DNA of 64,000 nucleotides from Chloroflexia bacterium (GTDB lineage: Bacteria > Chloroflexota > Chloroflexia > DTKN01): positions 238 to 64,237 of the forward strand of contig JBMFNL010000009.1 in NCBI GenBank assembly GCA_049970175.1, in the 5' to 3' direction. Shown piece after piece: positions 1 through 64,000 of the stretch (positions are counted from its first letter, which is position 1; each line of letters begins with the position of its first letter). Position numbers and translations under genes: made by a program. The notes beneath the pieces are model-generated. The model was not told the origin of the DNA, searched no databases, and worked only from the letters and a program-made list of their open reading frames with translations.

Positions 1-2
1 AC

Positions 3-278
3 CTCGGCCATGCCGGCTATGGTAGCCTCCTCTCCATCGGGGTAGGGCCCACCCTGGCCTACTCCATGACGGTAGGCGACGGGTCCTGGGTACGGGCCAT
101 CGCCGTGGATGCGGGGTCAGGACGAGTCTATGTGGCGACCGATCATGCCATAACGATCCTGGAGGAGTATCTGCCCTATCGGTTTCATTTCCCTATCCTG
201 CCCAAACAATGGCCGCGGGTCGGGGATTCCGCTCCAAGGGGGGACCTCTCTGACCCGGCCCGCCAACCCTGGCCGTAG
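3..278 (+). CDS. 3' end of a beta-propeller-like (YVTN/LVIVD-type) extracellular protein, 5'-truncated by the window edge
   Basis: Frame is open from base 3 (LGHAGYGSLLSIG...VRAIAVDAGSGRVYVATDHAITIL) to TAG at 276-278; propeller-blade-like strand pattern. Confidence 0.5.
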   Translation, partial: LGHAGYGSLLSIGVGPTLAYSMTVGDGSWVRAIAVDAGSGRVYVATDHAITILEEYLPYRFHFPILPKQWPRVGDSAPRGDLSDPARQPWP

Positions 279-360
279 GGGGTGGGAGGGCTCGGAAGGG
301 AGGTGAGATATCCCTGTTTTCGGTAGCGAGGCGGGAAAGTTTCTTGGAAAGGGGGCTACA

Positions 361-3300
361 ATGGGAAGACGGAGAAAATCTTTCGCTTGGCTCATAGGCA
401 TCCTGGGCTTGGTCATGCTGATGGTGTCGCGGGAGTTCGCTGCTTACGCGGCTTTTCCTGAGGACGAAATTTTCAGAACCACTGCTCAGACAACCAGTAG
501 AAGGGTAGGGGCATACTTCTTTTACTGGTTCTGGTATCCTGACCAGCCGGATGACCCGGAAACCTACATGGCTTTTCACCCTCCAGGGCTGACGGTGGAG
601 GATACTACCTTCCACAACGAACCCTATGCCATACCCTATCAGGGAGGTACATACAACGACGCCTACTACAGCTCAGCCTGGTATGGAGCCAACCAGCATC
701 CCCAACGCTGGTGGGAATGGCAGTTTCGAGACATGGCGGAAGCCGAACTGGATTTCGCCGTGTTGAACTCGTGGGATGGAGCCGAATTCTTCTACCCCCA
801 TCTCCGTATGGAAAGCGTTGCCCCTTACCTCCGGGCCGCACTGGAATCCTTGGGAAATCCGCTACAACTAACCCTGTATGACGATACGGTTTCCGAGGGG
901 CTACAATGGAACAAGAGCAACGGCCGCTGGCCTCCCGACGAATACCCTTGTGATTACATTGCCAACCCGCGTTCCTGCCCGGACACGTATCGGATGCCCC
1001 TGAGCAACGAGCCCAATTTTCACTACTTCCTGGATAAACTGGCCGCTTTCTACCCCTATCTCGACCGTGGACACTGGGCCACCTTGGATGGACGTTCTGT
1101 AGATGCCGGCGGTCGCCTACTGATCTTCATGGGGCAACCTTGGTATTTTCGGGACTTTACCCTCAACGGGGTTCATTACGGGGCCCGCCTGATGTGCCGG
1201 ATCAAGAAATACATGATGGAACAGTTCGATATACCGAGCCCTTTCCTGCTGCCGTCAGGGGACTGGGGCGCATGGGAGGGGAGCGCGGACCCATGGCTGG
1301 CCAGTGCTCACCACTGTAGCGAAGTGGGAATTTCCATAGCCGGAGACCCGTATATCCTGGACGGATGGTCGGCATACGGGATGGCCCTTGGAGGACCCGG
1401 CGTTCCCCACGGAGCCTTTGTTGCCTCTTACACTACGGATCAGACGCATACGATGGCTTACCTGGGTCCCGGTCGCGATGACAAAACTCCTCTTTTGAAT
1501 GTGATTGCTTACAGTGGTCCCTATGGCGGGGAGGGCCCGAACAATCGAGCGGGTGGGTATAACGCTCGCTGGTGGTCAGTCGAAGGCGAAGGACTGGCTG
1601 ACTACTGCCCCGACGGCCGCTGCCAGGACCGCTATTATTACCAGAGCTGGTCCTTTGCGATCTCTCATCAGCCGGTCCCGGAATTGGTGGTCATCGAGAG
1701 TTGGAACGAATTGTTCGAGGGCTCAGCGGTCAGCAAGATCACCACCTATGTGGGGCCTGACCTGATGTGCGGCCAGGGGCCTCCTTGTCCCCCGCTCTAC
1801 TTCATAGAGAACCCCTATCACGAATCTCCCTGGAGCCCATGGTTCTGGATCTTTCGCACGCGCGACATCATCCGCGAGTGGCGGGGAGGAGCACCACCCC
1901 CGTACTACGAAGTGGACGATCCTCAGAATATCCCCGGTTGGTCAAGCGATCAAGGGGCTCTAGGCCAGTGGTTCTATGGGGAAAGGTTTCATTATGTTCA
2001 AGAGAATGCCGACGTGAATCCTGTAGAGTGGGTTCTCCCTCTCCCCCAGGACGGCCTTTACGATGTCTATGCGTACTGGCCGTATGTTCAGGGGGCTACC
2101 GAAGATGCCCATTACACGATCCGCCACGCTCGTGGTGAGGCTTCGGTCCGTATCGATCAGTCCAGGTACTGGGATGCCGGCGGATGGGCCTTCTTGGGAC
2201 GTTATCCTTTCCGGGCCGGTTCTTCACATCGCATCTTCCTCAGTAGCCAGGTCGAAAATCCCAAGGGACGATACGTAGTGGCCGATGCCGTTCGTCTGGT
2301 TTATCATGAGGCGTGGACCCCGCCTTACCTTGAGCCACAAGCCTTTCTACCGGTCGTCTTCAAAGCCGTCTCCCAAAGGGCTGGAGGCATTGTACCCCTT
2401 ACTCCACTCCCAGGCCAACCTTACCCGAAACCGGAAAGCGACATGGAAGCCGTTCTTCCTACTCCGGCCTCCGTAGGCCTGCAGAACTATCCTGTCCCCA
2501 CTCCGTCCCCATGGCCTACACCACGACCCAGTCCCACCCCTACACCTGGCCCTACTCCCCCTCCTCCTGACCTCCTGCCTCCCCTATCCCAGGTGCAGGC
2601 CCTGCCAGCCTTCCACCATGTACCTGCGTTCTGGGTTACCTGGACGGCCGAAGACCCCGGCGGCGCCGGCGTAGCTCGTATCCAAGTTCAGGTGCGGGAT
2701 GGTGTCGAAGGTCCATGGGGCGAGTGGCTTCCTTACGCCGGACCTTTTGCCTTCTTTGAAGGAGCCCAGCATGGTCACACCTACTACTTCCGCTCCCGAG
2801 CCACCGACTGGGCCGGAAATATCGAGTCCTGGCCGCAGAACCCCGACTACGACACCTTCACCACGGTGGACCTCCTTCCCCCGACTTCCCGGGTTTCGCC
2901 TCTGCTACCTTACAGCCGGGCCTCCTTCACCGTCTCCTGGGGCGGGGAAGATAACCTCTCCGGCATCGCTTCCTACGATATCCAGGTCTGCCGGGACGCC
3001 TGTGCCGACCCCGCCCAGGGCTGGACGGACTGGCTCACACAGACCGCCCAGACCTCGGCCACCTTCACCGGCGGGGAGCACGGCCGGACGTACGCCTTCC
3101 GCTGCCGGGCCCACGACCGGGCCGGCAACCTGGAGGCGTGGCCGGCCTCGCCCGATGCCTCCACCCTGGTGGATACCCTTCCCCCGACCTCCCAGGTGAA
3201 CGCGCTGCCGGCTTACAGCCGCGCTTCCTTCGCCGTCTCCTGGAGCGGGGAGGACCCCACCTCCGGCATCGCCTCTTACGATATCCAGGTCTGCCGAGAG

Positions 3301-6282
3301 CATTGCACCCAGCCCCGCCAGGCCGTCTGGAACGACTGGCTGCTCCAGACCACCGCCACCTCCGCCCTTTACAGCACGGAGCAGGAAGGCCCGGTCTACT
3401 TCCGCTGCCGGGCCCGCGACCGCGCCGGCAACGTCGAGGGCTATCCTTCCCTTCCCGATGCCCAGACCACGGTGGACCGGACGGCTCCTTCCTCCCAGGT
3501 TGCGTCCCTGCCGCCCTACAGCCGGGCCTCCTTCACCGTCTCCTGGGGCGGGGAAGATAACCTCTCCGGCATCGCTTCCTACGATATCCAGGTCTGCCGG
3601 GACGCCTGTGCCGACCCCGCCCAGGGCTGGACGAACTGGCTCACACAGACCGCCCAGACCTCGGCCACCTTCACCGGCGGAGAGCACGGCCGGACGTACG
3701 CCTTCCGCTGCCGGGCCCACGACCGGGCCGGCAACGTCGAGGCGTGGCCGGCCTCGCCCGATGCCTCCACCCTGGTGGATACCCTTCCCCCGACCTCCCA
3801 GGTGAACGCGCTGCCGGCTTACAGCCGCGCTTCCTTCGCCGTCTCCTGGAGCGGGGAGGACCCCACCTCCGGCATCGCCTCTTACGACGTCCAGGTCTGC
3901 CGGGACGCCTGTGCCGACCCCACCCAGGGCTGGACGGACTGGCTCACACAGACCGCCCAGACCTCGGCCACCTTCACCGGCGGGGAGCACGGCCACACCT
4001 ACTTCTTCCGCTCCCGCGCTCACGACCGCGCCGGCAACGTGGAGGAGTGGCCCAAGTCCCCCGATGCCTGGACCACGGTGGATGCCGTGCCTCCTGCTTC
4101 CCAGGTTTCGCCCCTGCCGGCCTACACCACCGCCGCCTTCACCGTCACCTGGAGCGGCACGGACGACACCTCCGGCCTCACCGTCTACGATGTCCAGTAC
4201 TGCCTCGGCGACTGCCGCGACCCCCTGGCCGTCTGGACGAACTGGCTGCAGGGAACCCCTCTCACCACCTCCCTCTTCACCGGCGGAGAGCACGGCCGGA
4301 CGTACGCCTTCCGCTGCCGGGCCCACGACCGGGCCGGCAACGTCGAGGCGTGGCCGGCCTCGCCCGATGCCTCCACCCTGGTGGATACCCTTCCCCCGAC
4401 CTCCCAGGTGAACGCGCTGCCGGCTTACAGCCGCGCTTCCTTCGCCGTCTCCTGGAGCGGGGAGGACCCCACCTCCGGCATCGCCTCTTACGACGTCCAG
4501 GTCTGCCGGGACGCCTGTGCCGACCCCACCCAGGGCTGGACGGACTGGCTCACACAGACCGCCCAGACCTCGGCCACCTTCACCGGCGGGGAGCACGGCC
4601 ACACCTACTTCTTCCGCTCCCGCGCTCACGACCGCGCCGGCAACGTGGAGGAGTGGCCCAAGTCCCCCGATGCCTGGACCACGGTGGATGCCGTGCCTCC
4701 TGCTTCCCAGGTTTCGCCCCTGCCGGCCTACACCACCGCCGCCTTCACCGTCACCTGGAGCGGCACGGACGACACCTCCGGCCTCACCGTCTACGATGTC
4801 CAGTACTGCCTCGGCGACTGCCGCGACCCCCTGGCCGTCTGGACGAACTGGCTGCAGGGAACCCCTCTCACCACCTCCCTCTTCACCGGCGGAGAGCACG
4901 GCCGGACGTACGCCTTCCGCTGCCGGGCCCACGACCGGGCCGGCAACGTCGAGGAGTGGCCGGCCTCGCCCGATGCCTCCACCGTGGTGGATACCCTCCC
5001 CCCGACTTCCACGGTCCTCCCGCTCCCCGAATACAGCCTCCCCTCCTTCACCGTCTCCTGGGAGGTCGAGGACCCGGTCTCCGGTTGGGACTCCTTGGAC
5101 ATCCAGGTCTGCACCGGCACCTGTTCCTTCGCCTCCCCCTGGCAGGACTGGCTGACCCATACCACCGCGCTCTCGACCACCTTCACCGGTGGGGAGGACG
5201 GTCGGATCTACTTCTTCCGCTCCCGGGCCCGCGACCGGGTCGGTAACCAGGGGAAGTGGCCGCCGGAGCCCTCGGCCTGGACCACGGTGGACTCGTCTCC
5301 ACCCACTTCTCAGGTGGAGCCGCTTCCGGAGTACAGCCCGGCCGTCTTCACCGTCACCTGGTCCGGCCAGGATGCCGGCTGCGGCCTGGCTTCCTACGAT
5401 GTCCAGGTCTGTACCTGTCCTTCCCCGGAGGCCGGCTGTTGCCAGGACTGGATGGTGGGCGTTACCCGGACCTCGGCCCTCTTCACCGGCACCCACGGCC
5501 AGGCCTATTTCTTCCGTTCCCGCGCCCGCGACGTCCTGGGCAACCTGGAGGACTATCCCCCCGTCCCGGATGCTTCCACCCACGTGGACGCCGAACCTCC
5601 GACGACCTGGCTCGAAGTGCTTCCCACCTTGGGCGAGGCCACGACCTTCCTGGTACACTGGGACGGCCTGGATAAACTCTCCGGCCTGGCCGCCTTTGAC
5701 CTCTTCTTCCGCGATGAGGGCCTTCCGGAGTGGGAGGCCTGGATGGAGGGCGTGACCCTGACGCAGGCCCTCTTCCACGGACAGGCCGGCCATACCTACT
5801 ACCTTTGCGTACGGGGAATAGACCGCGCCGGCAACGTGGAGGACAAGGGCTGTCCCGGTCCGGCCGAGGGCTGGCCCGTCGCCGGAGAGGTCGTCCTGGT
5901 CGTTCCGCCGGCCTCGCGGGTCGAACCGCTTCCGCCCGATGCGCCCGGGACAACCTTCGAGGTGCGCTGGGGTGGCACTCCCAACAACCTGCTCTACCAG
6001 GTGCAGGTCCAGGACCTGCAGGAGGGCATCTGGCGCGACTGGGTGATGACCAAGGAGCATTCGGCCCTTTTCCAGGGGCAGCCCGGACACACCTACGCTT
6101 TCCGCTGCCGGGCCCAGGATCCGCGAAGCGGGGTTTGGGAGGCCTGGCCGTGGGGGGAGGATACGCGCACCACCGTGCCGGCGGCCGAACTGCAGGGAAC
6201 TTGGCCCGGCCCTGGCCGGCCGGCCGAGATCGCCGCCGACCGGCCCCGGCCGGCCCGCGACTTTCCCTACCGACCGATCTGA
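361..6282 (+). CDS. Large secreted multidomain protein: GH99/DUF5010-like glycoside hydrolase domain, golvesin/Xly-type CBD-like domain, P/T linker, 12 fibronectin type III-like repeats
   Basis: N-terminal signal peptide; GAYFFYWF...WQFRDMAEAELDF and IESWNELFEGS motifs; GLYDVYAYWP...VVADAVRL domain; 12 units of about 101 aa with W..YD.QV..W..W..G.TY.FR.RA.D.AGN.E. Confidence 0.75.
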   Translation: MGRRRKSFAWLIGILGLVMLMVSREFAAYAAFPEDEIFRTTAQTTSRRVGAYFFYWFWYPDQPDDPETYMAFHPPGLTVEDTTFHNEPYAIPYQGGTYNDAYYSSAWYGANQHPQRWWEWQFRDMAEAELDFAVLNSWDGAEFFYPHLRMESVAPYLRAALESLGNPLQLTLYDDTVSEGLQWNKSNGRWPPDEYPCDYIANPRSCPDTYRMPLSNEPNFHYFLDKLAAFYPYLDRGHWATLDGRSVDAGGRLLIFMGQPWYFRDFTLNGVHYGARLMCRIKKYMMEQFDIPSPFLLPSGDWGAWEGSADPWLASAHHCSEVGISIAGDPYILDGWSAYGMALGGPGVPHGAFVASYTTDQTHTMAYLGPGRDDKTPLLNVIAYSGPYGGEGPNNRAGGYNARWWSVEGEGLADYCPDGRCQDRYYYQSWSFAISHQPVPELVVIESWNELFEGSAVSKITTYVGPDLMCGQGPPCPPLYFIENPYHESPWSPWFWIFRTRDIIREWRGGAPPPYYEVDDPQNIPGWSSDQGALGQWFYGERFHYVQENADVNPVEWVLPLPQDGLYDVYAYWPYVQGATEDAHYTIRHARGEASVRIDQSRYWDAGGWAFLGRYPFRAGSSHRIFLSSQVENPKGRYVVADAVRLVYHEAWTPPYLEPQAFLPVVFKAVSQRAGGIVPLTPLPGQPYPKPESDMEAVLPTPASVGLQNYPVPTPSPWPTPRPSPTPTPGPTPPPPDLLPPLSQVQALPAFHHVPAFWVTWTAEDPGGAGVARIQVQVRDGVEGPWGEWLPYAGPFAFFEGAQHGHTYYFRSRATDWAGNIESWPQNPDYDTFTTVDLLPPTSRVSPLLPYSRASFTVSWGGEDNLSGIASYDIQVCRDACADPAQGWTDWLTQTAQTSATFTGGEHGRTYAFRCRAHDRAGNLEAWPASPDASTLVDTLPPTSQVNALPAYSRASFAVSWSGEDPTSGIASYDIQVCREHCTQPRQAVWNDWLLQTTATSALYSTEQEGPVYFRCRARDRAGNVEGYPSLPDAQTTVDRTAPSSQVASLPPYSRASFTVSWGGEDNLSGIASYDIQVCRDACADPAQGWTNWLTQTAQTSATFTGGEHGRTYAFRCRAHDRAGNVEAWPASPDASTLVDTLPPTSQVNALPAYSRASFAVSWSGEDPTSGIASYDVQVCRDACADPTQGWTDWLTQTAQTSATFTGGEHGHTYFFRSRAHDRAGNVEEWPKSPDAWTTVDAVPPASQVSPLPAYTTAAFTVTWSGTDDTSGLTVYDVQYCLGDCRDPLAVWTNWLQGTPLTTSLFTGGEHGRTYAFRCRAHDRAGNVEAWPASPDASTLVDTLPPTSQVNALPAYSRASFAVSWSGEDPTSGIASYDVQVCRDACADPTQGWTDWLTQTAQTSATFTGGEHGHTYFFRSRAHDRAGNVEEWPKSPDAWTTVDAVPPASQVSPLPAYTTAAFTVTWSGTDDTSGLTVYDVQYCLGDCRDPLAVWTNWLQGTPLTTSLFTGGEHGRTYAFRCRAHDRAGNVEEWPASPDASTVVDTLPPTSTVLPLPEYSLPSFTVSWEVEDPVSGWDSLDIQVCTGTCSFASPWQDWLTHTTALSTTFTGGEDGRIYFFRSRARDRVGNQGKWPPEPSAWTTVDSSPPTSQVEPLPEYSPAVFTVTWSGQDAGCGLASYDVQVCTCPSPEAGCCQDWMVGVTRTSALFTGTHGQAYFFRSRARDVLGNLEDYPPVPDASTHVDAEPPTTWLEVLPTLGEATTFLVHWDGLDKLSGLAAFDLFFRDEGLPEWEAWMEGVTLTQALFHGQAGHTYYLCVRGIDRAGNVEDKGCPGPAEGWPVAGEVVLVVPPASRVEPLPPDAPGTTFEVRWGGTPNNLLYQVQVQDLQEGIWRDWVMTKEHSALFQGQPGHTYAFRCRAQDPRSGVWEAWPWGEDTRTTVPAAELQGTWPGPGRPAEIAADRPRPARDFPYRPI
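3670..4955 (+). repeat. Near-perfect 606-bp tandem duplication (two FN3 units per period) inside the large CDS
   Basis: Sequence starting ttcaccggcggagagcacggcc at 3670 recurs at 4276 and stays essentially identical to about 4955; shadow ORFs also recur at 606-bp spacing (3579/4185/4791). Confidence 0.9.
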
Positions 6283-6396
6283 TGGATGTACAGGGGCGAG
6301 GTTGGATTTCCCCAACCTCGCCCCTCTCTCCCCTATCGGATGTTCGGCAAGATGATGACCGGGCGGGCGAAATATCGTGGCCGGCCTGGCGACCCC

Positions 6397-7677
6397 CTAT
6401 TGGGCGCTCAGCGAGACGTTGGCTACCCAGGCCTTGTAATCGTTCCCCGAAGCCAGGAGTTCGATGCCGTCCAGGAAGACGGGACGAGGATACAACTCCA
6501 GCAATTCCAGGGAGATGTGTGTCCAGCGGTAATGGGGCACCATCCGGGCTTCCCCTTCCGTGCCGGGGAAATCGGTCTTGGACCCCCGGGCGGTGTGGTC
6601 GTAGAATCCAAAGGTATACCGGCGGTTTTCCCCCTGGGCATCGTGATAGCGGACGGCCACGTTGAAGGGGTAATCAATGCCCAACGGACCGCCGCCCGGC
6701 TGGCTCTGGTAATCAATACGCAGGTCAAACTCCAGACGTACCGACTGGTAAGGGGAAAGGTCTGTGCCGATCTCCTGGGAGAGGATGGCGATGCAGCGGT
6801 CCTCCGTGCCGCCCATCCGGCTCAATCCCAGCGTCCAGGTCCAGGCCTCGCCGACCATCTGCTGGTCCAGGAGGTAGGTCGCCTCCACCGTGCCGCCGTC
6901 GGCCGTCTGTTCGGAGCGAAAGGTCCAGTAGGCCAGCCCCTGGGCAAAGTCGCCGTTACGTAAAAGTTGCCAGCGGGCCGGCTCGACCTGGGGCAGAAGG
7001 CCGGACGCCACCACGGCCTTTTGGCCGGCAGGGACCTGAACGGGTGGTCCCTGCGGCTCGGCAAAGAGGAGCACTTCCCCCAACCGAACGGCCACCTCCG
7101 TCCCCCGGTCGACCCGCAAAAGATAGTTTCCCCCGGCCGCCAGTTCGATGCGGGCCGCCGGGGTGTAGACGACGAAGCGGACTTCCTGGTATGAACCGGT
7201 GCGGGCCACGCCCAGGAGGACCTGGCCGGCCGGTATCTCCAGGACGACCTCGCGGAAACGTTCGGAATAGAGCGTGGCCTGAAGCCGGCGGAAGGTGACC
7301 TGCGTTCCGGCGTAGAGTTGCAGGGTGCTGCCCTCCCAGAGCGTGACCAGGGCGGCCGTCCCCGGCGGCGCACTTGGCCCCACCCGGACGGTCTCGCCTT
7401 CTTCCAGGGGCACCGTCTGGCCTGGGAAAACGGCGATCGGCCGCACCTCGCCGGCGTAAATCCGGGAGACGGCGCTGCTATAGGATTCCAGCATGCTGCC
7501 GGCCTGTGCTCCGGCGATCGAGGCCCGGAGATACCAGAGGCCCGTTCCGCTCAGGACGCAGAAGAAGAGAAAACAGCCCGAGGCCAACCCCAGGATAAGC
7601 CAGGCCAGCCGGGCGGTCGCCTGGGGGCTGCGGGTGGGAGGAACGGCCCGAAACGGCTGTGCCGGCCGGACGGCCAT
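6397..7677 (-). CDS. FecR-domain membrane protein with a C-terminal CBM-like beta-sandwich
   Basis: One N-terminal TM; GETVRVG...ALVTLWEGSTLQLYAGTQV...GQV...TPAARI...VAVRLGEV FecR-like pattern; LLRNGDFAQGLAYW domain start. Confidence 0.65.
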   Translation of the reverse strand: MAVRPAQPFRAVPPTRSPQATARLAWLILGLASGCFLFFCVLSGTGLWYLRASIAGAQAGSMLESYSSAVSRIYAGEVRPIAVFPGQTVPLEEGETVRVGPSAPPGTAALVTLWEGSTLQLYAGTQVTFRRLQATLYSERFREVVLEIPAGQVLLGVARTGSYQEVRFVVYTPAARIELAAGGNYLLRVDRGTEVAVRLGEVLLFAEPQGPPVQVPAGQKAVVASGLLPQVEPARWQLLRNGDFAQGLAYWTFRSEQTADGGTVEATYLLDQQMVGEAWTWTLGLSRMGGTEDRCIAILSQEIGTDLSPYQSVRLEFDLRIDYQSQPGGGPLGIDYPFNVAVRYHDAQGENRRYTFGFYDHTARGSKTDFPGTEGEARMVPHYRWTHISLELLELYPRPVFLDGIELLASGNDYKAWVANVSLSAQ

Positions 7678-7688
7678 GTCCGCCCCCT

Positions 7689-8660
7689 TTACCTGGCCAG
7701 GCGGTGGAGGCCGGCCGCCCGGGCCAGTTCCACCGCCTGGCGGTACTCTTCCATCGTGATGCGCCGCCGCAAGGGGGGATATTCCCAGGCCCGATACTCG
7801 GGGCGGTACTGGGCCATCACGTTGACGTAGGTATCCCGCGAGATCTCCTTGGCCAGGAAGCGCATCACTTCGGCCGTTCCGGCCAGCCCCTCCGGTAGGA
7901 CCAAATGGCGCACGATCAGTCCCCGCCGAGCGATGCCGCGTTCGTCCACCACCAGATCCCCAACCTGACGGTGCATCTCGCGGATGGCCAGCCGGTTGAC
8001 CCGTGGGTAATGTTCCACCTGGGAATAGCGACGCGCCGTCTCCGCGTCGGCATATTTGGCATCGGGCATGTAGATGTCCACCACCCCATCCAGCAGGCGC
8101 AGGGTGGGGAGGGCATCGTAGCCGCCGGTGTTATAGACCAGCGGGATGCGCAACCCCGAACGGGCCGCCACGGCCAGAGCGCCCAGGATCTGGGGCACCA
8201 CATGGGTGGGCGAGACCAGGTTGATATTGTGCGCACCGGCCCGCTGCAATTGCAGCATCATCGCCGCCAGTTCCTCTACCTCCACCTCCACCCCTTCGCC
8301 CAACTGGCTGATCTCGTAATTTTGACAATATTGACAATGCAAGTTGCAATGGGTAAAAAAGATGGTGCCGGACCCTCCCCAGCCCACCAGGGGCGGTTCC
8401 TCGCCAAAGTGCAGGTGGGCGCTGGAGACCACGGCGCGCCGGCCGGTGCGGCATTCGCCGCGTTCATCGGCCAGACGGTTGACCCCGCAGGCCCGGGGGC
8501 AGAGGCGGCAGCGTTCCAGCATCCGGTAGGCCCGTTCGACCCGGCGCTCCAGTTCGCCATTGGGCAGAAGGGCCAAGTAGGCCGGCCAGGTGTGCTCCTC
8601 CCCCGAAGCCTTCCGTTCGGGGAGGGGAAGATTGCGGTTCCGTTCGGTACGGGCACCCAT
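7689..8660 (-). CDS. PflX-like radical SAM protein
   Basis: CRLCPRACGVNR N-terminal motif; GSGTIFFTHCNLHCQYCQNYEISQ (CxxxCxxC); start chosen at ATG 8660. Confidence 0.85.
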   Translation of the reverse strand: MGARTERNRNLPLPERKASGEEHTWPAYLALLPNGELERRVERAYRMLERCRLCPRACGVNRLADERGECRTGRRAVVSSAHLHFGEEPPLVGWGGSGTIFFTHCNLHCQYCQNYEISQLGEGVEVEVEELAAMMLQLQRAGAHNINLVSPTHVVPQILGALAVAARSGLRIPLVYNTGGYDALPTLRLLDGVVDIYMPDAKYADAETARRYSQVEHYPRVNRLAIREMHRQVGDLVVDERGIARRGLIVRHLVLPEGLAGTAEVMRFLAKEISRDTYVNVMAQYRPEYRAWEYPPLRRRITMEEYRQAVELARAAGLHRLAR

Positions 8661-8769
8661 GCTCACCCCTATGCCCTGAAACCGGCCATCCCATCGCCGG
8701 CGACGGCCGGCTTCCGAAACCGGCCTCATTCTACCGCCAGGGGCGCGAAAATGCAAACGCCGCCCGCAT

Positions 8770-8799
8770 TTGACAGGGCCGGTTCTCCTGTGCTATCCT
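8770..8799 (+). promoter_or_regulatory. Sigma70-type promoter
   Basis: TTGACA (8770-8775), 18 bp, TATCCT with upstream TG. Confidence 0.55.
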
Positions 8800-8816
8800 T
8801 GACCCCGGAGGTGGCG

Positions 8817-9485
8817 ATGGACCTTTGGCTGATCTGCCGGGCCGAATCGGAGGCGTTGGCCCGGGGGCTGGTGGAGGGCGGGCGGGATTGGCCGCTCACG
8901 GACCGGGGACGGGAACAGGCTGCCCGGCTGGCGGAGCGGCTGGCCCACATCCGGCGCATCGGCGTCCTCTACAGCAGCCCCTCCCGGTCGGCCTGGGAGA
9001 CGGCCGGGTACATCGGCCGGACGCTGGGCCTGGCCGTTCGGCCGGAGGACGACCTGCGCGAGGTGAACTGTGGCCGGCTCGGCGGCCGGCCGCTGGAGGA
9101 AGCCCGCCGGGAGGCGCCCGGCCTCTTTCCCCCCGGCAGCGATATCTTCAGCCCCTTTCCCGAGGGCGAGAGTTACGCCGAGATGCATGTGCGCGTGGTC
9201 CGGGCCGTCAACCGAATCGTGGACGAGGCCGGGGAGGAGCCGGTCGCCGTCGTCACCTATCCCGGCCCGATTCACGCCTTCCTCCTGGCCTTTTTGCGCT
9301 ATGCCATCGAGCAGCGGGCCGAACTGGGCCTGGGGTGCGACCCGGCCTCGCTGCACCACCTGCGGAGGGGGCCGGAGGGCCGCAAGGAAATCGTCTGCCT
9401 GAACGATACGGCCCACCTGGTCGCTCCCGGAACCATCCGAAAACTGTCCGCCACAGGAGGTCACGATGCCCTGGAACAAGGGTGA
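8817..9485 (+). CDS. Histidine phosphatase (PGM-like) family protein with degenerate catalytic motifs
   Basis: RBS GGAGG; D.PLT.RG..QA, LYSSP...ETA, DLREVN.G, PEGES, VAVVT fold motifs; RHG replaced by CRA. Confidence 0.75.
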   Translation: MDLWLICRAESEALARGLVEGGRDWPLTDRGREQAARLAERLAHIRRIGVLYSSPSRSAWETAGYIGRTLGLAVRPEDDLREVNCGRLGGRPLEEARREAPGLFPPGSDIFSPFPEGESYAEMHVRVVRAVNRIVDEAGEEPVAVVTYPGPIHAFLLAFLRYAIEQRAELGLGCDPASLHHLRRGPEGRKEIVCLNDTAHLVAPGTIRKLSATGGHDALEQG

Positions 9486-9639
9486 ACTGCTGCGGGAAAT
9501 CCGCCGGGCCTGGGAAAAGGGCCTGGACCGGGCCGAACTGCGGGAACTGGAGCGGCTGGCCCGGCTGTACGGGGCGACCCGGGAGGAGATTGCCCGGGCC
9601 AAAGGGCAATCCCCTCGACGCCGGAGAAACCGGCCATGA
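9466..9639 (+). CDS. Small 57-aa basic helical protein (MPWNKGELLREIRRAWEKGLDRAELRELERLARLYGATREEIARAKGQSPRRRRNRP); not in the ORF track
   Basis: AGGAGG RBS just upstream of ATG 9466; its TGA overlaps the next ATG (ATGA); amphipathic helix pattern. Confidence 0.6.
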   Translation: MPWNKGELLREIRRAWEKGLDRAELRELERLARLYGATREEIARAKGQSPRRRRNRP

Positions 9640-10109
9640 GGCGTCCGCGCATCGCCGTCTGCGGCTCCGGCAGGTGCGACGAGGCCACCTATGAGCAGGC
9701 CCGCGAGGTGGGCCGGCTCATCGGTGCCGCCGGAGCCGTTCTCCTCTGCGGCGGCCTGGGCGGGGTGATGGAGGCCGCCTGCCGGGGAGCACGAGAGGCC
9801 GGAGGCTTTACCGTGGGGATTCTCCCCGGTCTGGAAGCGGCGGCCGCCAATCCCTATGTGGACCTGCCCATCGTGACCGGGATGGGCCAGGCGCGTAACG
9901 TGATCCTGGTCCTCTCGGCGCAGGCCATTATCGCCGTTGCCGGGGAGGCCGGGACGCTTTCGGAGGTGGCCCTGGCCCTGAAACTCGGCCGGCCGGTGGT
10001 CGGCCTGCGGACCTGGAGACTCCTCCGACCCGACGGCACGCCCGAGGAACGCCTTCTCCCAGCCCACTCGCCGGAGGAGGCCGTCCGCCTGGCGCTGGAA
10101 AGGGCCTGA
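9636..10109 (+). CDS. TIGR00725-like (LOG/SLOG Rossmann-fold) protein
   Basis: IAVCGSG...CGGLGGVMEAACRGA..AGG.TVGILPG...GMGQARNV...GTLSEV. Confidence 0.85.
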   Translation: MRRPRIAVCGSGRCDEATYEQAREVGRLIGAAGAVLLCGGLGGVMEAACRGAREAGGFTVGILPGLEAAAANPYVDLPIVTGMGQARNVILVLSAQAIIAVAGEAGTLSEVALALKLGRPVVGLRTWRLLRPDGTPEERLLPAHSPEEAVRLALERA

Positions 10110-10251
10110 CTTTTCACTACCTTTTCATCCACCCCGGCTACACTTGGGGGAGACAAGGGCCAAGTCGTCCTTCCTCTTCCCCGGCAGCCCCCGGGGAGAC
10201 GAGCGAGCCGGGTTACGATGAGGTCCGGCTCCGGATTTGGAGGTGGGTGCG

Positions 10252-11496
10252 ATGAGCGATTTCTATCGTTGGGAAAGCGGCCTTTCTCCAGAGGCGCGCC
10301 AGCCGCAGGGCGACGGCCACTGGGCCCGGAGGGTGGTGGTGGCGGCCGTCCTGGTCAGCCTGCTGGTGGGAGCGGTGGCCGGCTTCCTGGCCGGTGGAGC
10401 GGTGTCCTATGTGATGGCTCAGGTGGCGAGCGTTCGTCCGAGCCCGGTACAGGTGACCACCACGGGGGTATCCCCGATCACGCCGCCCACGGCCGAGCCG
10501 GCCCGGCCGGTCCTGCCCACGCCGCTGCCCGTTCCCCAGGAAGGTTCGCTGACGGTGGCCGAGGTGGTGCAGCGGGTGGGGCCGGCCGTGGTCACCGTGA
10601 TCAACAAGTTGCAGAGCCAGCCCAGCCCCTGGGGCTGGCCCCAGGAATCTCCCCAGGCCAGCGGATCCGGCGTCCTGGTGGACCCGCGCGGCTATATCGT
10701 GACCAACTACCACGTGGTCGAAGGTGCTGCCGAACTGACCGTGATCTTCCACGACGGGACCAGCCGGCCGGCCCGCCTCATCGGCCACGACTATCCCTTC
10801 AGCGATCTCGCCGTCATCCAGGTGGAAGGCGAGGGCTACCCCTACGCCGTCCTGGGCAACTCCGATGACCTCCTGGTGGGCGAGGCGGTCGTGGCCATCG
10901 GAAGCGCCCTGGGGGACTTTCGCAACACCGTCACCACCGGCGTGGTGAGCGGGGTCGGCCGCACCCTCAAGGTCTCCGAGGACGTTTCCATGGAGGGGAT
11001 GATCCAAACCGATGCGGCCATCAACCATGGCAACAGCGGCGGCCCCCTGGTCAACTTGCGCGGGGAGGTGATCGGCATCAACACGGCCATCATCCGCGGC
11101 AGCGCCCTTTCCGGGGACGTGGCCGAGGGGCTGGGCTTTGCCATCCCCAGCAACACCGTCCGCTACGTCGTCGAGCAACTGATCGCCCGGGGCAAGGTCG
11201 TCCGGCCGTATCTGGGGATTCGCTCCATCACGGTCAACCGCAGCCTGGCCGCCTACTACAATCTGCCGGTGGATCACGGGGTCTATGTGCGGGAGGTCAT
11301 CCCCGATACCCCGGCGGCACAGGCCGGCATCCGGCAGGGCGACATCATCACCGCCATCGGCGGCCTGACGATTGACGAGGACCATCCGCTCATCAACGTC
11401 CTGTCCCACTTTGAAACCGGGCAGCGGGTGCAGGTGGAACTCAACCGGGATGGACGGACGATGCAGGTGGAGGTAACGTTGGGCGAACGGCCCTGA
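10252..11496 (+). CDS. htrA: HtrA/DegP family serine protease with PDZ domain
   Basis: N-terminal TM; TNYHVV, DLAV, QTDAAINHGNSGGPL catalytic motifs; C-terminal PDZ. Confidence 0.92.
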   Translation: MSDFYRWESGLSPEARQPQGDGHWARRVVVAAVLVSLLVGAVAGFLAGGAVSYVMAQVASVRPSPVQVTTTGVSPITPPTAEPARPVLPTPLPVPQEGSLTVAEVVQRVGPAVVTVINKLQSQPSPWGWPQESPQASGSGVLVDPRGYIVTNYHVVEGAAELTVIFHDGTSRPARLIGHDYPFSDLAVIQVEGEGYPYAVLGNSDDLLVGEAVVAIGSALGDFRNTVTTGVVSGVGRTLKVSEDVSMEGMIQTDAAINHGNSGGPLVNLRGEVIGINTAIIRGSALSGDVAEGLGFAIPSNTVRYVVEQLIARGKVVRPYLGIRSITVNRSLAAYYNLPVDHGVYVREVIPDTPAAQAGIRQGDIITAIGGLTIDEDHPLINVLSHFETGQRVQVELNRDGRTMQVEVTLGERP

Positions 11497-11674
11497 GTAC
11501 GGTTGAACGCAAGTTCCAGGTTGAAGGCCCAAATACCGGATGATTTTCTCGGAGTTTGGCCCGGATGCCCGGTACGAACTTGCGAAACCGCCTACCAAGG
11601 CGTGGGCACGCTTTCACGTTGTACGTCGGCATGCTCGCCATCCGGGGGATTCCCCATACAGTGGCCTGTAGAAA

Positions 11675-12721
11675 ATGGCTTGGACCTGTGTAACCGGGAT
11701 CGAGGAACGCCGCTGGGATGCCTTTGTGGCGGGGCATCCCGGCGGCCATCTTTTACAGAGCGCGGCCTGGGGTGCGCTGAAGTCGGCCTTTGGCTGGGAG
11801 GCGGTGCGGCTGGCCGTGTTGGAGGGCGGGGAGATGCGTGCCGCCGCGCAGGTACTTTTCCGCCGTTTTCCGGGCTTTTCCCTGGCCTATGTACCGCGGG
11901 GGCCGGTGGTCGACTGGGAAGATACGGAAACCCTGGAGGTACTTTTGGAGGGATTGGAGCGGGCCGGCCGGGCCCGGGGGGCACTCGTTCTCAAGATCGA
12001 GCCGAACCGGCCCGAGGAAGCGGGCTTTTCCGAGCGGCTGCGCCGCCTGGGCTTTCTGCCGGGGCGGCCGGTGCAGCCCCGCAGCACGTGGGTGGTGGAC
12101 CTGGAGGGGACGGAGGAGGAATGGCTATCGCGGATGAAACCCAAGACGCGCTACAACATCCGTCTGGCCGGCCGGCGGGGGGTACGGGTGCGGCCGGCGT
12201 GCGGGCCGGAGGAGGTGGATCTGTTCTACGACCTCCTCCAGGAGACGGCCCGGCGCGACGCCTTCGGCATCCACACCCGGCCCTACTACCAGGCAGTCTA
12301 CCATCGGCTCTGTGAAAGCGGCCTGGGCGTGCTCCTCTTCGCCGAACGGGAGGGGGAGGTGCTGGCCGCGCTGCTGGCCGCTTCCTGGGGACGGGAGGCG
12401 ATCTACCTCTACGGCGCTTCCCGCAGCCGGGGGCAGGAACATATGCCCTCCTACCTCCTGCAATGGGAGGCGATGCGCTGGGCCCGCTCCCGGGGCTGCA
12501 CCCGCTACGACCTCTGGGGCATCCCTGACAGCGTCCTGGAGGGCGGGGACGAACGGGAGGAGCGGCGGGAGAAGAACGTCCGCGAGGGGATGTGGGGAGT
12601 CTACCGCTTCAAACAGGGCTTTGGCGGCCGGCCGCTGCGCACCGTGGGCGCTTACGACCGGCCCGGCCGGCCCTTCCTGTACCGGCTTTACCGGAGGGTG
12701 CTGGGAAACCGGGGGTTCTGA
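11675..12721 (+). CDS. FemABX family aminoacyl-tRNA-dependent peptidyltransferase (lipid II bridge formation)
   Basis: HLLQSAAWG.LK..FGW, YVPRGPV, KPKTRYNIRLA.RRGV, YLLQWEA, YDLWG, FKQGFGG. Confidence 0.85.
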   Translation: MAWTCVTGIEERRWDAFVAGHPGGHLLQSAAWGALKSAFGWEAVRLAVLEGGEMRAAAQVLFRRFPGFSLAYVPRGPVVDWEDTETLEVLLEGLERAGRARGALVLKIEPNRPEEAGFSERLRRLGFLPGRPVQPRSTWVVDLEGTEEEWLSRMKPKTRYNIRLAGRRGVRVRPACGPEEVDLFYDLLQETARRDAFGIHTRPYYQAVYHRLCESGLGVLLFAEREGEVLAALLAASWGREAIYLYGASRSRGQEHMPSYLLQWEAMRWARSRGCTRYDLWGIPDSVLEGGDEREERREKNVREGMWGVYRFKQGFGGRPLRTVGAYDRPGRPFLYRLYRRVLGNRGF

Positions 12722-12804
12722 ACCGTCGGGCATCCCCAAGGCGGCCAGGTCGATCTACCCGGACCGTGGAGCGGAGGAGCCGCCGGGACAGGTTGGCCTT
12801 CTAC

Positions 12805-12849
12805 ATTTCGACAGGATTTCGATAAACTCAATGGTTCGATAAACTCAAC
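12805..12849. repeat. REP-like repeat variants (TTCGACAGG; 2x TTCGATAAACTCAA) overlapping the DUF72 stop codon
   Basis: Variants of TTCGACAGGCTCAAC seen at 39821 and 44274. Confidence 0.6.
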
Positions 12850-13643
12850 ACGGCGTCCGGCGGCTCAGTGTACCGCTCGGCCAGCAGCAGGCGCAGTTGC
12901 CGGGCCGTCTGTACCGCCTGCCCCCGCCAGTGGTTGTTGGCAAAGACAAAGACCGTCTCGGCCTTCTGCTCCAGGTAGCGAATCTTGGGCAGCCACTCGC
13001 GCAGTTCCTCCTCGCTGTAGGTATAGTCGTAGCGCTCCCAGGACTCTTCGTGTTCCCACCATTTCGCCGCGTTGCGCCCGTGAAACCGGACATAGGCTAC
13101 CGGAGCCGTGGCCTCGGCCACGGGGGGCAAAAGCCCCTTCAGGCGAGGTTCGTCCACGCAGCAGAAGCCGAACCGAAGCCGGCGCAGCAGGTCAAAGGTT
13201 TCCTCGTTCACCCAGGCGGCGTTGCGGAACTCGATCACCACCGGCAGTTCCCCGAACCGTTCGCGCACCCGATGCAGGTAGTCCCGGTTCTCCCGGTTGG
13301 GGCGAAAGGACCAGGGGAACTGGGCCAGGATGCAGCCGAACTTGCCCTCCTCCTGGAGGGGGCGGAGGGCCTGGATGAACTGGGCAAAGGCGGCCTCGTT
13401 GTCCTCGCGTTCGTGGGTGAGTTCCTGGCTGGCCTTGACGGTGAAGAGGAAGCCGGCCGGCACCTTCCGGGCCATGGCCTGGAGGGTGTAGGGGTCGGGG
13501 AGGCGGTAGTAGGTGAAATTGACCTCGACGGTATCGAACTCTCGGGCGTAATAGGGGAGCATCTCCCGTTCGGGCAGGCCCTCCGGGTAAAAGGGGCCGA
13601 CCCAATCCGGGTAACTGTAGCCGCTGGTGCCGATACGGATCAT
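12828..13643 (-). CDS. DUF72 family protein
   Basis: IRIGTSGYSY.DW.G.FYP, FDTVEVNFTYY, LAQFP.SF, EFRNAAW, YVRFHGRN, YDYTYSEEEL, FANNH. Confidence 0.9.
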   Translation of the reverse strand: MIRIGTSGYSYPDWVGPFYPEGLPEREMLPYYAREFDTVEVNFTYYRLPDPYTLQAMARKVPAGFLFTVKASQELTHEREDNEAAFAQFIQALRPLQEEGKFGCILAQFPWSFRPNRENRDYLHRVRERFGELPVVIEFRNAAWVNEETFDLLRRLRFGFCCVDEPRLKGLLPPVAEATAPVAYVRFHGRNAAKWWEHEESWERYDYTYSEEELREWLPKIRYLEQKAETVFVFANNHWRGQAVQTARQLRLLLAERYTEPPDAVLSLSNH

Positions 13644-13646
13644 CGC

Positions 13647-14993
13647 CTATCCCTCGGCAGCACAGAAACGCCGCACCACCTCGTAGAGCACCTGCAGGCT
13701 GAAGCGCAGATTCTCCAGGGAGATGCGTTCGTTATGGGCATGGGCCAGTTGCAGGGGGGAAATGCTGCCCTCCTCGCGCAGGGGGCAGAAGCCGTAGGTG
13801 GTGACGCCCAGGGGGGTGAGGTGGCGGGCATCGGTGGCCCCGCAGACCATCATCGGGAGAAGGATGGCCTGGGGCTCGAACTCGCCAAGGACGGCCTCGA
13901 TGGTACGGTAGAGCGGGGTATCGGGGCCGGCCTCCAGACCGGGGGAGTACTCCTCGACCTGGATATCCACGGCCGGCCCGACGACCTCGCTTACCTCCCG
14001 CAGGAACTGCTCCGGATGCTGGTCGGGCAGGATGCGCCCGTCCACCAGGGCCTCGGCGGTGGAGGGGATGACGTTCACCTTCCGGCCGGCCTGGAGAACG
14101 GTGGGGGTGGCGGTGTTGTGGAGCATCCCAAAGATCATGCGCTGCCAGGCCGGGCCGATGGGCAACTGGCGCAGGAGAAAGGAACTGGCCGCCGGATCCA
14201 GCAGGCCGCGCACCAGGGTGGCCGTCTCGCGCCCCTGCCCACGGGCCAAACCCTCGATGAAACGTTTGGTGGTGCGGGTCAGGTGCATCGGCAGGGGCGT
14301 GCGGCCCAGTTTGAGCACCGCCTCGGCGAGGGTGACGACGGCATTCTCTTCCGGAGGGATGGCTCCGTGGCCGGCCTGGCCGCTGGCCCGCAGGCGCAGC
14401 CAGCAGACGCCCTTCTCGGCGGTCTGGCAGGTAAAGTAGGTCTGGCCGCGCAACTCCAGGCTAACGCCGCCGCCCTCGTTGATGGCGTATTCGGCCCGCA
14501 CCAGGTCGGGGTGGTTGACCACCAGCCAGGCCAACCCCTTGGAGCCGTGTTCCTCCTCGTCGGCACAGGCGGCCAGGATGATGTCGCGCTGGAGCGGGAT
14601 GCCCTGGCGATGGAGGAGCAGCACGACCATCAATCCGACGGCGGTCAAATTCTTGGTATCCACGGTGCCGCGGCCCCAGATGTAGCCGTCGGCGATGGTG
14701 GCGGAGAAGGGGGGATAGGCCCACTTATCGGCCTCGGCCGGGACCACATCCAGGTGTGAGAGGAGCAGGAGGGGAGCGGCCTGCCCGCCCCCGCGCAGGC
14801 GCACCACCAGGTTGGCCCGTTCGGGGGCGGATTCCAGGACGAGCGGCTCCAGGCCCTCGCGGGCCAGGACACCGGCCAGGTACTCGGCGGCCGGCCGTTC
14901 GCGACCGGGCGGGTTGGTGGTATCGAACTGCACCAGGGCCCGCAGGTGGGCCACCGTCTCCTCAAAGACCTGATCCCAGGGAATTCCGGCCAT
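13647..14993 (-). CDS. M20/M25/M40 family metallopeptidase/deacylase
   Basis: LLSHLDVVP, WGRGTVDTK, DEEHG, NEGGG, GHGA, HAHNERI. Confidence 0.88.
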   Translation of the reverse strand: MAGIPWDQVFEETVAHLRALVQFDTTNPPGRERPAAEYLAGVLAREGLEPLVLESAPERANLVVRLRGGGQAAPLLLLSHLDVVPAEADKWAYPPFSATIADGYIWGRGTVDTKNLTAVGLMVVLLLHRQGIPLQRDIILAACADEEEHGSKGLAWLVVNHPDLVRAEYAINEGGGVSLELRGQTYFTCQTAEKGVCWLRLRASGQAGHGAIPPEENAVVTLAEAVLKLGRTPLPMHLTRTTKRFIEGLARGQGRETATLVRGLLDPAASSFLLRQLPIGPAWQRMIFGMLHNTATPTVLQAGRKVNVIPSTAEALVDGRILPDQHPEQFLREVSEVVGPAVDIQVEEYSPGLEAGPDTPLYRTIEAVLGEFEPQAILLPMMVCGATDARHLTPLGVTTYGFCPLREEGSISPLQLAHAHNERISLENLRFSLQVLYEVVRRFCAAEG

Positions 14994-16348
<1,355 letters not shown>

Positions 16349-16352
<4 letters not shown>

Positions 16353-18346
16353 GGCCGTTCCCCCTGTGCCCCGCCTGAGGCAGGGCTCTCCTCATCGCTC
16401 AGATACCGCCGGGCATCCGGGAAAAGCCGGCGCGGCGGCGGCATGGCAATCTCCCAACGACGCTGGCTCAGGAGGGAAAGTTGTCGGGACACCTCCTGAA
16501 CCAGTTCCCGATTTCCCTCCTCCTGGGCGTGAAGAAGCACTTCGGCATACTCCCGACGCTGACGCTCGTTGGCCAGGGCCTCCAGGCGCTGGAGGCAGTC
16601 CTGAAGGGCGCGGCGGGCCGTCTCCTCATCCAGGGAGAGTTCCGCCCGGAAGCGGGTCAGGAGGTCCTCCAGGTGGCGGCGCAGTTCGGCCTCGGCGGAG
16701 GTTTCGGGCGGGCCGGCCGGGAGCATCTCCAGCAAGGCGCGGTGCTCTTCCCGGCTCAGCAGCGCATCCACCCCGGCCGGAAGACTTGCCCACAGTTCCG
16801 GGAAGCGGTAGAGCAGGGCCAGGAAGTAGCCCTCGACCACTTCCTCCCGACGTGTCCCGGGCAGGAAGGCGAGCGTCAAGTCTTCCCCAGCAGGTGCGGA
16901 CGGCCGGGTCAGGGAACCCAGGGGCGAAGGCGGTGTCCCCGCGGCCTCGGCAGGGCGAGGGGCCGGCCGCACATTCCCTCTCCAGCGCCGCAGTTCCGCG
17001 GAAACGGCCCGCTCGTCCACCCGCAGGAGATGGGCCAGGCGCTGGACGTAGTGGGCCTGCTCAACCGGGTCGTGTACTTCGGCCAGGAGAGGAAGGGCCT
17101 GTTCTACGGCCTCCCGCTTGCCCCGGCCCGTCTCGAGGTCGGCCTCCTGGGCGAGGTTCTCCAGCACAAAGTCGAGCACCGGGAGGGCCTGGGCCAGGTG
17201 CGCCTCCCATTCGGACCGGTCGGTCCGGATGACCTCATCGGGGTCGCATCCGGCCGGCAGGACCACGATGCGTACCTCGCCGTCCAGTTCCCGCTCAAAG
17301 CGCACCAGGCCCTGCGCCGTGGGCACCGGGACCAGGCGCTCGTCCATGGCCTCGCGGATCACCTCCAGGCCGCGCCGGACCGAAAGCCGCCCGGCCTCGT
17401 CGGCATCCAGGGCCAGGTAGAGCCGCCGCGTCATACGCTTGAGCAGACGCACCTGGGCGGCGGTGAGGGAGGTGCCCATCGGGGCGACGACGTTTCGGTA
17501 GCCCTCCTGATGGGCCATCAGGACGTCGAAGTACCCTTCCACCAGGATGACATATCCCTCATGGCGGATGGCCGGGGCCGCCAGGTCCAGGCCGTAGAGG
17601 AGCGCCCCTTTGTCGAAGATCGGGCTTTGCGGCGAGTTCAGATATTTGGGCTGCTGGGTGTCATCCAGCGCCCGCCCGCCGAAGCCGACGACGTTTCCCT
17701 GGAGATCACGGATGGGGAAGATGAGGCGGTGGCGGAAACGGTCGTAGGAACCCTTGGGTTGAGTAGCCGAAGGCGTATCGAAACCCGTACCCCCCTCGCG
17801 CTCGACCACCAGGCCGGACGAGCGCAGTTCGGCTTCGCTGTAGCCGCGTTCGCGCAGGGCCGTGAAGAGGGCCTCCCAGCGATCGGGGGCATAGCCCAGG
17901 GCAAAGGCCTGCACCGTTTCCGCCCGGATGCCCCGTCGGTCCAGGTAGGCGCGGGCCGGAGCCCCTTCGGGGCCCTGGAGTTGCTCCTGGAAGAAACGGG
18001 CCGCATCGCGGTGAATGTCCAGGAGGCGCCGGCGCATCCGGTCGGCTTCCTGCTCCTGAGGGGTCGGTGGATGGAGCACCACTCCGGCCCGTCGGGCCAG
18101 GACGCCCAGCGCTTCGGAAAACTTCAGGCGGTCCATCTGCATGAGGAAGGTGAAGACGTCCCCGCCGGCCCCGCAGCCGAAGCAGTGGTAGTGCTGTGAC
18201 TCGGGAAAGACGAAAAAGGAGGGCGTGCGCTCCTGGTGAAAGGGGCAAAGGCCCTTGTAGTTGCGCCCGGCCTTTTTCAAGGGCACGCGCTCCCCGATCA
18301 CCTCGACGATGTCCAGTCGAGACTTGACTTCCTCGATGACGCTCAT
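16349..18346 (-). CDS. dnaG: DNA primase
   Basis: CPFH.E.TPSF...HCFGC zinc finger; DRFRHR; KYLNSP; VEGYFDV; [15 protein letters not shown]. Confidence 0.95.
17751..17785. repeat. REP-like palindromic element inside the dnaG coding sequence
   Basis: cccttgggttgagtagccgaaggcgtatcgaaacc closely matches intergenic copies at 19122-19154 and 39861-39898. Confidence 0.85.
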
Positions 18347-19056
18347 CCCGACCTTCCGGGACGAAGCCGTCGGCCGGCGGCTTCGCCTCCCTCAACCCAA
18401 CGCAGCGCTTCCCGAACCCGACGGCGAAGGATGGGATCGGGGCTCTCCAGGGCCGCCGCAAGGACCGGCACATCCTCCGCGGTGGCCAGCCCGATCAGGG
18501 CCTCGGCCGCTGCCCGGCGTACCTGGAGGTCCTCCGCCTTCAAGGCTTCCAGGAGGGCCGGCCGGCCCTCCGGATGGCCGATTTCCCCCAGGGCGCGGGC
18601 GGCTTCCCGTTGCTCCTCCGGGTTTCCCCGACGCAGGAGGGCGACCAGGCCGGCCGTATCCCGCTCCGCCCGCAGCCGTTCGACCTGGGGGAGGCCGCGG
18701 CCGTGAAAGCCCAAGCCCACAGCCAGCGCCAGCCCGCCGACGGCCTGTACGCCGGATACGGTGTAAAAATAGTCCCAGGCGGGAAGGAAGGTGCGGATGC
18801 GGGCGGCGGCAAAGGCCGAGAGAAAGTACAGGGCAAAACAGGTGGCGGCGGCGGTCGGGGCGCGGGAACGGCTGCCCGAAAGGAGCCATCCCAGGAATAG
18901 GCCCAGCGGCAGCACGACCGTGCTCAGTACGGCCGGCCGGTACTCCCCCTGGGCCGCCTGCGGAACCCATAGCAGGAGGATCAGGAGGGCCGCCACCAGA
19001 CCGACCGTCAGGCCGGCCAACACCTTCAGAAACACTCCAACATCGAACCCGGACAT
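18343..19056 (-). CDS. Membrane protein (about 4 TM) with C-terminal HEAT/PBS-lyase repeats
   Basis: Hydrophobic segments followed by REAARALGEIG, VRRAAAEALIGL, LRRRVREAL; stop overlaps dnaG start (ATGA); the upstream ATG at 19158 lies in REP-derived sequence. Confidence 0.7.
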   Translation of the reverse strand: MSGFDVGVFLKVLAGLTVGLVAALLILLLWVPQAAQGEYRPAVLSTVVLPLGLFLGWLLSGSRSRAPTAAATCFALYFLSAFAAARIRTFLPAWDYFYTVSGVQAVGGLALAVGLGFHGRGLPQVERLRAERDTAGLVALLRRGNPEEQREAARALGEIGHPEGRPALLEALKAEDLQVRRAAAEALIGLATAEDVPVLAAALESPDPILRRRVREALRWVEGGEAAGRRLRPGRSG

Positions 19057-19081
19057 CGGCCGCACCCGCTGCCTCCGACAA

Positions 19082-19154
19082 GGTCTCGACAGGCTCGACC
19101 CAAGGGTCTCGACAGGCTCCACCCTTGGGTTGAGTAGCGAAGCGTATCGAAACC
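19082..19154. repeat. REP-like cluster (2x GGTCTCGACAGGCTC plus GGTTGAGTAGCGAAGCGTATCGAAACC)
   Basis: Direct match to family motifs at other loci. Confidence 0.8.
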
Positions 19155-19247
19155 TCAACGTCGGCGTTCGATCCCCAACGCTGCTCCGGGATCCCCGCCC
19201 ACAACGCTTCGTCAGGCTCAGCGCACCGCCGTCTGACTCCCTTTCGC

Positions 19248-19276
19248 ATTCTAAGGCATAGACGGCCGGGTGTCAA
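19248..19276 (-). promoter_or_regulatory. Sigma70 promoter for the HEAT-dnaG-rpoD operon
   Basis: Minus strand TTGACA, 17 bp, TAGAAT. Confidence 0.75.
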
Positions 19277-19375
19277 ATGGCGTGCCCGAGGGATGGATGT
19301 CTCCGGGTAGGCCGGCGCGCGGCGACGGCCGCAAAGTCCAGCCTCGCCCATGCCCCCTTGCCTGGGTTCGCCAGG

Positions 19376-19391
19376 TGTGATATAAGTCACA
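19376..19391. promoter_or_regulatory. CRP/FNR-family operator (TGTGA-N6-TCACA)
   Basis: tgtgatataagtcaca is a perfect consensus; TG-c-TATCCT extended -10 at 19410-19418. Confidence 0.7.
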
Positions 19392-19445
19392 GTAGGGGTC
19401 AGAACGGCATGCTATCCTGGTTCTGAACGCTGCGGTGGAGGACCG

Positions 19446-20618
19446 ATGGGCGAAACCCAGGGTTTGGGTCGAATTGTTCTTCCGGGGGATACGGACATCC
19501 GTTGCGACCCCGGGAAGGAGACGCGCCTGTTCCTGGAAAGCAGCGCGGAACGGCTGGCCCTGCACCTGGCCCGCCCCGACGTCCGTCGGGCCTATATCGA
19601 GGCCACCGCCCTCTGCAACCTGGACTGTGCGATGTGTGTCCGCCAGGTCTGGAGGGACCTGCCCGGCGAGATGTCCTGGGAGACGTTCGAGGCGGTGCGC
19701 GAGGGCCTGCGGGCCTTTCCCCACCTGAGGCAGGTCACCTTTGGCGGCTACGGCGAACCGCTCCTGCATCGCCGTTTTCCGGAGATGGCCGCCCGGATCG
19801 CCGAACTGGGGGTGGAGGTGGTCGTGACCACCAACGGCCTGCTCCTGGACGCACCGATGGCCGAGCGGTTGCTCGATGCCGGCGTGGGGCGAGTCGTCGT
19901 CTCGCTGGACACGGTGCACATCCAGGCCTATGCCCGAGCCCGAATCGCCGCCGGGATCGATCGAGTGCTGGATAACCTGCACACCCTACGGGAAAAGGCC
20001 CGGGAGCGGAAAAAGGTGCTGCCGCGAATTGGGGTGGAGTTTGTGGCCACGCGCAGCAACCTGGAGTGGCTTTCGCGCCTGCCCCATCTGGCCCGCGACC
20101 TGGAGGCCGACTTTGTGCTCGTCACCAACCTCCTGCCGCATACCGAGGAGATGGCCCACGAGGTCCTCTACGACCGCGACGAACCGCTTCCGGCCCCTAC
20201 CGGCTGGCCCGTCCCCGGCGGCGACCTGGTGCTCTGGGGGATGGCCCGGTTGCCCCGGATGAAGTGGGGGGCCTGGCGACGCTGCCGCTTTATTGAGGAG
20301 CGGGCCGTCGTGATTGGCTGGGACGGTGGGGTCAGCCCCTGTTACGCCCTGATGCACTCTTACCCCTATTACATCTACGGCCGGCGCAAAGAGGTCAGCC
20401 GCTACGTCCTGGGACGGGTGCCCGAACAGACGCTGGCCGACATCTGGATGTCCCGGGAGTATGTCCTCTTCCGCGACCGGGTGCGGGAGATGCGCTTTCC
20501 CTCCTGTGTGGACTGCGGGATGGCCTGTACCTACGCCGAGGAGAACGCCGACTGCTGGGGAAACCGCCCCTCCTGCGCCGATTGTCTGTGGGCCCAGGGC
20601 ATCGTGCAGTGCCCCTAG
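19446..20618 (+). CDS. Radical SAM/SPASM protein resembling tungsten-cofactor oxidoreductase maturases
   Basis: YIEAT..CNLDCAMC; SPASM CRFIEE...WDG.VSPCYALMH; C-terminal FPSCVDC..C....DCWGN.PSCADCLWAQG. Confidence 0.75.
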   Translation: MGETQGLGRIVLPGDTDIRCDPGKETRLFLESSAERLALHLARPDVRRAYIEATALCNLDCAMCVRQVWRDLPGEMSWETFEAVREGLRAFPHLRQVTFGGYGEPLLHRRFPEMAARIAELGVEVVVTTNGLLLDAPMAERLLDAGVGRVVVSLDTVHIQAYARARIAAGIDRVLDNLHTLREKARERKKVLPRIGVEFVATRSNLEWLSRLPHLARDLEADFVLVTNLLPHTEEMAHEVLYDRDEPLPAPTGWPVPGGDLVLWGMARLPRMKWGAWRRCRFIEERAVVIGWDGGVSPCYALMHSYPYYIYGRRKEVSRYVLGRVPEQTLADIWMSREYVLFRDRVREMRFPSCVDCGMACTYAEENADCWGNRPSCADCLWAQGIVQCP

Positions 20619-20620
20619 GG

Positions 20621-21550
20621 TTAGAGGAGGGGCGGGCGCCAGCGGGTGAGGATGTAGAACGTCCCCAATCCAAAGAGCACCTGCACCGCCAGGGCGACCA
20701 CGGTCAGGAAGAGAGCCAGCGCCCGCTGACGGCGGTGGAGCACCAGCCCCAGGAGAAAGTTGCTTCCCAGCAGGAGCAGGCCGAAGGCGGGCAATTTGAA
20801 CAGGTCCTGGGAGAGGGCGATGTAATCGGGGATGGTGCGCACGGTGCCGGCCTCCAGAATCTGGGTAAAGTGGATGGGTCCCTGGGGGTCCAGGATCGGG
20901 AAACGATGACAGAGGAGAGCCAGCAGGGCCAGGTTGGCGGCCAGGGCTGCGCCCAGGAGGGCCAGCAGAGGGCGGTCGGACCAGAGGCTCCAGCGGAAAG
21001 GCCACCAGGGGATATACTCCTGGGCCAGTTGTCGGGTGATGCCCAGGTGACGGCGGATTTCCACCTCGCGGATGAATTCTTCCGGGTGGCGAGGGGAGAG
21101 GACGAAGGTGCCTCCCTCGGTGCAGACGAGGACCTGGGCCGGCCGGCCGGCCGTGGCGTAGAATTCCACCCGGCCCAGCGTGGCCGAGCGGCCGCGCCCA
21201 CGGTGGCAGCCGGGCCAGCGCAATCCCCGCTCGCGGACGCTTTCCCCTTCGGCCCAGGGGCGAACCGCCGTGACCCGATTCATCGGGATGATCTGGCGGT
21301 TCCCTCCCCAGTGGAGGACCAGGCCGTTGCGGTCAAAGGTATACCGCAGGGTCAACCGGGCAACGCCCCAGTAAAGAAAGAGCACCCCCAGGGAGAGGCA
21401 GAGGAGGACGCCCAGGAGCAGCCAGAAGGTAAGGCCGGAGATGGGCGCGAGGGCCGGCCGGACCAGCCCGATGGCCAGCACCCAGGAACAAGCCGCCGCC
21501 AGGAAGGCGACGGCGCTGCCGGGGGAACGGACGGGACGCCAGGTATGCAT
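20621..21550 (-). CDS. Bacterial PH-domain membrane protein
   Basis: Two N-terminal TMs; LRYTFDRNGLVLHWG...IPMNRV...FVLSPRHPEEF bPH-like core; C-terminal TMs. Confidence 0.65.
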   Translation of the reverse strand: MHTWRPVRSPGSAVAFLAAACSWVLAIGLVRPALAPISGLTFWLLLGVLLCLSLGVLFLYWGVARLTLRYTFDRNGLVLHWGGNRQIIPMNRVTAVRPWAEGESVRERGLRWPGCHRGRGRSATLGRVEFYATAGRPAQVLVCTEGGTFVLSPRHPEEFIREVEIRRHLGITRQLAQEYIPWWPFRWSLWSDRPLLALLGAALAANLALLALLCHRFPILDPQGPIHFTQILEAGTVRTIPDYIALSQDLFKLPAFGLLLLGSNFLLGLVLHRRQRALALFLTVVALAVQVLFGLGTFYILTRWRPPLL

Positions 21551-21564
21551 CCGTTTCTACCGGG

Positions 21565-22059
21565 TCAGCCGGTCCTGGGGACCCGTCGCCAGCGCCACCA
21601 GGCCGCCACCGCCAGGAGGAGCAGGCCGGCCGGGATGAGGAGGAGGACCTCCCAACTGAGGCCGCCGGCCCCGCCGGGCAGTTCCCCGCCGCCGACGCCC
21701 ACCGTTGGAGTAGTCCCGACCGCCGCGCTAACCTCCGTTGGGGCGGGGGCGAAGGTGGGGACGGGAGTGACGGTAACGGCCGGCCGCGTGGTCGTGGGGA
21801 GTGGGGTCAGGGTGGGGCCGGCCGCCGGGGCGGCCGCCGTGGCCGGCGGTGCGGCCGTCGCGGTCGGGGAGGGAACGGCCTTGGGCGATCCCGCTCCCGG
21901 CGAGACCTGGGCCACCGGCCTGCCGGCCTGGGGGCGCAAGACGGTCAGGCCCAGCACCACGACGATGATGAGCAGAACGACCAGGAGGCCGATCACGATG
22001 AGCATAGGTCGGGTCGGCTTGAATCTGAACTTGCCGCCGGAACTCCCCCGGAGCGTCAT
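21565..22059 (-). CDS. Pro/Thr/Ala-rich surface protein with N-terminal TM and C-terminal LPxxG-TM-basic tail
   Basis: AGGAGGTG RBS; ELPGGAGG, hydrophobic stretch, WWRWRR. Confidence 0.6.
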   Translation of the reverse strand: MTLRGSSGGKFRFKPTRPMLIVIGLLVVLLIIVVVLGLTVLRPQAGRPVAQVSPGAGSPKAVPSPTATAAPPATAAAPAAGPTLTPLPTTTRPAVTVTPVPTFAPAPTEVSAAVGTTPTVGVGGGELPGGAGGLSWEVLLLIPAGLLLLAVAAWWRWRRVPRTG

Positions 22060-22097
22060 GAGCACCTCCTTTGGGCATTCGGTGTGATTTTATTTGC

Positions 22098-22126
22098 ATT
22101 CTACCGGAATTTTTCCAAAAAGTCAA
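22098..22126 (-). promoter_or_regulatory. Sigma70 promoter
   Basis: Minus strand TTGACT, 17 bp, TAGAAT. Confidence 0.65.
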
Positions 22127-22469
22127 GTTTTCTCAACCTGGCCCAGGCCCCGCTGACCCTCACCTCGGGGCTAAGGGGAGTAGGGTGAGGGAAACAGCCA
22201 CTGCCCGACAAACCTGGGACACACCCCAACCGGGCCTCCCTGGGGGAGACGCTTGCGGTCTCCCTGCCACCTTGGCAGCGCGACGAAGCCCGGCCCTGGT
22301 TACGCTTCCTGGGGCACCGGGACGGGCTGGGTTGGGCCTCCGCCGCCGGCCGGCCCGGCGACCCGATCGCCACCGCGACCCTCTTCCTGCACCTGGCCCG
22401 CTGAGCCCGGCCGGGGCGGTGCGCCTCCGCTCGCCAGGACGAGCGGCTGCGGCCGGTGGGCAGCAAAGA

Positions 22470-22500
22470 CCGGGCCGGCAGGCAGGTCCTGCCGGCCCGG
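22470..22500 (-). terminator. Probable intrinsic terminator of the Tad minor pilin cassette
   Basis: Perfect 13-bp stem ccgggccggcagg/cctgccggcccgg followed by tcttt on the minus strand, just after the 22515 stop. Confidence 0.55.
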
Positions 22501-22514
22501 AGGCCCGCCTTGGG

Positions 22515-23978
22515 CTATTTGATCAGGGTGATCTTCTTCGGCAGGAACTCGTTGAGCAGTTTCGAGGGGTCCATCGTCAGCGGAGCGGTGGGCGCGGCGA
22601 TGGCATAGGCCGTGTTCGGTTGTCCCTGGATGCAATCCACGTAACTCTGCCAGTTCCCCGGCTGGCGGTTCCCGCAGTTCTTGTCAAAGTTGTTGCCGTA
22701 GCCGACGATATAGGCTCCGAAGTAACCCACCACCAGGGCCACATCGTTGCCCGGCCAGCCGTTGCCGTAGTAGCCGTTATAGACCAGGATGACGATGCGC
22801 TCGCCGGGGGCGTAACGGCCCTCCACATACTTGCCGTCGTCGTACATCGCCTGGGCCATCCGGCTGGAGACCGTGCCGTAGAGGAACATCAGGCCGCTGT
22901 AGGGCGAGGAGTGGTTCGTTTCCGGATAGTTGAAACAGTTATCCTCATTGGCCGGGAGAGTCCAGCAATAGCCCCACTCGTCAATATAATCCGGCGGCGG
23001 CTCGAAGAGGGCCTTGGGAAGCGGCGTCTTGCGGTAGCCGCCCTGGCGGATGATTTCCTCCATATGCTGCTTGACATCTCCCTGAGGCGGCGGGCTCACG
23101 TCATGGAGCCACTGGTCGTTATCCACCAGATAGTGCCACCGGCCGCCGTCCACCAGGGCGTCGTAGCGATAGTCCAGTTCGACCCCGCTGCGCGGGTTGG
23201 AGGGGCTGGGGACGGGCTTGGCATCGCCTCCCAGGATGGCAAAGGCCTTGCCAAAGTTCTCATAGTACCCCTCATAGGGCCCCTGGCAGGTGTTGTTGTT
23301 ATAGGGGTCGGGGCAGGGGTTGCGGAACCAGGTCGTCCCGCCGTCGTTGCTGGAGAAGGGAGGCAACTGGCCGGGGTCGCGGACGAAACTGTAAGGGACG
23401 CCGCAGTGATCATAAGGACAATGGCCCTCACTTCCCTCCCAATATTCGTTCACCGCGATCGGCAGGACGCCGCCATCGGGCTCGTAGCGGGCCGTGGCCG
23501 AGGCCGTGGCGGCGACGGTCCGCCATCCCACGACCTGGGCAAAGAAGGTCGTGCGGCTGATGGTGACCACCGCCTCGATTCCCCGGGCCCCTCCGGGGAT
23601 GACGTCCGGGCCGGCGTGCAGTTCCCAGTCCCCGCCGCCGAAACTCAACCGATTGCCGTCGGCATCCACGTAGTAGGCGAGCACGTTGTCGTTGATCGCA
23701 TCCCCCGGGACGCCGTTGGTATCGGGGACGCCGTTGCGCTCGGCGTACTGGTTTACCTTGCGCAGGATATCGGCCACCGGCGAGATGCCCTGGTAATCCA
23801 CCATCACCCAGGTGCCGGCGATGGCCGCCCCATCGGCCGCGCTCTGGGCCTGCCGCCGGGTGTAGTAGGCGTTGCCGCCGTCCACCGCCAGCGCCACAAA
23901 GGCCAGGAGCGCCACCGCCGCCAAGGCGACCAGGACGATGGTCTGCCCGCGGCTGCGAAATGCGGTAAATCCGTACAT
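22515..23978 (-). CDS. TadG-like (Flp/Tad pilus) minor pilin
   Basis: RGQTIVLVAL...LAVDGGNAY..RRQAQSAAD.AA.AG N-terminus; RBS GGAGGTG before ATG 23978. Confidence 0.8.
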   Translation of the reverse strand: MYGFTAFRSRGQTIVLVALAAVALLAFVALAVDGGNAYYTRRQAQSAADGAAIAGTWVMVDYQGISPVADILRKVNQYAERNGVPDTNGVPGDAINDNVLAYYVDADGNRLSFGGGDWELHAGPDVIPGGARGIEAVVTISRTTFFAQVVGWRTVAATASATARYEPDGGVLPIAVNEYWEGSEGHCPYDHCGVPYSFVRDPGQLPPFSSNDGGTTWFRNPCPDPYNNNTCQGPYEGYYENFGKAFAILGGDAKPVPSPSNPRSGVELDYRYDALVDGGRWHYLVDNDQWLHDVSPPPQGDVKQHMEEIIRQGGYRKTPLPKALFEPPPDYIDEWGYCWTLPANEDNCFNYPETNHSSPYSGLMFLYGTVSSRMAQAMYDDGKYVEGRYAPGERIVILVYNGYYGNGWPGNDVALVVGYFGAYIVGYGNNFDKNCGNRQPGNWQSYVDCIQGQPNTAYAIAAPTAPLTMDPSKLLNEFLPKKITLIK

Positions 23979-24016
23979 CGTGCACCTCCACGCGGGAAAG
24001 GCCCGCCTCATCCCTT

Positions 24017-24505
24017 TCAGGGAATCAACTGCTGCGTATCCCGGCGAATCCAGATGGTGTCGGCCCCAAAGGCGCTGAGGAAGGGCAGGATGGGTTTGAA
24101 CGGATAGACCACCGTGACGGTGATCATCGTCCCCGGCTCCGCCGGATGCTCCAGGTCCAGCGTCACGGTGTACACCAGGTCATCCGGATCGATCCAGACT
24201 CCGGTGGATTCGTGCTTGACCCGGTACTCGATCGAGTTCTGCGTGCCGCCGCAGTAGGCCTGGCCGTCGTTTTCCGTCTGACAGTACGGGTTGGCCATGC
24301 CGAAAAGCGAGCCCTCGGCGGCGGCGTTCTCCAGGGTGACCACGGTAAAGTAGGCCCGCCCCAGGTCCAGGACGGCCAGGAGAAAAATAAGGAAAAGGGC
24401 CATCACCAGGGCAAACTCGACCACCGCCTGCCCGCGCCCTCTGCGCTTTTCCTCGGATCCGGATCGCCGGTTCCACCCCTGTTTTTTGGACATCTTTTTC
24501 CCCAC
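24017..24505 (-). CDS. TadE-like minor pilin
   Basis: RGQAVVEFALV...DLGRAY....LENAAAEG. Confidence 0.82.
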   Translation of the reverse strand: MGKKMSKKQGWNRRSGSEEKRRGRGQAVVEFALVMALFLIFLLAVLDLGRAYFTVVTLENAAAEGSLFGMANPYCQTENDGQAYCGGTQNSIEYRVKHESTGVWIDPDDLVYTVTLDLEHPAEPGTMITVTVVYPFKPILPFLSAFGADTIWIRRDTQQLIP

Positions 24506-25903
24506 TTATGGACAACTGGAGCAATTCGGGGTGCTCCCCGTGTTGGCCGTGACGGTGCCGTCCGTGTAGCCGGTTTTCGAGGCCGTTACCGTTACATCTC
24601 GATCGTTCGCATAGGTATTGGTCGAGACCCAACAGTTGCCGCCGGAGCCGCCGTAGTACCCGCCTCCCAGGGAAGTTAGGGTGGCCGTTTCGCCCCCCGC
24701 GATCTGGACCGTCACCGTGGCATCGCTCACCGGGTTTCCTCCGGAATCGGTTACCCTCACCTTGACCCGAATATACTTGGGAGGGGTTTGCGCCCGGCAG
24801 GGATAGTTGGGGACAAAAGTAACCACCAATGTCTGGGGCGTTGGAGTGAGTGTAGGTGTTTGGGTGGGCGTGTTGCTGGGCGTCGGCGTATTGCTGGGCG
24901 TCGGGGTGTTGCTGGGCGTGGGCGTGTTGCTGGGCGTGGGCGTCCAGGTGGGGATGGGGGTATAGGTGGGCAGCGGCGTGTTCGTCGGCGTGGGCGTGGG
25001 GATCGGCGTAGGCGTGGGGGTCGGCGGCACCGGGCAGGCGCTGCAGACCGGGTTATCGCCCGTATTCCTCGTAACACTGCCGGAGGTGTAGCCGGCCTTG
25101 CTGGCCGTGGCGGTCACGTTCTGGTCGGTGTATTTGTCGCCCGACGAGGTCCAGCAATCGCCGCCGGAGCCGCCGTAGTAGCCGTCCCCCAGGTCGGTCA
25201 GGGTGGCCCCTTCCAGGTTCAGGGTGACGGTGGCCCCCTCCACCGGGTTGCCGCCGGCATCGGTCACCCGCACCTTGACCCGGATGCGCCCCTTGTTCGG
25301 GTTGAACTCCTGCCCCCGGCACGGGTAGCCGCTCAGGTACTGGATGTAGAGGGGCGGAGGGCCTGCGGGCGGTGTGGGGGTGGGGGTGAAGGGGGCAGGC
25401 GTGTTCGTCGGCGGGATCGGGATCGGCGTGTTGGTCGGCCCGGCCGGCTGGGTGGGCTTGTGGGCCCGGGTCCCGGCTACGATCGTCCGCGCCGAGGTGA
25501 ACTCGATGGTGGTCGGGGGAAAGAGGCTCGAAATCAGGGGCGTGAGCATCGAGAAGGGGTAACTGACCTTGACGACGATGCGGCTCCGCCCCTCCTCGAT
25601 CAGGCTCGGATCGGTAAAGACCCCCCCGTCGGTGCCGTCGTCGTAGTGGACGTCGATGGTCACGTCATCCGGCGGCACCAGGACGAGCGTTCGGGTGACC
25701 GCATGCTGAATATAGTCGAAATCCAGCGGCTCGACGATGCCGGCCCGGACGCCCTCACGGGCGGCGTTGGAGACCACCGCGTAGATGAAAAAGGCCCGGG
25801 CGAACTCGATCAGCCCAATCAGGATGAGCAGCAGAATCGGCAGAACCAGGGCCATCTCGACCAGGGACTGGCCGCGCCGTCCGTTTTTCCTCTGTGTACC
25901 CAT
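24506..25903 (-). CDS. TadE-like minor pilin with two tandem Cys-containing C-terminal domains and P/T linkers
   Basis: [13 protein letters not shown]...NAAREGVR; duplicated YPCR...[18 protein letters not shown]...[10 protein letters not shown]...CS.CP. Confidence 0.8.
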
Positions 25904-25940
25904 AGGTCGCCCTCACGACGATTCACCCAGTGCTATGTTC

Positions 25941-26077
25941 ATCATACGAGCCCCTGCCCACTTGTCAATAGGAAGGAAGTACTGTTTTTCGGCCCGGTTT
26001 TGAAAAGTTTTCCGGCCGAAACCGTCTGTATAGCCAGATTTTTTCGGCCTTGACAAAGGAGGGCCGGCTGGTAAGAT
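25941..26077. promoter_or_regulatory. Divergent sigma70 promoter pair
   Basis: Minus: TTGACA, 16 bp, TATGAT (25968-25941); plus: TTGACA, 16 bp, TAAGAT (26050-26077). Confidence 0.5.
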
Positions 26078-26109
26078 GGATGAAGAGATGAATCCAGAGG
26101 AGGAAAACG

Positions 26110-27030
26110 ATGAAACGGTGGTACCGGTTGGCGATCGCTTCGGCCTTTTTCGGCCTGCTGGTCGGTTGCGCGCCGGCGGCGCAGCCGACCCCCGAGCCCC
26201 CGCCGCTTGAGAAGGCCGAGGCGATCTATGGAGAGGTCGTGCCGGCACCGGCCCCATCGGCGCATCTGGTCCCGCAGGCCGATAGCGCCGACTACCTCCG
26301 GGCGGCCCGCTCGGAGGGCCGCATGATCATCAGCACCGCCCAGTTGACCCTGATCGTGGACGACGTCGCCACCACCCTGGAGGAGGTATGGCGACTGGTC
26401 GAACGTTTCCAGGGCTATACCGTCGAGGCCACTTCCTACCGCACCGCCACCGATAACCTGGCCGCCACCGTGACCATCCGGGTCCCCTCGGAGCGCTTCG
26501 GCGAGGCGCTGGCCGAACTGCGCAAACTGGCCTGGAAGGTACAGCGGGAGAGCACCTCCGGCGAGGATGTGACCGACCAGTACGTGGACCTGGAGGCCCG
26601 GTTAAAGGCCCAGAAGGCGACGGAGGAGGAACTCCTGGCCCTGCTCCGGGAGGTACGCCAGAGCGAGGGTAACGCCCAGGAAAAGGCCGAGGCCATCCTG
26701 AGTATCTACCAGCGCCTGACCGAGGTACGTACCCAGATCGAGCAAATCCAGGGCCAGATGCAGTACCTGGAGAAGATGTCGGCCATGGCCACGATTACCC
26801 TGGAACTTCTTCCCCGCGAGCCGGAGGTGGAAAAACCGGTGGTGGAGGAAGGTTTTGACCCGCTGCGCACGCTCCGCGAGGCCGCCCGCGTCCTGGTGCA
26901 GATTCTCCAGGGCCTGGTCAACGCCTTGATCTGGGTGGCCGTGGTCGCCCTTCCGTTCTGGGCCGTCGTCGGCCTGCTCGTCTTCCTGTGGGTTCGCTGG
27001 CGACGCCGGCGCGCCGCCAGAAAGGTGTAA
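26110..27030 (+). CDS. DUF4349 family lipoprotein
   Basis: Lipobox LLVGC; RMII.TA.LTL.V; TIRVPSERF; EDVTDQYVDLEARL; C-terminal TM. Confidence 0.85.
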   Translation: MKRWYRLAIASAFFGLLVGCAPAAQPTPEPPPLEKAEAIYGEVVPAPAPSAHLVPQADSADYLRAARSEGRMIISTAQLTLIVDDVATTLEEVWRLVERFQGYTVEATSYRTATDNLAATVTIRVPSERFGEALAELRKLAWKVQRESTSGEDVTDQYVDLEARLKAQKATEEELLALLREVRQSEGNAQEKAEAILSIYQRLTEVRTQIEQIQGQMQYLEKMSAMATITLELLPREPEVEKPVVEEGFDPLRTLREAARVLVQILQGLVNALIWVAVVALPFWAVVGLLVFLWVRWRRRRAARKV

Positions 27031-27052
27031 AGGAAAAAAGGAGGTTTTCCCG

Positions 27053-27850
27053 ATGCGTAACACGATGTGCTCCCGAACCCTGAAGAAACTGCCCTTCCTG
27101 CTCCTTCTGCTCCTGGTGCCGGTTCTGCCGGCCTGCACGCCCTCCACACCGGTAGTCAGCGCCGGCGGTGGCGGAGAGGGTCTGGCCTATGCCTCCATCC
27201 CCGCCAACACTACCTACACCCCGGGGCTGACGGTGGTCGGCACGGGGACAGAGGAGGCCGATCCGGAACTCGCCTACGTCACCGTGGGCGTGGACCTGAA
27301 GGGGGATCAACCCCAAAGTGTGGTGAACGAGGCGAGCGCCCGGATGGATGCCATCCTGAAGGCAGTGCAGGCGGCCGGCGTGGAGGAAAAGGACATCCGC
27401 ACCGTCGGCTATAACCTCTGGGTCGAGCAGCGCTATGACCCCCAGACCGGCCAGCCGACCGGGGTGGTCGAGTACCATATCGTCCACACCGTGCGCCTCA
27501 CCGTGCGCGACCTGGGGAAGGTGGGGGCGCTTCTGGCCGCCGTCGTGGAGGCCGGCGCCAACACCGTAAACGAGGTTACCTACAGCGTGGCCGATCCGGA
27601 GGCCCTGGTCGCCCGGGCCCGGCAAAAGGCCATCGCCGACGCTCAGAAAAAGGCCGAGGAGATGGCCGCCGCCCTCGACCTCAGTTTGGGCAAGGTGCTC
27701 TCGGTGAGCGAGTCGGGCGGGTGGGTGCCCGGCCCGGTGTACAAAGCCGCGGGGGGCGGGTATGAAGCGGCGGCGGTGCCTCTGGTGCCTCTTCCGGCCG
27801 GCACCTTCTCCGTCAGCGTGAGCGTGGTGGTGGTCTACGAACTGCCCTAG
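27053..27850 (+). CDS. SIMPL (DUF541) domain lipoprotein
   Basis: LPAC lipobox; TVVGTG.EEADPELAYVTVGV; GVEEKDIRT; AR.KAI.DA..KAE.MA; V.VVYEL. Confidence 0.88.
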   Translation: MRNTMCSRTLKKLPFLLLLLLVPVLPACTPSTPVVSAGGGGEGLAYASIPANTTYTPGLTVVGTGTEEADPELAYVTVGVDLKGDQPQSVVNEASARMDAILKAVQAAGVEEKDIRTVGYNLWVEQRYDPQTGQPTGVVEYHIVHTVRLTVRDLGKVGALLAAVVEAGANTVNEVTYSVADPEALVARARQKAIADAQKKAEEMAAALDLSLGKVLSVSESGGWVPGPVYKAAGGGYEAAAVPLVPLPAGTFSVSVSVVVVYELP

Positions 27851-27861
27851 GTCCGGTACAC

Positions 27862-27900
27862 TTCCCCTTCCCCCGTGAGGTCGGGGGAGGGGGATTTTTT
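27862..27900 (+). terminator. Intrinsic terminator
   Basis: C-rich/G-rich stem followed by ttttttt. Confidence 0.65.
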
Positions 27901-27954
27901 ATGCCCGGGGCAGGGGGGCGCAAGAAGCAAGGAAACCCCGTCCCCGCGGAACGT

Positions 27955-29286
27955 TTACCCGGCTTCCAGGCGACGCAGGGCTCGCACCACCTGGTGCATC
28001 CGTTCGGCCAGGAAGATCGGCCGGCCCAATTCCCGCTCCAGTTCCTCGACCGAGACCTCGTCCAGCGTCCTCCCGCGCTCGTCGAAGGCGGTTCGGGGCA
28101 GGAAGAGGATCTCACCCTGCGCCTTCCGGAGGCCGGCCCGCAGCGCCTCCCCGGTCAGGAGGCCCGAGACGGTAACGGTGGGGCCGAAGGTGATGTTCTC
28201 CACGGGGAGGACCTCGATGGACAATTCCTGGCAGGAGGCCAATTCCCCGGCCAGGCGCGAGAGGAGTGGGGCGATGAGCGTGCCGCAGGCCAGGGTCAGG
28301 CGACGAGGGTGGAAACGTTCCTGGGAAATCTGCCGACGCAGCCGGACCCAGTCGTCCAGGAGGAGGCGCACCAAGCCGACGCCGTTCTCGACCTGGGGGA
28401 AGCCGTCGTAGAGGCGGGCGGAAGGGACGGGCCGGCCGGCCAGGAGGTAGAATTCGTCCGCCGGGTAGAGGAAGGAGCACCCCCACATCCGGCGGAAGGC
28501 CCGCCGGCGGGGTTCGGCCCAGCGCAGGAGGTCTCGGGCCTCGGCGGAGGTATAGGGGCGCAGGGGGAAGTGTCCTTCCAGGCCGGATGGGGCCGGCCGG
28601 CGGAAGCGCGTCAGCCCCACCGGGACCAGGGATATGGAGCGCACCGTGGGGAAGAGGCCGGCCAGGTCCGCCACGGTGCGCTCCAGGTGAACCCCGTCGT
28701 TCCCGCCGGGGCAGAGCACGACCTGGGCGTGTATGGCGATGCCCAGCCGGGCCAGCCGGGCCAGTTGCTCCCGGATGTCGGGGAGGTCGGGCCGGCCCAG
28801 GAGGAGGCGACGCAACTCCGGTTCGGTGGCGTGTACCGAGACGTAGAGCGGGCTCAGGCGTTGCTCGGCCAGGCGTTCCCAATCCTCCGGGCGCAGGTTG
28901 GTCAGGGTGACAAAGTTGCCGTAGAGGAAGGAGAGGCGGTAGTCGTCGTCGCGCAGGTAGAGGCCGGGGCGAAGGCCGGCCGGCAACTGGTCCAGGAAAC
29001 AGAAGGGGCAGCGGTTGGCGCAGGGGCGGATCCGGTCGAAGATGGGGTGGGTGAAGGCGATGCCCCAGTCGCTTCCGGGCGGCCGGCGCAGCGTGACCGT
29101 CCGTTTCTCGCCGCCCCGGAGGACCTCGAAGGTGGCCCGGGGGCCGTCGGCATAGAAGCGAAAGTCGATGATATCGCGCAGGGGCCGGCCGTTGGCCGAG
29201 AGCAGCCGGTCTCCCGGGAGCAACCCGGCGGCGCGGGCCACCCCGGTCACGGCGACGATCTCTCCACCCGGTTGTTCGGCGGCCAT
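27955..29286 (-). CDS. DUF512 / PDZ-containing radical-SAM-like Fe-S protein
   Basis: N-terminal PDZ; CANRCPFCFLDQLP.GLR..LY..DDDYRLSFLYGNFVTLTN; FPQVENGVG. Confidence 0.88.
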   Translation of the reverse strand: MAAEQPGGEIVAVTGVARAAGLLPGDRLLSANGRPLRDIIDFRFYADGPRATFEVLRGGEKRTVTLRRPPGSDWGIAFTHPIFDRIRPCANRCPFCFLDQLPAGLRPGLYLRDDDYRLSFLYGNFVTLTNLRPEDWERLAEQRLSPLYVSVHATEPELRRLLLGRPDLPDIREQLARLARLGIAIHAQVVLCPGGNDGVHLERTVADLAGLFPTVRSISLVPVGLTRFRRPAPSGLEGHFPLRPYTSAEARDLLRWAEPRRRAFRRMWGCSFLYPADEFYLLAGRPVPSARLYDGFPQVENGVGLVRLLLDDWVRLRRQISQERFHPRRLTLACGTLIAPLLSRLAGELASCQELSIEVLPVENITFGPTVTVSGLLTGEALRAGLRKAQGEILFLPRTAFDERGRTLDEVSVEELERELGRPIFLAERMHQVVRALRRLEAG

Positions 29287-29415
29287 GTCCTCCCGCCTCC
29301 CCGGCCGGCCCTCCATCGGGAACATCCGGGGGCTGGCCGGCCCGTTTCCGATGCCAGGGTTGGCAACCATTGTACCATATTTCCGCCTCCGAGGACAAAA
29401 AGTGTGGTTGCCCTC

Positions 29416-29444
29416 TTGACAAATCGGGGCAAACGTGCTAAACT
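29416..29444 (+). promoter_or_regulatory. Sigma70 promoter of the hrcA operon
   Basis: TTGACA, 17 bp, TAAACT. Confidence 0.75.
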
Positions 29445-29456
29445 ACCTACCAGGAT

Positions 29457-29483
29457 TTAGCACTCTCATCGTGAGAGTGCTAA
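29457..29483. promoter_or_regulatory. CIRCE element (HrcA operator)
   Basis: TTAGCACTC-tcatcgtga-GAGTGCTAA is a perfect consensus, immediately upstream of hrcA. Confidence 0.95.
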
Positions 29484-29499
29484 ATCTCAGGAGGGGCGG

Positions 29500-30555
29500 A
29501 TGGTTGTGCCAAAGGTGCCGCGGCTGACGGCGCGGCGGGAACTGATCTTGAAACTGGTGATTCAGGAGTATGTGCGCACGGCGTTGCCGGTGGCCTCGGA
29601 GACGCTGGTGCAGAACTATGCCCTGGGGGTCAGTTCGGCCACGGTGAGAAACGACCTGGCGGCTCTGGAGGAACTGGGGCTGCTTTATCATCCCCACACC
29701 TCGGCCGGCCGGGTCCCCACCGACCAGGGCTACCGCTACTTTGTCGAGCACCTGATGGAATGGCATCCGCTCCCGGCCGAGGAACAGCGGATGGTTCGTC
29801 ATCAGTTCTACCAGGTGCGCACCGATGTGGAGGAATGGGTGCGTCTGGCCGCTTCCGCCCTGGCCCGCCTTTCGCGCAGCGCCGCCGTGGTCACGCCGGC
29901 CCGTTCCTTCCGCTCCCGTTTCAAGCACCTGGAACTCCTCTCCGTACACGATACCCGGGTGCTCCTCGTGCTCATCTTTCAGGATGGAACGATTCGCCAG
30001 CATATGCTGACCCTGAGCGAGGCCGTTTCCCAGGAGGAACTGAGCCGGATGGCCGGCCGCATGAATGCGTGTCTGGCCGGCCTGGACGCTTCCGAGGTGG
30101 CCGGGCAGGTGGGCGAGGAGTGGAGCGTCCTGGAGCGCCAGATTCTGAACCTGGTGGTCTCCACGATGCAGCAACTGGACCGCTGGGAGTGGGAGGAGGT
30201 CGTCCGAGACGGCGCGCTGGAGACGCTGGAACAGCCCGAGTTTGCCTCCGCCGATCAGGCCCGGCGTTTCCTGGAAATCCTGGAGCAGGGCCGTTTCCTC
30301 CTGGAGATGCTGGCCCAGGCCCTGCAGAGGAGCGGCATCCAGGTGATCATCGGTGGGGAAAGCCAGCGCGAGGAGATGCGCGACTACAGTTTGATCCTTT
30401 CCCGCTACGGGCTGGCCGGCCGCCAGGAGGGGGTGCTCGGCGTCCTGGGGCCCACCCGGATGCCCTACCCCCGCTCCATCTCGGCGGTGCGCTTCATCGC
30501 CCGAACGCTCAGCGAACTTCTGGCGGAACTCCACGGTGAGCCGTCGGTGAGGTAG
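29500..30555 (+). CDS. hrcA: Heat-inducible transcription repressor
   Basis: SSATVRNDLA.LEE.G...HPHTSAGRVPTD.GYRYFV; LGPTRMPY. Confidence 0.95.
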   Translation: MVVPKVPRLTARRELILKLVIQEYVRTALPVASETLVQNYALGVSSATVRNDLAALEELGLLYHPHTSAGRVPTDQGYRYFVEHLMEWHPLPAEEQRMVRHQFYQVRTDVEEWVRLAASALARLSRSAAVVTPARSFRSRFKHLELLSVHDTRVLLVLIFQDGTIRQHMLTLSEAVSQEELSRMAGRMNACLAGLDASEVAGQVGEEWSVLERQILNLVVSTMQQLDRWEWEEVVRDGALETLEQPEFASADQARRFLEILEQGRFLLEMLAQALQRSGIQVIIGGESQREEMRDYSLILSRYGLAGRQEGVLGVLGPTRMPYPRSISAVRFIARTLSELLAELHGEPSVR

Positions 30556-30569
30556 GAGGTGATTTTTCG

Positions 30570-31217
30570 ATGACCGAAAAAGTCCAGAGCGCAGAGGACC
30601 TCGTTCCGGAGCAGGCCGAAGCCCCGGCCGGGGAGCAGGTGGCCGAGGAGGCCGAGGACCTGCGCCGGGAACTGGAGGAGGAGAGGAAGAAATCGGCCGA
30701 GTACTATGACCAGTGGCTGCGGTCCGTCGCCGAACTGCGCAACTACAAGAAGCGCATCGAACAGGAGCGGGAGCAGATGGCCCAGGAGGCCGCTTCCGGC
30801 CTCGTCCTCCGCCTGCTTCCCATCCTGGACGATTTCGAGCGCGCCCTGGCCGTCCTGCCTGATGAGAAACTCCTGCGCTTCTCCTGGATCGAGGGGGTCA
30901 TGCTGATCTACCGTCGCCTCCAGGCCGTTCTGGAGCAGAGCGGTCTGCGGGCGATCGAGGCGGTGGGCAAGCCCTTTGACCCCTACATCCACGAGGCCGT
31001 CCTCTTCGAGGAGGTACCGGCCGAGCAGGACGGCCTGGTGCTGGCCGAACTGCAGAAGGGGTACAGACTGGGCGACCGCGTCCTGCGGCCGGCCCTGGTC
31101 AAGGTGGGTAAGGGCGGGGTTGCCCCGACCCCGCCGGCTGGACAGGAGATGCCGGCTCAGGCCGAGGCCCCCGCGTCCGAAGGGGAACCTCAGGAAAAAA
31201 CGGAAAGCGGTGCATAG
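30570..31217 (+). CDS. grpE: Nucleotide exchange factor GrpE
   Basis: AELRNYKKR; LLPILDDFERAL; FDPYIHEAV; QKGY.L.DRVLRPALVKV. Confidence 0.95.
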   Translation: MTEKVQSAEDLVPEQAEAPAGEQVAEEAEDLRRELEEERKKSAEYYDQWLRSVAELRNYKKRIEQEREQMAQEAASGLVLRLLPILDDFERALAVLPDEKLLRFSWIEGVMLIYRRLQAVLEQSGLRAIEAVGKPFDPYIHEAVLFEEVPAEQDGLVLAELQKGYRLGDRVLRPALVKVGKGGVAPTPPAGQEMPAQAEAPASEGEPQEKTESGA

Positions 31218-31241
31218 TGCCTCACCAGGAGGTGTATAGCC

Positions 31242-33137
31242 ATGGCCCGAGTGATCGGAATTGACCTGGGAACCACATTTTCGGTGATGGCGGTGATGGA
31301 AGGCGGCGAACCGGTGGTCATCCCCAACGCCGAGGGGGAACGGCTGACCCCCTCGGTCGTGGCCATCAACCCCAAGACCGGGGAGCGGATGATCGGCCGC
31401 ATCGCCCGTCGCCAGGCCATCACCAACCCCGAAAACACCATCTTCTCCATCAAACGCTTTATGGGGCGCAAGTTCGACGAGCCTTCGGTCCAGTATGACC
31501 GTCAACTGGTGCCCTATAAACTGACCGCCGCTCCGAACGGCGATGTGCGCGTCATTCTGGGTGGACGGGAGATGTCGCCTCCGGAGATTTCGGCCATGAT
31601 CCTGCAGAAACTCAAGCAGGATGCCGAGGCCTACCTGGGGGAGCCGGTGACCAAAGCGGTCATCACCGTCCCGGCCTACTTCAACGACAGCCAGCGCCAG
31701 GCCACCAAGGATGCCGGAAGGATCGCCGGGCTGGAGGTGCTGCGCATCATCAACGAGCCGACCGCTTCGGCCCTGGCTTACGGCCTGGACAAGAAGAAGA
31801 ACGAGATCGTCGCCGTCTACGACCTGGGCGGCGGCACCTTTGACATCTCCATCCTGGAACTGGGCGACGGCGTCTTCGAGGTCAAGTCCACCAACGGCGA
31901 CACCCACCTGGGCGGCGACGACTTTGACCAGCGCATCATCAACTGGCTGGTGCAGGAGTTCAAGCGCGACACCGGCATTGACCTTTCCCAGGACCGGATG
32001 GCCCTCCAGCGGCTGAAGGAGGCGGCGGAAAAGGCCAAGATCGAACTCTCCACCCTGCAGGAGACCGAGATCAACCTGCCCTTTATCACCGCCGACGCCT
32101 CCGGCCCCAAGCACCTGCTCTACAAACTCACGCGCGCCAAACTGGAGCAACTGGTCGCCGACCTGGTGGAAAAGACGCTGGGCCCGGTCAAGCAAGCCCT
32201 GGCCGATGCCGGTCTCTCGCCCTCCCAGGTAGACGAGGTCATCCTGGTCGGCGGTCAGACCCGGATGCCGATGGTGCAGCAACTGGTGCGGGACTTTTTC
32301 GGCAAAGAGCCGCACAAGGGCATCAACCCGGACGAGGTGGTGGCCATCGGCGCGGCCATCCAGGCCGGCGTGCTGGGCGGCGAGGTCAAGGACATCCTCC
32401 TCCTGGACGTTACCCCGCTCACGCTGGGGGTGGAGACGCTGGGCGGGGTGATGACCCCGATCATCCCCCGCAACACCACCATCCCGGTGCGCAAGAGCCA
32501 GATCTTCTCCACCGCCACCGATGCCCAGCCGAGCGTAGAGATCCACGTCCTCCAGGGAGAGCGTCCCATGGCGGCCGACAACAAGACGCTGGGCCGCTTC
32601 ATCCTGGACGGCATCCCGCCGGCCCCGCGGGGCGTACCCCAGATCGAGGTGACCTTTGACATTGATGCCAACGGCATCCTCCATGTGACCGCCCAGGACA
32701 AGGCCACCGGTCGGGAGCAGAAGATCGTCATCAAGGCCAGCAGCGGGCTGACGGAGGAGGAGATTCAGCGTATGATTCGGGAGGCCGAGGCCCACGCTGA
32801 AGAAGACCGCCGCCGCCGGGAGGAGGCGGAGACGCGCAACCAGGCCGACAACCTGGCCTACCAGACGGAACGCAGTCTGCGCGAACTGGGCGACAAGGTG
32901 CCGGCCAACGTCCGCCAGGAGGTGGAGGGCAAGATCGCGGCGGTGCGCAGCGCCCTGCAGAGCGGCTCCATCGAACAGGTGCGCTCGGCCATGAACGAGT
33001 TGGCCCTGGCGGCGCAGCGCATCGGGCAGGCCGTGTACGGGGCCGGCCCGACGGCCGGTCCGGGCGGCCCGGGCCCCCAGGGGCCGGCCGGCCCGGGTGA
33101 GGAGGGCACGATCGAAGGGGAATATCGGGAAGTGTAG
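31242..33137 (+). CDS. dnaK: Chaperone DnaK (Hsp70)
   Basis: IGIDLGTT; [19 protein letters not shown]; DLGGGTFD; [15 protein letters not shown]. Confidence 0.97.
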
Positions 33138-33161
33138 GGGCGGTACGGATAGACCTACGCT

Positions 33162-33195
33162 GGGGTGGGGCGGAAAGCGACCGCCCCACCCCTTT
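33162..33195 (+). terminator. Intrinsic terminator after dnaK
   Basis: ggggtggggcgg/ccgccccacccc 12-bp stem followed by ttt. Confidence 0.65.
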
Positions 33196-33208
33196 GTGGA
33201 GGTTTCCG

Positions 33209-33883
33209 GTGGGCGAGAAAGCCCCCTTTGTCGTCCTCTGGGATATGGATGGGGTGCTGGTGGATTCGTCCCCCTACCACTACCGGGCCTGGAAGGACAC
33301 CTTGGCCGAGGAAGGCCTGGCCCTCGATGAGGCGACCTTTCGCCGCACCTTCGGCCAGCGCAACGACGCCATCATCGCCGACGTACTGGGTCCGGACCTG
33401 CCCCGGGAACGGGTGGCGGCCATCGGCGCGGCCAAGGAGCGGCGCTACCGGGCACTCATCGCCCAGGAGGGACTGATGCCGCTTCCTGGGGCGCTGGATT
33501 GGCTGCGCCGGCTTCACCGGCAGGGCATCCCCCAGGCCGTCGTCTCCTCGGCGCCCCGCGAGAACATCGAGGCCGTCCTGGAGGCCCTCGGCATCTCCGG
33601 CCTGTTTCAGGCCCTGATCTCCGGGGAAGAGGTGGAACAGGGCAAGCCGGACCCGGCCTCCTTCCTTCTGGCGGCACAACGCCTGGGGATGTCGCCGAAG
33701 CGCTGCGTGGTGGTGGAGGATGCGCCGGCCGGGGTGGAGGCGGCCCATCGGGCCGGCATGGTCTGTCTGGCCGTCGCCACCACCCATCCCCGGGAACGCC
33801 TGGTTGCCGCCGATGAGGTTACGGAGTCTCTGGACGAACTGCCGGAAGGGGCCTTCGAACGGTTGATCCGTCGGGCCGGATAG
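33209..33883 (+). CDS. HAD family phosphatase (beta-PGM-like)
   Basis: WDMDGVLVDS; VVSSA; KPDP; VVEDAPAGVEAA; GTG start after GGAGG. Confidence 0.88.
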   Translation: MGEKAPFVVLWDMDGVLVDSSPYHYRAWKDTLAEEGLALDEATFRRTFGQRNDAIIADVLGPDLPRERVAAIGAAKERRYRALIAQEGLMPLPGALDWLRRLHRQGIPQAVVSSAPRENIEAVLEALGISGLFQALISGEEVEQGKPDPASFLLAAQRLGMSPKRCVVVEDAPAGVEAAHRAGMVCLAVATTHPRERLVAADEVTESLDELPEGAFERLIRRAG

Positions 33884-33933
33884 CCTTTGACCGCCCTGGG
33901 GGGCGGGCGGCCGAAAGTGGATAGGCCCAGCGG

Positions 33934-34055
33934 GCCGTATCGCAACCCTTGGGTTGAGCGACAGGCTCAACCCAGGGGTTTTGACAGGGTTTCGATACGC
34001 TACGCTACTCAACCTAAGGTTCAACAAGGGCCGACAGGCCGTATCGAAATCCAAG
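33934..34055. repeat. REP-like cluster
   Basis: Hairpin tgggttgagc-gacag-gctcaaccca; ggtttcgatacgctacgctactcaacc; gccgtatcgaaatccaag. Confidence 0.8.
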
Positions 34056-34123
34056 TTAGAGCCTGTTCGGCCGGTGAGCGGCTTTTCTGTTAGAAAATAG
34101 GGAATCCTCTGTGGCAGCCTTCG

Positions 34124-34281
34124 AACTGACATCCGCTCATAAATCCCACCTAGGCCCTTACGGCGGCCCCCGACCGGCCGCGACGGGCCCAAAATCGCCT
34201 CCGCGACGGCCGTCCCCCGCCATCTCCACAGCGTTTCGGGCCGCCATTCGTGCCAGAACGAGTTATAAGTGGATGTCAGTT
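34124..34281. mobile_element. Candidate MITE / IS remnant (158 bp)
   Basis: 19-bp terminal inverted repeats (17/19 match) and an internal GGCGGCCC/GGGCCGCC inverted repeat; no target-site duplication seen. Confidence 0.35.
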
Positions 34282-34286
34282 AACAA

Positions 34287-34315
34287 TTGACGCCAGGGGA
34301 CGGCTGTGGTAAAAT
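34287..34315 (+). promoter_or_regulatory. Sigma70 promoter
   Basis: TTGACG, 17 bp, TAAAAT with extended TG. Confidence 0.65.
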
Positions 34316-34349
34316 AATGACCAAGGGTAGTTCGGAAAGGGAGGACACG

Positions 34350-35372
34350 ATGGAGGTTACGATGGTCGAGGGAAAGCCGCTGTACGGGATGACCGAGGAA
34401 CTCTACCGGGCCGTCGTCGCCCTGGTGGACGACCGGATGCGGGAAATCCGGGTGCTACGCTCCGATTTCGACCGTTTGGAATCGGCTATCCAGGCCCTGG
34501 CCGAGGCCCAGAGGCGCACCGAAGAGCGGGTGAACGAACTGGCCGAGGCCCAGAGGCGCACCGAAGAGCGGGTGAACGAACTGGCCGAGGCCCAGAGGCG
34601 CACCGAAGAGCGGGTGAACGAACTGGCCGAGGCCCAGAGGCGCACCGAGGAACGCCTGGAACGCCTGGAGGCCACCGTCCAGGCCCTGGCCGAGGCCCAG
34701 AGGCGCACCGAGGAGCGGGTGAACGAACTGGCCGAGGCCCAGAGGCGCACCGAAGAGCGGGTGAACGAACTGGCCGAGGCCCAGAGGCGCACCGAGGAAC
34801 GCCTGGAACGCCTGGAGGCCACCGTCCAGGCCCTGGCCGAGGCCCAGAGGCGCACCGAGGAACAGGTACAGGCCCTGGTCCGCGAAATGATCGTGGTCAA
34901 GGCCGACATCCAGGGACTCAAGGAGGACATGGGCTCGGTCAAGGGTCGCCTCCTGGAAATGGATTACCGGGAGAAAGCCCCCTCTTTCTTCGGCCGCCTC
35001 CTGCGCCGGGTACGGGTGCAGCCGCTGGCCGAGTGGCTGGACGAACTGGAGGCCTGCCTTTCATCCCAGGAGGTGGAAGAGGTCTGGCGGTTGGACCTGG
35101 TAGTGGGGGGCGTGCTGAAGGGGGGGCCGGAGGTGTGGCTGGCCGTGGAGGTTTCCGCGGTTGTGGATCGCCGAGATGTGGAGCGGGCGGCGCGGCGGGC
35201 AGAACTTCTGCGCCGGCTGGGCCGGCCGGTGGTGGCGGTGGTGGCCGGGGAAGAAGTGACCGAAGGGGGGGTGGAGGCAGCGCAGGCGCAGCGGGTCGCG
35301 CTCTTTCAGGACGGGCGACCGCGTTTCTGGTCCGAAGCCCTGGAAAAGGCCCTGGAAGGCCCGGCCCGGTGA
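34350..35372 (+). CDS. Coiled-coil tandem-repeat protein with a C-terminal PD-(D/E)xK-like domain
   Basis: 8x [10 protein letters not shown]; C-terminal LDLVV...WLAVEVS..VD..DVERA..RA. Confidence 0.7.
34499..34860 (+). repeat. Coding VNTR of 42-bp and 63-bp units
   Basis: ggccgaggcccagaggcgcaccga(a/g)ga repeated 8 times. Confidence 0.9.
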
Positions 35373-35469
35373 AGGGGCAAACCCTCTCCGGTCCGGTGTG
35401 CTCCCCGGCCGAGGGGGTTCGGAGACCGGCGACAGGGGCCGGGCTGGGGGAGGGAAAGACTTCCCAGAC

Positions 35470-35970
35470 TCATTCCTCTTCTCCGGGGGATTCTCCTTCC
35501 AGTTCGGCCAGCCCCTTGCGGATGCTGGCCAGGATGCGCCCCATCGTCTCCCGGATCTCGCCCTGGGCCTGGGAGAGGCGGGCCTCGATCTCGGTGAGCA
35601 CCTCCCGGGCGTACTGATCGGCTCCCCGGCGAATCCGCTCGGCTTCCCGACGGGCCTCTTCCAGAATCTGCTCGGAGCGTTTCTTGGCCTCCTCCAGCAA
35701 GCCCTGCTCTTCGATCCGCATGGCGGCCTCCTGTTGGGCCTGCTCGGCGATGCGCTGGGCCTGCCGACGGGCCTGTTCCAGAATCTGTTCTCGTTCGCGC
35801 AGAACCTGGCGTGCCCGGCGCACCTCTTCGGGCACGGCGGCCCGCAGGCGGTCCAGCAACCCCATCGCCCTGTCTTCCTCTACCAGGAGGCGTCGAAGGA
35901 AGGGCAGGCGACCGCTCTGGGCCAGCGTCTTTTCCAGTTCATCGAGCAGCCGGGCCAGTTCGTCACTCAT
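35470..35970 (-). CDS. DivIVA/ATP-synthase-b-like coiled-coil protein typically found downstream of coaD
   Basis: LLDELE..L...RLPF...LLVEEDR...LLDRLR..VPEEVRRA; synteny with rsmD-coaD. Confidence 0.7.
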   Translation of the reverse strand: MSDELARLLDELEKTLAQSGRLPFLRRLLVEEDRAMGLLDRLRAAVPEEVRRARQVLREREQILEQARRQAQRIAEQAQQEAAMRIEEQGLLEEAKKRSEQILEEARREAERIRRGADQYAREVLTEIEARLSQAQGEIRETMGRILASIRKGLAELEGESPGEEE

Positions 35971-35972
35971 CT

Positions 35973-36482
35973 CTATCCCCTTTCGCGGCCTGCAGGGGGC
36001 CGCTCTCTGCTCAGGGCCTCCCGCAGGGCCTGCGCCACATGGGCCGGGACCAGGTTGCTCACATCGGCCCCCAAGGCAGCGATCTCCTTGACGATGCTGG
36101 AACTCAGGAAGGAATAGTGCTGGGCGGTCATCAGACAGACGACCTCGATCTCCGGAGCCAGGCGGTGATTCATGTGGGCCATCTGCAGTTCCAGTTCAAA
36201 GTCGGTCATGGCCCGCAGCCCCCGGATGATGACCTGGGCCCCCACCCGACGGGCGTACTCCACCGTGAGGGTGTCATACCGCTCCACCGAGACGTTGGGG
36301 CAATCGGCGACGGCCTGGCGAATCATCTCCACCCGCTCTTCGGCGCTGAAGAGCAGCCGTTTGGCCGGCCGGTCGTAGACGGCCACGATCACCCGGTCGA
36401 AAAGCCGGACCGCCCGGGCGATGATGTCCAGATGGCCGTTCGTCACCGGATCGAAACTGCCAGGGTAAATGGCGGTAACCAC
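35973..36482 (-). CDS. coaD: Phosphopantetheine adenylyltransferase
   Basis: AIYPGSFDPVTNGHLDII.RA; IRGLRA.TDFE.E; SFLSSSIVKE. Confidence 0.95.
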   Translation of the reverse strand: MVTAIYPGSFDPVTNGHLDIIARAVRLFDRVIVAVYDRPAKRLLFSAEERVEMIRQAVADCPNVSVERYDTLTVEYARRVGAQVIIRGLRAMTDFELELQMAHMNHRLAPEIEVVCLMTAQHYSFLSSSIVKEIAALGADVSNLVPAHVAQALREALSRERPPAGRERG

Positions 36483-36502
36483 CGGACCTCCTTGTCCAGA
36501 AA

Positions 36503-37081
36503 CTAGGGGGATGGTTCTTCCCACCAGGCCGGCATCCCGTAGATGCTCAGGACGCTATCGCCGAGGCGCCGCCGTTCCAGGCAGCGCAGCGGCCCGTAAC
36601 TCTCGGCCAGGGCCAGCCGGACGGCATGGTGCACCGCAACCAGGGTGCCCTCGTGCAATAAGGGCCCGCCGGCCAGTTCGGCCAGCACCTTTTCGGCCAG
36701 CGGATCCGCATAGGGTGGATCGAAGAAAATTATATCATACCTTGTCCCTTCCTGCATCCGCCGCAGGAAGGCCCGCACGTCGGCCTGGTAAACATGGGCG
36801 CGTTCGCTCAGACGGGTATGCTCCAGGTTCTCCCGGATGAGCCGGCAGGCCCCGGCATTGATTTCCACGAAATCGGCCCGGTCCGCGCCCCGCGAAAGGG
36901 CCTCGATGCCCAGGGCACCGCTCCCGGCGTAGAGGTCCAGCACCCGGCCGGAGATGCTGCCCAGGTATCCCTCCAGGACGGCGAAGAGGGAGGCCCGCAC
37001 CTTTTCCAGCATCGGTCGGGTACGCAGCCCCTTGGGGGCCTTCAGGTGATGGCCTTTGGCGGAACCGGTGATGACCCTCAA
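36503..37081 (-). CDS. rsmD: 16S rRNA (guanine966-N2)-methyltransferase
   Basis: MRVITGSAKG...TRP; VLDLYAGSGALGIEALSRGA; FFDPPY. Confidence 0.93.
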   Translation of the reverse strand: MRVITGSAKGHHLKAPKGLRTRPMLEKVRASLFAVLEGYLGSISGRVLDLYAGSGALGIEALSRGADRADFVEINAGACRLIRENLEHTRLSERAHVYQADVRAFLRRMQEGTRYDIIFFDPPYADPLAEKVLAELAGGPLLHEGTLVAVHHAVRLALAESYGPLRCLERRRLGDSVLSIYGMPAWWEEPSP

Positions 37082-39642
37082 CTGATCTCCACCTCCCGGC
37101 TCCAGAAGGCGGCCAGGCGTTCGGCCAGGACGGCGTGCTCCGGCCGGCTGAGGTCGGGATCGGCGGCCAGGATGGCCTCGGCCTCCCGGCGAGCCAGGTC
37201 CAGGAGACGGGTATCGCCCAGCCGGGCCACCTTCAGGTCGGGCATGCCGCTCTGGCGGGTGCCGAAGAACTCGCCCGGCCCCCGCAGTTCCAGGTCAATT
37301 TCGGCCAGGGCGAAGCCGTCGTCCGTCTCCTCGATGGCCTTTAACCTCTCGCTTCCCAGTTCATCGGAGGTGGCCAGGAGGATGCAGTAGGAGGCATGTT
37401 CGCCCCGGCCGACGCGGCCGCGGAACTGGTGCAACTGGGCCAGGCCGAAACGCTCGGCCCCTTCGACCATCATGACGGTGGCGTTGGGTACGTCAATGCC
37501 CACCTCCACGACCGGCGTGGAGACGAGTACCTGGGTTTCGCCATCGCGGAAACGGCGCATGATGCGTTCTTTCTCCGCACCGGACATGCGTCCGTGGAGG
37601 AGGTCCAGTTTCAGGTCGGGGAAGACCTCTTCCTGGAGGCGGCGGAACTCTTCCACGGCGGCGGCGGCCTCGATCTTTTCCGATTCCTCCACCAGCGGGC
37701 AGATGATAAAGGCCTGTCGGCCCTGCTGCACCTGCTTGCGGATAAAGTCATAGGCCCGCTGGCGTTCGGCGTTGGCCAGCCACCGGGTGCGAATCTTCTG
37801 CCGGCCCGGGGGCATCTCGTCAATGATGGAGAGGTCCAGGTCGCCGTGCAGCGTTAGGGCCAGGGTGCGGGGGATGGGGGTCGCGGTCATCACCAGGAGG
37901 TGGGGGTTGTAGCCCTTCTGGTGGAGGGCCTGGCGCTGGAGCACGCCGAAGCGGTGCTGCTCGTCAATGATCACCAGGCCCAGGTTGGCGAAGGCGACGC
38001 CCTCCTGGATCAAAGCGTGGGTGCCCACGACGATGTCCACCCCGCCCTCGGCGATGGCGGCGCGGAGTTCGCGTTTTTCCCGTTCCTTCATGCTGCCGAT
38101 GAGGAGGGCCACCCGGGGCTCGCCCCCGGCCGGCCGTTCCTCCACGCCCAGGAGCGCCTTCAGTTCGGCCAGCCGCCGGGCCCGCTCCGGTTCCTCCTCC
38201 TTCCACTCCTCGCCGGAGGTGGAGGCGTAGCAAGCGCTGGGCCGGCCGGGCACCTCCAGGCCGGAAAGGAGCGCCCGGATGGTGCGCTCGTGCTGTTCGG
38301 CCAGAATCTCGGTGGGGGCCATCAGGGCCACCTGCCGGCCGTTGGCGACCGCCTGGAGCGCCGCCGCCGTCGCCACCACCGTCTTCCCCGAACCCACATC
38401 GCCCTGCAGAAGCCGGCTCATCGGCACATCCCGCTCCAGGTCGGCCAGGATTTCCCGGAGCGCCCGCTCCTGTGCCCCGGTGAGGGCAAAGGGGAGGCGC
38501 GCAAGAAAACGCTCCAGGAGGTCCCGGTCTAGGGGGAGCGGATGGCCGGGGCTGGCCTGCCATTCCCGCTTGCGCTGCAGGACGCCCAGTTGGATGTAGA
38601 GGAACTCGTCAAAGGCCAGGCGCCGGCGGGCCTGCCGGAGCGAATCCCAGTCGTCGGGGAAGTGAATCTGGCGCAGGGCCCGGCCGAGTTCCCAGAGGTC
38701 GGCCCGGAGACGCACCTCCGGCGGCAGCGGGTCGGGGACGCGGTCGGCCCACTGCTCCACGAAGCGTTTGATCAGCCGGCGGGTGCCCCGGGGGCGCATC
38801 TCCCCGCTCATCGGGTAGACCGGCACCAGCCGGCCGGTGTGCACCAGTTCGGCGTCGTAGGGCTCCCATTCGGGCGATTCCAGCGTCAGCCGGCCCCGAA
38901 ACTGCTCCACCCGCCCGCTCAGGACCACCTTCATCCCGGGCTTGAGCGACTTCAGGAGGTAGGGCTGGTTGAACCAGACCGCCTCGATGCTGCCGGTCTC
39001 GTCCCGCACGCGGGCCGAGATGAGGAGGCGGCCGCTCTGGGTGCGGCGCTGCTCCACCTCTTCGACGGTGGCGATGACCGTCTCGGTGGCCCCGTACATC
39101 AGGGCGTGAATCGGTTTGAGCGAGGTATAATCGTCGTAGCGCCGGGGAAAGTGGTAGAGGAGGTCGCGCACCGTCTGCAACCCCAGCCGCTTCAGTCCGC
39201 GCAGGTAGGTGCCGTAGATGCCGCCGGCCTTTTCCAGCGGCGTGTCCAGGGTCATCCCTTTGGGCGGCGAAGGGACGCGCCGGTGCGGGCGGGGTCGGGC
39301 CGGAGCAGGCACCGTAGGAGCGGCCGTCGTTTCCGGCGGCGGGCCGCTTCCGTCGCGCAGGGCCCGGTAGGTCTGGCGGAGGAGGGCCAGGGCCTGGCGC
39401 ACCCGGGCCTGGCGGGCCGAGAGGATGAGGTGGCGGTAGTTATCCAGGAGTTCGCCCAGGCGGGTCAGGAGGTCCGTGGGGAGGCCCAGGGGCTGGGCCT
39501 GGGCCTGCCACTGGCGGAAGTGGGCCTCCAGGCCGGCCGGCGCGGCCGTATCGGTGCAGCCGGCCCGCTCCTCCTCGGAAAGGAGCCGGCCCAGGGCGGC
39601 CAGGTGAGCCAACTGCCGATCTCGACGTTCCGGTTCCATCAT
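37078..39642 (-). CDS. recG: ATP-dependent DNA helicase RecG
   Basis: RLLQGDVGSGKT; MAPTEILAEQH; IIDEQHRFGV; MTATPIPRTL; FGLAQLHQFRGRVGRG; RGPGEFFGTRQSG. Confidence 0.95.
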   Translation of the reverse strand: MMEPERRDRQLAHLAALGRLLSEEERAGCTDTAAPAGLEAHFRQWQAQAQPLGLPTDLLTRLGELLDNYRHLILSARQARVRQALALLRQTYRALRDGSGPPPETTAAPTVPAPARPRPHRRVPSPPKGMTLDTPLEKAGGIYGTYLRGLKRLGLQTVRDLLYHFPRRYDDYTSLKPIHALMYGATETVIATVEEVEQRRTQSGRLLISARVRDETGSIEAVWFNQPYLLKSLKPGMKVVLSGRVEQFRGRLTLESPEWEPYDAELVHTGRLVPVYPMSGEMRPRGTRRLIKRFVEQWADRVPDPLPPEVRLRADLWELGRALRQIHFPDDWDSLRQARRRLAFDEFLYIQLGVLQRKREWQASPGHPLPLDRDLLERFLARLPFALTGAQERALREILADLERDVPMSRLLQGDVGSGKTVVATAAALQAVANGRQVALMAPTEILAEQHERTIRALLSGLEVPGRPSACYASTSGEEWKEEEPERARRLAELKALLGVEERPAGGEPRVALLIGSMKEREKRELRAAIAEGGVDIVVGTHALIQEGVAFANLGLVIIDEQHRFGVLQRQALHQKGYNPHLLVMTATPIPRTLALTLHGDLDLSIIDEMPPGRQKIRTRWLANAERQRAYDFIRKQVQQGRQAFIICPLVEESEKIEAAAAVEEFRRLQEEVFPDLKLDLLHGRMSGAEKERIMRRFRDGETQVLVSTPVVEVGIDVPNATVMMVEGAERFGLAQLHQFRGRVGRGEHASYCILLATSDELGSERLKAIEETDDGFALAEIDLELRGPGEFFGTRQSGMPDLKVARLGDTRLLDLARREAEAILAADPDLSRPEHAVLAERLAAFWSREVEIS

Positions 39643-39778
39643 CAGCCCCGAATTCCACCCGACAGGGTAGACATATTATACCACGAAACCGTCCGAGGCC
39701 CAAGTCGCAGATGGGTAGTGGATGCATGTTTCTAGATGGGCACTGTCCTCGAACACTGCGCACAGCGGGCTGTTCGCC

Positions 39779-40031
39779 GGTCGAGTAGGCCCGACTTGGG
39801 TCGAGTAGCCCCCGACTTGGGTTTCGACAGGCTCAACCCAGCGGGTCGAGTAGCGGCGACTTGGGTTGAGTAGCCCCCGAAGGGGGCGTATCGAAACCAG
39901 CCGCGTATCGAGACCAAGGGGCGTATCGAGACCAAGGGCCGTATCGAGACCCGGACAGCCCCGGCAACTGATTTCGATACGGCCGTCGCTGCGCTCCGGC
40001 CTACTTCACACGGGGCCTCGCCCAACTACAA
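39779..40031. repeat. Composite REP/BIME-like mosaic
   Basis: 3x GGTCGAGTAG..GACTTG; GTTTCGACAGGCTCAAC; a full element with CCCCC-GAA-GGGGG stem; 3x CGTATCGAGACC; a 63-bp element also found at 57093. Confidence 0.85.
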
Positions 40032-40068
40032 ACATGCATCCTGCGTAGTTTGAGGCGGAAACGGGCGG

Positions 40069-40097
40069 TTGACAGCAGTCCGGGGATGTGATAAGGT
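40069..40097 (+). promoter_or_regulatory. Sigma70 promoter upstream of the ClC gene
   Basis: TTGACA, 17 bp, TAAGGT with extended TG. Confidence 0.6.
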
Positions 40098-40282
40098 AAC
40101 GGGCGGTGACCGTAGGTTGGGCGGCAAGGTTCCCGAGCCAAAGGACCGCCCGGTACGATGGTTAGGCCAGGCCGGATCGGAAATTTCCCGTGTTCTAACG
40201 CCAGGATTCGCCCTCGGCGATTCTCTGAACGTCCACGGCAGGGGCCTGGATTTGCGCCGGCTCGCAACCTGGAGGGATAGGG

Positions 40283-42622
40283 ATGCCCGGTTCTGGAACG
40301 TCGGCGATGGATAACCGATGCACCGGCCCATTCCGGTCATGGCGTTTTCGCTATCGGGGAGTGCGCTTTGAGGCGGCCTTCCTGGGCGGCCTGGCCGCCC
40401 TGCTCGGGGCGGGGACGGCCCTGCTGGCCTATGTTTTCCATGTGTGCATCGAAAACGGGGTGACAGGCCGCGGCTTTACCATCGTCCTGCGGCTGGCAAC
40501 CGGGGCGCAGTGGACGGTGCCGCTCGGTTCGGACGGCATCTGGGCCTACCTCTTGGTGCTGGGGATTCCCGCGCTGGGCCTGTGTCTGGCCGCCGGCCTG
40601 ATGCGTCTCCTGGCGGGAGATGCTCCGGGCCACGGTGTGGCCGGGATCATGGAAGCCATGGCCCTGCGGGGAGGGAGGCTGCGCGTCCGGCCGGCCCTGG
40701 CCCGCGTCCTGGCCTCGATTTTGACCATCGCCTCCGGTGGTTCGGTCGGGCCGGAGGATCCCAACGTGCAGATCGGCGCCACGGTGGGCTCCTGGCTGGG
40801 CCAGCGCCTCCACCTTTCGACCGAACGTGTACAGACGCTGGTCGCCTGCGGCGCCGCCAGCGGCATCGCCGCCGCCTTCAACGCTCCCGTCGCCGGGGTC
40901 TTTTTCGCCCAGGAGATCATCCTGGGGGAGTTCACCGTCGGGGGGTTGAGCATGGTGGTCATCTCCACCGTGAGCGCCTCGGTGATCAGCCGCATCCTGC
41001 GCGGGGAAAGCCCGGCCTTCCTCATCCCCGAATACAGCCTCCGCTCTCCCTGGGAGGTCTTCCTCTATCTGGCGCTGGGCCTGCTGGCCGCCCTGGCCTC
41101 GGTCTTTTATGTACGGATTTTGTTGGCTATAGAGGAGATGCTTTCGCGCTGGAAGTCGCCCTTCCTGCTCCGAGCCGCCCTCGGCGGCCTGGCCGTGGGG
41201 GCCGTGGGGCTGGCCTTTCCCCAACTCTTTGGGGTCGGCTACGAGACGATGGATGCGCTCCTGCGGGGGGAGGAGGTGGCCACCGGAGTACTCCTGGCCC
41301 TCCTCCTGCTCAAACCGCTGCTCACGGCCACCACTTTGGGCAGCGGAGGTTCGGGCGGTGTCTTTGCCCCTTCCCTGTTCATCGGCAGCATGCTGGGCGG
41401 AGCCTTTGGCCAGGTCGTTCAGCGCCTCTTTCCCCAGGTTACGGCCCCGGCCCCGGCCTATGCGCTGGTGGGCATGGGAGCCGTCCTGGCCGGCGCCGTC
41501 CACTGCCCCATCACCGCCATCTTCCTCCTCTTTGAGATGACCCGGGACTATCACATCATCCTGCCGATCATGCTCTGCGCCGTGGTGAGCACCCTGGTCT
41601 CGCGCCGGCTGGCTCCCGGCTCGGTCTATACCGGCCGGTTGGCCCAGCGGGGAATCTACCTGCACCTGGGGCGAGACCTCAACGTGATGGAGATGGTCAC
41701 GGTGGAAGAGGCCATGAGCCGCGATTTCGATACCGCCCGCCCGGAGATGACCCTGGAGGAACTGGGCCGGCTCTTTGAGCAGAGCGCCCATCACGGCTTC
41801 CCGGTGGTGGATAGGGAGGGCCGGTTGCGGGGCATCGTGACCCTGACGGATTACCACCGGGCTCTGGAGGAGGGGAAGGGGCGCACGGTGGCCGACATCT
41901 GTACCGCCGATCCGCTGACCCTTTTCCCCGACCAGAGCCTGCACGAGGCCATGTGTCTCTTCTCGGCCCGGGATGTGGGGCGCATCCCGGTGGTCTCCCG
42001 GGAGGATCCCCGGCGCATCGTCGGCCTCCTGCGGCGCTACGACCTCATCCGGGCCTACAACAAGGGGCTGGCCCGGCGGGCGGAGATGGAACGGCGGATG
42101 CAGGAGATGCGCCTGGCCAGCCATCGCGGGGGAGAATTGCTGACGCTGGAACTGCCGGCCGGGGCGGCCGCCATCGGCTATGCCGTGCGCGACCTGCACC
42201 TACCCTTGGGCACGATCATCGTGGCCATCCAGCGCGGCGGCCGGGCGCTTATCCCCCGGGGCAATACCTCCCTCCAGGCGGGTGATTCGCTGATCCTGAT
42301 GGTGGACCGTCCCGAGACGGCCGGCCAGGTCCGGGCCCTGCTCCTGGAGGGGCGCGGGCTGCCCCGGGGCGAAGAGGTACGGCACGGCGAGTACATCCTG
42401 CCGGCCGCATCCCCGGCGGTGGGCAGGCGCATCGCCGAACTGGGATTGCCGGAAGGCTGCCTGGTGCTGGAGGTGCAGCGCGGCGACCGCCTGCTCATCC
42501 CCCACGGCGACACCGTCCTGCAGGCCGGCGACCGGCTGCTCGTGGCCGCCGCGGCCGAGGAGTTGCCGGCCGTGGAGCGCTTCCTGCTTCCCCAAGGGCG
42601 GAATCCGGAGGCCGCTGGATGA
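40283..42622 (+). CDS. ClC family chloride channel/antiporter with 2 CBS and 2 TrkA-C (RCK_C) domains
   Basis: GHGV; GGSVGPEDP.VQIG; AAAFNAPVAG; GGVFAPSLFIG; CBS GFPVVD; two LELP...IVAIQRG..LIP.G.T.LQAGD units. Confidence 0.88.
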   Translation: MPGSGTSAMDNRCTGPFRSWRFRYRGVRFEAAFLGGLAALLGAGTALLAYVFHVCIENGVTGRGFTIVLRLATGAQWTVPLGSDGIWAYLLVLGIPALGLCLAAGLMRLLAGDAPGHGVAGIMEAMALRGGRLRVRPALARVLASILTIASGGSVGPEDPNVQIGATVGSWLGQRLHLSTERVQTLVACGAASGIAAAFNAPVAGVFFAQEIILGEFTVGGLSMVVISTVSASVISRILRGESPAFLIPEYSLRSPWEVFLYLALGLLAALASVFYVRILLAIEEMLSRWKSPFLLRAALGGLAVGAVGLAFPQLFGVGYETMDALLRGEEVATGVLLALLLLKPLLTATTLGSGGSGGVFAPSLFIGSMLGGAFGQVVQRLFPQVTAPAPAYALVGMGAVLAGAVHCPITAIFLLFEMTRDYHIILPIMLCAVVSTLVSRRLAPGSVYTGRLAQRGIYLHLGRDLNVMEMVTVEEAMSRDFDTARPEMTLEELGRLFEQSAHHGFPVVDREGRLRGIVTLTDYHRALEEGKGRTVADICTADPLTLFPDQSLHEAMCLFSARDVGRIPVVSREDPRRIVGLLRRYDLIRAYNKGLARRAEMERRMQEMRLASHRGGELLTLELPAGAAAIGYAVRDLHLPLGTIIVAIQRGGRALIPRGNTSLQAGDSLILMVDRPETAGQVRALLLEGRGLPRGEEVRHGEYILPAASPAVGRRIAELGLPEGCLVLEVQRGDRLLIPHGDTVLQAGDRLLVAAAAEELPAVERFLLPQGRNPEAAG

Positions 42623-42679
42623 AACTCGCACTCCTGCGGCCCCGGCCGTTTGAGAATCTGGACTTTGGCCGTCGGACGA

Positions 42680-44965
42680 TCATGCCCCGGACCGGCGGCG
42701 ATGGGGGGCCCGACGGGTGTTCCTGCACTCCGGATAGCCGGAGCAGGCCAGGAAGGGGCCGTAGCGCCCCCGGCGTAGCACCATCGGCCGGCCGCACTTT
42801 TCGTAGACCTCGGAGGTCTCTTCCCCGGCCTCATTCCCTCCGGGAGGCAAAGGGCGGGTGTTGCGGCAGGCCGGGTAGTTGGTGCAGGCCAGGAACGGCC
42901 CGTACCTCCCGCGCTTCACCGCCATCGGGCTGCCGCACTTTTCGCACGGGGCGGGTTGGAAATCTTCCCCTACTTCCACCGCCGGCCTCTCCGCCGGCAC
43001 CACCTTCCCCTCGGGCGTCCGGGCGAAATCCCGGGCGTTTTTGCACTCCGGATAGCCCGAGCAAGAAAGAAACGCCCCGTTTTTCCCCCAGCGGATGACC
43101 ATCGGCCGGCCGCAGAGTTCGCAGAGGATATCGGTCGGCTCGGCCTCCCTCCGGACATCCCGCATCTCGGCCTCGGCCCGGGCCAGTTCCGCCAAAAGGT
43201 GGCGGTGAAATTCCTCCAGCACCGGTACCCGCGAGAGCGTCCCGGCGGCGATTTTGTCCAGGCGCTCCTCCATCTGCGAGGTAAAGTTGTAATCCAGGAT
43301 GTCGGGAAAGTGGGCCACCAGGAGGTCGTTCACCAGAAAGCCCAGTTCCGTCGGGCGCAGGGGGGAGTTGCGTTTGCGGGCCTCCACCCGTTCGACATAG
43401 CCCCGCTCCCGAATCGTCTCCATAATCGGGGCGTAGGTGGAGGGCCGGCCGATGCCGCGCTTCTCCAGTTCCCGAATCAGGGTGGCCTCGGTGTAACGCG
43501 GCGGCGGCGAGGTCCAGTGTTGCAGGGCCAGGAGTTGCACTAGGTCCAGAATCTCGCCTTCGGAAAGAGGCGGCAGGAACTTTTCTCCGGCCGAGGGGCC
43601 GCCCTCTTCCTCCCGATAGACGACCAGGAAGCCGGGGAAGCGGACGACCGATCCGGTGGCCCGAAAGAGGTAGCCCTCTCCCTCCTCTTCCCCAGCCCAG
43701 AGGGGAGGACGGGCCAGAATCTCGGCGGTCGTCTGCTCCAGAATTGCCGGGGACATCTGGCTCGCCAGAAAACGCCTCCAGACGAGTTCGTAGAGGCGGA
43801 ACTGGTCCCGATCCAGGAAGCGGCGAATCGCCTCCGGTTCCCGGTAGACCGAGGTGGGGCGGATGGCTTCGTGGGCCTCCTGGGCCAGGGCCACCTTCGT
43901 TTTGTAGATGGGCGGCCTTTCCGGCAGGTATGCGGTCCCCCACTTCCCGGCGATGAAGGAGCGGGCCTCCTCCTGGGCCAGCGGGGAGACGGCGGTGGAG
44001 TCGGTGCGGATGTAGGTGATGAGGCCGACGGAGCCCTCCTCCCCCAGTTCGACGCCTTCGTAGAGTTGCTGAGCAATGCGCATCGTGCGTCCCGGGGCCA
44101 TGCCCAGGCGGCGCGAGGCCTCCTGCTGAAGCGTGCTGGTCGTGAAGGGCGGGAGCGGCCGGCGCCGCACCTCTTTCTTCCGCACTGTCCACACCCGGTA
44201 GGTCGCTCCCTCCAGTTCGTCCACGATGGCCTGGGCCTCTTCCTTGGTCTTCAGGTCGAAGCGGCCCAACTTCGTTTCGACAGGCTCAACGCACCGCCTC
44301 CCACGGACGCCGACCAGGACGGCTCGGAAGACCTCTTCCGGCCGGCGCTCCTCCCCCGGCGGCGGGATTTTGGCCAGGTCCGCCTCCACCGTCCAGTACT
44401 CCTGGGGCTGGAAAGCGGCGATCTCGCGCTCGCGTTCCACGACCAGCCGCACGGCCACCGATTGCACCCGGCCGGCCGAGAGTCCCCGACGGACCTTTTT
44501 CCAGAGGAGCGGGCTGATCTGGTAGCCGACCAGCCGGTCCAGGATGCGCCGGGCCTGCTGCGCATCTACCAGGTGCATATCCAGACCCCGGGGATGCTGA
44601 AAGGCCTCCCGGATGGCCGGCGGCGTGACCTCGTGAAAGACCACCCGATGGACCGGTTTGCCTTCGGGATGGGTCACCTGGATGATGTGCCAGGCGATGG
44701 CCTCGCCCTCCCGGTCGGGGTCGGTGGCCAGGTAGACCTCGGCCGCCTGTTCCACGGCCCTGCGCAGTTCGCGGACCACCTTGGACTTGGCCCGGGGCAC
44801 CGTGTAGGTGGGGACGAAGCCGGCCTCGACATCTACCCCCAACCGGCTCTTGGGCAGGTCCCGCACATGGCCCATCGAGGCCTCGACCGCATATCCGCCC
44901 CCCAGGACCTGGCGGATGGTGCGTGCCTTGGCCGGAGATTCGACGATGACCAGTTTCCCTGTCAT
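42680..44965 (-). CDS. topA: DNA topoisomerase I with C-terminal zinc ribbons
   Basis: KLVIVESPAKA; ASMGHVRDL; LATDPDREGEAI; SAGRVQS; ITYIRTDS; GRPSTYA; 3x C/Y..C...M....G.YG.FL.C..YP.C; true start ATG 44965. Confidence 0.95.
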   Translation of the reverse strand: MTGKLVIVESPAKARTIRQVLGGGYAVEASMGHVRDLPKSRLGVDVEAGFVPTYTVPRAKSKVVRELRRAVEQAAEVYLATDPDREGEAIAWHIIQVTHPEGKPVHRVVFHEVTPPAIREAFQHPRGLDMHLVDAQQARRILDRLVGYQISPLLWKKVRRGLSAGRVQSVAVRLVVEREREIAAFQPQEYWTVEADLAKIPPPGEERRPEEVFRAVLVGVRGRRCVEPVETKLGRFDLKTKEEAQAIVDELEGATYRVWTVRKKEVRRRPLPPFTTSTLQQEASRRLGMAPGRTMRIAQQLYEGVELGEEGSVGLITYIRTDSTAVSPLAQEEARSFIAGKWGTAYLPERPPIYKTKVALAQEAHEAIRPTSVYREPEAIRRFLDRDQFRLYELVWRRFLASQMSPAILEQTTAEILARPPLWAGEEEGEGYLFRATGSVVRFPGFLVVYREEEGGPSAGEKFLPPLSEGEILDLVQLLALQHWTSPPPRYTEATLIRELEKRGIGRPSTYAPIMETIRERGYVERVEARKRNSPLRPTELGFLVNDLLVAHFPDILDYNFTSQMEERLDKIAAGTLSRVPVLEEFHRHLLAELARAEAEMRDVRREAEPTDILCELCGRPMVIRWGKNGAFLSCSGYPECKNARDFARTPEGKVVPAERPAVEVGEDFQPAPCEKCGSPMAVKRGRYGPFLACTNYPACRNTRPLPPGGNEAGEETSEVYEKCGRPMVLRRGRYGPFLACSGYPECRNTRRAPHRRRSGA
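44274..44290. repeat. REP-like 17-mer inside the topA coding sequence
   Basis: GTTTCGACAGGCTCAAC is identical to 39821-39837. Confidence 0.75.
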
Positions 44966-44972
44966 CCGGTCC

Positions 44973-46973
44973 CTACCTCGGAATTCCCCACAGCCGTACC
45001 GTTCCGTCCCAGGAGCCGACGGCCAGGACGGTCCCGTCCGGGGTAAAGGCGATCGCCGGGCGAAAGATCGCCACGTCCAGAGGAACCCCGTAGGGGAAAC
45101 CGACCAGGCCGGCCAGTTCCACCCCGGTCCGGGCCTCCCAAAGCACGGTGATGCCGTCCTGCCAGCCCGAGGCCAGCACCGTCCCATCGGGGGAAAAGGC
45201 CAGTTCCAGGGGGTTGGCCTGCCGAAGCATCGTCCGGAGCAACCGGCCGGCCGCCACATCCCATACCTCGATCTGGCCGCTGCTGCCCGAGGCCAGGAGT
45301 CCATCGGGCGAAAAGGCCACCGCCTGGGCGATGACGTCCCTCCGCAATTCGCGTACCAGCCGGCCGGACGTGGTTTCCCACAGATGTACCCCGGATTCCG
45401 AGGCCGAGGCCAGGAGTGCCCCGTCGGGCGAAAAGGCGATGTCGTATACCTGGCCCGCGGCATAGATCTTTTGCGTTTCCCTGCCGGTGTCCATGTCCCA
45501 GAGCCGAATCGTGCCGTCCTTCGAGCCGGAGGCGATCCAGCGGCCGTCCGGAGAGACGGCCACACAGGGTACCTCGGCCGTGTGCCCGCGCAGGACCTTC
45601 TGGAGGGCCCCGCCGGGCAATTTCCACACCCGAACGGTCTGATCATCGCCGGCGGAGACCAACGTCTCCCCGGAGACAAAGAGCGCGCGCACCGCCGCCG
45701 TGTGTCCATACAGGACGCCGCGTTCCCGTAGCGAAGGTATGTCGAGCAGACGAACGGTTCCGTCGGCCAGACCCATGACCAGGAGGGATGGCGATACGGC
45801 AACAGCCAGGCTGGTCACACTCAAAACATGCCGGCCGATCTTCCATTTTTCCCGCCCGGAGGTCGGGTCCCAGCCGCGGAGGGTGCCGTCCCAGGAGGCC
45901 GAGGCCAGGGTGCGGCCGTCCGGGGAGAAGGCGATGGCCGGCACGGCCCAGGTATGGCCCTGGAGCGTGCGCCGCATGGAGCCGCCGGGCACCTCCCAGA
46001 GGCGCACCAGGCCGTCATCGCCGGCGGAGGCCAGCAGGAGGCCGTCCGGGGAAAAGGCCACCTGGTTCACTTCCATGCCGTGGGCGGTGAGTACCTGGAG
46101 CGCGTTTCCCGTGGCGGTTTCCCAGATACGCACCGTGCCGTCGCTCAGGCCGGCCGCCAGGAACGTTCCCTCGGGGGAGAAGGCAACGCTGCGTACCTGG
46201 GCCCCGGGAATCTCGAGTTTCCGGAGCGTCTCCCCCGTGGCCGTGTCCCACAGCCGGACGCTGCCATCCTGGGAAGCCGTAGCCAGCGTCCGGCCGTCCG
46301 GGGCAAAGGCCACGCCTACCACCCAGTCGGTATGTCCCTGTAACTGGCCGGTTCTCTCTCCCTGGACGAGGTCCCACAGGCCGACGCCGCCGTTCGCACA
46401 ACCCATCTCCGTCCGTTGGGCACAGGAGACCGCGGCCAGACGGGTGCCGTCGGGCGAAAAGGCCAGGCCGAAGACGCCGCCGGCATATCCCGCCAGGCTC
46501 CGGCGTTTCTCCCCGGCATTCACATCCCACAGTTGAATTGCGCCCTCCCAGGTTCCGGCGGCCAGCAGGGTCCCATCGGGCGAAAAGGCCAGGCTCCACA
46601 CCGCCGAGCCGGTGGGCAGGAGGCGGATCTCCTCCTGCGTTGCGGCATCGTAGAGATACACACCCAGCATCGTCCCCACGGCCAGCCGCGTACCGTCCGG
46701 GGAAAAGGCCAGGCAGGTCGTCCAACCCTTCCCATAGTGCCCGATTTCCTCCATCATTCCCACCGTCGAGGCGGAAATGATGCCCTCCTCGACGGCGCGG
46801 ACTGCCGTGGCCGTGGCCTGCAGCAGGGCCGCCTCGGTGGCCTCGGCGGTTGGGGTGGGGAAAGCCGTAACCTCCGGGGAGGCGGTCATCCCGGCCGGGG
46901 AGGGCGTTCCGGCCGGCCCGCCGCAGCCCACCAGGAGAAGCAGCAACCCCAGGAAAAACATGGCCCGACGCAT
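44973..46973 (-). CDS. WD40-repeat lipoprotein
   Basis: Lipobox LLVGC; many GH...V..VAFSPDG..LAS.S.DG.VRLWD repeats. Confidence 0.9.
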   Translation of the reverse strand: MRRAMFFLGLLLLLVGCGGPAGTPSPAGMTASPEVTAFPTPTAEATEAALLQATATAVRAVEEGIISASTVGMMEEIGHYGKGWTTCLAFSPDGTRLAVGTMLGVYLYDAATQEEIRLLPTGSAVWSLAFSPDGTLLAAGTWEGAIQLWDVNAGEKRRSLAGYAGGVFGLAFSPDGTRLAAVSCAQRTEMGCANGGVGLWDLVQGERTGQLQGHTDWVVGVAFAPDGRTLATASQDGSVRLWDTATGETLRKLEIPGAQVRSVAFSPEGTFLAAGLSDGTVRIWETATGNALQVLTAHGMEVNQVAFSPDGLLLASAGDDGLVRLWEVPGGSMRRTLQGHTWAVPAIAFSPDGRTLASASWDGTLRGWDPTSGREKWKIGRHVLSVTSLAVAVSPSLLVMGLADGTVRLLDIPSLRERGVLYGHTAAVRALFVSGETLVSAGDDQTVRVWKLPGGALQKVLRGHTAEVPCVAVSPDGRWIASGSKDGTIRLWDMDTGRETQKIYAAGQVYDIAFSPDGALLASASESGVHLWETTSGRLVRELRRDVIAQAVAFSPDGLLASGSSGQIEVWDVAAGRLLRTMLRQANPLELAFSPDGTVLASGWQDGITVLWEARTGVELAGLVGFPYGVPLDVAIFRPAIAFTPDGTVLAVGSWDGTVRLWGIPR

Positions 46974-46985
46974 GGCCCTACCTCC

Positions 46986-47954
46986 TCAGGCGGGGGTCGC
47001 CCTGAGTCCATCCCGAAGGATGGCCGCATAGACCCGCATCCGCTCTCTGCGCAGATCCCGCCGGTGTCCCAGGAGAAACTTGGCCCCTTCCACCAGGAAT
47101 TTCCAACCGTGCGTGGCCAGCAGGAACAGGCGGAGGAGGGAAGCCACGGCCGGCCCAAAGGTGGCCCGGGCGTAACGCACCTTGCTCCGCTGAAAGTGCA
47201 GGTGGCGCTCCAGGGGCACCTGTGCCGTGGAACGGCCTCCGTAGTGGATCGCGCGGACCGAGGGCAGGTAGACCACCCGCCAGCCGGCCCGGCGGATGCG
47301 CTGGAGCCATTCCAGTTCCTCGAAATAGAGAAAGTACCCCTCGTCCAGCGGGCCGGCCTGGGATACGGCCTCGTCCCGCACCAAGAGGCAGGCGCCCACC
47401 AGCCAGTCCACCTCCTGCTCCACGTCATCGGGCCGATCCTGCATCCGGTAGCGCCGGACCCAGGGGTTGCCGGGGAAAACTTCCTCCAGAAGCGTGCTCT
47501 CCCAGAAGAGCGTGCCCACGGTAGGAAAGCGCCGGCGGGAGGATTGCACCGTCCCATCGGGGGAGCGGAGTTGCGGCCCGACGACGCCGACCTCGGGATG
47601 GGCCTCCAGGTAGGATGCCAGGCGCGGGATAGCCTCGGGCTCCAGTTCGACGTCGGCGTTGAGGAGGAGGAAGGCCCTCACCCCCTCCCCCCCTGGTAGG
47701 GGGGTGGGGGTGAGGGCCGCATTACACGCCGCAGCAAAGCCCCGGTTTTCCTCCAGGGCCAGCAGGGTCACCTCCGGGAAGTCGCGGCGGACCATCTCCG
47801 CGCTGCCGTCGGTAGAGGCGCTGTCCACGACGATCACCCGGCCGGCCAGTCCTCCGGCGGCCAGCGAAGCCTGCACCGAACGCAGGCATCGCGCCAGGAG
47901 TTCGCGCACGTTCCAGGAGACGATGACGACGGTCAGTTCGCTCGTCCCATCCAC
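46986..47954 (-). CDS. GT2 family glycosyltransferase (rhamnosyltransferase-like)
   Basis: VVIVSWNVRELLARCL; VVDSASTDGS; N.GFAAA.N; LLLNAD; GACLLVR; DEGYFLYFEE. Confidence 0.88.
   Translation of the reverse strand: MDGTSELTVVIVSWNVRELLARCLRSVQASLAAGGLAGRVIVVDSASTDGSAEMVRRDFPEVTLLALEENRGFAAACNAALTPTPLPGGEGVRAFLLLNADVELEPEAIPRLASYLEAHPEVGVVGPQLRSPDGTVQSSRRRFPTVGTLFWESTLLEEVFPGNPWVRRYRMQDRPDDVEQEVDWLVGACLLVRDEAVSQAGPLDEGYFLYFEELEWLQRIRRAGWRVVYLPSVRAIHYGGRSTAQVPLERHLHFQRSKVRYARATFGPAVASLLRLFLLATHGWKFLVEGAKFLLGHRRDLRRERMRVYAAILRDGLRATPA
47673..47718. repeat. 46-bp GC-rich palindrome in-frame within the GT2 gene
   Basis: ggccctcaccccc...gggggtgagggcc 13-bp perfect arms plus an inner C/G stem; encodes ALTPTPLPGGEGVRA. 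Confidence 0.75.
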
Positions 47955-47976
47955 CTGTCGGCGATTTCCGACCCGG

Positions 47977-48205
47977 CTAGGCCGGCGGCGGTGCGGGAGG
48001 TGAGGCCCCTTCCGGTTCCTCCGGGATGATGAGGACCAGGACGATATAGGCCAGCACCCCGCCGAAACCGCCGGTGAAGAGGGTCAGCAGGGCAAAGATC
48101 ACCCGAATCAGGGTGGGGGTCGGTGTTCAGGTACTCGGCCAGCCCGCCGCAGACGCCGGCGAGCATGCGCTCTTTCCGTGAACGGTACAGCCGCTTGACT
48201 TCCAT
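47977..48205 (-). pseudogene. PspC domain protein with a +1 frameshift (pseudogene or sequencing error)
   Basis: KRLYRSRKERMLAGVCGGLAEYLNTDP, then TLIRVIFALLTLFTGG..VLAYIVLVLIIPEEP in another frame; extra base in the G5 run at 48115-48119; span 229 = 3n+1. Confidence 0.75.
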
Positions 48206-48331
48206 CTTTTCCTCCTGGTAAAAGCGGGCGGCTCGGTCTTTCCCCACTCGCGGGTGAGGGCCGAAACCGCCCGCCTCCCCGAAACTTCATCCCCCGTCCT
48301 TCAGGGCCACATTCCTGTACGTCAGGAATTC

Positions 48332-49672
48332 CTAGGGCCGCCAGACGTTCTTCAGGTAGTTGGGCAGGTCCACGGCTTCCCGCGGCCCCACCAGGATTTC
48401 CCAGCCCGGCAGTTCGTCCTCCAGTTCGCCCAGGAGGGAGGAAACGTAGCCGGGGATGACCAGTTTGCGGTGGGCCAGTCGGGAGGCCGCGTCGTACTCC
48501 TTGACCGTCTTGGCGATCTTTTCGGCGTCGAACTTGCCGGCCGCCCAGGCGGTAAGCACGCTCATGCCCTCCGAATCGGCGATCAGGAGCCAGGAGGGGA
48601 CGCCGCTGCCCTCGACCTCGCCGGCCACGGTAAAGTAGGTGAGGGAGAAGTTGGTCGTGACCAGCAGGGGGGACTTGTCCCCGGGGCTGCCGATCTCGTA
48701 GAGGCCCGGGCTGACCTGGATGGGCTTCTGCGGGTCGGTATAGATGTTCAGACGCAGCGTCAGGAGCGGGTAGATGAGGGAGGGAGAAAAGTGGTCCAGG
48801 ACGATCAGGCCGGCATACTTGGCCACGTGTTCGGCGGCGATGACCATCTCGTCCAGCGGATCGGCGGCCTCTTCCCCGGGAAAGGTGATGATGGGATAGC
48901 CCAACGGGCGAAAGTTCTTCTTTAGGGCCAGGCGGCGCAGGTGGGTCAGGACGTGCAGCGTCTCCAGGAGGTCCCGGCTTCCCGGATCCAGCACCAGGTC
49001 CTCGACGCCGGCGGCCTTGAGTTTCTCGGTCAGAACGGCCAGGCCGTCCAGGTCGCCGTCGCGCACGGCCAGCGGCAGGCCGGTTTCCTTGGCCAGGGCG
49101 GCCATGGCCTCCCAGTTCTCCGGCGTGGCCGCATAGAGGAGAGGACGTTTGCCTCCCTCCACAGCCAGGGCGGCCCGGAGGGCGGCCACATCGTGGCTCA
49201 TCAGAATCAGGGGTTTAGAGGAAAGGCTGCGCACCTTCTGCACACAGGCGGCGAAAGTTTCGGGCGAGCCGGAGGCGTTCTCCACGGCCAGCCCGTTCAG
49301 CCCCAGCGTCATCCCCACCCGTTCGACGCTGTAGGCCAAGGCCGGCCCGGCCAGCGCGGCGACATCGTCGGTATCTTTCACGCGCAGGAAGAGGCCCGGC
49401 GGGTGGTAAAAGGTCTTCTCATGGCGAAAGAGCACCGTCTCGTTCCCGACCTCGACCTTGTGCTCGCCCTCGCCGATGGCCACCAGGCGGATGGGCGGAG
49501 CCGCCGCAGCCGCCAGGGCCTCCTTGGCCTGCTCCGAGACGTAGGGGCAGGCGCTCAGTTCCACCTGCTTCTGGGCCAGTTTCATGGCAAAGGCCAGGCA
49601 GGTGGGAAAGCCGCACTCTTTACAGTTCGTCTTGGGCAAGAGTTTGTAGATTTCCAGACCGCTCAGTGCCAT
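48332..49672 (-). CDS. acsC: Corrinoid iron-sulfur protein large subunit (CODH/ACS gamma)
   Basis: LPKTNCKECGFPTCLAFA..L...CP; LFRHEKTF; NIYTDPQKP; TTNFSLTYF; SVLTAWAAGKF. Confidence 0.93.
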   Translation of the reverse strand: MALSGLEIYKLLPKTNCKECGFPTCLAFAMKLAQKQVELSACPYVSEQAKEALAAAAAPPIRLVAIGEGEHKVEVGNETVLFRHEKTFYHPPGLFLRVKDTDDVAALAGPALAYSVERVGMTLGLNGLAVENASGSPETFAACVQKVRSLSSKPLILMSHDVAALRAALAVEGGKRPLLYAATPENWEAMAALAKETGLPLAVRDGDLDGLAVLTEKLKAAGVEDLVLDPGSRDLLETLHVLTHLRRLALKKNFRPLGYPIITFPGEEAADPLDEMVIAAEHVAKYAGLIVLDHFSPSLIYPLLTLRLNIYTDPQKPIQVSPGLYEIGSPGDKSPLLVTTNFSLTYFTVAGEVEGSGVPSWLLIADSEGMSVLTAWAAGKFDAEKIAKTVKEYDAASRLAHRKLVIPGYVSSLLGELEDELPGWEILVGPREAVDLPNYLKNVWRP

Positions 49673-49674
49673 GG

Positions 49675-50646
49675 CTAGGCCTCCTTTTGCCCCATCAGCC
49701 GGTCGATGACGCGCACGACCCGCTGAATCGTCTCGGGATGGCGCAGCACCAGGATGTCGGCCCCGGCCAGCAGGAGGGCGGTGGCGGTGGCGACCTCCCA
49801 GGCGACGGCCCGCTCTCGGAAATCGCCCCAGGCCTCCGGGACCCCCTGGCCGACCTTGGACTCTTTCTGCCGCCAGGACTCGAAGCCGGCCGTACAGATA
49901 AAGGGCAACTGGGTCAGGCGGTCGCCGGTGAGGGCGGCGATCCGCAGGCGCTCCATCACCGAATAGGTGTACTCCAGGCCGTAGCCCAGCGCCCCGGTGG
50001 TGGGATCGATCAGGATCCGTTCCAGGGGGAGCCCCATATCGCTGATGAGGATGTTCAGTTGCTTGGCCAGGTTTACGTCAATGGGCGAACTGGCGATGAC
50101 CAGGTGCTTGTGGGCCAGGGCCGCAGCAACGATGGTGCGATAGTTCTTGTCCTCGCACAGGCCCAGCACCAGCCGTTCTCCGGCGGCGGCCTCGGCTACC
50201 GCGACCAGGACCTCGTTATCGGCCTCCGGCTGGCCCGGCCCCAGCACGATGAGCGGCACATCCACGGCCTTCAGCACGGCCTGCACCGTCCGGACCGCCT
50301 CCTGCGGGGAGCGGCCGTCCTTATCGGGATGGCAGCCCTCCAGGCGCAGGGCCACCAGGCTGGCCCCCAGGGAGACCCCTCGGGCGGCCCAGGCGGCGGG
50401 ATCGCTCAGGACGTCCCCCCAGGCCTCCAGGAGGAGCGGGGACCAGTCGTCCGGCCGTCTGTCGAGCACCTCTACGGCGACGACGGGGCGGTGGGGGATG
50501 GCCCCCTCATAGTGCAGGAAGGGCAGGGTGCTTTCGCCTCCCACGGTGACCGTGCGGCCACGGGTGCCGCCCTCGGCGGGGGTGGCGCCCAGAGTCACCT
50601 CGAGGACCCGGCCGCTCCAGGCCTCTTTCGGAATCTCTACCGGCAT
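49675..50646 (-). CDS. acsD: Corrinoid iron-sulfur protein small subunit (CODH/ACS delta)
   Basis: VTVGGESTLPF..YEG; SPIDVNLAKQLNILI; DPTTGALGYGLEYTYSVMERLR.AAL.GD; WE..TA. Confidence 0.92.
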   Translation of the reverse strand: MPVEIPKEAWSGRVLEVTLGATPAEGGTRGRTVTVGGESTLPFLHYEGAIPHRPVVAVEVLDRRPDDWSPLLLEAWGDVLSDPAAWAARGVSLGASLVALRLEGCHPDKDGRSPQEAVRTVQAVLKAVDVPLIVLGPGQPEADNEVLVAVAEAAAGERLVLGLCEDKNYRTIVAAALAHKHLVIASSPIDVNLAKQLNILISDMGLPLERILIDPTTGALGYGLEYTYSVMERLRIAALTGDRLTQLPFICTAGFESWRQKESKVGQGVPEAWGDFRERAVAWEVATATALLLAGADILVLRHPETIQRVVRVIDRLMGQKEA

Positions 50647-50666
50647 TGTTCCAGCCCTCCTTTGCG

Positions 50667-51116
50667 CTATTCGGCTCGTTCCGAAGGTTCCGCAGCCGGC
50701 CTTTCCCACAGCCACGGCCGGCCCCACATGGCATCAATGACGTCGGTGGTCGAGATCACGCCCAGAGGAATCTTTTCGCCGCCCTCCTCGCTGCAGACGA
50801 GCAGGCGGTGTACGCGGTGCTTCAGCATCATCTCCACCGCTTCCGAGAGGTAAGCCTCCGGGCGGATGCTCAGCACCTCCCGGGTCATCACGTCCTCGGC
50901 CTTGAGGGCGTAGAGGTCCTGGCCAAAGGCCCGCAGCATGTCCATATGCGAAACCACCCCCAGGGCGTGGCCCTGCTCGTTCACGACGATCAGGGCGTGC
51001 ACATCGGTGGCGTTCATAATGCGGGCGACTTCCTTGAGGGCGGTATCCGGGCTGCAGGTGATGACTCCCCGGTGCATCACCTCGCGCACGGCGGTCCTTT
51101 GCAGATAATCCGGCAC
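50667..51116 (-). CDS. CBS-domain pair protein
   Basis: VREVMHRGVITC.PD; EDVMTREVLSI.P; HRLLV; GVISTTDV; GTG start after GAGGAGG. Confidence 0.85.
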   Translation of the reverse strand: MPDYLQRTAVREVMHRGVITCSPDTALKEVARIMNATDVHALIVVNEQGHALGVVSHMDMLRAFGQDLYALKAEDVMTREVLSIRPEAYLSEAVEMMLKHRVHRLLVCSEEGGEKIPLGVISTTDVIDAMWGRPWLWERPAAEPSERAE

Positions 51117-51220
51117 GGCCTTCCTCCTCACTTACCGTTCATACCTTGGCACACCGGCCCGTCGGGCGATCTGGGGAGCCGTCCTCGCTCCGGTCGCCGC
51201 CTCGGGCCCTCACTTTGGGT

Positions 51221-51280
51221 ATTGTACTACAACCGCTTTTCTCCTGCAAATTTGCGCGTTCGGGCCGGATGGAGTATAAT
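51221..51280. promoter_or_regulatory. Overlapping divergent sigma70 promoters (CBS-acsD-acsC and greA-lysS)
   Basis: Minus: TTGCAG, 17 bp, TACAAT (51249-51221); plus: TTGCGC, 17 bp, TATAAT (51252-51280). Confidence 0.6.
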
Positions 51281-51384
51281 TCAATGCCGGGCAGGTCGAG
51301 ACAGGTGGCCGGCCCAGGCCGGACGGGCATTGGACATGCCCGTTTTCCCTTCTTTGGCGGGCCGACGGGTGCCCACGGAGCGGT

Positions 51385-51867
51385 TTGGATGGGCAGGAGA
51401 CAGCGGTGACACCGACGTTTTTGACCCGAGAAGGCTTGCAGAAACTGCAGGAAGAACTGGAGCAGTTGCGCACGGAAGGGCGCCGGAAGGCGGCCCAGCG
51501 CATCCGGGAGGCCAAGTCCCACGGCGATGTCCGTGAAAGCGGCGAATATGAGGATGCCAAAGAGTTCCAGGCCTTTGTGGAGGGACGCATCCGTGAACTG
51601 GAACTTTTGCTGGCCGACGTCCAGGTGATCGAAGAGGTGGAAGGGGCGGAGGTGGTGCACCTGGGATCGCGGGTGCGCACCCGGGATAGCGAGGGCTATG
51701 AGGAGGTCTGGACCCTGGTGGGTTCGGCCGAGGCCGACCCGCGCAACGGGCGCATCTCCAACGAGTCGCCGGTGGGGCGGGCGCTCCTGGGCCGGCGGGT
51801 GGGGGAAACGGTGGAGGTGCAGACGCCGGCCGGCGTCACCCGCTTGACGATTCTGGAAATCGGCTGA
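51385..51867 (+). CDS. greA: Transcription elongation factor GreA (start may be GTG 51406)
   Basis: LTREG..KL.EEL; HGDVRESGEYEDAK; ISNESPVGRALLG. Confidence 0.93.
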   Translation: MDGQETAVTPTFLTREGLQKLQEELEQLRTEGRRKAAQRIREAKSHGDVRESGEYEDAKEFQAFVEGRIRELELLLADVQVIEEVEGAEVVHLGSRVRTRDSEGYEEVWTLVGSAEADPRNGRISNESPVGRALLGRRVGETVEVQTPAGVTRLTILEIG

Positions 51868-51883
51868 ACGCCCGAGGTGCCGG

Positions 51884-53626
51884 GTGGACCTGAACGAATA
51901 CCAGCGACAGCGCCTGGAAAAGGTCCGGGAGTTACGCCGGCGGGGCATTGACCCCTATCCGGCGCGTTGCCGGCGCACCCACAGCGTGGCCCAACTCTGG
52001 TCCGAACTGGCCTTCCCTGCCGAACCGGTCCAACTCCGCGGCCGGATTCAGCAGGGGGAAGCCGGGTACAACCTGCTCGTCGAGGGCGAGCGCCTGCTCC
52101 TGCTTGCCCTTCCGGAGGGGTTTGTGCCTCCGGATGAAGCGGTGGCCTGTGGGGGAAGGCTGACGCTGGCTCCCAGCGGCCGCCTGGCGCTGGAGGTACA
52201 GGCCTGGGGGGAGAGCCTGCCGGACCGGTTTCGCCCCATCACCCTGGCCCAGGCCCGCGAGATGGGCCGGACCGGGCCGGAAGAGGTCGTCCTCACCGGC
52301 CGGCTGACCGGGGGCATCCGCACGATGGGGAAGGTCACCTTCGTGGACCTGGAGGACGGAAGCGTCCTGGAGCGCGACCACGGCTTCTTCTGTCCCCACA
52401 TCCAGTTGTTTCTCAACCAGGCCGTCCTGGGGGAAGAGGCGTATGCCGGCTTTGCCCGCGACTTTGACCCCGGCGACTTTGTAGAGGCGGCCGGCCGGCC
52501 CTTCTTCACCCGACTGGGCCAGTTCAGCCTCCAGGTCACCTCCATCCGGATGCTTTCCAAGGCCCTCAACCCCCCGCCGGAAAAGTACCACGGCCTCACC
52601 GATGTGGAAAAGCGCCTGCGCGAACGCTATGCCGACCTCCTGGCCAACGAGGAGGTGCGCCACCGCTTCCGCATCCGGGCCCGCATCCTCCAGGCCGTCC
52701 GCCGCTTCCTGGACGAGCGCGGCTTCCTGGAGGTGGAAACGCCCATCCTCCAGCCGATCTACGGCGGGGCCGCCGCCCGGCCCTTTATCACCCACCATAA
52801 CCAACTGGACCAGGACCTCTACCTGCGCATCTCCTTCGAACTCTACCTGAAGCGGCTGCTCGTCGGCATGTACGAGCGGGTCTATGAGATCGGCCACGAT
52901 TTTCGCAACGAAGGAGTGGACCGGGTCCATAACCCCGAATTCACCCAGTTGGAACTCTACCAGGCCTATGCCGACTACCAGGACATCATGCGCCTGATGG
53001 AAGAAATGGTGGCCTATGTGGCCCGGGAGGTGGCCGGAAGCACCCGCATCGTCTATCAGGGGCAGGAGATCGACCTGACCCCGCCCTGGCGGCGGATTCC
53101 TCTCCTGGAAGCCATTCGGGAAGCCACGGGGATTGACGTGGAGGCCTACCCCGAGGTCGAAAGCCTCCGCGCCGCCGCCCGTTCCCTGGGGGCCTTGGTG
53201 GAGCCTGCGGCTACCCGGGGCAAGGTGGTGGACCTCCTTCTTTCCAACTATGTCGAGCCGGCCCTGATTCAACCCACCTTCCTCTACGACTACCCGCTGG
53301 AACTTTCCCCCCTGGCCAAACGCCGGCCCGACCGCCCCGAGATGGTGGAACGCTTCGAGGGCTTTGCCGGCGGGATGGAACTGTGCAACGCCTTCAGCGA
53401 ACTGAACGACCCGCTGGATCAGGAGGAGCGCTTCCTGGCCCAGGGGCGGGCCCGCGAGAGCGGCGACGAGGAGGCCCACCCGATGGACCGGGATTACCTC
53501 AACGCCCTGATGTACGGCCTTCCCCCTACCGGCGGCCTGGGCGTGGGCATCGACCGGCTGGCTATGCTCTTTACCGATCAGACGACGATACGGGAGGTCA
53601 TCCTCTTTCCCCACCTGCGGACGTAG
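51884..53626 (+). CDS. lysS: Lysyl-tRNA synthetase class II with an N-terminal insertion
   Basis: GIDPYP; FLEVETPIL; GGAAARPF.THHN; YLRIS.ELYLKRL; FRNEG; HNPEFT; GLPPTGGLGVGIDRL. Confidence 0.95.
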   Translation: MDLNEYQRQRLEKVRELRRRGIDPYPARCRRTHSVAQLWSELAFPAEPVQLRGRIQQGEAGYNLLVEGERLLLLALPEGFVPPDEAVACGGRLTLAPSGRLALEVQAWGESLPDRFRPITLAQAREMGRTGPEEVVLTGRLTGGIRTMGKVTFVDLEDGSVLERDHGFFCPHIQLFLNQAVLGEEAYAGFARDFDPGDFVEAAGRPFFTRLGQFSLQVTSIRMLSKALNPPPEKYHGLTDVEKRLRERYADLLANEEVRHRFRIRARILQAVRRFLDERGFLEVETPILQPIYGGAAARPFITHHNQLDQDLYLRISFELYLKRLLVGMYERVYEIGHDFRNEGVDRVHNPEFTQLELYQAYADYQDIMRLMEEMVAYVAREVAGSTRIVYQGQEIDLTPPWRRIPLLEAIREATGIDVEAYPEVESLRAAARSLGALVEPAATRGKVVDLLLSNYVEPALIQPTFLYDYPLELSPLAKRRPDRPEMVERFEGFAGGMELCNAFSELNDPLDQEERFLAQGRARESGDEEAHPMDRDYLNALMYGLPPTGGLGVGIDRLAMLFTDQTTIREVILFPHLRT

Positions 53627-53646
53627 GGTGTGTTTCGTGTTGCGTG

Positions 53647-54849
53647 TTACGTGGTAGACGGGAGGGAGCGGGCGAAAGCGGCGCCAAAGGCCAGGCCGCG
53701 CTCCAGTTCTTCCTCGGTGGGTGCGCCGGCCCATTCCAGGGTATCCCAAACCGCCCAACCCAGCCCTTCGGCCAGGGCCTCCAACTCCTTCTGCGCCCCG
53801 CCGCTCCAGCCGTAACTGCCGAAGCGGGCCACCTGCTTGTTGCGGATGCCCTTGCGCCGGGCGATGTCCAGGACGTGGACCATCGGGGGAAAGAGTCCCG
53901 CCTCATAGGTGGGAGCGCCGATCATGACGCCGCTGTAGGTCCAGAGGGCCGGCAGGATATAACTGACGTGGGTGCGGGTCACGTCAAAGATCTCCAGCGG
54001 GACGCCCTCCCGGGAGATGCCCTGGGCCACGGCGTTCATCATCTTCTCGGTGTGGCCGTACATCGAACCGTAAAGCAAGGTGACGCCCCGTTCTCCTGGA
54101 CCGGCGGCATAGCCGGCCCAGCGGCGATACAACTCGAGGATGCGGCCGGGGTCCCGGCGCCAGATCAGGCCATGGGAGGGGGCGATCATGGCGATCGGCA
54201 GGGGAGCCAGCCGTTCGATGGCCCGCAACACCATGCGGCTGAATTTGGCCACGATGTTGGCATAGTAGCGGAGGGCCTCTTTTTCATAGAACGCCAGGTC
54301 CGTGCATTCGTCATCGAAGATGCCCCCGCGCAGGGCCCCGTATCCTCCGAAGCCGTCGCAGGAGAAAAGGACGCGGTGGGTGGTCTCGTAGGTCATCATG
54401 GTCTCGGGCCAGTGGACGAACGGTGTAGAAACGAACCGGAGCGTCCGCCGGCCCAGGGGAAGGGTTTCGCCGTCCTGGACCGGTCGGAAGTTCTCCGTGA
54501 CTCCATAGAACGTCTTCAGCAGTCCCCCGGTCTTTTCGCTGCCCAGGATGGTCGCCTGGGGGGCCAGGCGCAGGAGCATGCGCAGGACACCGGTGTGGTC
54601 CGGCTCCATGTGGTTGATGACGATGTAATCGAGCGCTTGCAAGGGGATAACGCTGCTCACCTGATCGAAGAACTCGTCCGTCTTGAAGGCCTTGGCCAGA
54701 TCCACGATGGCCCGCTTCTCGTCGCGGATCAGGTAGGCGTTGTAGGAAACGCCCTCCTGGGTGATCGGCCAGAGGCCCTCGAAGAGGTCGGTGGTGCGGT
54801 CGTTGACGCCAACCCAGAAGACATCCGGGCAAATCTCGATGGCCGGCAT
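53647..54849 (-). CDS. Flavodiiron protein (FprA/NorV-like)
   Basis: GVSYNAYLI; NHMEPDH; HWPETM; LFSCDGFG; IAPSHG; YGSMYGHT; FGSYGWSG. Confidence 0.92.
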   Translation of the reverse strand: MPAIEICPDVFWVGVNDRTTDLFEGLWPITQEGVSYNAYLIRDEKRAIVDLAKAFKTDEFFDQVSSVIPLQALDYIVINHMEPDHTGVLRMLLRLAPQATILGSEKTGGLLKTFYGVTENFRPVQDGETLPLGRRTLRFVSTPFVHWPETMMTYETTHRVLFSCDGFGGYGALRGGIFDDECTDLAFYEKEALRYYANIVAKFSRMVLRAIERLAPLPIAMIAPSHGLIWRRDPGRILELYRRWAGYAAGPGERGVTLLYGSMYGHTEKMMNAVAQGISREGVPLEIFDVTRTHVSYILPALWTYSGVMIGAPTYEAGLFPPMVHVLDIARRKGIRNKQVARFGSYGWSGGAQKELEALAEGLGWAVWDTLEWAGAPTEEELERGLAFGAAFARSLPSTT

Positions 54850-54919
54850 GGAAGCCTCCTGCATCCTATCGGAACGCCCGCCGCCATTTGTGCTCTGGGG
54901 CACATTGCCGTATGAGGCC

Positions 54920-54998
54920 ATTATATCCCCAGGAAGCGATCCGGGCAAATCGGCACGGCGGCGCTCCATTTGCATCCCGGCCGGAGATGGTGTACAAT
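54920..54998. promoter_or_regulatory. Divergent sigma70 promoters (fprA-like gene and GT4)
   Basis: Minus: TTGCCC, 17 bp, TATAAT (54948-54920); plus: TTGCAT, 17 bp, TACAAT (54970-54998). Confidence 0.6.
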
Positions 54999-55045
54999 GC
55001 CGGCCGCCTGATGTCCGGCAGAAAAACGAATCGGGAGACGTGGGA

Positions 55046-56203
55046 ATGAAGATTCTGTTCGTGTTGACCTATTACGCGCCGCACCGCACCGGCCTGACCA
55101 TCCACGTCCAGCGCGTGGCCGAGGCGCTGGCCCGTCGCGGGCATCAGGCCACGGTGCTTACCTCGCGTTACCGGCCGGAATTGCCCCGCGACGAAATGAT
55201 CAACGGGGTGCGGGTGATTCGGCTGTGGAGCCTCATGCGCCTCAGCCGCACCCAGGTCATGCCGGCCTTTCCGCTGGCCGCCTGGCGGCTCATCGCCCGG
55301 AACGACGTCATCAACATCCACACCCCCCTTCCGGAAGCCAGCCTGATGGCCTTGTTCTCCCGCCTGCAGCACAAGCCGCTCGTCATCACCCACCACGGCG
55401 ACGCCGTCCTGCCGGCCGGCTGGCATAACCGGCTGATCGAGTTCCTCGTCTTCCGCGTTTATCGCGCGGCGGCCCGCTACGCCCACGCGGTCATCGGCTA
55501 CAGCCAGGACTATGCCGAGCACTCGGCCTACCTGCGCCCGTTTCTGCCCAAAGTGGAGGTCATCTATCCGCCGATCGCCGTTCCCCGGCCCGACCCGGCC
55601 GGGGTGGCGGCCATGCGCCGGCGCTATGGGCTGGAAGGGAAGACGGTCATCGGCTACGCCGGCCGCTTCGTGGAGGAAAAGCGGCCCGACCTCCTCATCC
55701 GGGCCATCCCCTACCTCCTGGAGCGTTTCCCGAACCTGTGCATCGCCTTCGCCGGCGAATACCTCATCCGCTACGAGAACTTTTACGAGCGCTGCCTGCC
55801 CCTGATCGAGCAGTACCGCGACCGGCTGGTTTTCCTCGGCCTGCTGACCGACCCCCAGGATATGGCCAACTTCTTCGCCCTCTGCGACGTCCTGGCCCTG
55901 CCCAGCGGGACGGAATGCTTCGGCATGGTCCAGGCCGAGGCCATGCTCTGCGGGACGCCGGTGGTGGTGAGCGATACCCCCGGGGCCCGGGAGGTGGTGC
56001 GCGTCACCGGCATGGGCGAGATCTTTCCCCGGGGCAATATCCCGGCACTGGCCGCCGCGCTGAGCCGGGTGTTGAACGGGCGGGAGCAGTACATCAAGCC
56101 GCCGGAGCAGATCGCGGCCACCTTTAGCCTGGAGCATACGGTGGACCGTTACGAGGCCGTCTTTCGGGCGGCGATGGCCGGGTCGAGCGGTGCCCGGCGT
56201 TGA
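55046..56203 (+). CDS. GT4 family glycosyltransferase
   Basis: MKILFVLTYY.PH; GYAGRFVEEK; LPSGTECFGMVQAEAMLCGTPVV. Confidence 0.88.
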   Translation: MKILFVLTYYAPHRTGLTIHVQRVAEALARRGHQATVLTSRYRPELPRDEMINGVRVIRLWSLMRLSRTQVMPAFPLAAWRLIARNDVINIHTPLPEASLMALFSRLQHKPLVITHHGDAVLPAGWHNRLIEFLVFRVYRAAARYAHAVIGYSQDYAEHSAYLRPFLPKVEVIYPPIAVPRPDPAGVAAMRRRYGLEGKTVIGYAGRFVEEKRPDLLIRAIPYLLERFPNLCIAFAGEYLIRYENFYERCLPLIEQYRDRLVFLGLLTDPQDMANFFALCDVLALPSGTECFGMVQAEAMLCGTPVVVSDTPGAREVVRVTGMGEIFPRGNIPALAAALSRVLNGREQYIKPPEQIAATFSLEHTVDRYEAVFRAAMAGSSGARR

Positions 56204-56210
56204 GGGCGGG

Positions 56211-57095
56211 ATGTCCCCCGAGCGGGTGCGGCCGATTCACACCCCCCAGCCGGATGAGCCGGCCTGGCTTGCACGGGCGCTCCGGCGGGAGGCCGACCTG
56301 GCTTTCCGCCGTCGGGTGCGCACCGTCCTGGCCTACCTGGAGCCCCAGCCCGGCGAGCGCATCCTGGATTGTGGCTGCGGGCGGGGCTTTTATCTCCTCT
56401 TCCTCAGCCGGCTGGTTCCCGGGGCCCGTCTCTACGGCCTGGACCGGGAACCCGGCGTCCTGCTTCAGGCCCAGCACCACCTGCCCTCCACGGTCCGCCT
56501 GGTACAGGCCGACGCCTGCCATCTCCCGTTCCCCGAAGGGTTTTTCGACAAGGCGATCCTCTCGGAACTTCTGGAGCACCTTCCGGACGACCGGGCCGGC
56601 CTGGCCGAAGTCTATCGCGTGCTGCGTCCCGGCGGGGTCCTGGCCGTCACGGTGCCCTGCCGCGATTACCCCTTCTGGTGGGATCCGGTCAACAAGGTGC
56701 GCGAACGGTTGGGCCGTCCACCGGTGCGCCGGGGCCTTTGGGCCGGCATCTGGGCCGACCACGAGCGACTCTATGGGGAGGAGGAACTCTGCCGGCGGGT
56801 ACAGGAGGCCGGCTTCCTCGTCGAGCGGATGGACCGTTTCACCCATTACTGCCTGCCCTTTACCCATAACCTGGTCTATGGGTTGGGGAAGGAGGCGCTG
56901 GAACGCGGCTGGTTGCCCGATTCCCTCGTCCGGCCGGCCGACCGCTTCCGCTATGCTGACGCGTCTTCCGCGCCCTGGAATCCCCTGACCTGGGCGCTGG
57001 CCCTCTTCAACCTGGTGGACCGCCTGAACGACCGTGCCGAAGGCTGCCGAACCCACGTCAACATCGCCTTGAAGGCCCGCCGGCCCGGCGATTGA
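56211..57095 (+). CDS. Class I SAM-dependent methyltransferase
   Basis: ILDCGCGRG; DACHLPFPEGFFD; ELLEHLPDD; RVLRPGG. Confidence 0.85.
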   Translation: MSPERVRPIHTPQPDEPAWLARALRREADLAFRRRVRTVLAYLEPQPGERILDCGCGRGFYLLFLSRLVPGARLYGLDREPGVLLQAQHHLPSTVRLVQADACHLPFPEGFFDKAILSELLEHLPDDRAGLAEVYRVLRPGGVLAVTVPCRDYPFWWDPVNKVRERLGRPPVRRGLWAGIWADHERLYGEEELCRRVQEAGFLVERMDRFTHYCLPFTHNLVYGLGKEALERGWLPDSLVRPADRFRYADASSAPWNPLTWALALFNLVDRLNDRAEGCRTHVNIALKARRPGD

Positions 57096-57155
57096 TTTCG
57101 ATACGGCCGTCGCTGCGCTTCGGCCTACTGCACACGGCGCCTCGCCCAACGACAA
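57093..57155. repeat. 63-bp REP-derived element, second copy
   Basis: 59/63 identical to 39969-40031. Confidence 0.85.
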
Positions 57156-57194
57156 CGCGCATCCGCCCTAAATACAGTTGAAGGTTAGCCAGGG

Positions 57195-57223
57195 TTGACC
57201 TTCCGGACAGAAGGGGGTAGAAT
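57195..57223 (+). promoter_or_regulatory. Sigma70 promoter for purB
   Basis: TTGACC, 17 bp, TAGAAT. Confidence 0.65.
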
Positions 57224-57285
57224 GGACCCGGGAACCGCTCGGATGTTGCCGGCTGGCTGGAGGATATTCTTGCCGAGGTGGCCCG

Positions 57286-58686
57286 ATGTTTACCCACGAG
57301 GCTTTCCTTTCCCCCTTTACCTGGCGCTACGGCAGTGAGGAGATGCGCCGGGTCTGGTCGGAGGAGCACCGCCGGCGGCTCATGCGCCGGGTCTGGGTGG
57401 CGCTGGCCCGGGCCCAATGCGAGGCCGGCCTGCTCCGCCCGGAACAGGTGGCCGACCTGGAGGCCCACCAGGACGATATCGACCTTGGGCGTGCCGCCGA
57501 GATCGAAAGTCGCGTCCGCCACGATGTGGTGGCCGAACTCCGTACCTTCGCCGAGCAGGCCCCCCTGGGCGGGCCCGTCCTGCACCTGGGGGCCACCAGC
57601 GCCGACATCACCGATAACGCCGATGCCCTCCGTCTGCGTCAGGCGCTGGAAATCCTCCTCCGCCGCCTGGCCGAACTCCTTCTGTCCCTGGCCGGCCCGA
57701 TCGAATCCCGCGCCGGGCAGCCCTGCATCGCCTGGACCCACCTCCAGCCGGCCGAACCCACCACCGTCGGCTACCGCCTGTCCCTCTACGCCCAGGACCT
57801 CCTGGCCGATTACCAGGACCTCCTCCACCTCCAGCGGAACATCTATGGCAAGGGCCTGAAGGGGGCCGTGGGCACCGCCGCGGCTTTTGCCCAACTCCTG
57901 GAAGGAAGCCTCCTGACGCCGGAAGCCCTGGAGGAACGCTTCATGGCCCTCCTCGGCCTGGAGGCCTTTCCCGCTACCGGCCAGACCTACCCCCGCCGCC
58001 AGGATTACCGGGTCCTCTGCGCCCTGGCCTCCCTGGGGGCCTCCCTCTACAAGTTCGCCTTCGACCTGCGTTTCCTCCAATCCCCGCCTGTGGGCGAGTG
58101 GAGCGAGCCGTTCGCTGCCGAACAGGTCGGCTCCTCGGCCATGCCCTTTAAACGCAACCCGGTGAACGCCGAGAAAGTGGACAGCCTGGCCCGCCTCCTG
58201 GCCGCCCTCCCCCGCGTGGCCTGGGATAACGCCGCCCACTCCCTCCTGGAGCGCACCCTGGACGACTCGGCCAACCGTCGCGAGGTCCTCCCGGTCGCCT
58301 TCCTGGCCGCCGACGAACTCCTCCTCACCGCCACGTCCCTGGTTCGGGAGATGCGTTTCGATGACGCCGCCATCGCCGCCAACCTGGCCCGCTACGGCAC
58401 CTTTGCCGCCACCGAGCGGCTCCTGATGGAACTGGTACAGGCCGGGGCCGACCGCCAGGAGATGCACGAACGCCTCCGCCGGCACAGCCTGGCCGCCTGG
58501 GAAGCCATCCGCGCCGGCCGGCCCAATCCCCTTCCCCAGAGCCTGGCCGCCGACCCGGAGGTGCGACGCTACCTTCCGGAGGAGCGCCTCCAGGCCCTCC
58601 TCGACGTCTCCAGATACCTGGGCCTGGCGCCCAAACGGGCCCGGGAAATGGCCCGCCGGGTGCGAGAGGTAGTCGGGTCGGGGTAA
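57286..58686 (+). CDS. purB: Adenylosuccinate lyase
   Basis: SP..WRYGS.EM; RHDVVA; LHLGATSADI.DNA; THLQPAEPTT; GSSAMPFKRNP; ERTLDDSANRR. Confidence 0.9.
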   Translation: MFTHEAFLSPFTWRYGSEEMRRVWSEEHRRRLMRRVWVALARAQCEAGLLRPEQVADLEAHQDDIDLGRAAEIESRVRHDVVAELRTFAEQAPLGGPVLHLGATSADITDNADALRLRQALEILLRRLAELLLSLAGPIESRAGQPCIAWTHLQPAEPTTVGYRLSLYAQDLLADYQDLLHLQRNIYGKGLKGAVGTAAAFAQLLEGSLLTPEALEERFMALLGLEAFPATGQTYPRRQDYRVLCALASLGASLYKFAFDLRFLQSPPVGEWSEPFAAEQVGSSAMPFKRNPVNAEKVDSLARLLAALPRVAWDNAAHSLLERTLDDSANRREVLPVAFLAADELLLTATSLVREMRFDDAAIAANLARYGTFAATERLLMELVQAGADRQEMHERLRRHSLAAWEAIRAGRPNPLPQSLAADPEVRRYLPEERLQALLDVSRYLGLAPKRAREMARRVREVVGSG

Positions 58687-58747
58687 TCGCCCGACGGCAA
58701 CGGCCGGCCCCCCGTTGGAGCGGCATTCGCTCCACTTCCCTTCGTCC

Positions 58748-60787
58748 TTACCGTATCGTTCCGGCCAGCAGCAGCGCCGTCATCCCGATCAACTTCATAA
58801 AAATGAGCAGGGCCGGGCCGGCCACGTCCTTCATCGGGTCGCCCACCGTATCGCCGATCACCGCCGCCTGGTGCTCCGGGGTGCCCTTGTGGCCGCCGGC
58901 CTCGATGATCTTCTTGGCGTTGTCAAAGGCGGTGCCGGTGTTGTTGAAGAACGGTCCCAGGAGGGCGGCCCCGGCCACCGCCCCGATGAGGAGGGCCCCC
59001 AGCGCCCACGGCCCCAAGGCGTACCCGACCACCACGGGCACGGCCACGGCGACCAGCCCCGGAAGCACCATCTCCTGCAGGGCGTGCCGGGCCGCGATGT
59101 CCACACAGGCCGCATAGTCCGGGCGGGCCGTCCCCTCCAGAATCCCCCGGATGGTCTGAAATTGCCGCCGCACCTCGTCCACCATCTTCAGCGCCGTCCG
59201 GGCGGTGGAGCCGATGACCAGCGAGGAGATCAGGTAGGGCAGGGCGATGCCCACAAAAAAGAGGGCCGGAACAAAGGGGGTGGAAAAGTCCAGGAAGGAG
59301 ATGCCGATCTGCTGGAAGAAGGTGGCAAAGAGGACGAAAGAGGTCACCGTCCCCGAGGCCATGGCATAGGCCTTGGTCGTCGCCTTCATCGTGTTGCCCA
59401 CGGCATCCAGCGAGGCCAGCGGCTGCACGACCTCCGCCTCGGCCCCGGACATCTCGGCGATGCCGGCGGCGTTATCGGTGATCGGGCCAAAGGCGTCGGC
59501 CGTCATGATGTAGCCGATCAGGAGGTCCGTGCCGATGTTGACCCCGATGATGGCCAGGAGAGAGCCGCCGGAGGCGATGTAGGCCAGGGTGACGGAGAGG
59601 ATGATCATGGCGATGGAGGCCAGCGGGCTCTGCAGCCCATAGCCCAGTCCGGTGATCAGGTTCAGCGCCGCCCCCCGGGCCGAGGCCTCGGCGATCTTTT
59701 TGACCGGCCGGCCGTGGACGCCGGCATAGTACCGGGTAAAGATCGAAGCCACCAGCATGGTCGCGATGCCCAGGAGACACCCCAGGAAGATGCTCAGGTC
59801 GTGGAGCAGGAATTCGCCCAGGAAGAAGGAGCCGGAAAGCGCCAGCACGGTGGTCACGGCCATGCCGAAGGTAAAGGCGTTTTCCGGGCTGACCTTCCGC
59901 AGCCAGCGCATGGAAAAGACCCCCACCAGGGAGGAAAGCAGCCCGGTGGATTGCAGAAGGTAGGGGAAAAAGACGGCCTGGGGTCCGTAGCGCCCGATGT
60001 AGCGGAGGGAGACGATGGTGCCGGTGATGATATCGTCGGAGAAACTTTCAAAGAGGTCGGAGCCGCGGCCGGCACAATCGCCGACGTTGTCGCCCACCAG
60101 GTCGGCGATCACCGCCGGATTGCGGGGATCATCCTCGGGGATGTTCTTCTCGATTTTCCCCACCAGGTCCGCCCCCACGTCGGCCGACTTGGTATAGATG
60201 CCCCCACCGATCTGGGCAAAGAGCGCGGCCAGGCTGGCCCCGAAGCCGAAGCCGACCATGGGCGTGGGGTCCCGGAAGAAGAGGTAGAGCAGGGAAAGGA
60301 GGAGCAGGCTGAAGCCGATAATGGAAAAGCCCATCACGGAGCCGCCGGCGACGGCCGTGCGGAAAGCCTCCCGGGGCGAGCGGAGGGCGTCCTCGGCCGT
60401 TTTGACGTTGGCCCGGACGGCCGCGTTCATCCCCAGGAGGGCCGTGGCCAGCGAGGTGACCACGCCCAGGATAAAGGTCAGCGCGGTCCAGGGGCCCAGA
60501 AAGAGGCCGATGGCCAGGGCCAGGACGGGGACGACCAGGAGGACGGTGCGGAACTGCCGGGTCAGGTAGGCCCGCACCCCCAAGGCGATGTAACCGGCGA
60601 TCTCGCGCATCCGAGGGTAGCGCCGCAGGGTCGAGGTGAGTTCCTTGCCTCGAACGGGAGGACGTTCCCGGGGCAGGGCCGAAGAACGGGCCAGTCCCAG
60701 GTAAATTCCTCCGGCGGCCAAGAGGGCCAGCAGTCCACTGGCGATGGAGACCACCAGTAGCAGCCAGAAGGGTTCTGAAGTGGGCAT
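58748..60787 (-). CDS. hppA: Membrane-bound pyrophosphatase, probably K+-independent H+-translocating type
   Basis: GGIYTKSADVGADLVGK.E..IPEDDPRNP; DNVGDCAG; GPITDNA; GNTMKATTK (Lys at the K+-independence position); GDTVGDP.KD. Confidence 0.9.
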   Translation of the reverse strand: MPTSEPFWLLLVVSIASGLLALLAAGGIYLGLARSSALPRERPPVRGKELTSTLRRYPRMREIAGYIALGVRAYLTRQFRTVLLVVPVLALAIGLFLGPWTALTFILGVVTSLATALLGMNAAVRANVKTAEDALRSPREAFRTAVAGGSVMGFSIIGFSLLLLSLLYLFFRDPTPMVGFGFGASLAALFAQIGGGIYTKSADVGADLVGKIEKNIPEDDPRNPAVIADLVGDNVGDCAGRGSDLFESFSDDIITGTIVSLRYIGRYGPQAVFFPYLLQSTGLLSSLVGVFSMRWLRKVSPENAFTFGMAVTTVLALSGSFFLGEFLLHDLSIFLGCLLGIATMLVASIFTRYYAGVHGRPVKKIAEASARGAALNLITGLGYGLQSPLASIAMIILSVTLAYIASGGSLLAIIGVNIGTDLLIGYIMTADAFGPITDNAAGIAEMSGAEAEVVQPLASLDAVGNTMKATTKAYAMASGTVTSFVLFATFFQQIGISFLDFSTPFVPALFFVGIALPYLISSLVIGSTARTALKMVDEVRRQFQTIRGILEGTARPDYAACVDIAARHALQEMVLPGLVAVAVPVVVGYALGPWALGALLIGAVAGAALLGPFFNNTGTAFDNAKKIIEAGGHKGTPEHQAAVIGDTVGDPMKDVAGPALLIFMKLIGMTALLLAGTIR

Positions 60788-60799
60788 CGTCCACCTGCT

Positions 60800-61459
60800 T
60801 CAGCCGAGCAAAATCCGGCGCAACGTCTCCTCGCTCCGTTCCGAGGTCACGGCGATCACCTGGTCGCCGGTCTGGAGCACCGTCTCGCCGTAGGGGATGA
60901 TGGCTTCCCTTCCGCCCCGGATGACCAGGGGAAAGATGCAATCGTCGGGGATGCCCAGTTCCTTGAGCGGCCGGCCCAGGGCCGGGGAGCCGGCCGGCAC
61001 CTCCAGTTCCACGAAACTGACCCCCACATTGCGCAGCGTCAACAGGTGCACAAGCGATTCCGAAGGGATGACCTGCTCGATCTGGGAGAGGATCACCTCC
61101 GTGCTGGAGACGGTAACGTCTATGCCCAGTTTACGGAAGATTTTCTCGTTTTTGGGGTTGTTGATCCGGGCGATGGTCCGGGGAACGTGGAAGCGGTGTT
61201 TGGCCACCTGGCAGATGACCAGGTTATCTTCGTCATCCCCGGTCACGGCGACGATCACATCGGCCCGGCCCACGCCGGCCTGCTCCATCACCGCGACCTC
61301 GCAGCCGTCCCCGGCCAGGACTCCGGAGCCCAACTCCTCGCTGAGCACGGCCCAGCGGCGCGGGTCCTTTTCGATCACCAGGACCTCGTGCCCCTCCTCC
61401 AGGAGCGATTTCGTCAGGTAGTAGCCGACCTTGCCTCCACCCACGACGACGATGTACAT
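60800..61459 (-). CDS. TrkA family RCK protein (TrkA_N plus TrkA_C)
   Basis: MYIVVVGGGKVG; GDG...MEQAG; VTGDDEDNL; ARINNPKN; C-terminal IPYGETVLQTGD. Confidence 0.9.
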   Translation of the reverse strand: MYIVVVGGGKVGYYLTKSLLEEGHEVLVIEKDPRRWAVLSEELGSGVLAGDGCEVAVMEQAGVGRADVIVAVTGDDEDNLVICQVAKHRFHVPRTIARINNPKNEKIFRKLGIDVTVSSTEVILSQIEQVIPSESLVHLLTLRNVGVSFVELEVPAGSPALGRPLKELGIPDDCIFPLVIRGGREAIIPYGETVLQTGDQVIAVTSERSEETLRRILLG

Positions 61460-61469
61460 GGTCGCCTCC

Positions 61470-61874
61470 TCACCGTCCTTTTCCCAGGATTTCCTCGATG
61501 CGCTCGGCCCCCCAGAGGGTGGGGCAGATCGTCTCCAATCCCAGGGAGTGGTAGAACTCTTCCCGTAGCGGATCGTAGAGCCGGCAGATCGCCCGGGGCA
61601 CGCCGAAGATCTCCCGGGCCACCTGCGCGGCCATGACGTTGGTGTTGTCCCAGTTGGTCGCCGCCACGAAGGCGTCGGCTTCCTCGATGCCGGCCCGGCG
61701 CAGCACGTCCTCGTCAATGCCCGTCCCCACGACCGTCCGGCCGGGGAAATCGTCCCCCAGCCGGGCCAGGGCCGCCGAGTCGTGGTCAATCACGGTGACC
61801 TCGTGCCCCTGCGAAACCAACCGTCGGGCCAGGTAGGCTCCCAGCCGCCCACAGCCCAGGATCACGACCTTCAT
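61470..61874 (-). CDS. TrkA_N-only RCK protein
   Basis: MKVVILGCGRLG; GTGIDEDVL..AGIE.AD.FVAAT..DNTN. Confidence 0.88.
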   Translation of the reverse strand: MKVVILGCGRLGAYLARRLVSQGHEVTVIDHDSAALARLGDDFPGRTVVGTGIDEDVLRRAGIEEADAFVAATNWDNTNVMAAQVAREIFGVPRAICRLYDPLREEFYHSLGLETICPTLWGAERIEEILGKGR

Positions 61875-62110
61875 CGTTCCTCCTTGTCCAGCACTTCCAC
61901 CTGTACCCCCTGCTCCTCCATCCACCGAAGCCCCTGGAGCACCTGCTCCTGTTCACCGCGCACGGCCAGGGTGAGCCGGCCTTCCTGCGAGGTCACGTGG
62001 GCCTCCAGGATGTTGGTCTGCACGTCAAACTGCCGGATCAGCCGGTAGAGGAGCGGCTGATCCAGGAGATGAGGGGGGTAGGTCAGACGGACTCGACGCT
62101 CGATCACCAT
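61871..62110 (-). CDS. Stand-alone NIL domain protein
   Basis: RVRLTYP..L.DQPLLY.LIRQFDVQTNIL.A.V...EG.L.L...GE...V..GL..MEEQGV.VE. Confidence 0.8.
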   Translation of the reverse strand: MVIERRVRLTYPPHLLDQPLLYRLIRQFDVQTNILEAHVTSQEGRLTLAVRGEQEQVLQGLRWMEEQGVQVEVLDKEER

Positions 62111-62111
62111 C

Positions 62112-62678
62112 TCATCCTCCCCGGCGGGCGACCCGGTCCAGGATCACCTCGCACTCGGCCCGGCGGACGACCTCCTGGGTCGTGCGGCCCAGCACCTCGC
62201 CTCCCGGCCCGCCCCGGCCCACGCTCATCACGATGGCGTCGGCCTGCTCCTCGCGGCTCAGGCGCAGGATGCCGTCCCAGGCGTAGCGATGCGGGATGAG
62301 CCGGGTGCGCACCGGAAGGCCGTGCTGTTCGACGATGAAGCGGGCCGTGCGCAGCGCCTCCTGTCCCCGGGCTTCCTCGGCCGGCATCGGGGTATTCAGG
62401 GAGAGGGTAAAGGGGACTTCGATGATATAGGCCAGGAGAATCTCGGCCTTTTGGGACTCGCCCAGCCGGCAGGCCAGTTCCACGGCCCGCTCCGAGGCCA
62501 GCCTTCCCGAAACCGGCACCAGGATGCGCTGCATGGCCGCCACCGAGCGCCGCACGGCGGCCACCTCGTGGGGCACCGGCGGGGGTACCCGGAACATCCA
62601 GAAGAAGAGCGAGCCCATGGCCGCGACAAAGACCACGGCCAGGGCGATGCCGATCGGATTCCAGACGGGCGTCATCAT
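62112..62678 (-). CDS. Universal stress protein with an N-terminal TM
   Basis: RILVPVSG..AS.RAVELA; DAIVMS; LGRTTQEVVRRAECEVIL. Confidence 0.82.
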   Translation of the reverse strand: MMTPVWNPIGIALAVVFVAAMGSLFFWMFRVPPPVPHEVAAVRRSVAAMQRILVPVSGRLASERAVELACRLGESQKAEILLAYIIEVPFTLSLNTPMPAEEARGQEALRTARFIVEQHGLPVRTRLIPHRYAWDGILRLSREEQADAIVMSVGRGGPGGEVLGRTTQEVVRRAECEVILDRVARRGG

Positions 62679-62917
62679 CGGCTCTTCCCCCTCCGTTTCT
62701 GCCGGAGCAACCACAGGCGACTTCCGGCCAGGTAGAGGCGGTGTATCCCCAGGGACAGCATGGCCCCGCCCACCAGGATGCCGGGCACCGTTGGAGCGAT
62801 GGCGAAGGTGCGGACGATGATGAGCACGCCCAGAGGGACCATCAGAGCTCCCAAGGCGATGTGCAGGATATCGAGAGTGGTCAGGCGTTCGGGCGGTGGG
62901 AGGGAGCGGCGGAGCAT
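62675..62917 (-). CDS. Small two-TM membrane protein
   Basis: Two hydrophobic helices; abuts the permease stop and overlaps the USP start (ATGA). Confidence 0.65.
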   Translation of the reverse strand: MLRRSLPPPERLTTLDILHIALGALMVPLGVLIIVRTFAIAPTVPGILVGGAMLSLGIHRLYLAGSRLWLLRQKRRGKSR

Positions 62918-64000
62918 CTAGACCTCCTCGCTCCAGCGCGAAGGGATGCCGCGGGCGCGGTCGCGCCGAATCAGGGCCTGCTTGTACTGTTCCACCAGTT
63001 CGTACTCCTCGGCACCGGTCAGCACGTCGATCTGCTCCTTTTCCCAATCGTGGGGCACGTTGCCGAAGATGGGCAGGCCGTTGCGGTGGCGGAAGATCAC
63101 ATAGTAGATGGTGCCGATGAGCAGCCACAGCGGGCCGGCGATGCGGGCGATCTGGTGGGTGATGAGCACGGCCACAAAGATGCTGGTCACGCCGAGCAAT
63201 CCCAGGGTGCCCAGGATGGGAAACTCGATGACCGTGCCGTCTTTGCGCTTCCATTTCACATTGAGCGGCACCTTGTAGGGGCGAGGGGAGTAGGGGTCGG
63301 TGAAGCGCAGCCAGATCAGGGAAAGGTAAACCAGGATGTAGCCGAAGGTGGCCCCGAAGGCGTAGAGGTTGGCCAGGGTGTCCAGCACCCTGGGGGTCAG
63401 AAAGGCGATGATGGTCAGAACGATGCTCACCCAGCCAAAGCCGACGATGGCGTTGCTGGGTGTGCGATACTTGGGATGGACGTGGCTGAACCACTTGCTG
63501 ACCAACTTGAAGTGACCCATCGAAAAGATCAGCCGCGAGTCCCCCATCACACCGGTGTTGGAGGAAATAAAAAGGATGGTCGCACCCAGAACAGCGGCAA
63601 AGGGTCCGGCGATCATTCCCAGGTAGGGGATGTGGGAGGCCAGGTAGGCGATGGGGTCCGATTCGTGGGCCTTGAACTCCTGCCAGGGGAGGATGCCCAG
63701 CCCCACGGTGGAAAAGCCCACCGCCAGGATGAAGACGGTGAAGATGAGGGCGATGGAGGTGCGGGGAATGACGGTGGCCGGCCGGCGCGTCTCCTGCGCC
63801 GCCTGGGAGATGCTCTCCAGGCCCACGAAGGAGATGATGGCCAGCGAGAAGCCGTAGAGGAACTGCTGAAGGCTGGGGAACTCGTGCAGGAACTGCTGCA
63901 CCAGCAACTCCGGCTTCCAGGCCAGGATGAAGCCAAAAACAATGATGGACATCTCCATAAGCAAGTCTACCAAGCCGATGACCTCGTTCACCCGGGAGGA
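62918..64000 (-). CDS. APC superfamily permease, 5'-truncated by the window edge
   Basis: FVGLESISQAAQE; SSNTGVMG.SRL.FSM; HPKYRTP; LANLYAFGA; PRPYKVP; frame remains open past base 64000. Confidence 0.85.
   Translation of the reverse strand, partial: SSRVNEVIGLVDLLMEMSIIVFGFILAWKPELLVQQFLHEFPSLQQFLYGFSLAIISFVGLESISQAAQETRRPATVIPRTSIALIFTVFILAVGFSTVGLGILPWQEFKAHESDPIAYLASHIPYLGMIAGPFAAVLGATILFISSNTGVMGDSRLIFSMGHFKLVSKWFSHVHPKYRTPSNAIVGFGWVSIVLTIIAFLTPRVLDTLANLYAFGATFGYILVYLSLIWLRFTDPYSPRPYKVPLNVKWKRKDGTVIEFPILGTLGLLGVTSIFVAVLITHQIARIAGPLWLLIGTIYYVIFRHRNGLPIFGNVPHDWEKEQIDVLTGAEEYELVEQYKQALIRRDRARGIPSRWSEEV

Follow-up and report, generated by a model that had tools for sequence, protein, structure and literature searches.

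Does a short repeat from the intergenic regions of this genome lie in frame inside a housekeeping gene and, if so, how did it get there? The question is raised by a 17-mer, GTTTCGACAGGCTCAAC, which is found on the plus strand, exact at both places, at 39821-39837 and 44274-44290 of the window (the whole stretch of DNA analysed, 64,000 nucleotides), the second copy falling within topA. The original prediction took this second copy for a REP core that encodes VEPVET where TopA usually has a short G-K-K-type turn, and anticipated a gap of 6-10 aa in relatives. The genome is a 3.08-Mb draft MAG of 145 contigs from a hot-spring thermophilic Chloroflexia, and genes outside the window were called with a crude home-made caller. 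The features at the topA site are as follows.

42680..44965, minus strand: topA (DNA topoisomerase I), encoding 761 aa (42683-44965) and a stop codon, N-terminal start MTGKLVIVESPAKA.
44274..44297, plus strand, antisense to topA: the 24-nt module GTTTCGACAGGCTCAACGCACCGC, opposite a 24-nt gap in the DNA of G001 and G002.
44270..44273, plus strand: 5' flank CTTC, which fits the C-N-N-C found ahead of solo copies of the module.

The 761-aa product was identified as TopA because it has Toprim, Topoisom_bac and three Zn-ribbon domains (Pfam annotation), and the gene is the sole topA match genome-wide. Reading of the minus strand confirmed that the 17-mer, there GTT GAG CCT GTC GAA AC, encodes VEPVET, within VGVRGRRCVEPVETKLGRFD. 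An 8-residue gap stands opposite RCVEPVET in 21 of 21 aligned TopA relatives, two same-genus genomes included, as well as in the 16 closest proteins from a search of a 5.8-billion-protein database, so that the gap has a size within the predicted range. At this site the 21 relatives and 16 database proteins read G-K/E/Q-K/R-L, the turn that had been expected, and no ortholog carries the peptide, which favors an insertion over an inherited segment. The alignments of TopA proteins in the PDB have a gap at the same position.

At the DNA level, the gap in both same-genus genomes (G001 and G002; TopA 86-89% identical to this one, element absent) is exactly 24 nt, with edges ambiguous by 1 nt owing to a C on either side. 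The coding strand gains G CGG TGC GTT GAG CCT GTC GAA AC, that is R-C-V-E-P-V-E-T at about residues 224-231, and the ancestral turn GGG-A(A/G)G-AAG (G-K/R-K) becomes G-R-[RCVEPVET]-K. The flanks differ from those of the congeners by one base on each side, and for this reason the ancestral empty site of topA was deduced rather than seen.

Structure prediction places the insertion in a loop of TopA domain II that is modelled with low confidence. In the AF2 model (mean pLDDT 80), residues 226-234 form a coil with pLDDT below 50, between a strand (212-220) and a helix (241-251). Given a length that is a multiple of three, a stop-free frame, its place in a domain II loop and the lack of a second topA, the insert is best regarded as a tolerated passenger. 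An essential single-copy informational gene of a free-living thermophile can thus absorb the insertion of a selfish repeat. None of the RNA runs held the gene.

A lone exact pair of 17-mers in 64 kb is by itself weakly significant. There are 5 matches at ≤3 mismatches in the window against 0.11 expected, and genome-wide the 17-mer has 31 exact copies and 46 at ≤1 mismatch where base composition predicts about 2e-4, which speaks against a chance match. Neither of the two findings that would have overturned the original prediction, a peptide shared by orthologs or a 17-mer expected by chance, was thus obtained. The whole 24-nt module of topA is 24/24 identical to copies at C7:29992, C7:43139, C22:15797, C63:10940 and C134:1585. 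At ≤2 mismatches, 25 module copies were counted in this genome (G000) and none in 30 relatives, while 400 other genomes sampled from the phylum yielded 2 single copies in all. These counts point to a recent burst private to this genome. Taken together with the alignments, the sequence comparisons make it nearly certain that topA gained a 24-nt copy of a genome-private dispersed repeat after the split from the sequenced congeners.

The copies are unevenly placed. Confidently called genes cover 78% of the genome, yet only 4 of 43 copies of the exact 13-mer core are found deep within them (P about 2e-21), a strong depletion suggesting that genic copies are selected against. The intergenic copies in the window and the units around them are listed here.

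39760..39960, plus strand: intergenic mosaic repeat array with the reference 17-mer copy (39821-39837), which has a GGGTT/AACCC stem and stands amid GTCGAGTAGCCCCCGACTTGG and CGTATCGAGACC modules.
39700..39790, minus strand: conserved array-ending unit of ~65 nt, CTCGACCGGCGAAC...AAACATGCATCC, just upstream of a TATAAT-type promoter, found at at least 12 loci.
19206..19229, plus strand: intergenic solo copy of the module, directly after CAAC, with compensatory changes in the stem (C-GCT TCGTCAGGCTC AGC-G) and the CACCGC tail.
19083..19122, plus strand: two tandem related hairpins, GTCTCGACAGGCTC(G/C)AC, in an intergenic array, with 2 mismatches to the 17-mer.
17751..17785, plus strand: companion module (reverse complement GGGTTTCGATACGCCTTCGGCTACTCAACCCAAGGG), recognized by reading the sequence, a different unit of the same mosaic arrays.

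No Rfam match was obtained for the whole window at gathering thresholds or for 39300-40400 at E≤1, so the mosaic array corresponds to no described RNA family. A full-text literature search with the loop sequence and its complement returned unrelated primer matches only. The dnaG gene had been said to carry the same repeat family; it does so in the sense that its insert shares the intergenic arrays, but that insert is a different module, GTTTCGATACG...CTACTCAAC.

The module sits in frame in topA and in no fewer than two further genes, each of which gains eight residues. In an ABC ATPase linker, relatives show a clean in-frame 24-nt gap, and the additional 8 aa are found in this genome only. A UbiB-like kinase has a clean 24-nt insertion, again confined to this genome, opposite an exact 8-aa gap in G001, G002, G003 and G006. 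Here the empty site is perfect: G002 reads GCCGCCAC^CTGTCC and the filled site reads GCCGCCAC[24 nt]CTGTCC, with unchanged flanks and no target-site duplication. The UbiB copy is read in another frame, as FRQAQCTA. Copies in a dnaX-like linker and at a methylase N-terminus have no clean 24-nt gap and were left uncounted as events. In general, the first reading of the topA site is largely supported. Its phrase 'active coding colonisation' gains from the two further in-frame 24-nt insertions private to this genome, though 'active' can mean recent at most.

The unit consists of C-R-Y-Y, the conserved 11-nt loop TCGACAGGCTC, R-R-Y-G (closing a 4-bp stem) and a CACCGC tail. The third stem pair is GC in 51 copies and AT in 14, and the fourth is GC in 46 and CG in 23; pairing at these two positions reaches 0.77 and 0.73, against 0.59 and 0.45 with shuffled partners. 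Folded as single-stranded DNA, the unit reaches about -2 kcal/mol and is not more stable than its shuffled versions; it is therefore only the covariation that argues for a hairpin. The 13 solo copies examined lie directly 3' of C-N-N-C (C at -4 in 13/13, at -1 in 12/13), mostly with a pyrimidine next on the 3' side. This motif is present already in the UbiB empty site, and we read it as a probable target-site preference.

The unit is eight codons long, which leaves the reading frame of a gene unshifted, and is open in five of six frames. Six genic copies share one frame, (E/R)R(C/R)(I/V/T)EPVE(M/T). Antisense target sites are unequally distributed over the codon phases, with 73,496 in the phase that gives the stop frame, 21,658 in a second phase and 60,916 in the phase that gives the RCIEPVE frame. 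On this basis 74% of genic copies should be read in the RCIEPVE frame, and 6 of 6 then has P about 0.16. The preponderance of the ERCIEPVEM/T frame can be attributed to the target motif, the G+C periodicity of third codon positions and the TGA in one frame. A function of the peptide was considered for the shared frame and dropped in favor of this target-phase bias; we infer that none is needed.

How the copies spread is less certain than that they did. Taken as a whole, the best explanation, an insertion into topA by a non-autonomous mobile element, is quite probably correct. The unit would be a mobile mini-element moved in trans by an enzyme specific for both its sequence and its structure, and this enzyme-driven model is rather likely. 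The movement may have followed the single-strand 'peel-and-paste' transposition of the IS200/IS605 or RAYT (HUH Y1) type, which would fit better than a MITE-type mechanism because the unit has a hairpin, lacks target duplications and terminal inverted repeats and inserts 3' of a short motif. As the 3' end of the element, CCGC, resembles the target, tandem copies would be possible. Even so, an HUH-type mechanism specifically is a tentative choice that we rate as doubtful.

A dedicated transposase may not have been involved at all. In templated repair or replication template switching, a polymerase or the repair of a break could have copied the 24 nt out of an intergenic array into topA and the other genes, guided by microhomology of a few bases, and no transposase is associated with the element. 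The arrays would lend themselves to such copying, since they hold the unit head to tail (for example at C63:10940-10987) and the topA-type copies in them have CCGC or CTAC in front, resembling the C-N-N-C of solo sites as microhomology would predict. Template switching usually leaves variable end points, whereas at least three independent events here have identical 24-nt boundaries, one of them seamless at a perfect empty site. Moreover, the microhomology amounts to just 2 fixed bases, and the compensatory stem changes point to selection on a structure that was recognized during the spread. We therefore hold this course to be unlikely. It is much less probable still that the insert is functional rather than selfish, with its residues (Cys, acidic) or an RNA or DNA hairpin selected, perhaps as an mRNA element or as a tag for regulation or metal binding. 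The single frame of six genic copies, their positions in loops, linkers or termini throughout and the persistence of one in essential single-copy topA would agree with a function. Against this, the copies are near-identical in DNA, synonymous positions included, most are intergenic and the UbiB copy uses a different frame; the phase of the target motif together with the stop filter accounts for the frame bias, the peptide occurs in no relative and the TopA region is modelled as a disordered loop.

An ancestral segment lost in the relatives, or an artefact of assembly or binning, is the least probable of these readings, to the point of being negligible. In favor of this reading, the genome is a MAG in many contigs and just one sample clearly contains the sequence. 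Ancestry would, however, need an independent loss in every other lineage of the class, and the segment exactly matches a repeat that has many copies in this genome and lies in frame within a conserved single-copy gene. A separate assembly of a hot-spring metagenome run gave a Logan contig that spans 44080-44357 with one substitution and no gap at a depth of about 9. It probably comes from the source sample itself; it thus excludes an artefact of the MAG assembly, yet adds no independent biological support.

Returning to the mobile-element model, several candidates for its enzyme and its parent were considered. A RAYT-like segment on contig C71 is the only PF01797 match of the genome, a weak one at 24.4 bits, and contains HVHVL, which is HUH-like, along with a YxxNP motif. 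It has a low G+C content, lies in frame inside a DUF1156-type methylase gene, was not detected in the same form in two congeners and was apparently acquired recently. In this genome it is flanked by GGCACAGG-type palindromes. Weak-scoring RAYT-like matches occur in every one of the 5 genomes where the loop core is abundant and in 3 of the 26 others; these amount to only about 3 independent lineages, with no physical linkage. It is conceivable, if improbable, that the 24-nt unit is a self-sufficient transposition substrate, which an HUH-type enzyme supplied in trans, with the RAYT-like segment as the candidate, inserts seamlessly at C-N-N-C^Y. A self-sufficient unit of 24 nt would be among the smallest mobile DNA elements described, and if the RAYT-like segment moves it, the species-specific burst of coding insertions would be tied to a single acquisition event.

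Other candidates were set aside. A small GIY-YIG nuclease was one of them: the only GIY-YIG match of this genome falls in a UvrC-sized frame of 612 aa, and the small GIY-YIG genes of relatives do not track loop-core counts. An IS parent was sought in CTAAAG-tailed copies; these belong to long intergenic mosaics that have no transposase in the vicinity, and none was found beside the longer copies or arrays examined.

The element recalls several known systems. REPs and REPINs (RAYT) are likewise short, high-copy, mostly extragenic hairpins with compensatory stems, lineage-specific bursts and a patchy distribution, and this genome does contain a RAYT-like gene. The unit differs from them in having no internal GTAG/CTAC tag and only a weak 4-bp stem round its 11-nt loop, and in that no copies of it flank the RAYT-like gene. 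Filing it under REP/RAYT was rejected, as the RAYT-like loci of four genomes (G000, G005, G015 and G025) had no TTCGACAGGCTCA copy (≤2 mismatches) within about 1-1.5 kb. Unlike REPINs, which are inverted doublets, the genic and other solo copies of this genome are singlets, and inverted pairs 30-36 nt apart were found only for related loop-core hairpins of G015 and G025. The REP label of the original prediction thus does not hold in the classical sense and can serve only as a loose name. With IS200/IS605 elements and PATEs, the unit shares the absence of target-site duplication and terminal inverted repeats, a hairpin, oriented insertion 3' of a short motif and a target-like 3' end. IS200/IS605 elements, by contrast, have two different subterminal hairpins and span hundreds of bases, whereas here one 24-nt hairpin plus tail would serve both ends, and apart from the weak RAYT-like match the assembly yielded no IS200/IS605 TnpA.

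MITEs such as Coxiella QMITE, ERIC and Correia/NEMIS form in-frame fusions (PMC5896051, PMC2229807, PMC10969869). They too are small non-autonomous repeats between and within genes that sometimes extend ORFs in frame, but they have terminal inverted repeats, target-site duplications and an identifiable IS parent, none of which was found for the 24-nt unit. The closest parallel for its coding copies is provided by the RPEs of Rickettsia, of which ten families of about 100-150 bp are described in the account consulted (Ogata et al. 2000, in PMC10969869). In that account, RPEs are dispersed palindromic repeats found in frame in unrelated genes, housekeeping genes included, where they lengthen the product by a peptide at structurally permissive sites, the host protein presumably remaining functional (PMC10969869). 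As described there, they are far more often in ORFs; the present unit is 24 nt, has 4 of 43 cores in genes, is unrelated in sequence and belongs to thermophilic Chloroflexia. When RPE features were tested, in-frame insertion at permissive sites was present (topA, the ABC ATPase linker and the UbiB-like kinase) and the ~100-150 bp Rickettsia family was absent. In-frame repeat insertion is thus already known in other bacteria, for example as RPEs, and what is unusual here is how small and precise the element is.

The example is also unusually clean, with filled and empty sites among congeners, exact boundaries, no target duplication and a defined target motif, and it therefore allows a direct test of the mechanism with oligonucleotides and a few candidate proteins. 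A nearly stop-free repeat of 8 codons offers a natural model of how short repeats give conserved proteins loop insertions that are confined to one lineage. In annotation, a short peptide such as ERCIEPVEM or FRQAQCTA that turns up in several unrelated proteins should be taken as derived from the repeat and not as a motif.

The 17-mer GTTTCGACAGGCTCAAC is found exactly at 39821-39837 and 44274-44290 on the forward strand, and the latter copy lies inside the following gene, antisense to its coding direction.

42683-44965, minus strand: topA, a 761-aa ORF with start MTGKLVIVESPAKA

The ORF has Toprim, Topoisom_bac and three topoisomerase zinc-ribbon domains and is the single topA match in the genome (3.08 Mb, 145 contigs, 66% G+C, 95% complete), of which the window is C9:238-64237. 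In its frame the 17-mer reads VEPVET, within VGVRGRRCVEPVETKLGRFD, as originally predicted. A hot-spring metagenome run, probably the source sample, also contains the sequence, and its own Logan contig covers 44080-44357 without a gap. With ≤3 mismatches the window has 5 matches to the 17-mer (0.11 expected), and the genome has 31 exact copies (~2e-4 expected from composition), so chance is no explanation for the match.

Between VRG and KLGRF this TopA carries eight residues that the other 21 in a set of 22 sequences, drawn from its genus, family and class, all lack. The two same-genus proteins (86-89% identical) read VRGKKLGRF or IGGKKLGRF at this point, and the DNA alignment with these congeners has a gap of exactly 24 nt. 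In a search of 5.8 billion proteins, the insert was absent from five relatives with 83-89% identity and eleven more distant ones; the named database relatives were Chloroflexia MAGs and Kallotenue. The gap anticipated by the original prediction was thus present in all other TopA examined. The sequences are parsed most economically as GCGGTGCGTTGAGCCTGTCGAAAC inserted into GGG AGG AAG, an ancestral state that differs by a single transition from the GGG AAG AAG/A of the congeners. Reverse-complemented, the insert is GTTTCGACAGGCTCAACGCACCGC, with 24/24 identity to copies on contigs C7 (two), C22, C63 and C134; the indel and the dispersed 24-nt unit are therefore equal in length and ends, with an ambiguity of 1 nt as C stands on both sides.

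Solo copies inside predicted genes were located with our own crude gene caller, which gets topA right. Two of those in other genes are clean 24-nt insertions, in line with the proposed colonisation of coding sequence. An ECF-type double ABC ATPase (contig C8) has 8 additional residues, PERCIEPVET, in the inter-domain linker, where the DNA of both congeners shows a gap of 24 nt. A UbiB/ABC1-like kinase (contig C4) has gained FRQAQCTA from a unit in sense orientation, with an exact 8-aa gap in both congeners (G001, G002) and two other relatives (G003, G006). Its empty site in G002 is perfect, GCCGCCAC^CTGTCC against the filled GCCGCCAC-ATTTCGACAGGCTCAATGCACCGC-CTGTCC, so the fixed unit was inserted precisely, with no target duplication and the flanks unaltered. 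Copies in a dnaX-like linker and a methylase N-terminus were excluded as events for their unclean resolution. In five same-family genomes (loci L040-L044) the match to the dnaX-like homologue contains, in its C-terminal part, a single in-frame TAG or TAA, which may be gamma/tau-type truncation or simply gene ends; the dnaX-like genes of the genome under study and G001 have none. dnaG had been assigned to the same repeat family as topA; it carries a companion hairpin from the same arrays, a different module from the topA unit.

Six of the copies in genes lie antisense and encode (E/R)R(C/R)(I/V/T)EPVE(M/T). One of the three antisense frames of the unit contains TGA. Target sites for antisense insertion (R^GNNG as read on the coding strand), counted by codon phase, number 73,496 for this stop frame, 21,658 for the GALSLSK frame and 60,916 for the RCIEPVE frame, uneven because third codon positions are 85% G+C. 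The expected RCIEPVE share of viable antisense insertions is 74%, and the six of six seen are unremarkable (P ~0.16). Target-site phase and the stop frame account for the shared frame, so no peptide function is required. A genic copy at C21:15297-16061 (L052) reads AVHRACRD in what is otherwise the TGA-containing frame, the stop being lost through the same T-to-C change that makes a compensatory CATC/GATG stem variant.

Stem pairing was scored at 99 loci with the loop TCGACAGGCTC at ≤1 mismatch. At the four positions flanking the loop, pairing was far commoner than with shuffled partners and Watson-Crick types switched, which indicates compensatory upkeep of the stem: pair 3 (GC 51, AT 14) paired at 0.77 (0.59 shuffled) and pair 4 (GC 46, CG 23) at 0.73 (0.45 shuffled). 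The stems of solo copies are CGTT/AACG in topA, CATT/AATG in UbiB and on C16, C17 and C35, CGCT/AGCG at window 19206 and on C134, and CATC/GATG on C21. The unit is thus a 4-bp stem enclosing a conserved 11-nt loop, with CACCGC after it. The hairpin is weak as naked ssDNA (~-2 kcal/mol, not better than shuffled sequences), so covariation is the basis for the inferred structure, which presumably plays a role only with protein bound. In front of the solo copies stands C-N-N-C: of the 13 examined, all have C at -4 and 12 have it at -1. The base after them is mostly a pyrimidine. The motif is already in the congeners' empty UbiB site and is therefore a target preference, not part of the element. 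The 3' end of the unit, CCGC, itself matches C-N-N-C, and one locus on C63 has two units head to tail, as expected for insertion of one copy beside another.

A 23-nt pattern at ≤2 mismatches has 25 copies in the genome and is absent from 30 relatives, both congeners among them; at ≤1 mismatch it has 11, and 2 of 400 other genomes of the phylum have one copy each, one of them also preceded by C-C-T-C. The colonisation, described as active in the original prediction, holds as a recent burst in one lineage, and "active" only in that sense. The exact 13-nt loop core is more widespread (43 here, 49 in G025, 29 in G015, 12 in G005, 6 in G020, otherwise 0-3), and in G015 and G025 the stems around it are quite different and the hairpins often form inverted pairs. 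A protein-recognised selfish hairpin is expected to show just such a conserved loop, free stem and patchy spread. Most copies are in intergenic mosaic arrays alongside other modules, including the GTTTCGATACG...CTACTCAAC hairpin reported in dnaG. Confident genes make up 78% of the genome and have just 4 of the 43 exact cores deep inside them (P ~2e-21); given this depletion, genic copies are rare survivors.

A structure-specific enzyme probably mobilises the unit in trans, and the unit's anatomy appears to fit single-strand transposition by HUH (Y1) enzymes, as with IS200/IS605 and RAYT, better than MITE-type transposition. Template switching from the intergenic arrays is the chief rival; it needs no enzyme but does not predict the identical ends of three events. 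The REP label of the original prediction was dropped: the unit has no GTAG tag, forms no REPIN doublets and does not flank the RAYT-like genes of this genome, G005, G015 or G025. Weak-scoring RAYT-like matches occur in 5/5 core-rich versus 3/26 core-poor genomes, a lead only, as these represent ~three independent lineages. Like RPE, a selfish palindromic repeat tolerated in-frame in housekeeping genes (PMC10969869), the unit is tolerated in such genes; unlike RPE, it is from another phylum, is roughly five times smaller and has seamless ends and a defined target.

In an AlphaFold2 model of TopA from a 22-sequence alignment (mean pLDDT 80), residues 226-234 are coil (<50) and lie between a strand (212-220) and a helix (241-251) that are both modelled with confidence. 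HMMER alignments to the solved structures 6ozw and 4rul open a gap at the insert, which we take, from the E. coli enzyme, to be in a domain II turn distant from the active-site tyrosine. The tyrosine motif GLITY(I/M)RTDS is intact. The gene is almost certainly functional, since the genome, 95% complete, has no other topA. In the last, C-terminal zinc ribbon (residues ~719-726, window ~42770-42790) the first cysteine is tyrosine, EVYEKCGR, where aligned same-genus and same-family relatives have EVCE.CGR.

Mosaic arrays end in a conserved ~65-nt unit, CTCGACCGGCGAACRGCCCGCTGTGCGCAGTGTTCGAGGACAGTGCCCATCTAGAAACATGCATCC, at window 39700-39790 (minus) and at least 12 other loci. It includes a CGAACA/TGTTCG inverted repeat, and TTGAC-N17-TATAAT-like promoters follow 10-30 nt downstream of it, a position that suggests a regulatory or insulating role close to the promoter. 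A CTAAAG-tailed hairpin variant (GTTTCGACAGGCTCAACCTAAAG) forms 23-nt tandem runs within long intergenic mosaics present in multiple copies (GGATGCCCACCGGGGCCGGCCG..., CACGGATGAACACGGATACACGGATG...), which break the assembly, with no transposase nearby:

C121:2576-2644; C137:94-139; C3:69328; C38:16783 and 17151; C44:27097: CTAAAG-tailed variant

A HIP1-like highly iterated palindrome, the octamer GGCCGGCC, occurs 4255 times genome-wide (~454 expected from base composition); the other G+C octamer palindromes show no such excess and occur as often as expected or less (GCGGCCGC 356, GGCGCGCC 203). The only Y1_Tnp (PF01797) match in the genome is a low-G+C segment, RNLPHW...YFITWR...HVHVL...YIRTNP, outside the window:

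C71 ~10695-11140, within C71:9849-13376 (L121): RAYT-like segment

It has no start codon of its own, shares the open frame of the DUF1156-like DNA methylase ORF on either side and is bracketed by GGCACAGG-type palindromes; the segment looks like a whole transposase domain inserted in-frame in a host gene.
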